DNA of 44,445 nt from contig CM119271.1 in assembly GCA_051294375.1 (NCBI GenBank), positions 8,525,969-8,570,413 on the forward strand, given 5' to 3'. The notes beneath the pieces are model-generated. The model searched no databases and had not been told where the DNA came from. It saw only the letters and a list, made by a program, of their open reading frames with translations. The stretch is from Paraspadella gotoi. Lineage: Eukaryota; Animalia; Chaetognatha. The first letter of the stretch is position 1; each line of letters starts with the position of its first letter. Below, one piece after another: positions 1 through 44,445 of the stretch. The position numbers were made by a program, and so were the translations under genes.

Positions 1-404
1 CAACGGCCCCTTTGGGCTCCACCCCTCCCCCGACCACCCCCCAGCCGCCAACTCTCTCTCCACGCTCAAGCATCGTACATCTTCCGAAGATACTTACTGA
101 GCTTCTTTTCCTCGGTCATCGTTTCGCTCGTCCTCTTTGTCGTCCCCGCGTGTCATAAGCAACTCGCCCATTGATTCTCTTTACGCTTTATCATCTCTCT
201 CACTCTCCATCTCTCCGTCTCTCTCTCTCTCTCTCTCTCTCCTCTCTCGATCGTCTCTCTCTCTCTCTCTCTACTCTCTCTCTCTCATTTTTTTCCCTTT
301 CCTTTTTCTTTTTCTTTTCCTTTTTTCCTCGTTTTCCTTTTCATTCTCTCTTTCGCAATCCAAGCCATTACCCATATTTTTTTTTTTTCTCTATTCCCTT
401 TAAG

Positions 405-589
405 GTGTTCAACACAGAATACGTAAGTCCACACCTGGGACTTGGGCTGCTTATTCTTTTTTCTTCTACCTTCTTTTCCTTCGTCAGGAACGGGTTGGAG
501 GCCCAGAGGGGCCGTTGGAGGCTTCGTCTGCGATGAAGGAATGGCTTGGTTTTTGCGGCGGTGGCCACTGGCCAGACGTGGAAGGCTAG
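405..589 (+). CDS. Possible 18-nt microexon plus terminal exon of an upstream gene
   Basis: Long pyrimidine tract then aag|GTGTTCAACACAGAATAC|gtaagt (405-422), a 65-nt intron ending tcgtcag, then a GC-rich segment from 488. One frame reads VFNTEY-ERVGGPEGPLEASSAMKEWLGFCGGGHWPDVEG*. Frame and identity are uncertain. Confidence 0.3.
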
Positions 590-860
590 ATAATAATGAC
601 TGTAATTGGCGCATTTTGAAAAAGAAAAGAATTTGAGTGTGGAATTCAACACCGTCACGTTGTATTCGTAGTTGCATTTAATGGGACTTGGAAAATCGTT
701 TATCAATAATATGTTCCATCCTTGATCTTAAAGTTTAAAAGATCCAACTTATCAAATGGGGACCGAACCATTGCGACGGAAGGAGAGCATTCTGGACTCA
801 GAGAATGAAAAGCTGAATTACGCGTGAGCTCATTCTCTTTTTCACTTCTCCTTTCTACGA

Positions 861-1032
861 TAGCCTAGCCTAGCCTAGCCTAGTCTAGTCTAGTCTAGTC
901 TAATATAGTCTAGTCTAGTCTAGTATAGTCTAATATAGTCTAGTCTAGTCTAGTCTAGTCTAGTCTAATATAGTCTAGTCTAGTCTAGTGTAGTTTAGTC
1001 TAGCCATGTCTTGTCTTGTCTTGTCTTTAGTC
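861..1032. repeat. Compound pentanucleotide microsatellite (TAGCC)n(TAGTC)n(TTGTC)n
   Basis: Directly visible. Confidence 0.95.
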
Positions 1033-1861
1033 TTTTTTTCCTCCAGACCATTTTCAACAAACATATCCACCAATCCACATCCGAACCACAATCTGACCAC
1101 CACCACCCGAGAGAGAGGAGAGAGGAGCGGTGGTGTTATGTCTCACGAAAACATAAGGAATGATCTTTATATTTAATCCAACTAATACTAATCCATGCCT
1201 TAAACATATTACCTTTACTAAACGATTCTTATGACAATTTCACGGCGGTATTTTTTTTTTCCCCTTAATCCTTTCTTTGACACAGTGTGTTTGTTAATAA
1301 GCGAAGCTCGCAAGGATCGAGACCCCCAACCCGAACACGAAACATTCTAAAGATGGCTGTAAACACAGGATGTGCAACCGTTCACACGACGCGGGCCCGC
1401 ACGCACGTCTCGCTACGTCGACGAGTAGCTGACGCGCGGCGGCGGCTGCTGTCTGTGTTGGCTGAGGGAGTGCGGATGAGCGCAGAGGGGGAGAGACGGA
1501 CTCGATCGATATACGCGACGGAACGGGGGACGGGGTCGGGACGAAGACTGACGAAGTAGGATTAAGTTTACTCGAGAAGGTGAGTTGAAAGATGTCGTAG
1601 AATGGTCGTAGTGACCGAGAGAGATCGAGACATTTGGCTCGATGCGCGACTGCGAAATGCGACATGCAGCAACGCGCCTTCTCTCCCGTTCGTTGTTAAT
1701 AATCATACATACGCCCAGTCACTTTATCGACTCTCCTTTAATCACGGATAATACAAATAATGGAATTTCACGTTTGTTCTAAAATTATAATATAAAATAA
1801 TTCAGCTCCTTGTATTTTGATGCTAGTGCAGTAGTACATATAGTATTCCCGATTCTAATAC

Positions 1862-2130
1862 TTAAGGGAGTGGTCTTTTCATACAATTGAACACTTCTTT
1901 GAAATATTTTCACTTTATTGACTAGGAAAAGCCAGGTTCACTGACAGATAGAATAAATAAGACAGTGAGAGAGTCTTGATTAAAGCTTGCAGAAACCTGC
2001 TATGTTTATATCTTGTAAGAGTGATGGAGGCCTAAACCACCAAAGCCTTGTCCAAGTCCAGGACAAGATAGCTTATTTTATTAAATGATATGGATAATTT
2101 TTTATATTGGTGTGTACCAATTTCATGAAA
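1862..2130 (+). mobile_element. Dispersed repeat family (left end of a TTAA-flanked DNA transposon); copies at 19258-19520 and 30425-30690, partial copies from about 10398, 19546 and 21521
   Basis: Shared sequence TTAAGGGAG.GGTCTTTTCATACAATTGAA...AGAGAGTCTTG...TATCTTGTAA.AGTG.TGGA.GCC..AAACCACCAAAGCC.TGTCCAA...TGTACCAATTTCAT at several loci, with homology starting at TTAA|GG. Confidence 0.6.
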
Positions 2131-2942
2131 GTTTACGACGAGATTTCTCATTCCCCCCCCTACCCTCCCTCCACCTCCACTCCTCCACTTCAGCCGCCGC
2201 TCCCACGCCTTTCCTCNNNNNNNNNNNNNNNNNNNNNNNNNGCGCCCGTTAACGCTTCCCCCTTGCTGACCCATATCGACTCCCCCTCCATAGCCCTTCC
2301 CCGCCCCACGTTCTCTCGCTTCCAAAGAAATATTGCTGTTGATTTCTTACTCACCTCAGGTGAGAGAGTAAGAGTGATGAGTAACAACTCGGCGCCAAGA
2401 CAAATAAAGCGTGTGATATGATGATACAAGGATATGTCACTTGATGTATCGCACCGCCAAGCCCTCGAGAGCCACGGCACCCCGCCACCCTGAGACTGCC
2501 GATCCCGGTGTCTGGCCCGCGAGCCGAAAGAGGAGTAGAGGGGGAGAGAAGGAGAGAGTAAAGAGAAGGAGAAGGAAGAGAGAGGAGGGAAGAAGGGAAG
2601 GGTGAGTCAAGAAGGGGTGCAATCGCCTTTTTGTTCAATCGCTTGAAAGGCCGTGAGACCTTCCGCGTGAGAGGAGCAGAGAAGACGTCAGAGAGAGATT
2701 ATGGCTTTTCGACTTTTTATGTTGAAACATGTCAAATATTAATATTGATAAATATGTGCATAAGTGATATCGCTTTTTTTAAATTGATGAAAGGAGGAAT
2801 GGGCATTACAAATAAGAGAAAAAGAAGAGCAGAGAAGGAGCAGAGTGAAGGAGAAGTAAAGAGAGAGGGAGAGAGAGAGAGAGAGAGAGAGAGAAGAGAG
2901 AAGAGAAGACGGAGAGATGAGAGAGGAGAAGAGAGAGGAGAG

Positions 2943-3802
2943 GAACCCTGCCTCTCCCGAGTGGCCGCCGACCCGTCCTGCAACTGGGGCCTGGGGGACG
3001 CCCTCCGCGCTCGTCTCGCCCGCGAGGAGGCCGAGGCTCAAAACTTCGTCGAGGACTCTCTCGCCTCCATCTACCAGATGTCGTTTTGTCCGCCAGATTC
3101 CTGCGTCGATGTGGTGAGTGGAGTTGCTCTTTTGTTTTTTTTACGAAAAAGCGGTCATTCCTTTTATTTAGATTTTCTTTGGTTCTTTTATTTTCTTTCG
3201 GATGTGTAAAATAACGACATTACGGACCAAAAAAAAAACAACTCAAGATAGCAAAACATAATTAATGTTCAACTTGCTATCAATATTCGTTTCGAAATGA
3301 TATCTTTGTAATTAGTCGATTAGTCTAATCATATTGTCAATTTTCCATAGTTTTGAGGCGACTTACGATCGGTCTCTCTCTCTTTTATTTCGTCTTCTAC
3401 GGTTTTACTATTTATTGATTTTAAAGGCTATTTCTCGAATCGTCTTCTGTTTTTGTTTTTTTCTGGTTTTCATTATCTATTGTCTTTTTCTTTTTCGCCT
3501 TTTATCACCACCTCCAGGTGGAGAGCCAAGGAGCCGGCGGCCGCTGCCCCGCCCCCAGCGAACGACGCCGACGCCGCGAGGCCGAGGGACTGCCCTGCAT
3601 GCCCGACGGGCTGATTCGAGAGGCGCGGCCGGACACGCAACTGGAGGTTGTGGCGGCGACGCGGTTCGACCACGTTCTACACTCCGCGTCCGCGGATCCT
3701 TGCCAAAAATGCGGCGGCGAACTTACCGTGGGTAGGGCGCTGCACAACGTCAACGTGTACGTGGATCGAGTGGCGGCCGCGGCGGAGAAATCCATCGTTT
3801 GA
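2943..3802 (+). CDS. Last two exons of an unidentified Cys-containing protein (5' part not resolvable)
   Basis: GC-rich coding-like segment about 2943-3113 (EPCLSRVAADPSCNWGLGDALRARLAREEAEAQNFVEDSLASIYQMSFCPPDSCVDV) ending at donor gtgagt. Phase-0 intron with pyrimidine tract and ccag acceptor. Terminal exon 3518-3802 (VESQGAGGRCPAPSERRRRREAEGLPC...CQKCGGELTVGRALHNVNVYVDRVAAAAEKSIV*). Upstream is a (GA)n tract with no recognisable acceptor. Confidence 0.6.
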
Positions 3803-4097
3803 GGATGCGGGGGTGAAGAGGTGGAGAAGGGGGTTGGGGAAATGGGTTGAGGGTGAGAAATTAGGGGGTAAAAGCTGGGAGGGAGAATAGAGAAGATAAA
3901 AGCTCTTTTTATTTTTTTTTTGGGTAATATAATGTTATTATTTTTATAAACAAGTAATACCAGACAGTGTCATATTTCGATGTTCTTATTTCTCCTGATT
4001 TAGGTGTAGTTTCACGGTTAAACTTTACCCCTCATATTTTGCTATTTTCTTCGTCTCCTTTTTCTTATGCGAAACCAACCTCTCTAATACTTAGGCG

Positions 4098-4134
<37 letters not shown>

Positions 4135-6383
4135 GAGTCATATACTCAGCTCTCCCGAACGCCAGCCGTAGACCGGAGCGGACGGCGCGCGGCTGCCATC
4201 CGATCGACTCCACTTCTCCTTCCGGGCTTCTTCCGCCTCGGATCGGGAGATTTTCTCTCTCTCCGGGCTTCTTCCGCGTCGAAGGTCCGAGCGGATCGGG
4301 GCGCGATATCTCTTCCTTTCTCTACTCTCTCTCTCTCTCTCACACTCTCTCTTTTGCTCTTGCCGTCTCGCTCTCCTCTTTCTATCTTTATTTTTTCTTT
4401 TAATTGTATTTATTTTGTCATTCCCTCTTCCTCTTTAAATTTCTCATCAAATTTATTATATTTAAACTTGATTAATTTTTTTTTTAAATTAACTAATTTT
4501 GAGAAAATGCCATTACTAACTTTAATTAACGGACATTCTCTTTTAGGGATAGCGTACTTCAGTTATTTTAACGAATTTTTTTTCCTCTATTTAGGCCGAA
4601 AAAATAATAATGAATTTGAATTAAAAAATAAGGTCTTCTTGAAAATAATCACCCAGTGAAAACAAACAAGAAAAACAAATAATTGCCAAGCTGGAATCCA
4701 ATACATATCAATATTATTCTAAATTAGAAAAAAGATGTTCAAAAAAACAAAATTTTTTTGACATTGTTAAAAAGAATTATTTTTTATTAATTTCAGAATG
4801 TTTAAAAAAGTACACTTAGGAATTTAAAAAATCATGAAGTCTTATACCACTTTTGTAGAGCTGACAATTAGGCTAAATTTTTGCACATACTATGTTTTTT
4901 TTTATAAATAACCTTAAGTTTTAATTGATTGTGAATTTGTAAAATATTAAAAAGGTAAAGAAATCATAAGTTGATGCTCAAATTCAATAGACCTCATTGG
5001 GGGCCGAGAAGATAATACTAAAGACATTTTAGAATTGAGTAAAAATTGATGTCAGATATTGCCACATGTCTGCGGTTACAAAATGAAGCCACAAATTTAA
5101 GTCTCTATGGTAAGGCTACTCAGACAATATCTCCACCTTAATTAACTTGAAAATACCAACACAAGAAAAAATTTATACTGTATTTATTAACTAGTAGTAT
5201 AATATGGTTTGATTATATTAATTAAAGTAGTAGTAGTAAGTCAGGGTCAGTAGTTGTAGTTAGTAGCTTAGGAATTCCAACAAATGTTTTGCACGGCTTT
5301 TGTTCTTCAAACTTGCTACACTCCTGGTATAAGCCTAAGGCGACCTCTCAAAACAGTACGGCACTAAGGGAGCTTTCATGAGACAGAAAAAGGACAACCT
5401 TTTAAAAACTGTGCCTAGACCTTTTTTTTGGAAAATTTGATATTTAGTCATATTGAATTAAATTTAAATTTTAATAGCGAGAAATTTAAATTCTGCTTTT
5501 AAAAGTAAGAAAAAAAATATTTTAAAATTTTGACATTTACAATATTTAAATATGGGCTATGCGAAGAATGCAAAATAAAAAAAAATTATTTTTTAAAAAT
5601 ATTTCACAGCTGCATTGCTCAATATTTTTATTCTACTTTTGATTTCTAAAATTTTTCTATCTCTTTACTCTTCATACGTCTCCTCTGCGTAACAAAAATG
5701 CAAATAATTATATTTATCATCTCAATTTGATCATCATTTTTATCCTTATCCATATTTTCAATTGTTTTCAGCATATTTAAAACTTATGAGATGTTTGCCG
5801 TATTATCTATAATATTTATTATTTTAAGCCTCAAAAATCTTCGAATATTAAATAAAAAATTGGTGACTAAATTTTTTAATTTTTTTTCCCTTTCTTTTTT
5901 CTTTCTTTTCTCTCTTCTCGTTCTTTCTGTTCTTTCTTTTTTTTTCTTTTTTTGACATCGGGAAATGGACCCTACAATAAATGTATATACTTTCTAAAAA
6001 GGCCTTATCTCTTTATAAAGAGACTCCCGGATCCGCGCGAACCTAATGATTCGATTACCGCTCGGAGGCAAGAGAGAAAGAGCCTCGGCATGGTGACGAG
6101 GGTAAGAGAGAGAGAAGAGAAGTAAGGTCCGCCGCTGCAGCTACGATCGGGATCGACTTTTGCAGCCGCTGCTGGATCCGGGAGATAAGGGAGAAGGAGA
6201 GGTAAGAGGAGTAAGAATAGCCGAGCGGCAAAAAGTCGACAGGCAGGAGAAGCCCGATCGGCGTGTCCGCGCGGCTGCTCCCCGCGAGGCTGCGCGTTTC
6301 TCGGGCATTGCTGAGCTTTTATAGCCTGCACTCTCTCTCTTCTCATCTCTTCTCTGCCTCTCTCTCTCTCTCTCTCTCCCTCG

Positions 6384-6417
<34 letters not shown>

Positions 6418-8461
6418 CTCTCCCTGTCTCGCGCGTCTTCCTCTCACGACGCGCCGCATAAGAAAGTCATTTGAATCATTTCTTTCCTTTTTTCTTTCAC
6501 TACGTGATGAAAAGAGGCCTGTGTCTCCCTCTCTCTCTCTCCACAGCTCCCTCTTCTGTACAGCTCTCTCTCTCTCTCTCTCTTTCTCCCTCTCTCTCTC
6601 TCACGCTCTTCTCTCCTCTCTCTCTCTCAATCTTCTCTCAGTCTTTTTTCCGCGTCTCTTACACATATGGTGCTGCCGTCCGCGATGAGACAAAGGAGCA
6701 GTAAACTTGTAACGCCGAGCAGCCTCGTACCGATCGTTCATCGGCTGTAGGTTATGGGAACGTGAGAGAGATGAGAGAGAGAGTAGTGCGGTGGGCGCGA
6801 GCGGCACGCAGAACGAGATGAGAGGTAGGAGCGAAGAGGAGAGAGAAGAGATGACATTGACAAGGATATGAAGGAAGACTGCCCGGCTGAGGAGGCGCTG
6901 TAGTTTTGAAAATGGCCGACGAGGGGAGGCCGATGTTTGGAAGTTGAGGAGTATTTACTGGGAGCATTCAGTCATGAGAGGGAAGGATATCTTTTATGGA
7001 GCGAGACGTTAATGACGTGTCGTCGTTCGTCGAGTAGAGAGAGAGAGAAATCAGTAAGTCAGTCGACTCGGAGGAAACTAACGTAAAGACGCGCTCGCGA
7101 TAAGCGAGTGCAAAAAACAGTCGGTCCATGTTTGAGCGACGAAAGACATGTCAAGGATACGGAGAAAGACATGTTGTCGTCATGAAAGAGGATCTCCGAG
7201 ATCAGAACTCTTAATTACGCGCGGCGAAGGATAGTGAGAAAGACTAATGAGTTCAGGATCCTTAAAAAAACGCGGTAAGTTGAGTACCGACAACATCAAT
7301 AAATATGATGGCGTGGCAGGAATAGTCCGTTAAATAAAGAAGGAGGGGGCATGAAGAGATAGAGAAGCGATTCTTCGATAACTCCGAACCCTCGATCTAT
7401 CTAGAGAAGATAACTACAATAGTAGATTGTATATAGGCGCGCGAAAAAGAAAAGTAGAAAGTTATTTAATATATTTTATATCTTAGTTCTTTTCCATAAA
7501 GAGAATGAGGCAAAAATGTCAGTAAAAAGTAAAATATGTATTTGATTGGCTAATTATAAAAGGATAGACTATCTGGAAGAGGACACGACGATTGACTTTC
7601 TCTATATATTCTTTCGTTTTCTCGTATCCTGATCTCGTAGTCTGGTGTGCTTGACGCTTTTAGATAACCGGGTGGATAACACGCTCTCTTCGAATGTATT
7701 AGATATTCGAAATCTATTTAATATTGCAGCTCTCGTAAGCATGTCGGCAGTGCGGCAGGTGCGGCAGTTAACTTGCCTCACTTAACGCTCAGCAAGCTGT
7801 TGCTCTTTCTTGGTGCTGCTTACTCATTCTTCGGACGCGCCGAGCGAGCCTCTCGATATGCAGTTCGCAATGAACGGCTATTGCAGTAGCATTATATATA
7901 ATGAATATATATTATATATAATTGGGTAGCGAGACTCTGGTTCCCCGTCAGCTGGTTGGCGCGGCAGCGGCCGACTCTGGGGGAAACGGACGTTTTAAGA
8001 CGGTGGGGATATTAACATATTGGTTCAGATTGGTAATACTGAGTACTTTTAGCAAAATAGAGACAGGTAAAGAAATCATAACGAGATAAATCATCACGCA
8101 AGAAAAAACAATGAGATGAACGCGCAGAAGAATAGATAAGATTTAACGAAAAAAGGTAGATAAGAGAAAAAGAAAGACATAGAAATCTATCCTTCCTCTT
8201 TCTTTTNNNNNNNNNNNNNNNNNNNNNNNNNTCCCTCTCAAACATATGGCGCCAGCGCATGACAAAGGAGCATAAAAGGAGAAGCGGCGTCGGTGTCGGT
8301 GGCGCCGCGTGGTGGAGAAGGGAGAGAATGACATGACAAAAGAGCATTAGCCCCGGCTGACAGGTGAGTCTTGAAAAATGGCCGACGAGGGGAGGCCCGA
8401 TGTTTGAAGTTGGGGATATTACGGAGCATCAGTCATGGGGAAGATATTTATGGCGTAATGA

Positions 8462-8499
<38 letters not shown>

Positions 8500-9257
8500 G
8501 CGTTTGCGACGATGTCAGGCCCGGGGTTGTCGTCAAGGTTCGTCGCCTGTTCCGGAGAGAAATGAGAAGATATTGAGGGGTTGAGTCCAAAAAGAAAGGG
8601 GCGGGCGGAGAGGGGGGGGGAAAGACGATTCTCGTAACTCGACCCTCGTTTCTGAAGACTCGTTGTTGTTTCGCCGGTGAGTTTTATTTTTTTTATTTTT
8701 TCATGAGACCAAAAGGAGTAATAGTATTTATATTTAATGATATAAGGACAACTTGACTATAATTTTCGTCCGTATTTCCGTACGGTTTCGTTTTAGATAA
8801 CCCGGATACTTCTTCGATGTGAATTTCGATAAAAATCAATTTAAATCTGTTTAAACTAGTAAGATAACTTCGTCACTTAACAAAGCTTTCTCTTTCTTTT
8901 TACTCATTCTCGAGCGACAGGAGCCGTATATAATTGAATAATATATTATATATAATTGAATAATATATTATATATAATTGAATATTTCCCCGTCTTCAAC
9001 GAGAGTTTACTTTAGGTCCGTATCTAGTACTTTTAGCAATAGGCTAAGATAGGTAAATCAACGAAAGAAAAAAAGGAAATAGAAAACCGGATAATTTTAA
9101 CGAAAGGTAAAAGAAGAAAAAAAACTAGAAATACCGAGAAGTGAAGCGACCTACCATTTAGGATTTTTCTCACGGACTTACCCGATCAATAAAAAGAAAA
9201 TCCCGATTGGTAAGTCGTTTCAGAATATCGAAAAAAGGATAACGACGACGACAAAAG

Positions 9258-12200
9258 ATGGGGGGATGCGAGGATCAAAAATGCAACAAGATTCTGGCTA
9301 TCGTCGCGTTTGCTTTGAGTCTTTTCGCCTTGGTCTTCCTCATTGCGCTCGCCTTGTGAGTTGAAGTTGAAGAGTTAAACACCCAATACCCGAAATATAA
9401 TCTTATGTCGCTGGTTCGAGAGTTGAATTTCCCCCGGCTGAAAATTATTTTAAGGGGTGTGGCGGTATATTCACACCGCCTCATGTCCACCGTCGTTCTG
9501 CCAAAACAATTGGCTCAGAGGGGGAACACACCCTCCCGGCCGTTGTGTTCCATCCACAACCCTAACGTCTTACTTCTGCGTTGGCAAAGCGAGACCGTCT
9601 TAGGGCAATCGTGCCAGTGGTTGCATGCGTCACTGAGGGTCGGAATCCCCCGAAGCCACCAGTGAGATCCCCCATCGCAATGGGCGTCACGGATTCACAG
9701 ATTCACAGATTCCTTGTTCTGAAGAGACAGTAATTATTATTATGTGTTAGTGACAGAAACCGTTCAATATAAGCAGTCCCTGAGCTTCGGATCAGGCTGT
9801 AACACCATGTTACAGGCGGTTTAAGCGCCCCGTCGCCTCTTTAACTGCCAGACGACCCACCCGCGGCTAGAACCCCGGACCTTTGGGTTGGGAGGACGAA
9901 TGGACTTGCCTCCCGGCAGCCAATGGCCGCTGAGAACGGTTGGTGGATTTTAGTCCACCATACATCCCCCCCCTCCCCGTAGGGAGAAATCTGTTGCTCT
10001 CTTCAGTGAATTGTTGTTGGTTTGGTGGAAAGTTCGTCACCAAGTTGAGGGCATGTCGCCTGATGTGTTGTGGGCGGAAAGTGCATCGCCAGGTTGAGGC
10101 ATGGTCGCCTGAGAGTGTTGTTGTTGCCTGTTGGTGTTCGGAAGTCGGGTGTCTACCACAATAAGAGACAGTAATTATTATTATGTTTAGTGACAGAACC
10201 GTTCAAATATAGCAGTCCCTGAGCTTCGGATCAGGCTGTAACACCATGTTACAGCGGGTTTAAGCGGCCCCGTCCCTCTTAACTGCCAGACGACCACCGG
10301 GCTAGAACCCGGACCTTTGGGTTGGGAGCGATGATTGCCTCCGGCACCAATGGCCGCTGATGAACGGTTGTGGATTTTAGTCCACCATAGTTCATCATAT
10401 CTTGTAAGAGTGATGGAGGCCTTAAACCACAAAGCCTGTCCAAAGGTTAGCTTATTTTTTTAGATGATGTACTATATTTTTATTGTACCAATTTCATTTA
10501 TATTCGTTATTGCAAAAGGAATACCAAACATTAGTAACCGTAAATGCTTTGTAATTCGTCTTTAAGTTAATATAATGTAAAACGAAAATAAAAGTAAATA
10601 AGCTTACTGCCCCTTCATTATGACAATAGGACATACATTGCTCCGTCCTTCCAACAATATTTAGCGTCAACGCAATAAAGAGCTCTAACTTATTCGAATA
10701 TTTAGTTAAGATTCATGTCGTAAACCTAATCGGCCTTATTTAGCCTTAGAAAAAGGGTCATTCATTCAACTTCAAAATTAGGCCAAAAGTGAGTACAAAT
10801 TCAGAAAGCTGAGCTCCTGGGATTTCTGAAAATGGTATTCACTTTAAACATTTGACTGCATTCTACCCTATTTTATATCGGTTTTAATTATAATATAAAA
10901 TAAAAGAAACCTATCTGAAGAGTTGCAGGTCAAACGAAAAGGCCAATCCATCTGATATTTTTTAATGAATTTTTTTATTACTGAATTAGAAAAATGTAAT
11001 AGAGAGACATTTTTAAATTTCAACTTGTATCCTTGAAAATGAAACGTTTTTAAACTTTAACCCTGAATTCTTTCTAACTGGAACGCGTTTAATCAAAAAT
11101 GTCTCTCTATTACATTTTTACAAATGTTTTTTAAGATTGCGCTAATCAAATTTTAATTCAATTATTATTGCAGTCGTTTAGGCTGCAACTCTTCAAATTC
11201 AGTGTAGATTCATTGTAGCTCGAATTTCTTTACCATCTATTTAACTGAAGATTTTGTTCATGACTGGAAAACCAACAGAGTAACAAGATTAATTGTTTTA
11301 ATTCTCCCCTTCTAAACTAACCATACCGGTTTTAACTTCTTACCTAGAATTTTTTAACAAACAGATTGAAAAACAAAATCTTTAAAAAATGTGCTTACCC
11401 ATTTAACTTAACAATTTTGTTATTAACCGATTTCAAAAAAAATATTTAAAACACAATGTTGACATATAAATAAAATCTTTTTTTTGGTGATTACTGGTGA
11501 TTACGATGTATTTCTCGATGTTTTAGCTCTAATACATCAATGATTACGTAATTGTTATGCTGAATGACCTTTCCTCTTAAACGCCCCATTTTAAAGATTA
11601 GATTAAATATTAGGGTAAGGGTATTTTAGGTTAAGGAGTAGGTTTAAGCGATTAAGGTTCGCAAATTAGGGTTGGGGATTAAAGACAAGGTTATAGCTAA
11701 CTTAACCTTAATCCCAAACCCTGATTTTTAATTTTTAACCTTGTCCCTTAGCTGCTAAGGACAAGGTTAAAAATTAAAAATCAGGGTTTGGGATTAAGGT
11801 TAAGAATTGGGTTCTAAGTTTAAAAATTTATTTATATTAAACGTTAAGGTTAAAATTTGGGATAAAGGAAACATAAATGGGGGGGCTCTGGAAAAGAGAA
11901 CCCACTAAGTCTGCATTTAAAAAAAAAAGCCAAACCCACCTCTGTCAGCGTGTACTGGTGTCCGGTTTTGGATCTAATCCTCGTTATCATCGCGTTCCCG
12001 TGCGGCCTGATCGCCTCATCATGGCCCTGGTCAAACCCGGATCTGAACGTTGCCATCTTCACTCTCGCCATCATCAGCATCTGTACCAGTGGCATCGCCA
12101 TCATTGTGATACTTCTCGGTTTCTTACGTGAGAACCAAAAAAAAAAAAAAAAAAATGAGTTGGGGGGGGAAGATTGAAAAGAAAATCTATGTCCTATCTG

Positions 12201-13002
12201 TTTTTTTATATTTTGTTCAGTGTTCAATACCCGAATTGGGGATACACGAACTATTACTACGGATAGGATGTCATCCCGATCGTTCAAAAGTCTCAGGGAA
12301 CTGGATAAACGAATTACAGATGGAGGGAGGTTGTGGAACTATTTCCAATGCTCTTTTAAAATAATATATATATTTAAGGCGGAACGGGTTGAAAAACTGA
12401 AGGGGTCCGCTATAGTATATTTGTCCCATAAGTATGTAAAATAATTATTTCATCTTTTATCTAAATTTTTTAGCTCAATGAGTCAATCTGAATCTGTTTT
12501 AAAATTTATATAAAAATTTTTTAAACTATTTTTTATGCCTTAGTTTGTTCATACAATTTAAGTAAATTTAAACAATAAAAAATGGACATCAATTCAGTAA
12601 TAAAAAGACCAAACAATTTTTTTGCAGAATATTTTTCTATTGTAAAAGTTTTAAATTCTGGCCGCCTTAATATATATATTCTAAAGATTTAAGTTTGCCA
12701 TGGAAATCAATTGAAATAAATTTCAAAACCATCATAGATTGGTTACACACAAGTACAAATTAAATTATCTCTAATTTTTAGGTTTGGCAATTAGAGTTTA
12801 GACATAAAATAGTCTATTTAATAAAATAGCTATCTCGCCTTTGATTAAAAAGCGGCGACTCTTTGAAAACTTTCAAGACAATCGAGTCTAGACAGTCTGG
12901 TTTATGGAATTCCAGAGCACCTGGCTTACATATCAAACGTGGTTTCTTCATGAAGTTTAAATTCTATTGTACTTGCATAATATCTGTCCAGCGGCGGCGT
13001 AG
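9258..13002 (+). CDS. Small uncharacterised membrane protein with three hydrophobic segments (about 95 aa), 3 exons
   Basis: Exon 1 9258-9355 (MGGCEDQKCNKILAIVAFALSLFALVFLIALA, donor TT|gtgagt). Exon 2 11949-12127 (acceptor tgtcag|C completes TTC; VYWCPVLDLILVIIAFPCGLIAFIMALVKPDLNVAIFTLAIISICTSGIAIIVILLGFL, read cleanly in the copy at 23092-23270; this copy has a compensating -1/+1 indel pair). Putative exon 3 12992-13002 (tccag|CG GCG GCG TAG). Splice phases match and codons are C/G-ending as in the IF gene. Exon 3 is the least certain part. Confidence 0.7.
9405..9712 (+). mobile_element. Probable 5'-truncated SINE (duplicate at about 20542-20848)
   Basis: GC-rich island in an AT-rich intron with B-box-like GGTTCGAG near its 5' end, several short hairpins (ggcggt...accgcc, gaggg...ccctc, ccca...tggg) and a tail of 8-nt repeats (cacggatt cacagatt cacagatt). 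Confidence 0.45.
9773..9848 (-). ncRNA. Twister ribozyme-like motif (copy in first duplicated block)
   Basis: Same P3, P4 loop UCCGAAGC, GA-CGGG and outer stem; indel noise in the P2 region. Confidence 0.65.
10212..10286 (-). ncRNA. Twister ribozyme-like motif (copy in first duplicated block)
   Basis: Same P3, P4 loop UCCGAAGC, GA-CGGG and outer stem; indel noise around UAA/P2. Confidence 0.65.
10914..11197. mobile_element. MITE-like element with nested inverted repeats (duplicate about 22037-22317)
   Basis: tgaagagttgcag / ctgcaactcttca outer pair and perfect 25-bp aaaaatgtaatagagagacattttt / aaaaatgtctctctattacattttt inner pair. Confidence 0.5.
11701..11804. repeat. Near-perfect palindrome (about 52-bp arms) within degenerate TTAGGG-like repeats (duplicate 22838-22942)
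   Basis: cttaaccttaatcccaaaccctgatttttaatttttaaccttgtcccttagc-t-gctaagggacaagg...ggattaaggttaag; flanks 11610-11860 are degenerate ttaggg/ttaagg. Confidence 0.85.
12378..12666. mobile_element. Non-autonomous DNA transposon with TTAA target duplication and GG termini (Kolobok-like); duplicate 23522-23809
   Basis: TTAA|GGCGG...CCGCC|TTAA with imperfect about 20-bp TIRs (GGCGGaacgggTTgAAAAACT versus GGCGGccagaaTTtAAAACT) and an AT-rich interior. Confidence 0.55.
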
Positions 13003-13248
13003 ACGTCGGAGTCGTTTGGACGGCATTGGGGCGGGGTCCATTAGGGGTCCCGACGGACCCGGTCCCGTGGTCAAGAGTTAATTCTGCTTCTAGGAGGAGT
13101 GGTGCGTCTTGCACAGAAGGCGATGCCGGATCCTCATTGACGTTGAAACTTGATACAATTAGTGAAGAGTATTTGTTATTTGTTTTGTTTCGATTTTTTG
13201 AATTTCCTCTCGTTTTCCCTCGATTTTTAACTTCGGGTCTTCGTCACG

Positions 13249-13324
<76 letters not shown>

Positions 13325-14270
13325 CAAACCGGACTCTCGGCGTCCGGTTCCGCTGGGATTCCATCGCGTTAAAAAGTCTTGGAAATGTGTTTCCATTAAT
13401 TCGAGTCGAATCGATTCCTCCCGACAATTTCGTGGCGTCGGCGGCAAAACGAGAGGAGATCGCGGCTTCGAGGAGTCGAAGATTGTGGTCTTTGGGGGGG
13501 GGGATTGTGGACTTGAAAGTTTGTGGTCTGTTGGAGGTTTTGTGGTTCTGGACTTCTGGCAATTTTTGGACATTGGACAGGTCAATGGAGAAAACGTTGT
13601 TCGCGGCTTTGGGGGAACATGATTTAGGTTAGGGTATTAATATATACCAAAATCTTGGTCAAATGTAGCTCCTGTTAATTGTAGACTACTCTGTCAACTG
13701 ACTGTCAGTGTCTCGTTAGGAAAAAGCGAAAAAAAAAAACATGACAAAGTCTGGATTCTCTCTCTGTTTTTTTTTAAACATGATTACAGAACAAAATGTT
13801 CAATGTTTAGGATACCAAAACGACTGTTATTTCAATTGATTGTTTAATATTAGTGCATTGAGCGACAAATTAATTTAAACGAGTGATACAATCTCGGTTA
13901 GCGGCGGCCGACGACGACGACGAACGAAAATGAAAGAAAAAAATGAAGCAACAACCTTCTGATTCGAGAAATGGTAATGGCGCGATTAGATACAATTCAA
14001 AAATTGTTTACGTTGGATAATATGTTGTCAATTTAAAAAAAAACAAAAGTCTCATTTGAAATACGACTTTGTGAAGCTCCCGTAAAAAAAAATCTTTGTC
14101 ACATGGGACATTTCTGAAAACGGAATTGTAAGACTCGGAACGTTTTGTTTGTTTGTTTTGTTTGTTTTTTTTTGGTCGATCACTTTGCGTGTTTTGAAAA
14201 GCGTTAACGTGTTACATTTAATTCGTACAATAAGCCCCGAGATAAAAATAAAAACAAACAATAAACTCTT

Positions 14271-14364
<94 letters not shown>

Positions 14365-14845
14365 ATATGGAAAAAAGAAATAAAATGAAAGAAATCCCAC
14401 TGGCCTCTTTCCCTTGATTGCATGCTGGTTAAAATCGCTTCACGGGCGATTTGTCTCTCACCTTTTGGTTATACTGAAAACATCATGCCGGTTTTCTTTT
14501 TTTTAAGAATTCGTTTCATTTCTAAGAATTGAAGGAAAATGAGATTTGGCTCGCTTTCGCGTGCAGAGAAATCAATTAAGGGCCGAAAATAAAGCGCACG
14601 AATTAGCCTAAAGAGCCGAGTACTATTACTATTTTTTTTTTCTTGGATGCAGCAAAGCAAAACCACTTAAATGCAATGCTTTTTTAGTATTGTTCTAGTC
14701 AAGTCTTTGACCTAGTAATTAGTAGCAAGAGCTCCATCCCGACCGCTCTCCTACCCGGTATAAACTCCGACCATTCCACTCCGACCACTTTTTTTCCACT
14801 CCGACCACTTTTTTTCCACTCCCGACCACTTTTTTTCCACCCCGA

Positions 14846-19009
<4,164 letters not shown>

Positions 19010-20392
19010 CTGGAAGGAGTTGTCGAAAAAGTGAGATTGATGGATTGATCGAAAATCAACGAAAAATTGAATATTAATATAATTTCAAAAAAGAGTTAAT
19101 AATGACTTGTTGGCAGCTGGAAAATATAAAATGGACAATCATTGAGGGTCGATGAGAGGTGGCCATAATTGCGTATAAATGGTTACTTCCTGAGGGTGTT
19201 AATGGACGCCCACAATTTTAAATGCAGCCAATTTCAAGCATTTTCTCACTATCACACTTAAGGGAGGGGTCTTTTCATACAATGAATCATTCTTTGAAAC
19301 ATTATACCACTTCATTGTTAGGGAAGCCAGGAACTCTGGGATGAATAAAAAAGACTGTGAGAGAGTCTTGCTTGAAAGCTTGCAGGGACATGCTATGTCA
19401 TTATCTTGTAAAAGTGTTGGAAGCCTTAAACCACCAAAGCCTGTCCAAAGTCAAGGGCAAGATAGCTTATTTATTGAATGAATGGATAATTGTTAATTGG
19501 TTGTACCAATTTCATATGATNNNNNNNNNNNNNNNNNNNNNNNNNGATGGAGGCCTTAAACCACCAAAGCCTGTCCAAAGTTAGCTTATTTTTTTAATGA
19601 ATGTACTATTATTTTTATTGTACCAATTTCATTTATATTCGTTATTGCAAAAGGAATACCAACATTAGTAACGTAAATGCCTTTGTAATTCGTCTTTAAG
19701 TTAATATAATTGGTAAAACGAAAATAAAAGTAAATAAGCTTACTAGCCCCTTCATTATGACAATGGACATACATTGCCTCCGTCCTTCCAACAATATTTA
19801 GCGTCAACGCAATAAAGAGCTCTACTTATTCAATATTTAGTTAAGATTCATCTCGTAATACCCTAATCGGCCTTATTTGCCTTAAGAAAAAGGGTCATTC
19901 AATTCAACTTCAAATTAGGCCAAAATGGAGTACAAATTCAGAAAGCTGAGCTCTTCTTCGATGTGAATTTCGATAAAAATCAATTTAATCTGTTTAAACT
20001 AGTAAGATAATCTTCGTCACTTAACAAAAGCTTTCTCTTTCTTTTTTACTCTTCTCGAAGCGACAGAGCCGTATATAATTGAATATATATTATATAATAT
20101 AATATATTATATATAATTGAATATTTCCCGTCTTCAACGAGAGTTTACTTTAGGTCCGTATCTAGTACTTTTAGCAATAGGCTAAGATAGGTAAATCAAC
20201 GAAAGAAAAAAAAGGAAATAGAAAAACCGGATAATTTAACGAAGGTAAAAGAAGAAAAAAAACTAGAAATACCGAGAAGTGAAGCGACCTACCATTTAGG
20301 ATTTTTCTCACGGACTTACCCGATCAATAAAAGAAAATCCCGATGGTAAGTCGTTTCAGAATATGAAAAAAGGATAACGACGACGACAAAAG

Positions 20393-23300
20393 ATGGGGAT
20401 GCGAGGATCAAAAATGCAACCAAGATTCTGGGCTATCGTCGCGTTTGGCTTTGAGTCTTTTCGCCTTGGTCTTCCTCATTGCGGCTCGCCTTGTGAGTTG
20501 AAGTTGAAGAGTTAAACACCCAATACCCGAAATATAATCTTATGTCGCTGGTTCGAGAGTTGAATTTCCCCCGGCTTGAAAATTATTTTAAGGGGTGTGG
20601 CGGTATATTCACACCGCCTCATGTCCACCGTCGTTCTGCCAAAACAATTGGCTCAGAGGGGGAACACACCCTCCGGCCGTTGTGTTCCATCCACAACCCT
20701 AACGTCCTTACTTCTGCGTTGGCAAAGCGGACCGTCTTAGGCAATCGTGCCAGTGGTTGCATGCGTCACTGAGGGTCGAGAATCCCCCGAAGCACCAGTG
20801 AGATCCCCATTCGCAATGGGCGTCACGGATTCACAGATTCACAGATTCCTTGTTCTGAAGAGACAGTAATTATTATTATGTGTTAGTGACAGAAACCGTT
20901 CAATATAAGCAGTCCCTGAGCTTCGGATCAGGCTGTAACACCATGTTACAGGCGGTGTTAAGCGCCCCGTCCCTCTTAACTGCCAGACGACCACCGGGCT
21001 AGAACCCCGGACCTTTGGGTTGGGAGGCGAATGACTTGCCTCCCGGCACCAATGGCCGCTGATGAACGGTTGGTGGATTTTAGTCCACCATACATCCCCC
21101 CCTCCCGTAGGGAGAAATCTGTTGCGTCTCTTCAGTGAATTGTTGTTGTTGGTGGAAAGTTCGTCACCAAGTTGAGGCATGTCGCCTGATGTGTTGTGGG
21201 CGGAAAGTGCATCGCCAGGTTGAGGCATGTCGCCTGAGAGTGTTGTTGTTGCTGTTGTGTTCGGAAGTCGGGCTACCACAATGAAGAGACAGTAATTATT
21301 ATTATGTGTTAGTGACAGAACCGTTCAAATATAGCAGTCCCTGAGCTTCGGATCAGGCTGTAACACCATGTTACAGGCGGGTTAAGCGCCCCGTCCCTCT
21401 TAACTGCCAGACGACCACCGGGCTAGAACCCCGGACCTTTGGGTTGGGAGGGCGAATGACTTGCCTCCGGCACCAATGGCCGCTGATGAACGGTTGTGGA
21501 TTTTAGTCCACCATAGTTCTCATATCTTGTAAGAGTGATGGAGGCCTTAAACCACAAAGCCTGTCCAAAGTTAGCTTATTTTTTTAATGAATGTACTATA
21601 TTTTTATTGTACCAATTTCATTTATATTCGTTATTGCAAAAGGAATACCAACATTAGTAACGTAAATGCCTTTGTAATTCGTCTTTAAGTTAATATAATG
21701 GTAAAAACGAAAATAAAAGTAAATAAGCTTACTAGCCCCTTCATTATGACAATGGACATACATTGCCTCCGTCCTTCCAACAATATTTAGCGTCAACGCA
21801 ATAAAGAGCTCTACTTATTCAATATTTAGTTAAGATTCATTCGTAATACCTAATCGGCCTTATTTGCCTTAAGAAAAAGGGTCATTCAATTCAACTTCAA
21901 ATTAGGCCAAAAGTGAGTACAAATTCAGAAAGCTGAGCTCCTGGCGATTCTGAAAATGTATTCACTTTAAACATTTTGATGCATTCTACCCTATTTTATA
22001 TCGGTTTTAATTATAATATAAAATAAAAGAAACCTATCTGAAGAGTTGCAGGTCAAACGAAAAAGGCCAATCCATCTGATATTTTTTATGAATTTTTTAT
22101 TACTGAATTAGAAAAATGTAATAGAGAGACATTTTTAAATTTCAACTTGTATCCTTGAAAATGAAACGTTTTTAAACTTTAACCCTGAATTCTTTCTAAC
22201 TGGAACGCGTTTATCAAAATGTCTCTCTATTACATTTTTACAAATGTTTTTTAAGATTGCCTAATCAAATTTTTAATTCAATATTATTGCAGTCGTTTAG
22301 GCTGCAACTCTTCAAATTCAGTGTAGATTCATTGTAGCTCGAATTTCTTTACCATCTATTTAACTGAAGATTTTGTTCATGACTGGAAAACCAACAGAGT
22401 AACAAGATTAATTGTTTAATTCTCCCCTTCTAAACTAACCATACCGGTTTTAACTTCTTACCTAGAATTTTTTAACAAACAGATTGAAAAACAAATCTTT
22501 AAAAAATGTGCTTACCCATTTAACTTAACAATTTTGTTATTAACCGATTTCAAAAAAAATATTTAAAACACAATGTTGACATATAAATAAAATCTTTTTT
22601 TTGGTGATTACTGGTGATTACGATGTATTTCTCGATGTTTTAGCTCTAATACATCAATGNNNNNNNNNNNNNNNNNNNNNNNNNATTACGTATTGTTATG
22701 CTGAATGACCTTTCCTCTTAAACGCCCCATTTTAAAGATTAGATTAAATATTAGGGTAAGGGTATTTAGGTTAAGGAGTAGGTTAGCGATTAAGGTTCGC
22801 AATTAGGGTTGGGGATTAAAGACAAGGTTATAGCTAACTTAACCTTAATCCCAAACCCTGATTTTTAATTTTTAACCTTGTCCCTTAGCTGCTAAGGGAC
22901 AAGGTTAAAAATTAAAAATCAGGGTTTGGGATTAAGGTTAAGAATTGGGTTCTAAGTTTAAAAATTTATTTATATTAAACGTTAAGGTTAAAATTTGGGG
23001 ATAAAGGAAACATAAATGGGGGGGGGGCTCTGGGAAAAGAGAACCCACTAATCTAGCATTTAAAAAAAAAAGCCAAACCCACCTCTGTCAGCGTGTACTG
23101 GTGTCCGGTTTTGGATCTAATCCTCGTTATCATCGCGTTCCCGTGCGGCCTGATCGCCTTCATCATGGCCCTGGTCAAACCGGATCTGAACGTTGCCATC
23201 TTCACTCTCGCCATCATCAGCATCTGTACCAGTGGCATCGCCATCATTGTGATACTTCTCGGTTTCTTACGTGAGAACCAAAAAAAAAAAAAAAAAATGA

Positions 23301-24145
23301 GTTGGGGGGGGGAAGATTGAAAAGAAAATCTATGTCCTATCTGTTTTTTTATATTTTGTTCAGTGTTCAATACCCCGAATTGGGGATACACGAACTATTA
23401 CTACGGATAGGATGTCATCCCGATCGTTCAAAAAGTCTCAGGGAACTGGATAAACGAATTACAGATGGAGGGAGGTTGTGGGAACTATTTCCAATGCTCT
23501 TTTAAAATATATATATATTAAGGCGGAACGGGTTGAAAACTGGAAGGGGTCCGCTATATATATTTGTCCCATAAGTATGTAAAATAATTATTTCATCTTT
23601 TATCTAAATTTTTTAGCTCAATGAGTCAATCTGAATCTGTTTTTAAAATTTATATAAAATTTTTTAAACTATTTTTTATGCCTTAGTTTGTTCATACAAT
23701 TAAGTAAATTTAAACAATAAAAATGGACATCAATTCAGTAATAAAAAGACCAAACAATTTTTTTGCAGAATATTTTTCTATTGTAAAAAGTTTTAAATTC
23801 TGGCCCGCCTTAATATATATATTTCTAAAGATTTTAAGTTTGCCATGGAAATCAATTGAAATAAATTCAAAACCATCATAGATTGGTTACAACAAAGTAC
23901 AAATTAAATATCTCTAATTTTTAGGTTTGGCAATTAGAGTTTAGACATAAAATAGTCTATTTAATAAAATAGGCTATCTCGCCTTTGATTAAAAAGCGGG
24001 ACTCTTTGAAAACTTTCAAGACAATCGAGTCTAGACAGTCTGGTTTATGGAATTCCAGAGCACCTGGCTTACATATCAAACGTGGTTTCTTCATGAAGTT
24101 TAAATTCTATTGTACTTGCATAATATCTGTCCAGCGGCGGCGTAG
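20393..24145 (+). CDS. Duplicate copy of the small membrane-protein gene
   Basis: Exon 1 20393-20492 has several homopolymer indels, exon 2 23092-23270 is intact, exon 3 is 24135-24145. Part of the 10.7-kb duplicated block. Confidence 0.6.
20909..20983 (-). ncRNA. Twister ribozyme-like motif (second tandem copy)
   Basis: Same elements as 21334-21407; P2 strand reads CACC; predicted cut between 20960 and 20959. Confidence 0.7.
20987..21059 (-). other. tRNA-like (Pol III promoter-like) module directly 5' of the twister motif; also at 21411-21483, 9852-9930 and 10290-10357
   Basis: 73 nt closed by acceptor-like stem GCGGCCA/UGGUCGU, with A-box-like TGGTGCCGGGAGG and T-arm CCGGG-GUUCUAG-CCCGG containing B-box-like GGTTCTAGCCC. 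The anticodon arm does not pair well, so this is not called as a functional tRNA. Confidence 0.5.
21334..21407 (-). ncRNA. Twister ribozyme-like motif, circularly permuted (P5-type)
   Basis: Minus strand reads GCAGUU AA GAGG GA CGGG GCGC U|UAA CCC GC CUGUAAC AUGGU GUUACAG CCUGA UCCGAAGC UCAGG GACUGC (the bar only separates P1 from UAA). Outer stem GCAGUU/GACUGC; P3 CUGUAAC/GUUACAG; P4 CCUGA/UCAGG closing loop UCCGAAGC (twister consensus UCNNAAGC); pseudoknot UCCG/CGGG preceded by the conserved GA; GC/GC second pseudoknot; UAA at the cleavage site (predicted cut between 21384 and 21383). P1 and P2 are short or imperfect. Confidence 0.72.
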
Positions 24146-24389
24146 ACGTCGGAGTCGTTTGACGGCATTGGGGGCGGGGGTCCATTAGGGGTCCCGACGG
24201 ACCCGGTCCCGTGGTCAAGAGTTAATTCTGCTTCTAGGAGGAGTGGTGCGTCTTGCACAGAAGGCGATGCCGGATCCTCATTGACGTTGAAACTTGATAC
24301 AATTAGTGAAGAGTATTTGTTATTTGTTTTGTTTCGATTTTTGAATTTCCTCTCGTTTTCCCTCGATTTTTAACTTCGGGTCTTCGTCA

Positions 24390-24448
<59 letters not shown>

Positions 24449-25392
24449 CAAACCGGACTCTCGCGTCCGGTTCCGCGCGGATTCCATCGCGTTAAAAGTC
24501 TTGGAAATGTGTTTCCATTAATTCGAGTCGAATCGATTCCTCCCGACAATTTCGTGGCGTCGGCGGCAAAACGAGAGGAGATCCCGCGGCTTCGAGGAGG
24601 TCGAAGATTGTGGTCTTTGGGGGGGGGGATTGTGGACTTGAAAGTTTGTGGTCTGTTGGAGGGTTTGTGGTTCTGGACTTCTGGCAATTTTGGACATTGG
24701 ACAGGTCAATGGAGAAAACGTTGTTCGCGCTTTGGGGGAACATGATTTAGGTTAGGGTATTAATATATACCAAAATCTTGGTCAAATGTTAGCTCCTGTT
24801 AATTGTAGACTACTCTGTCACTGACTGTCAGTGTCTCGTTAGGAAAAGCGAAAAAAAAAAAAACATGACAAAGTCTGGATTCTCTCTCTGTTTTTTTTTA
24901 AACATGATTACAGAACAAAATGTTCAATGTTTAGGATACAAAACGACTGTTATTTCAATTGATTGTTTAATATTAGTGCATTGAGCGACAAATTAATTTA
25001 AACGAGTGATACAATCTCGGTTAGCGGCGGCGACGACGACGACGACGAAAATGAAAGAAAAAAATGAAGCAACAACCTTCTGATTCGAGAAATGGTAATG
25101 GCGCGATTAGATACAATTCAAAAATTGTTTACGTTGGATAATATGTTGTCAATTTAAAAAAAAACAAAAGTCTCATTTGAAATACGACTTTGTGAAGCTC
25201 CCGTAAAAAAAAAAATCTTTGTCACATGGGACATTTCTGAAAACGGAATTGTAAGACTCGGAACGTTTTGTTTTGTTTTGTTTTGTTTTTTTTTTGGTCG
25301 ATCACTTTGCGTGTTTTGAAAGCGTGTAACGTGTTACATTTAATTCGTACAATAAAGCCCCGAGATAAAAATAAAACAAACAATAAACTCTT

Positions 25393-25513
<121 letters not shown>

Positions 25514-25924
25514 ATATGGAAAAAAGAAATAAAATGATAAGAAATCCCACTGGCCTCTTTCCCCTTGATTGCATGCTGGTTAAAATCGCTTCACGGGCGA
25601 TTTGTTCTCTCACCTTTTGGTTATACTGAAAACATCATGCGGTTTTCTTTTTTTTAAGAATTCGTTTCATTTCTAAGAAATTGAAGGAAAATGAGATTTG
25701 GCTCGCTTTCGCGTGCAGAGAAATCAATTAAGGGGCCGAAAATAAAGCGCACGAAATTAGCCTAAAGAGCCGAGTACTATTACTATTTTTTTTTTCTTGG
25801 ATGCAGCAAGCAAAACCACTTAAATGCAATGCTTTTTTAGTATTGTTCTAGTCAAGTCTTTGACCTAGTAATTAGTAAGCAAGAGCTCCATCCCGACCGC
25901 TCTCTACCCGGTATAAACTCCGAC

Positions 25925-25997
25925 CATTCCACTCCGACCACTTTTTTTCCACTCCGACCACTTTTTTTCCACTCCGACCACTTTTTTTCCACCCCGA

Positions 25998-26002
<5 letters not shown>
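25925..26002. repeat. About 21-bp minisatellite at the start of the IF 3' UTR (duplicate 14773-14850)
   Basis: (ttccactccgaccacttttt)x about 3.5, overlapping the stop codon. Confidence 0.85.
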
Positions 26003-32200
<6,198 letters not shown>

Positions 32201-32783
32201 TCACCTTTCGCAGTCTTTTGTTCTCCCGAATCAATATCAAGATAGAGAGATAGGAGAAATAGTGAGTCTGAAAAAATAAAATTGCGAGATGCCGAATCGA
32301 GAGCGAGACCGAGAGTCAAATGGAGAGGGAGTCGCCGATCGAAATGTCTGTCAATCGACTTCTCGGGGACCAGAGGTTTATTTTTTTCCGGGTGGTGGCG
32401 GTAGTTGGGGGTGGGAGAAGGGAGGTGGGCAGGGGTCCTTTTTTTTCGGTCACGAGTCAAAGACCGACGAATCACGAGAGATCACGTGACCTTCACATCC
32501 GCGTCGCCACCCGAGACGTCGTCGTCTTCGTCGTCGTCGTCGTCGTCGTGGGCATCATCGTCTTCGGCATAGTGGTCGTTCGTCCGCTACCCCAGCCAAT
32601 TTCCTCGGGACTCCCAGGGGGTTCGATTTTTGGGTCGGTTCGACTGTTGCAGATGGGCGTGGCAGCGTTGGCATTGTTGTCGTCGTCGTTGTCGCCACAA
32701 AGATAAGGACTCTTTGCTCTGACTAAATGATTGCCATTAAAATATGGGAAGGTGGGGAAAGGTCGATTTATTTCGGAAACTTA

Positions 32784-32789
<6 letters not shown>

Positions 32790-32871
<82 letters not shown>

Positions 32872-32892
32872 TTTTTATTTCTTTCTTTCTTT
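32790..32892. repeat. (CTTT)n microsatellite upstream of the IF gene
   Basis: Directly visible. Confidence 0.95.
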
Positions 32893-35800
32893 TTTTACTT
32901 TTATAACTATCAAAAACGATATTAACACTAACTAACTTTGACAAGGCGGTATACATGTGTTGTGATGGTTTTAAATATCTTGTTTTATCTAGTTTTAAAT
33001 ATCTTAGAATAATCGTCTTGTTAAAGAAATATAGCCCGTCCAAAGTTCTGGGCATGCGAGCTGATTCATTAGTTAATATAAAATGTATAATAAAATAATA
33101 ATAAAAAAACAAATCCCGTCTGAGCGACTCCGAAAAAAAACCTAAACCCCTGAAATAATGGATTGAAAAAAAAAATATCGGAGTCCGACTTCCGATTAAA
33201 GTCAAAGCAGACGATCGAAAACCGTGAAAAAGGATGGAGAGAGCAGAGAGAGAGAGAAAGAGGAGAAGAGAGAGAGAGAGAGAGAGAGAAGGGGTGATAG
33301 GATAGGCGTGAGAGACGCAGAGACTGAGAGAAGACGAGAGAGAAGAAAGAAAGAGAGAGAGAGCAAAACCCGAGTTCCAGAGCCAGAAAAACAAAGTAGC
33401 CAGACGTAGTAATGGATTTGAAAATCAATCATAATAAGGTCGAGCTGTCAATGGGACCGAGCGCCGGCCTCGGGCTCGTCGGTCATATCTCTCGTAAAAC
33501 CGTGAAAGGGGCCGTCGCGACCCCGGGGTACAGAATCCTTTTTATTTATCTTGGGAGGTGGAGGAGGGGTGGGGTCTTGGAAGGAGACAGTGCAAGAGCG
33601 AAGCGTTGTAGACTCGGTAAAAATCTGACCCATGTGACTTGGGAGACAAAGTTCACCGGGACGATGCGAGGTAAGATGTGACACTGTTTACATGCGCCAT
33701 GACGTAATTGTGTTAAAGGGAGTATAGCTCAAATGGACATATAAGATAAGTCTACAATGGAGCATACAATCAAAGCGACCTAATTCTAAAATTGAATAGC
33801 AAACATTCATCATCAAATTAGCTGATTCGATCGGTCACAGTCCGAAAGAAATAATAAAGGATGTACTTATAAGAATTTTAAAAATTAAAAAATGCAAATA
33901 TTTATTTCATTTCTTGAGAGCAATGGTAGATTAAAAAATAAGTCAAATATACACTTTTAAAGTCTTTTTGCTTGTTACAACAGTATAAATTGTATTTATC
34001 GTATCTTTTAATCTCACAGATTGTCTTTCTTCTGCTTCCGGCAACGACCGTGTTGAAAAACTTTGTCTCTTTACTTTTTTTTTGTAAACAATCACAAGCA
34101 CAGGCATTATCACAAGCATAAGCATAAGCACAAGCATAAGCAAAAGCACAACAAATCTTCGACCACGCCTAAATCAAAGTGATTTGCTTCCGAAAAAATG
34201 TTTGAACCCGAACATGACAAGACATGTTCGAATCTATCTGGTTGCTCTTTTGTCCGCTTTATATCATGCAGTGACCTCAAGCTGCCGGGTCGGGAATCGC
34301 TTTTAAGGCCGATATTCGGGTAAATAGGAAATCGTGAAAGATTTTATTTTATTGGATAAAATTTACGAGCCTCTTTTTTTTAATCGTGTTTGTTTCTTTA
34401 AATTTAGCAGTTATAGTTTTATTATTTGATTATTTCCCTTGCGGCCTTCTTTAAAGAAATCCGAAGGCAAACAGAGAGAGAGAGANNNNNNNNNNNNNNN
34501 NNNNNNNNNNNNNNNNNNNNNNNNNNNNNNNNNNNNNNNNNNNNNNNNNNNNNNNNNNNNNNNNNNNNNNNNNNNNNNNNNNNNNNNNNNNNNNNNNNNN
34601 NNNNNNNNNNNNNNNNNNNNNNNNNNNNNNNNNNNNNNNNNNNNNNNNNNNNNNNNNNNNNNNNNNNNNNNNNNNNNNNNNNNNNNNNNNNNNNNNNTTT
34701 TCTTTCCTTCTTATCTTTTTTTAGATTATCACGCGGCCTGACCCCCTTCCTTCCTATCTTACTATTCCTGCTGACGAAAATTTGACAAACGCGGAGTAAC
34801 CCGAAAATTGTGTTATTTAAAATTAAAATTATAATCTTTTTTTATTGTTTTCTCCACAAATTGCATGTATGCATTCGTATACGTACCCGCTTTAAATGTT
34901 CCTTCCTCGCTTCCTCTCTGCCTTCCTCTCTCCTTCNNNNNNNNNNNNNNNNNNNNNNNNNNNNNNNNNNNNNNNNNNNNNNNNNNNNNNNNNNNNNNNN
35001 NNNNNNNNNNNNNNNNNNNNNNNNNNNNNNNNNNNNNNNNNNNNNNNNNNNNNNNNNNNNNNNNNNNNNNNNNNNNNNNNNNNNNNNNNNNNNNNNNNNN
35101 NNNNNNNNNNNNNNNNNNNNNNNNNNNNNNNNNNNNNNNNNNNNNNNNNNNNNNNNNNNNNNNNNNNNNNNNNNNNNNNNNNNNNNNNNNNNNNNNNNNN
35201 NNNNNNNNNNNNNNNNNNNNNNNNNNNNNNNNNNNNNNNNNNNNNNNNNNNNNNNNNNNNNNNNNNNNNNNNNNNNNNNNNNNNNNNNNNNNNNNNNNNN
35301 NNNNNNNNNNNNNNNNNNNNNNNNNNNNNNNNNNNNNNNNNNNNNNNNNNNNNNNNNNNNNNNNNNNNNNNNNNNNNNNNNNNNNNNNNNNNNNNNNNNN
35401 NNNNNNNNNNNNNNNNNNNNNNNNNNNNNNNNNNNNNNNNNNNNNNNNNNNNNNNNNNNNNNNNNNNNNNNNNNNNNNNNNNNNNNNNNNNNNNNNNNNN
35501 NNNNNNNNNNNNNNNNNNNNNNNNNNNNNNNNNNNNNNNNNNNNNNNNNNNNNNNNNNNNNNNNNNNNNNNNNNNNNNNNNNNNNNNNNNNNNNNNNNNN
35601 NNNNNNNNNNNNNNNNNNNNNNNNNNNNNNNNNNNNNNNNNNNNNNNNNNNNNNNNNNNNNNNNNNNNNNNCGCCGTTCCGGAGGTCTCGCCCGCCTCCG
35701 TCATCCATTTTGACAAGGATTAATCACCGACGTCGACGAGAAAAACCGAAGAAAACTTTGGCTTTGTTATGATTTCAGAGAGAGANNNNNNNNNNNNNNN

Positions 35801-37575
35801 NNNNNNNNNNNNNNNNNNNNNNNNNNNNNNNNNNNNNNNNNNNNNNNNNNNNNNNNNNNNNNNNNNNNNNNNNNNNNNNNNNNNNNNNNNNNNNNNNNNN
35901 NNNNNNNNNNNNNNNNNNNNNNNNNNNNNNNNNNNNNNNNNNNNNNNNNNNNNNNNNNNNNNNNNNNNNNNNNNNNNNNNNNNNNNNNNNNNNNNNNNNN
36001 NNNNNNNNNNNNNNNNNNNNNNNNNNNNNNNNNNNNNNNNNNNNNNNNNNNNNNNNNNNNNNNNNNNNNNNNNNNNNNNNNNNNNNNNNNNNNNNNNNNN
36101 NNNNNNNNNNNNNNNNNNGATCGCTTTGATTTCTCGTTAAACCGACGTTATAAATCGGCGACGCCCATATCGAATGTCGTCTCGTCGTCTCGTGTCGGAG
36201 AATTTGATGTCGGTTGATTGAAAAGAAAAGTGTCTCGCGATTCTTAGAGTCCCTCTCTCTCTCTCTCTCTCTCTCTNNNNNNNNNNNNNNNNNNNNNNNN
36301 NNNNNNNNNNNNNNNNNNNNNNNNNNNNNNNNNNNNNNNNNNNNNNNNNNNNNNNNNNNNNNNNNNNNNNNNNNNNNNNNNNNNNNNNNNNNNNNNNNNN
36401 NNNNNNNNNNNNNNNNNNNNNNNNNNNNNNNNNNNNNNNNNNNNNNNNACCGTCTCCCTCTCCATCTGTCTCTCGTTGTTGGCTCGTCATATTGATGAGA
36501 CAAGCCCCCGTCATTTCGAGAGATGATTGGGACGACGCCGGCGACGCGCCCATTTTCAAAAAAAGAAAGAAAAAAAAGAAAATGGAATCAGGAATGAGAT
36601 CGAGATTTTGTTTCGCGGGAGAATTTATTAGAAGGCGAACACGCGAGGGAATGAGGCCCCCTGTTGCAATTCGAGAAGGCAATGGAGAAAATCTATGAAA
36701 ATTGCGAAATGACCTTTTTTTAAACTACGTATATTAAACTAAATTTATAAAAAGGATATAAAAAGTTTAAAATATTTATAGGTGGCGGAAATGAGGGAAA
36801 AAGTGAGCCCATGATCCTCCTAAAGTGATTTTCGATAAACAAAAGTAACAATTGAATTTATAAGTTGAGTTGAAAATGTTTTTAGTTTTATGTTTGAACC
36901 AAACGAAAGGGTTTTTTTTATATGTTTGAACCTAAGAATGTTAAAATCGTATAACATTTAAGCAATTCACTTTAAACGAGTACCAGTTTATAAGCAGCCA
37001 GCTATCTGTTGGACAATGGACATAAACTTTTGCCAAATGTTGGATTGTTTATTGTCATAAACAATAATAAAGACAATTTTTAGGAAATTCAACCAAAAAA
37101 ATTAAATATTCATTTAGTTTTTCCCATTTTTTTTTCGAGCGGAAAAATCCTCCCCCCGAACGCAAATATTGGAGTCCATTTTTTGGGGAAATCTTCGTCC
37201 GACGAAACAAAAGCGAAAATCCGTCCACCGACGATGTTATTGTTTCCAGAGATGATTGACGGGGGCGAGACCTCGTCGTCGTCGTCGTCGTCGTCGTNNN
37301 NNNNNNNATCGTCTTAATATGTCGTAATTCTCTCCTTCATTGTCTTACTCATCGATATCGTCGTCATCGTCGACATTTTCGTCGTCGTCATCGTCGTCGT
37401 CATCATCTTCAATTCATCACCATCATTGTCATCCTTCTCTTATCAATTGTCTTAGCTTTTGTCATCGTCGTTGTCTTTGTCGTTGTTGGCATCCACCTCA
37501 TTTTCGTAGTTGTTGTCATCTGATTGATCGCCGTCATTGTCTTTAATATGACGTCGTCATTCACTTAGTCGTCCA

Positions 37576-37617
<42 letters not shown>

Positions 37618-40600
37618 TACCATTTTTCGTTCCATTTTCATCTTTATCCGTCATTTTCGCAAACGTCGTCGTCGTCGTCGTCTTCGTCGTCGTCGTCGTC
37701 GTCGACGTCGACGTCTTCCATTGTAATTCAAGAAGGCCACACAAAGACTTAATTACTTTCCATCATCAAATTAATTCCTCCCGGAACGGACGAGAGAGAG
37801 ANNNNNNNNNNNNNNNNNNNNNNNNNNNNNNNNNNNNNNNNNNNNNNNNNNNNNNNNNNNNNNNNNNNNNNNNNNNNNNNNNNNNNNNNNNNNNNNNNNN
37901 NNNNNNNNNNNNNNNNNNNNNNNNNNNNNNNNNNNNNNNNNNNNNNNNNNNNNNNNNNNNNNNNNNNNNNNNNNNNNNNNNNNNNNNNNNNNNNNNNNNN
38001 NNNNNNNNNNNNNNNNNNNNNNNNNNNNNNNGAGAGAGAGAGAGAGATGAAAGAATGTGTTTCTGCCTCACGAAAAAAAAGTTTTGAAACTTTATTTTAA
38101 TGCGTCGACGGGAAGAAGCGACAACCGTGTGACAAGTTTGTGATGGAAGAAGAAGAAAGAAGGAGGAAAGAAGGAGAGAAAGAAAGAAAGAAAGGAGGAA
38201 AGAAGGAGAGGAGGAAATAAAGGAAGAGTGGAGGGGTAAAAGGGGAAAGGAGAAAGAATTAGAGAAAGGAGGAGAAATGGAGGGAGGGAGAGAGAGAAAG
38301 AAAGAAAAAGAAGAGAAAGGAGCAGGAAAGAAAAAAAGAAAGAGAGAGAAAGAAAGAAAAAGAAGAGAAAGGAGCAGGAGAGAAAAAAAGAGAGAGATGG
38401 ACAGAAAGAAGAAGAATGAAATGAAAGGAAAGNNNNNNNNNNNNNNNNNNNNNNNNNNNNNNNNNNNNNNNNNNNNNNNNNNNNNNNNNNNNNNNNNNNN
38501 NNNNNNNNNNNNNNNNNNNNNNNNNNNNNNNNNNNNNNNNNNNNNNNNNNNNNNNNNNNNNNNNNNNNNNNNNNNNNNNNNNNNNNNNNNNNNNNNNNNN
38601 NNNNNNNNNNNNNNNNNNTATATTTTCATCATATTTTAAACGCGTTTCACTTTTAAATATGAAACGTCATTTTAGTCGCGTGGAGATTTAAAAGACTCTA
38701 TGCTTGTATGAAAAAAGCTGCTTGTTTCGAAACTCCCGCTTGGTTTTTGATTGCATCTGCTTGGCCTCGACCAAATCGAGTTCAAGTAACGAGTGCCTTC
38801 CTGCTTTCCGCAAATCAATCTTGTTTTAAAACAAAAACAAAAACAACGAAAACAACAAAAAACAATAAAGAAACAACAACAAACTGACGCGGAAAAGTTT
38901 GAAAGGAAACATAAAAAAAAAAAAATTCTCTCTTTTTTAAATCGAATCGCCAGACGAAAATGTCAATATTATTTTAACCTCCCCTTCTCTCCTTTTTTCT
39001 CTCAAAATTACGACGGTTGTTTTTTAACAGTTTATTTTTACAAGGAGAATTTTGTTAAATATGTATATATAAAAAAAACTGTCGCCTACTTTTAAAATCG
39101 AAACAGCGGTCGAGTTGATCTCTGGACGAAATACATTATCCGAAGCGACAAGTGTCTCTCTCTCTCTCTCTCTCTCTNNNNNNNNNNNNNNNNNNNNNNN
39201 NNNNNNNNNNNNNNNNNNNNNNNNNNNNNNNNNNNNNNNNNNNNNNNNNNNNNNNNNNNNNNNNNNNNNNNNNNNNNNNNNNNNNNNNNNNNNNNNNNNN
39301 NNNNNNNNNNNNNNNNNNNNNNNNNNNNNNNNNNNNNNNNNNNNNNNGAAACAGAGGGATTACATTCGCTTGTCTGATCGGATTCATAGCCAAGGTCTCT
39401 CTCTATCTCTCTCGCTCTCTCTCTCGCTCTCTCTCTCGCTCGTGTGATTATTTTGTCCTTAGAAAAACATTCGGCACTAACAACTTAGTTTTTTTTTCCC
39501 TTTTCATTATCTCTTCGGTCGATCAAAGAATGAACGCTAGAGGCACCTGCAATAGTTTTTTTCCCATCAAGTCCGAGAATGATCTTAATCAATCAAACGG
39601 TATTTGTATAATGTAATCTTTAATGACTCTTCGAAAGTAAAAGTAATTAAAAATTAGTTGAATACATTTTTCATTGCTCAAAGAATAAGAAGGTAAATTA
39701 CCAATCATTCGAAAATAAAAATGAAGTGTCAATAAATCAATCAATCAAACAATCCATCCATCAGTTTCTCAATCAATAATTCAGTTTCTCAATTAATCAT
39801 TCAACTTCTCAATGAATCAAATCAATAAAATCAATCAACGAATAAAGCGCCCCCTTAAAATCGCGTATACAATCCCGTCAGTCAATCAAACGTCTTTTCT
39901 TCTCTTCTCTAATGACACCCAGTCGATAAGCCGTCCTCCCTTTGATCTCCCCGCCGTCGTTTTGGGTGGCACCTTCTCTTCCTTTCTTTTTTTTTCTTTT
40001 TCTTTTCTTGTGCCGCGGATCAGAGAGAAAAAGATGACAAGGACGGGACAGCGACGACGACGACGACGACGANNNNNNNNNNNNNNNNNNNNNNNNNNNN
40101 NNNNNNNNNNNNNNNNNNNNNNNNNNNNNNNNNNNNNNNNNNNNNNNNNNNNNNNNNNNNNNNNNNNNNNNNNNNNNNNNNNNNNNNNNNNNNNNNNNNN
40201 NNNNNNNNNNNNNNNNNNNNNNNNNNNNNNNNNNNNNNNNNNNNNNNNNNNNNNNNNNNNNNNNNNNNNNNNNNNNNNNNNNNNNNNNNNNNNNNNNNNN
40301 NNNNNNNNNNNNNNNNNNNNNNNNNNNNNNNNNNNNNNNNNNNNNNNNNNNNNNNNNNNNNNNNNNNNNNNNNNNNNNNNNNNNNNNNNNNNNNNNNNNN
40401 NNNNNNNNNNNNNNNNNNNNNNNNNNNNNNNNNNNNNNNNNNNNNNNNNNNNNNNNNNNNNNNNNNNNNNNNNNNNNNNNNNTGTGAAGGACGAACAATT
40501 TTGTGAACGGTGAACTGTGAATAAAAGACGGACGAAAGAGCATTAAACATTCAATTGTATAGAATCAAAATATTGTTAGTGAAAAGTTAATGTAGAATTT

Positions 40601-40944
40601 AGATTAAATGACGAAGCCAAACTAATTTTTGCCAATTAAGAAAGTTAGGGCAACGTTCTTAAAAAAATGTGAAAAGCTAAAACATGAGTCATAGCACATA
40701 GCACTGTCTTTGAATAAGAGATGTGTTTCGCATTGTTAATTTGTAAGGACAATGTTAGAAAGTGTTAATAAATTTTAATTAATCCAAAATAAAAGTTATG
40801 AAAGTGACATACTGGTACAAAGATAAACATGCCAACAAAAAAAGTCTAAAACAGCACCTGAGAACTTGAGAAGACATAGAACAAACAAAAGACAAACGAA
40901 TGACGAACACGAAACAATGACGACGATGATAACGACGACGACGA

Positions 40945-40985
<41 letters not shown>

Positions 40986-41105
40986 TCGATTGAATTCTCC
41001 TCTCGAAATCTCAAGTTTTTCGTCGATGGATTTGCGTCCGACAAAATCCGCTTAAGTCGATTGACGACAAAGTCCAACACAAATCCTCGACGACAGGCGA
41101 AGGCG

Positions 41106-41136
<31 letters not shown>

Positions 41137-43322
41137 CGGCAGCGGTGGAAAAGGCGGCGGTGTCAACGGCGGCGCAGACGTAAGAAAACAAAGATGCAAT
41201 GACGTTTGTCAAAAATAGAAGCGTCATATTAAATCATTAAAAAATATTTTGTTTTAGTTTATTGATTTCGTTTTTAAAAGAAAAAAAAAATCCGGATTAT
41301 TTGATTACCTGTTCTTTTTTTCCCCCGATCGAAAGCGACGTATCTAAATTTTAAACAAGCAACAGTCAAGCTTTTTTCCGTCATAAAAACAACTCCCCGT
41401 CAACGCAAGCTCACGCGCGATTCCAGANNNNNNNNNNNNNNNNNNNNNNNNNNNNNNNNNNNNNNNNNNNNNNNNNNNNNNNNNNNNNNNNNNNNNNNNN
41501 NNNNNNNNNNNNNNNNNNNNNNNNNNNNNNNNNNNNNAAAAAAAAAAAAAAAAAAGCCCGGGGAAATAACCGCACTAAAAAAATTTGCCCCATAAGTTTA
41601 ACTGCGTTTAAGCGAAATGGATTGTCAATATTTCCATCTTTCTTTCCCCTTTTACGACTCTTTTTATGATTTATTTTACGCTACTAACACGACACGAGGC
41701 AATAAAAATGCTTTTGACGTTATTGCCAGATTTATGGGCGGAAGGCGCCTTAAATTTTTTTTTTCGGTCTCGCTCTCTATCGTTTTTCCCCCTTGTCTCG
41801 CTCTCCCTCTCGTTCTCTCCAACCCTCCGACTTTTTTTATTCTCTCCCCCGCTCTCGTCGCGCGATGCCCTTTTGTCTGAAAAGCCGCGAAATTCTGATC
41901 CGGCGACGGCGAAAATAAAAGAGCTTTTCTTCGACTCCTCCTTGGACCAATCGGCGGTCGTCTTGGGAAATCTCGACCAATGAGAATNNNNNNNNNNNNN
42001 NNNNNNNNNNNNNNNNNNNNNNNNNNNNNNNNNNNNNNNNNNNNNNNNNNNNNNNNNNNNNNNNNNNNNNNNNNNNNNNNNNNNNNNNNNNNNNNNNNNN
42101 NNNNNNNNNNNNNNNNNNNNNNNNNNNNNNNNNNNNNNNNNNNNNNNNNNNNNNNNNNNNNNNNNNNNNNNNNNNNNNNNNNNNNNNNNNNNNNNNNNNA
42201 TATAAAGGGGGAGGTTCTGAGAGTGAATGATTTTTTAGAGTAGGTATAAGGTAGGGAGTGGAACATAAGAGGGTTGGTCGGGGAAGGGTAAGTTTATGGA
42301 GAGTTGGGCAGCAGTCAACGAACGGTTTCATCTAATAGTTGTTGAGGGTTCTTTTATGAAAACAGAATGTCCGCACTTTACAGACTGAATATCATCATTT
42401 AATATTTATCGAAAAGTTTATGTTTAGAGTAAAGTTTTAATTTTTGTGATACGAACTTGCTTTTTGTGGACTAAAGAGGCGTTCTTAGAAATTCCTCCGC
42501 AATGCGCACTGCGCATGGTTGCATAAATGATTAAAATTTCATGACACGGTATGGGCAACGTGAATTGCAACATCGCAGGCGGCGAAACATATTTGCGTTA
42601 ATTCCATCCTTCACTATGAGAGCCGCCTCATCCAAATGTCTCTCCAAATCCTGAATGACCCTAATCTTTCACCAGCTTATAAGTTTGTCACGAGTTGTTC
42701 AATATTCTATATTCTATATTCTAACCTATTCTAACAAAATATTTCTTATCCTTCTAAGACGTTAATGTTAAAGCGACAGTATCCATCCAATTCATTATCG
42801 TCTACATCAACTTTACTACATCAATTTTACTACATCTCACACGGAATCATCTTCCGGCTAAACTTTCCTCTCTGACTCTATTATTAATTATTTAATAATT
42901 AATTAATTAATTATCCCTATGCGCTCACAAACTTCACAAAATTCGCCCTCAATATTTCTTGTATCCCAACTCTTCACAGTTCACAACTTCACACTAGCAG
43001 ACATTGTTTCTCCAATCTCGAAGCGTATAACTGGGGTGAGGAAGGGTTGATGCGGGGTGAGGAAGAGGGGGGCTGAGAAATAAAAAGATAGAGAGAGAGA
43101 GAGAGAAAAGCTTTTGATGATATGGAATCTCGTTTCTTCTCCATGACTTGGTTCGGATATAAATGGGGCATCGTAAAGAATGTTGTTCTTCTGCCAGATC
43201 CATAAACCCGCCGATTTGAGAGTCACGTCGCATGACGTCGTTGTGATTGAGCGAGGCAATTTTTGAGAATGTGCGTCGGTGACGTCGGGAAGAGGGAGAA
43301 AAAGGGTAGGGGAAGGGGGAGG

Positions 43323-43393
<71 letters not shown>

Positions 43394-43637
43394 AAAGAAG
43401 AGGGTCCTAGCAAAGACGCCTTACCACGGTGAAGAATGTCAAAGAATAAGTGCTTATTAAAAAAGTTTAAGCAGTTGAGCCTCCAAACAATGGTTAGAAA
43501 AAAAAGGGGAAAAGGAGAGAAGAAGCGGAGAAATGAACGAAGGAAAGACGAATGAAAGCCAGANNNNNNNNNNNNNNNNNNNNNNNNNNNNNNNNNNNNN
43601 NNNNNNNNNNNNNNNNNNNNNNNNNNNNNNNNNNNNA

Positions 43638-43850
43638 ATTTGGGAGAAAATGAAAAAGGAAAGAAGGAAAGAGAAAAAAAGTAAAGGAAAAAGGAAAGAA
43701 AGAGAAAAGGAAGGAATTTGGGAGAAAATGAAAAAGGAAAGAAGGAAAGAGAAAGAAAGTAAAGAAAAAAGGAAAGAAAGAGAGAAAAATGAAGGAATTT
43801 GTGAGAAAATGAAAAAGGAAAGAAGGAAAGAGAAGGAAAATAAAGGAAAA
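43638..43850. repeat. Purine-rich tandem repeat, about 77-81 bp unit, about 3 copies
   Basis: aatttg(g/t)gagaaaatgaaaaaggaaagaaggaaagagaa recurs at about 43638, 43715 and 43796. Confidence 0.85.
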
Positions 43851-43929
43851 AGGACAAAAAGGACAAAAAGGACAAAAGCAAAATGAAGAAAATATTAAAA
43901 AAATAATAATTATCACTAATTCTTAACAC

Positions 43930-44140
43930 GAATCCCTACCTCTAAAACCTAACCCGTCAGCCTAATCCCTAACCCTATTCCGAAACATTAATCACTAATC
44001 TTAATCCCTAATCTTAATCCCTAACCATATTCCTAAATATTAATCCCTAATATTAATTCCTAATCTTAATCCCTAATCTTAATCTCTAACCATATTCCTT
44101 AACCATCACGCTTAACCTAGAATCTTTAATCTTAAACCTT
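43930..44140. repeat. Degenerate interstitial telomere-like (CCCTAA/TCTTAA)n tract
   Basis: Repeated ccctaa/tcttaa/cctaac hexamers. Confidence 0.7.
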
Positions 44141-44397
44141 GTGTAATGTGTATAGTGTGTAGTGTAGTGTATAGTATGTGTATAATGTGTAATGTGTATA
44201 GACTATCAATTTCGTTTCTTTTTAGATTTGAAGAAAAATAATTATTATTTGATTTTGTCTTCGAATTTTATTTGATAATAAGACATGTTTTGATAATCAA
44301 TAAATTTTACTCTTTAACATTAACTCTCTCTCTCTCTCTCTCTCTCTCTCGCTCTCTCTCTCTAACCTAATGTTAAAGAGTAATAATTTATTGATTG

Positions 44398-44445
44398 TAA
44401 AAACTGATGAAGACTCTAAACTCAGGAGTCGAAACATGTCTTAAT
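44398..44445 (+). ncRNA. Minimal type I hammerhead ribozyme (Penelope-like element type); 3' strand of stem I cut off by window end
   Basis: CUGAUGA (44404-44410), extra A, stem II GACUC/GAGUC with 9-nt loop, GAAA, palindromic minimal stem III ACAUGU, and GUC cleavage triplet (cut after 44440). This matches the minimal HHRs described in Penelope pseudo-LTRs. Only about 2 bp of stem I can be seen. Confidence 0.75.

Follow-up and report, generated by a model that had tools for sequence, protein, structure and literature searches.

What kind of mobile element carries two twister-like ribozyme motifs 424 nt apart, and whether its transcript would be cut at them, is the question raised by a locus on the minus strand of a 44,445-nucleotide window, i.e., the whole stretch of DNA analysed here, from the chaetognath Paraspadella gotoi (GenBank assembly GCA_051294375.1, contig CM119271.1, positions 8,525,969 to 8,570,413). 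An earlier note had described the locus as a head-to-tail array of 424-nt units with one permuted twister per unit, and had assigned it to the non-LTR retrozymes. The LTR retrozymes described come from plants and carry type III hammerheads; those described from animals are non-LTR tandem repeats tied to Penelope-like elements. A twister within an animal LTR element would, if true, depart from both patterns and add a function to those of eukaryotic twisters, and it would suggest how a terminator-less, Pol III-driven element obtains defined ends and restores two LTRs.

Element structure and dispersal

The locus at 20856..21515 (660 bp; this and all following features are on the minus strand) is, almost beyond doubt, a Helenus-type TRIM, i.e., a dispersed, non-coding miniature LTR retroelement with the order LTR-PBS-internal-PPT-LTR and a 4-bp TSD. 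The 5' LTR (21282..21515) measures 234 bp and has TA...CA termini, and the 3' LTR (20856..21092) measures 237 bp as assembled; their alignment is identical in 232 of 239 columns, with seven gap columns and zero substitutions. TA starts are also present in published Helenus LTRs (PMC10886601). The PBS (21267..21281) immediately follows the 5' LTR and belongs, in the family, to the tRNA-Trp type: the majority bases in the public sequencing runs X1, X3, and X9 differ from the window copy at 21275, 21276, and 21278, and the majority PBS agrees at 12 of 13 positions with the tRNA-Trp PBS of Fig S2 in PMC10886601, whereas the window copy reads otherwise. The internal region (21093..21281, 189 bp) occurs once per element and includes a 48-bp direct duplication (21144-21246) as well as the PPT (21095..21106), two bases ahead of the 3' LTR; no coding capacity was found in it. 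GAAC flanks the element on both sides (5' TSD copy at 21516..21519, 3' copy at 20852..20855), the TSD length of 4 bp being judged from this one insertion only, and no empty target site was found within the window. The array proposed earlier does not fit this anatomy, as only about 235 nt are repeated (20856-21092 versus 21282-21515) and 189 nt are single per element.

The read-level evidence consists of unphased contigs of public runs. Contigs exited the LTR 5' end into unlike flanks in 125, 51, and 25 cases (runs X1, X3, and X9; an RNA origin of X9 is a guess only), with a flank agreement of 0.42-0.45 among exiting contigs of these runs, and 132 and 34 contigs of the public runs did so at the LTR 3' end. 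Loose contig ends at 21092 and 21282 confirm the LTR ends of the element. The element is interspersed and multi-copy, with defined ends, and the TRIM family is young. An assembly stutter, which the earlier note had considered as a possible source of the repeat, is excluded by these runs. The summed contig depth of the element was thousands-fold over that of the flank, a figure that is no copy number. A joint that skips 424 nt was considered as a circle and rejected, since it is present in DNA runs, where two LTRs or a solo LTR produce it. Biofilm run X11 held one element contig at depth 2, which is uninformative on habitat.

A second assembled copy at 9720..10389 represents the same insertion, with the same flanks and TSD. 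It sits in a 10.7-kb duplication (38 substitutions, 308 gap columns) that was probably made by assembly; because of the shared flanks and this location it was not taken as an independent copy.

The tRNA-like stretch

The 5' LTR contains a tRNA-like stretch of 73 nt (21411..21483) with a 7-bp acceptor-like stem and a T-arm-like hairpin, and a second copy of this stretch is located in the 3' LTR (20987-21059). Box B is found at 21430-21420 in the 5'-LTR stretch; box A is degenerate and its consensus is absent. Neither ARAGORN nor Rfam gave a tRNA match for the stretch, and a 9-nt anticodon-loop-like word is, by eye, common to it and fish Helenus LTRs, at a near-equal distance from box B. Judged by these sequence features, the stretch is a predicted Pol III promoter. 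Transcription by Pol III would start at the 5'-LTR stretch and would read through both LTRs, because no run of four T is present on the minus strand of the element.

The twister-like fold

Four twister-like motifs were located on the minus strand, as the earlier note had claimed, with GA+CGGG blocks at 21395, 20971, 10274, and 9834, and UCCGAAGC loops at 21352, 20927, 10230, and 9791; the motifs are spaced 424-425 nt apart in the 20856-21515 copy and 439-440 nt apart in the 9720-10389 copy. The 5'-LTR fold (21333..21408) has the type-P5 order and lies directly 3' of the tRNA-like stretch. It consists of P5 (21408-21402 with 21339-21333), P3 (21376-21358, 7-8 bp), P4 (21357-21340, 5 bp), the 3-bp pseudoknot T1 (21393-21391 with 21349-21351), and the 2-bp pseudoknot T2 (21378-21377 with 21345-21346), with G21395 as general-base G and a predicted cut at the U-to-A bond U21384/A21383. 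The 3'-LTR fold (20908..20984) has one extra P2 base as assembled, and its predicted cut is at U20960/A20959. The UAA, the GC, P3, P4, the loop partner, and the outer stem pair in the manner described earlier, the U-A cut site, second A, catalytic G, and A.A pair are all present, and the strands of both pseudoknots are complementary.

Three departures from the twister consensus were found. The P1 hairpin is absent and a 6-nt self-complementary linker takes its place, P2 has 2 bp, or 3 with a bulge, in a sequence that is backed by reads, and P4 is closed by A-U. These features, like the tRNA-like stretch, are absent from the earlier note. Twisters tolerate the loss of P1 and imperfections of P2 and P4; P1 has been reported to be dispensable, and P1-less twisters can cut near the wild-type rate, although one paper describes cleavage without P1 as inefficient. 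The consensus P2 has four bp, and changes in its length have been suggested to disturb the active site, while the G-C pair that closes P4 is 'essentially invariant' in twisters. The fold is probably catalytically active as a twister ribozyme.

A P5-twister descriptor, written after the motif had been seen, matched 21395-21345, and matched 0 of 300 locally shuffled windows and 0 of 5000 LTR shuffles; a relaxed descriptor gave 7 matches in 300 shuffled windows. The strict descriptor was passed by one of the four assembled motif copies. The other three fail it through minor sequence differences, chiefly indels, in the linker or P2, and the reads agree with the copy that passes. Among 5185, 795, and 311 contigs, only four core positions vary by at least 3%; three of these fall in the 5-nt P3 loop (p ~0.001), and at the fourth the linker pairing is retained as a wobble. 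The core contains four CpG sites, and only the one in the linker varies. The common variants at 21408 and 21411 turn G.U into Watson-Crick pairs. Stem changes in the unphased contigs are one-sided and pair-keeping, and the remaining changes are in loops; two-sided covariation, to which the earlier note had looked, was not seen among the contigs. The invariance of the core may reflect the young age of the family.

Searches with the Rfam twister models gave no match at four scales, even at E 10 on a 91-nt stretch, an outcome that had been named beforehand as speaking against the ribozyme. The models miss the fold because of their 8-bp P1 and 4-bp P2, which does not cancel the miss. Rfam hammerhead models did not match in the element either. 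Of the 9 phage motifs above the Rfam Twister-P5 gathering threshold, 3 carry the swapped T1 pair (GACGG with UCCGAAGC), and in all nine of the recovered natural P5 motifs P2 is 4 nt long and the P4-closing place is taken by G. No relatives were found in viral or metagenome scans: none of 120 viral stretches with the 3-nt-P2 pattern passed the filter, and the exact 20-nt core had no match in metagenomes. Four viral stretches with the exact letters were rejected, their stems being absent. One of 119 metagenome stretches examined (out of an estimated ~290) had P4 and P2 pairing, and this stretch and a second look-alike were rejected as chance; both have a bacterial-looking context, no Rfam match, and no similarity to the element.

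The fold might be read in a more ordinary way, as plain hairpins or a dead twister relic in a Helenus-type TRIM, with an uncut, linear, terminally redundant Pol III transcript, the route inferred for other TRIMp3. This reading is unlikely, although several observations agree with it, including the negative Rfam twister searches, the three departures from the consensus, the equally good local partner that the CGGG block has in the minimum-energy fold, and the lack, by eye, of a visible ribozyme in most published Helenus LTRs; the youth of the family would, moreover, suffice to explain the invariance. It leaves unaccounted for the complete twister letters and both pseudoknots in order, which recur in 0 of 300 shuffled windows, the restriction of CpG variation to the linker site alone, and the presence, by eye, of a second ribozyme class at the equivalent LTR position in wasp Helenus elements.

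Double-ribozyme proposal and proposed mechanism

The self-complementary 6-mer that replaces P1 (21385..21390) has a predicted duplex energy of -8.3 kcal/mol, and the chance of such a palindrome is 0.02-0.05. This replacement points to cutting by a double ribozyme made up of the two LTR copies, with the 6-mer as a predicted helix shared by both. A palindromic helix III is known from dimeric hammerheads (PMC4209133). That cutting needs a dimer of two LTR copies is possible, though somewhat less likely than not. In model folding, two monomers constrained to the active-compatible fold are 11.7 kcal/mol less stable than the swapped dimer, which stands at -54.3 and is surpassed by two misfolded monomers (-58.0) and by the cofold minimum (-69.2; pseudoknots not counted). 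The T1 strand is predicted to pair with the P2/T2 strand instead, with a P2 pair probability of 0.

The explanation that is modestly favoured combines a TRIM with a tRNA-like stretch and a likely self-cleaving twister per LTR, probably working as a double ribozyme, a 424-nt RNA, a predicted circle, and copying by a Gypsy-type RT. In the read-through transcript, the two self-complementary linkers would join in a single 6-bp helix, the P1 of two strand-swapped twister cores. Such a shared helix implies that cutting at the U-to-A bonds would require both LTRs, so that solo-LTR transcripts and the monomer would remain uncut. The predicted unit-length RNA (20960..21383, 424 nt between the cut sites) would comprise a permuted LTR and the internal region. 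A circle is possibly the intermediate; the predicted 424-nt circle is, however, only 52% paired (z -2.5, 60 shuffles), against >70% for retrozymes. tRNA-Trp would then prime at the PBS, the enzyme would circle the template and thereby restore the LTR-internal-LTR order, and integrase would produce the 4-bp TSD.

An active monomeric twister that only forms ends is a rather improbable alternative, in which the 3'-LTR copy would set the 3' end and the 5' copy would often stay uncut, leaving a linear RNA and no circle. The linear RNA would have a terminal redundancy of ~100 nt and would undergo normal strand transfer. Such end formation would suit a minus strand without a T4 run and the near wild-type cutting that is possible for P1-less twisters, and in the 3' fragment of a cleaved twister the 5' end has been reported to be buried and less available for ligation. 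The LTR copies are identical, however, so that folding context alone would have to spare the 5' copy, and the palindromic linker would be an accident of the low chance given above.

A non-LTR retrozyme of head-to-tail 424-nt units, moved by Penelope-like or LINE machinery, is very improbable: cut sites 424 nt apart would yield a unit-length RNA, and tandem arrays are possible for TRIMs (LTR-11_DR) and contigs are compatible with arrays elsewhere in the genome, but the repeat covers just 235 of 424 nt, many unlike flanks occur at both LTR ends, and the PBS, PPT, TA...CA ends, and 4-bp TSD are all excluded for that class. From the earlier assignment, the non-autonomous retroelement, the P5-permuted twister-like fold, and the predicted 424-nt release are retained, and the non-LTR class is replaced on account of the LTRs, PBS, PPT, and 4-bp TSD.

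Comparison with known systems

Given its likely self-cutting twister fold, the element would correspond, in an animal, to the LTR retrozymes of plants (Cervera et al. 2016, PMC4918200), which likewise have a ribozyme motif per LTR, a non-coding middle, PBS, PPT, 4-bp TSD, solo LTRs, Gypsy-type signals, and a predicted unit-length-circle route. They differ in carrying a type III hammerhead and a tRNA-Met primer instead of a twister-like fold and tRNA-Trp, and in RNAs of 600-1000 nt versus 424 nt here, where the circle is predicted only; the present element has an animal host and a tRNA-like internal promoter, and is less self-paired. No animal LTR retrozyme was found in the literature searched, and the motif may be among the tested twisters of PMC11662667.

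Type-P5 twisters (Rfam RF02684; PMC5408937) share the block order, U-A-A cut site, catalytic G, A.A pair, both pseudoknots, and the L4 letters, and the T1 swap is shared with the phage type-P5 twisters L148, L210, and L232; the palindromic 6-mer for P1, the 2-3-bp P2, the A-U closing P4, and the missing model match set the element apart. A P1-less, permuted, pair-cutting twister is invisible to the Rfam models, and such motifs may therefore be undercounted in animal genomes. The T-variant twisters of Perere-3 in Schistosoma mansoni (PMC8501958) also have a weak or absent P1 and belong to an animal retroelement, but they occur singly, in 5'-terminal position on a coding non-LTR element, with part of P1 supplied by the target site, whereas the fold here is permuted and present in each LTR of an LTR element that is non-coding.

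With the non-LTR retrozymes of metazoans and the dimeric PLE hammerheads (PMC7229834, PMC4209133), the element shares an animal host, small size, and a ribozyme-delimited unit, and in the dimeric PLE hammerheads a palindrome, expected to form in the dimer, likewise stands in for a weak helix. The non-LTR retrozymes, which have been linked to Penelope-like elements, are described in PMC7229834 as multimeric tandem repeats that carry type I hammerheads, have larger TSDs, and lack LTR, PBS, and PPT.

The Helenus TRIMs (TRIMp3; Kojima 2024, PMC10886601) are also non-coding, with two LTRs, PBS, PPT, and the animal-type 4-bp TSD, and their length range of 311-1263 includes the 660 bp found here. A tRNA-like stretch in the LTR with a GGTTC box B is common to both, the usual box A being degenerate here, and the tRNA-Trp PBS is shared with Helenus-2_SyJa and Gypsy-32_NVi. 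The present element differs in the twister-like fold after the tRNA-like stretch, and PMC10886601 names no ribozyme in any family. The loop motif had 0 occurrences in its supplement, where line wraps can hide matches, and no family resembling the element was seen by eye in 7 of the 11 supplement parts. By eye, a type III hammerhead that was unremarked in the publication occupies the equivalent LTR place in the wasp families Helenus-2_SyJa and -2_SyUm, both with a PBS of the tRNA-Trp type. A wider and more doubtful proposal is that the element is an animal LTR retrozyme with a tRNA-derived Pol III promoter and a natural double twister sharing a palindromic P1, that only two-LTR transcripts would be circularised, and that it would belong to a group of tRNA-Trp-primed TRIMs in which the ribozyme class is interchangeable. 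Such a group would include the hammerhead-bearing wasp Helenus families.

Anatomy of the element

The element, a 660-bp non-coding copy on the minus strand (21515-20856), is a dispersed TRIM (miniature LTR retroelement). Self-comparison of the window revealed a single repeated block, in which 20856-21092 equals 21282-21515 in 232 of 239 columns (7 gap columns, no substitutions), and the 189 nt between these LTRs occur once per element, so that the head-to-tail array of approximately 424-nt units proposed in the earlier note was not borne out. On the minus strand the element starts with TA and ends with CA, is flanked on either side by GAAC as a 4-bp target-site duplication (TSD), and contains a primer-site-like sequence adjoining the 3' end of the first LTR, as well as a G-rich purine tract 2 bases ahead of the second LTR. 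The assembly mismatches the majority contig depth in sequencing runs X1, X3, and X9 at 21275, 21276, and 21278, and with the majority-read letters 12 of 13 positions of the primer-binding site (PBS) agree with the tRNA-Trp primer site found in Gypsy-32_NVi and Helenus-2_SyJa. Loose contig ends run into unlike flanks at both 21092 (n = 125 in X1, 51 in X3, and 25 in X9) and 21282 (n = 132 in X1 and 34 in X9). Moreover, three contigs of another organism (organism B) were matched, of which two map to the primer site and the end of the LTR.

A recent insertion is suggested because the two LTRs are identical. The noisier copy at 9720-10389 reported previously is present but does not represent a separate insertion, since both copies lie in a 10.7-kb direct duplication (8809-19520 and 19953-30690; 38 substitutions, 308 gap columns) that ends at a 25-N gap and is probably assembly redundancy, by which one insertion was assembled twice. 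Other high-copy repeats with high contig depth and loose ends flank the element (20552-20750, 21523-21621, and 21827-21950), and diverged copies of the 21523-21621 repeat are encountered at 2008-2126, 19402-19515, and 30571-30685.

Relationship to Helenus TRIMs

The first LTR module on the minus strand is a 73-nt tRNA-like stretch (21483-21411) with a 7-bp closing stem, a T-arm-like hairpin, and a box B at 21430; neither ARAGORN nor Rfam detected a tRNA in it, and a run of four T is absent from the minus strand of the element. The available text of PMC10886601 describes Helenus elements as TRIMs with tRNA-like LTRs, PBS, polypurine tract (PPT), and, in animals, 4-bp TSDs. The element shares the PBS, PPT, and TSD, and the box A of its tRNA-like stretch does not match the consensus. 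The LTR start carries a small hairpin (21512-21496), and a long-range stem (21495-21487 with 21326-21318) surrounds the tRNA-like stretch and the twister-like fold.

Inspection by eye of the accessible supplement of PMC10886601 revealed a complete type III hammerhead in the LTR consensus of Helenus-2_SyJa and Helenus-2_SyUm of gall wasps, just 3' of the box B and tRNA-like stretch; the triplet at the cut site, the two core motifs, and three stems are all present, and loops 1 and 2 are complementary to each other. In the supplement search these two were the only families shown with a tRNA-Trp primer site, no ribozyme was seen by eye in the other animal Helenus LTRs of this supplement, and the available text does not mention a hammerhead in either family. 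If these by-eye hammerheads hold, both families would be insect LTR retrozymes.

The twister-like fold

The second LTR module (21408-21333, minus strand) is a candidate ribozyme in type-P5 order, with a P5 of 7 bp, a P3 of 8 bp, a P4 of 5 bp, T2, and a T1 of three Watson-Crick pairs plus a possible G.U. It holds G21395 and A21394, predicted to be catalytic, and U21384-A21383-A21382, with residue roles assigned from available parts of PMC11662667 and PMC5408937 and general knowledge. The permuted twister that the earlier note placed in each repeat is thereby retained with respect to its order and its catalytic and pseudoknot residues, but not as a canonical twister: P1 is lacking, P2 is short, and the proposed covariance-model search with the Rfam twister models gave no match to the element at any scale searched. 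In the Rfam Twister-P5 model P1 is 8 bp and P2 is 4 bp long, and the element's fold has no P1, a P2 of 2-3 bp, and an A-U closing P4. According to the accessible text of PMC5408937, the G-C closing P4 is essentially invariant, altered P2 length may disturb the site, and cleavage without P1 is near wild-type, the latter being called inefficient in the consulted part of PMC8501958. High-throughput testing (PMC11662667, in part) indicated that P1, P2, and most P4 imperfections are tolerated and that pseudoknot and catalytic changes are not. These mutation-sensitive parts are intact in the element but the fold departs from the consensus, and it is therefore predicted to work like a twister and is not filed as a canonical member.

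A P5-twister descriptor, drawn up with the motif already known and failed by three of the four assembled copies through small letter differences, matched once in the window and in none of 300 locally shuffled windows or 5000 LTR shuffles; a relaxed version gave 7 matches in 300 shuffled windows. Twister-like patterns retrieved 240 viral stretches. The pairing filter left 9 of these, all of which reach Rfam Twister-P5 gathering and keep a 4-nt P2 and a G at the P4 closure. The swapped T1 pair of the element (GACGG with UCCGAAGC) is natural, since three of these nine phage motifs (L148, L210, and L232 at 147-205) carry the same swap. With a 3-nt-P2 pattern, 0 of 120 viral stretches passed the filter. 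Metagenome searches found no relative, and of 119 metagenome stretches that share the conserved letters, 1 showed P4 and P2 pairing comparable to that of the element. In the minimum-energy fold the T1 strand has the P2/T2 strand as its partner, the probability of P2 is 0, and the fold z-score is only -2.0 (43 of 1000 shuffles).

In depth-weighted, unphased counts that are insensitive near ends, the core is nearly invariant: variation of at least 3% is confined to 21367, 21368, 21369, and 21388 in X1 (n = 5185 contigs) and to two positions each in X4 and X9, with no indels at this level in contigs of these three runs. Three of the four variable positions fall in the P3 loop (hypergeometric p ~0.001), and the fourth, 21388, alters the linker yet leaves a wobble pair. 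At 21408 and 21411, variants convert G.U to standard pairs, and no two-sided stem covariation was seen in the unphased contig data.

Proposed mechanism and novelty

The linker is a self-complementary 6-mer that stands in place of P1 (21390-21385; duplex -8.3 kcal/mol; chance 0.02-0.05), so two fold copies might swap strands and share the linker helix as P1. Pseudoknots not counted, this dimer has -54.3 kcal/mol versus -42.6 for two monomers that adopt the active-compatible fold, and both two misfolded monomers (-58.0) and the cofold minimum (-69.2) lie below it. The linker parallels the palindromic helix III of dimeric hammerheads, thought to permit cutting in multimers and not in monomeric circles (PMC4209133, available text).

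We infer that a Pol III transcript would start in the 5' LTR, run through both folds, and be cut at both, yielding a 424-nt RNA of one permuted LTR plus the middle without terminal redundancy. An RtcB-type ligase, demonstrated in vitro for metazoan retrozymes (PMC7229834, in part), could close this RNA, and a Gypsy enzyme could copy the circle with tRNA-Trp as primer, following the route put forward for plant LTR retrozymes in accessible parts of PMC7761336 and PMC4918200. At only 52% paired (z -2.5), the predicted circle falls short of typical retrozymes. The 3' end of the LTR (21292-21282) forms an inverted repeat with a segment of the internal region (21135-21126); the two arms pair in the predicted circle, which would leave the primer site enclosed.

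A 2026 preprint (10.64898/2026.07.22.740005, in part) classifies plant retrozymes as LTR with type III and animal ones as non-LTR with type I. The element brings together Helenus TRIM and LTR retrozyme, both of them known kinds, and carries a predicted non-canonical twister. No animal LTR retrozyme, twister in an LTR or TRIM, or natural dimeric twister was found in the openly available full-text literature covered, which includes available parts of PMC6765202, 10.1101/2022.07.19.500677, PMC8782182, and PMC10085705; the tested-sequence set of PMC11662667 lay outside this comparison.

Other features of the window

The window is noisy animal DNA with microsatellites and 25-N gaps. An intermediate-filament gene (~27600-31020, minus strand) is represented by exons that assembly noise has frameshifted, with a partial duplicate at ~16500-17800; a filament exon scores above the Pfam Filament cut-off, and its relatives are animal intermediate-filament proteins of the invertebrate type (63-77%), of which the one with a named taxon is from a chaetognath (73%). 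Near-perfect palindromes of 105 bp (22838-22942; copy at 11701-11804) and 154 bp (31078-31231) match microRNA models only far below gathering and are possibly small inverted-repeat elements. A hydrophobic reading frame (11866-12177, plus strand), with a weak DUF1218 match under the cut-off, is possibly a membrane-protein exon. Finally, a perfect 5-bp satellite of 33 copies occupies 861-1026, and a degenerate 13-bp array lies at 43963-44104.

Follow-up and report, generated by a model that had tools for sequence, protein, structure and literature searches.

A miniature LTR retrotransposon of a chaetognath with a tRNA-like module and a predicted, divergent twister in its LTRs

The closest described systems come from two sides. 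Helenus and TRIMp3 are miniature LTR retrotransposons (TRIMs) with tRNA-like sequence in their LTRs (Kojima 2024, PMC10886601); in the accessible portions of that paper, ribozymes appear solely in the title of a reference. Plant LTR retrozymes are non-coding LTR elements that combine a 4-bp target site duplication (TSD), a primer-binding site (PBS), a polypurine tract (PPT) and a single self-cleaving ribozyme in each LTR (Cervera et al. 2016, PMC4918200; PMC7761336; PMC9695139), and in the retrozyme model it is circularisation that resolves a monomer left without a terminal repeat (PMC4918200). Animal retrozymes lack LTRs, PBS and PPT (2020 review, PMC7761336) and have been linked to Penelope elements (2026 preprint, 10.64898/2026.07.22.740005). 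Twisters have been recorded in RTE-type non-LTR elements (PMC7761336, PMC8501958).

Here, the window is the whole stretch of DNA that was analysed, 44,445 nt from the chaetognath Paraspadella gotoi, and all positions refer to it. It contains an insertion of the following anatomy, read from direct repeats, TSD, PBS, PPT and the loose ends of read contigs.

20856..21515, minus strand: whole element, 660 bp, in the order LTR, internal region, LTR
21282..21515, minus strand: 5' LTR, 234 bp, with TA...CA ends
20856..21092, minus strand: 3' LTR, 237 bp, with TA...CA ends
21093..21281, minus strand: internal region, 189 bp, no coding sign, containing a 48-bp tandem pair
21516..21519, minus strand: upstream copy of the TSD, 4 bp, the same bases as 20855-20852
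20852..20855, minus strand: downstream copy of the TSD, 4 bp
21267..21281, minus strand: PBS of tRNA-Trp type at the start of the internal region, by match to a printed Trp PBS
21093..21106, minus strand: PPT abutting the 3' LTR, from the sequence
9720..10389, minus strand: second copy of the insertion, within an 11.1-kb duplication, with identical TSD and flanks

The host element is a young, non-coding LTR retrotransposon of the TRIM kind, and its class is settled; it is neither a SINE nor a satellite. With 234 + 189 + 237 = 660 bp it stays below the 1 kb of a TRIM with two LTRs, a PBS follows the 5' LTR, a PPT precedes the 3' LTR, a TSD flanks the whole and no protein is encoded: the 161-codon stop-to-stop frame that overlaps the internal region has no Pfam match. 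The two LTRs are identical at 232 of 232 aligned bases, with seven single-base gaps and zero substitutions. In the majority form of the read contigs the PBS is one base shorter than in the assembly, and this form agrees at 13 of 14 positions with the tRNA-Trp site given for Gypsy-32_NVi and Helenus-2_SyJa (PMC10886601, Fig. S2). The tRNA-like module described below occurs four times in the window, twice about 424 bases apart and again as the same pair 11.1 kb off; because both loci have the same flanks and TSD, they represent one insertion counted twice and are not independent.

Family evidence was taken from the contig tables of public sequencing runs, among which X1, X4 and X9 are three studies of one organism. 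In X1 the summed contig depth is 1e5-8e5 on the element and about 20 on the flank, with a like pattern in X4 and X9, so that the element exceeds its flank by three to four orders of magnitude; since summed contig depth is not copy number, we read this only as "very abundant". Loose contig ends accumulate at 21092, 21282 and 20856. Between 113 and 163 contigs depart at 21092 into dissimilar AT-rich flanks. In X1 the departing contigs number more than 100 at each of 21092 and 21282, and X4 has 52 at 20856; this pile-up fixes the LTR ends. The family is thus dispersed and very abundant, and its flanks diverge exactly at the LTR termini. LTR depth is four to nine times that of the internal region, a ratio that points to numerous solo LTRs. 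Run X9, which may be RNA, covers the flank as well as the element. Runs X11 and X12 contribute no contigs. Run X10, from organism B, holds two 151-nt pieces at a depth of 4-5.

Among TRIMs, the element resembles Helenus in its size of less than 1 kb, the tRNA-like sequence in each LTR, the GGTTC box B and the PPT (PMC10886601). The 4-bp TSD is that of the animal Helenus families, the Gypsy-type Trp PBS is that of Helenus-2_SyJa, and TA...CA ends are found in some Helenus families. There are also differences. The box A of most families (TRGCY, YGG) is not kept, and for this reason we term the element Helenus-like only. Further, its module is followed by 131 nt with a twister-like fold, whereas most of the Helenus LTRs compared carry a short tail containing a T run in that place (T4 after the tRNA part in 12 of 15 LTR entries, counted by eye over the first 15 in part 7 of the supplement to PMC10886601). 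No run of four T lies within the element, the first one downstream being at 20644, 212 nt away. An exact motif search of the same supplement, whose line breaks may hide matches, gave no match to the element.

The tRNA-like part of each LTR and the helix around it are as follows.

20987..21059, minus strand: tRNA-like module, 3' LTR copy, 73 nt, with a 7-bp terminal stem, a tRNA-like 3' half and no canonical A box
21411..21483, minus strand: second copy of the same module, in the 5' LTR
20997..21006, minus strand: B-box-like motif with the GGTTC core retained and T at a purine position; repeated at 21430-21421
20896..21071, minus strand: outer helix, with arms near 21071-21065 and 20902-20896, enclosing module and twister as one domain

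A first-pass annotation had described this module as having an acceptor-like stem, a T-arm and A- and B-box-like motifs. The 7-bp stem (GCGGCCA/UGGUCGU) is borne out by pair probabilities of 0.75-0.99 in context, and the module folds better than 200 of 200 shuffles (z -3.8). Its G.U pairs are often G-C in run X3 (66% of depth at 20987, 22% at 20990). In the outer helix, five of the seven pairs have a probability of 1.0 and the outer two of 0.38-0.97 in both LTRs. The promoter boxes came through only in part, and the T-arm did not. The B box, which reads GGTTCTAGCC, has T where the consensus has a purine but keeps the GGTTC core of the Helenus box B (21006-21002), and shows no variant above 4% of depth among the 40 listed of 65 variant rows. 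A canonical A box (TRGYNNANNNG) is absent from the module; TGGT and CGG stand at the expected place, and TRGCY is absent. The T-arm has a probability of 0.00-0.02 in the nested ensemble, two of five anticodon-stem pairs and three of five T-stem pairs fail in the tRNA register, and a single G of the D-loop-like region is absent from between a third and half of the depth.

A similar division holds for the tRNA likeness as such. An earlier profile, with an E value of 0.0004, had been trained on a set biased by a T-arm motif similar to the module; it was therefore replaced by one built from 132 phage tRNAs selected solely by their D-arm motif. With the latter, the module is the top match in the 44-kb window (21032-20992, E 0.0036) and its counterpart in the other LTR ranks second (E 0.0087). 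The alignment is confined to positions 26-66, that is, the half from anticodon arm to T-arm, and the 5' half is unaligned; as both profiles were built from phage tRNAs, no isotype is claimed. The tRNA-gene call that had been suggested as a check came back empty, with 0 tRNA genes from ARAGORN in the window, and Rfam tRNA has no match there, neither at gathering level nor at E<=10. The module appears to be a worn tRNA or the remnant of a SINE head, and perhaps a promoter; to judge by its sequence and predicted folds, it would be neither a tRNA mimic nor a switch. Inspection also disposed of two other readings: the core motifs of an HDV-like or hammerhead ribozyme are absent from the module, and self-priming fails since neither the 3' end of the module nor the predicted cut end is complementary to the PBS.

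The first-pass annotation went further and saw here a twister analogue of SM-alpha, with a hairpin that competes with the cloverleaf. Spelled out, the element would be a SINE or satellite transcribed by Pol III from its tRNA head, and a cloverleaf-versus-hairpin switch would control the ribozyme or trim a tRNA trailer. SM-alpha (PMC2770079) and the Perere-3 elements with their T-variant twisters (PMC8501958) are indeed comparable: both are abundant retroelements of animals and have a small ribozyme. SM-alpha has tRNA-like sequence too, in the form of tRNA-Gln-like parts beside hammerheads (PMC2770079), and in our element a tRNA-like 3' half lies directly upstream of a ribozyme-like fold. SM-alpha is, however, a non-LTR element with a hammerhead, and the host element here is a miniature LTR retrotransposon, with LTRs, PBS, PPT, a 4-bp TSD and family ends that coincide with the LTR termini; as to element class, this reading is largely refuted. 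The switch fares no better. The GGGAGGC/GCCUCCC hairpin is the dominant fold, with a probability of 1.0 in the 3' LTR copy. Any fold with a D-like stem is at least 12 kcal/mol worse than the minimum (-24.9 at best, against -36.9); with no cloverleaf near the minimum, there is nothing to switch from. The probabilities of the twister helices are equal with and without the module.

The analogy with theta ribozymes was likewise not sustained. These too lie just 3' of a tRNA-like unit (PMC10879173), but they have an HDV-like fold, serve phage tRNAs and cut within 5 nt on either side of the tRNA end. In our element there is no functional tRNA, and the predicted cut (20960|20959) falls 27 nt 3' of the module end, the distance originally given, which the twister register confirms. 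This distance also speaks against trailer trimming, and on balance we hold the SM-alpha-like reading to be very improbable. The general idea of a self-promoting, self-processing repeat is a reasonable one.

The module ends 3 nt before the outer stem of the predicted twister (20983), as first described. The parts of the ribozyme are given below for the 5' LTR, followed by the extent of the 3' LTR copy.

21334..21407, minus strand: predicted P5-type twister, 5' LTR, the sole descriptor match in the window
21407-21403 with 21338-21334, minus strand: P5
21395-21394, minus strand: GA
21384-21382, minus strand: UAA
21393-21391 with 21351-21349, minus strand: pseudoknot, 3 bp
21376-21370 with 21364-21358, minus strand: P3
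21357-21353 with 21344-21340, minus strand: P4
20909..20983, minus strand: predicted twister, 3' LTR copy, in which the assembly carries an additional base at 20956

Likeness to the P5 type of twister (RF02684) lies in the order of parts, that is, GA-pseudoknot strand, UAA at the cut, P2, GC, and P4 with a U-NNN-AAGC loop. These core bases are all present in the 5' LTR copy, where P4 (5 bp), P5 and five of the seven P3 pairs have probabilities of at least 0.97. Both pseudoknots, of 3 bp and 2 bp, are Watson-Crick paired by descriptor and inspection; the 3-bp one deviates from the Rfam consensus on both sides, yet remains Watson-Crick. The differences from RF02684 are a P1 of 6 nt with at most one G.U pair, a P2 of two pairs plus a C.A mismatch, a long P3, a closed P5 and one swapped pseudoknot pair. 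By comparison, P2 has three to four pairs in all 15 of the phage twisters aligned and P1 has 18-31 nt in 14 of them. Natural twisters of the P5 type that have a 3-nt P2 strand together with a long P3 were found in phage contigs. In the window, Rfam twister has no match at gathering level or at E<=10; the element being below all Rfam thresholds tried, we speak of a predicted, divergent twister and not of an assigned member. Perere-3 differs in being a non-LTR element, with its twister at the 5' end and a P1 that is completed by the target site (PMC8501958).

The descriptor (P5 order, RF02684 layout, free pseudoknot pairing) was written after viewing the sequence. Apart from its one match in the 5' LTR it was passed by 0 of 20,000 LTR shuffles and found nothing in 100 shuffled windows; as it is post hoc, and three of the 120 metagenome loci that had been preselected for the motif pass it too, the match is support and not proof. 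A covariance model of the 15 phage twisters places the four LTR copies at ranks 1-4 of its seven matches in the window (E 0.10-0.26), three of the four in another register, and its sequence-only form gives E values of 1.5-5.5. The union of tRNA-like module and twister-like fold noticed at first sight is real, but the copy singled out then, in the 3' LTR, fails the descriptor. This is due to the additional base at 20956, with which P3 and P4 do not fold; it is missing in 88% of covering depth, and the 5' LTR copy has the majority form.

Other placements were tried and set aside. An alternative twister register that uses an upstream GAGGG leaves P2 unpaired and puts a G.G mismatch in the pseudoknot. 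Searches with a twister pattern specific to the family gave 0 viral stretches and 120 metagenome loci; as relatives the metagenome loci were dismissed as chance, with likeness limited to matches of 19 bp or less and at least three P4 pairs in 11 of 122.

Variation within the family bears on whether the fold is maintained. Five non-CpG substitutions of at least 10% of depth are listed in X3: those at 20984, 20987 and 20990 keep or strengthen a pair, and the other two, at 20943 and 20944, fall at the tip of P3. One pseudoknot pair is broken by a CpG-type change at 20924, which reaches 13% of depth in X3 and 4% in X9, with no change on the partner side. Among the 40 listed of 65 variant rows there is no two-sided compensatory change. 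Tests of twisters found P1 to be dispensable and P2 imperfections to be tolerated, while the pseudoknots and the catalytic bases were not dispensable (PMC11662667), and the combination seen here, P1 and P2 defects with intact pseudoknots and catalytic bases, is this pattern of tolerance. In the nested model, however, the pseudoknot strand is hidden in a competing helix (probability 0.99), which could silence the ribozyme. On these models we consider that the predicted twister can probably cleave itself.

Should it not do so, the element would be an ordinary Helenus-like TRIM with a dead ribozyme, whose LTR took up a SINE-like piece composed of a tRNA head and a twister-derived body, and whose linear RNA is copied. 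The missing P1, weak P2 and competing helix would fit such a history, as would the lack of an Rfam match, the lost A box and the pseudoknot-breaking variant at 20924; SINEs with a tRNA head and an RTE 5'-UTR body are common (PMC5786205), and RTE elements bear truncated twisters (PMC7761336, PMC8501958). We nevertheless regard it as rather unlikely. The family is young and abundant, and in it no fixed core base has been lost; both pseudoknots are intact, as are P3, P4 and P5. The changed pseudoknot remains paired, and tested natural twisters tolerate defects of P1 and P2 (PMC11662667). Without the ribozyme, moreover, the element would be left with no obvious T-run signal for its 3' end.

If the twister is active, the product would be the following.

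20960..21383, minus strand: predicted cut-to-cut monomer, a candidate circular RNA of 424 nt, with cuts at 21384|21383 and 20960|20959 from the twister register

The twister would cut the transcript in both LTRs, and the 424-nt monomer would be circularised and serve as template for the reverse transcriptase of a helper retrotransposon; on the models at hand, we see an even balance for and against this course of events. We are equally divided as to whether the tRNA remnant is an internal Pol III promoter with a start near 21483, a role that its sequence, with a B-box-like motif and no canonical A box, makes doubtful. A transcript from near 21483 would reach the first cut site after 100 nt and the second 424 nt on, and the ribozyme would occupy the place where Helenus LTRs usually carry a T run. 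Without a Pol III promoter, read-through or an upstream promoter would supply the RNA, and the later steps would be the same. In a SINE, a ribozyme placed after the head would cause truncation (PMC5786205); in the present element the head cut from the 5' LTR would persist in the portion of the monomer that comes from the 3' LTR, so that a promoter can sit upstream of the ribozyme. Once both LTRs are cut, no terminal repeat is left for a linear template, and the monomer must therefore be circular or tandem, as in the retrozyme proposal.

In the centroid fold the two ends of the predicted monomer pair together; against shuffles the monomer fold is modest (z -2.2, with 4 of 100 as good). A short helix near the cut, together with P5 and the outer helix, would hold the ends together in a way that suits host ligation. 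A host ligase of the RtcB kind is a candidate for joining such ends. The competing helix noted above would itself hold the ends for ligation, and it could stop the circle from being cut again. Host tRNA-Trp would then prime at the PBS, and a Gypsy-type helper would copy round the circle, rebuild both LTRs and integrate the product with a 4-bp TSD.

An active but leaky twister could do without a circle. Serving as a substitute for a terminator, it would yield RNAs cut solely in the 3' LTR, which keep a 100-nt repeat (module plus half the ribozyme) and act as a linear LTR template. Strand transfer by way of a terminal repeat is the established LTR mechanism, and the 100-nt repeat would permit it. 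The element has no T4 run, the competing helix could slow cleavage, and upstream hairpins reduce twister cleavage on average (PMC11662667). Both ribozymes share their local context, however, so that 3'-selective cutting would come about by chance alone, and the predicted pairing of the monomer ends fits ligation. We think this course unlikely.

Returning to the circular template, its nearest parallel is the plant LTR retrozyme, which has in common with our element the general LTR design outlined at the beginning, a cut-to-cut monomer without a terminal repeat and a proposed Gypsy helper. Retrozymes have type III hammerheads and a Met PBS, where our element has a twister-like fold and a Trp-type PBS; it resides in an animal, has a tRNA-like module upstream of the ribozyme, and its circles are predicted where those of plants have been shown. 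Rfam hammerhead has no match in the window, so the element would be retrozyme-like in its working but is not a retrozyme by definition. Taking the pieces together, we tentatively propose an animal LTR retrozyme with a twister, and give this full model somewhat less than even weight: a TRIM driven by Pol III, in which the ribozyme replaces the terminator, a ligase closes the pre-paired 424-nt monomer, and thousands of copies have arisen via the circle.

In the open-access literature, as judged from titles, the opening parts of abstracts and individual passages, no twister is on record for an LTR element or TRIM. No ribozyme is on record there for Helenus, and the LTR ribozymes in that literature are plant hammerheads. 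The combination of a tRNA-like module and a twister in the LTRs of a TRIM therefore appears to be undescribed. If the twister cuts, the ribozyme-in-LTR route would have arisen separately in animals with another ribozyme class, the circular-template model for LTR retrotransposition could be put to a concrete test, and the element would add to the natural twisters one in which P1 is almost missing and one pseudoknot pair is swapped. If the reading as an animal LTR retrozyme is true, the Helenus and retrozyme designs would be joined in one element, and twisters would have a role in LTR retrotransposition.

As to its surroundings, the 44-kb window is rich in microsatellites and contains exons of an intermediate-filament gene. 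For the exon next to the element, the sole named match among the 120 listed is from a chaetognath, at 73% identity.

The window, as assembled, holds two copies of the 660-bp TRIM element, but both should be counted as one insertion, since its 11.1-kb and 2-kb duplications are probably assembly artefacts. The duplications and the other features discussed here are as follows (window positions):

about 9300-19300 / 20400-30450, 11.1-kb direct duplication, with numerous single-base gaps
19610-19851 / 21599-21840, 2-kb duplication, adjoining an N gap at about 19521-19545
21144-21246, 48-bp tandem pair in the internal region of the element, with a small predicted hairpin per unit
21092-21070, minus, hairpin at the extreme LTR start, present in the 5' LTR too
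21523-21583 and 19370-19470, minus, further abundant short repeat
20734-20801, short stretch downstream of the element
20541-20557 and 9404-9420, plus, isolated B-box-like motif in the flank
27600-31100 and 16400-17800, minus, exons of an invertebrate intermediate-filament gene

Within the element, the LTR-start hairpin lies upstream of the enclosed domain formed by the tRNA-like module and the predicted twister. The IMG/VR contigs L446, L452, L453, L454, L459, L476, L478, and L490 carry twisters of the P5 type whose P2 strand is 3 nt long, several of these twisters being paired on one contig at a spacing of about 350-500 nt. A further contig, L295, resembles tandem twisters; the Rfam scan, which covered this contig only, gave no match at gathering level.

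A truncated copy of the abundant short repeat (21523-21583) stands directly upstream of the 5' LTR, and this repeat has high contig depth and loose ends of its own. The stretch downstream, where contig depth is raised in the public sequencing runs X1 and X4, is a third, less abundant repeat. The flanking B-box-like motif matches the tRNA profile weakly (E 0.13).

One exon of the intermediate-filament gene matches Pfam Filament (E 6.5e-05). The top matches to its exons reach 82% identity, and the sole named one among the matches listed is from a chaetognath (73% identity).
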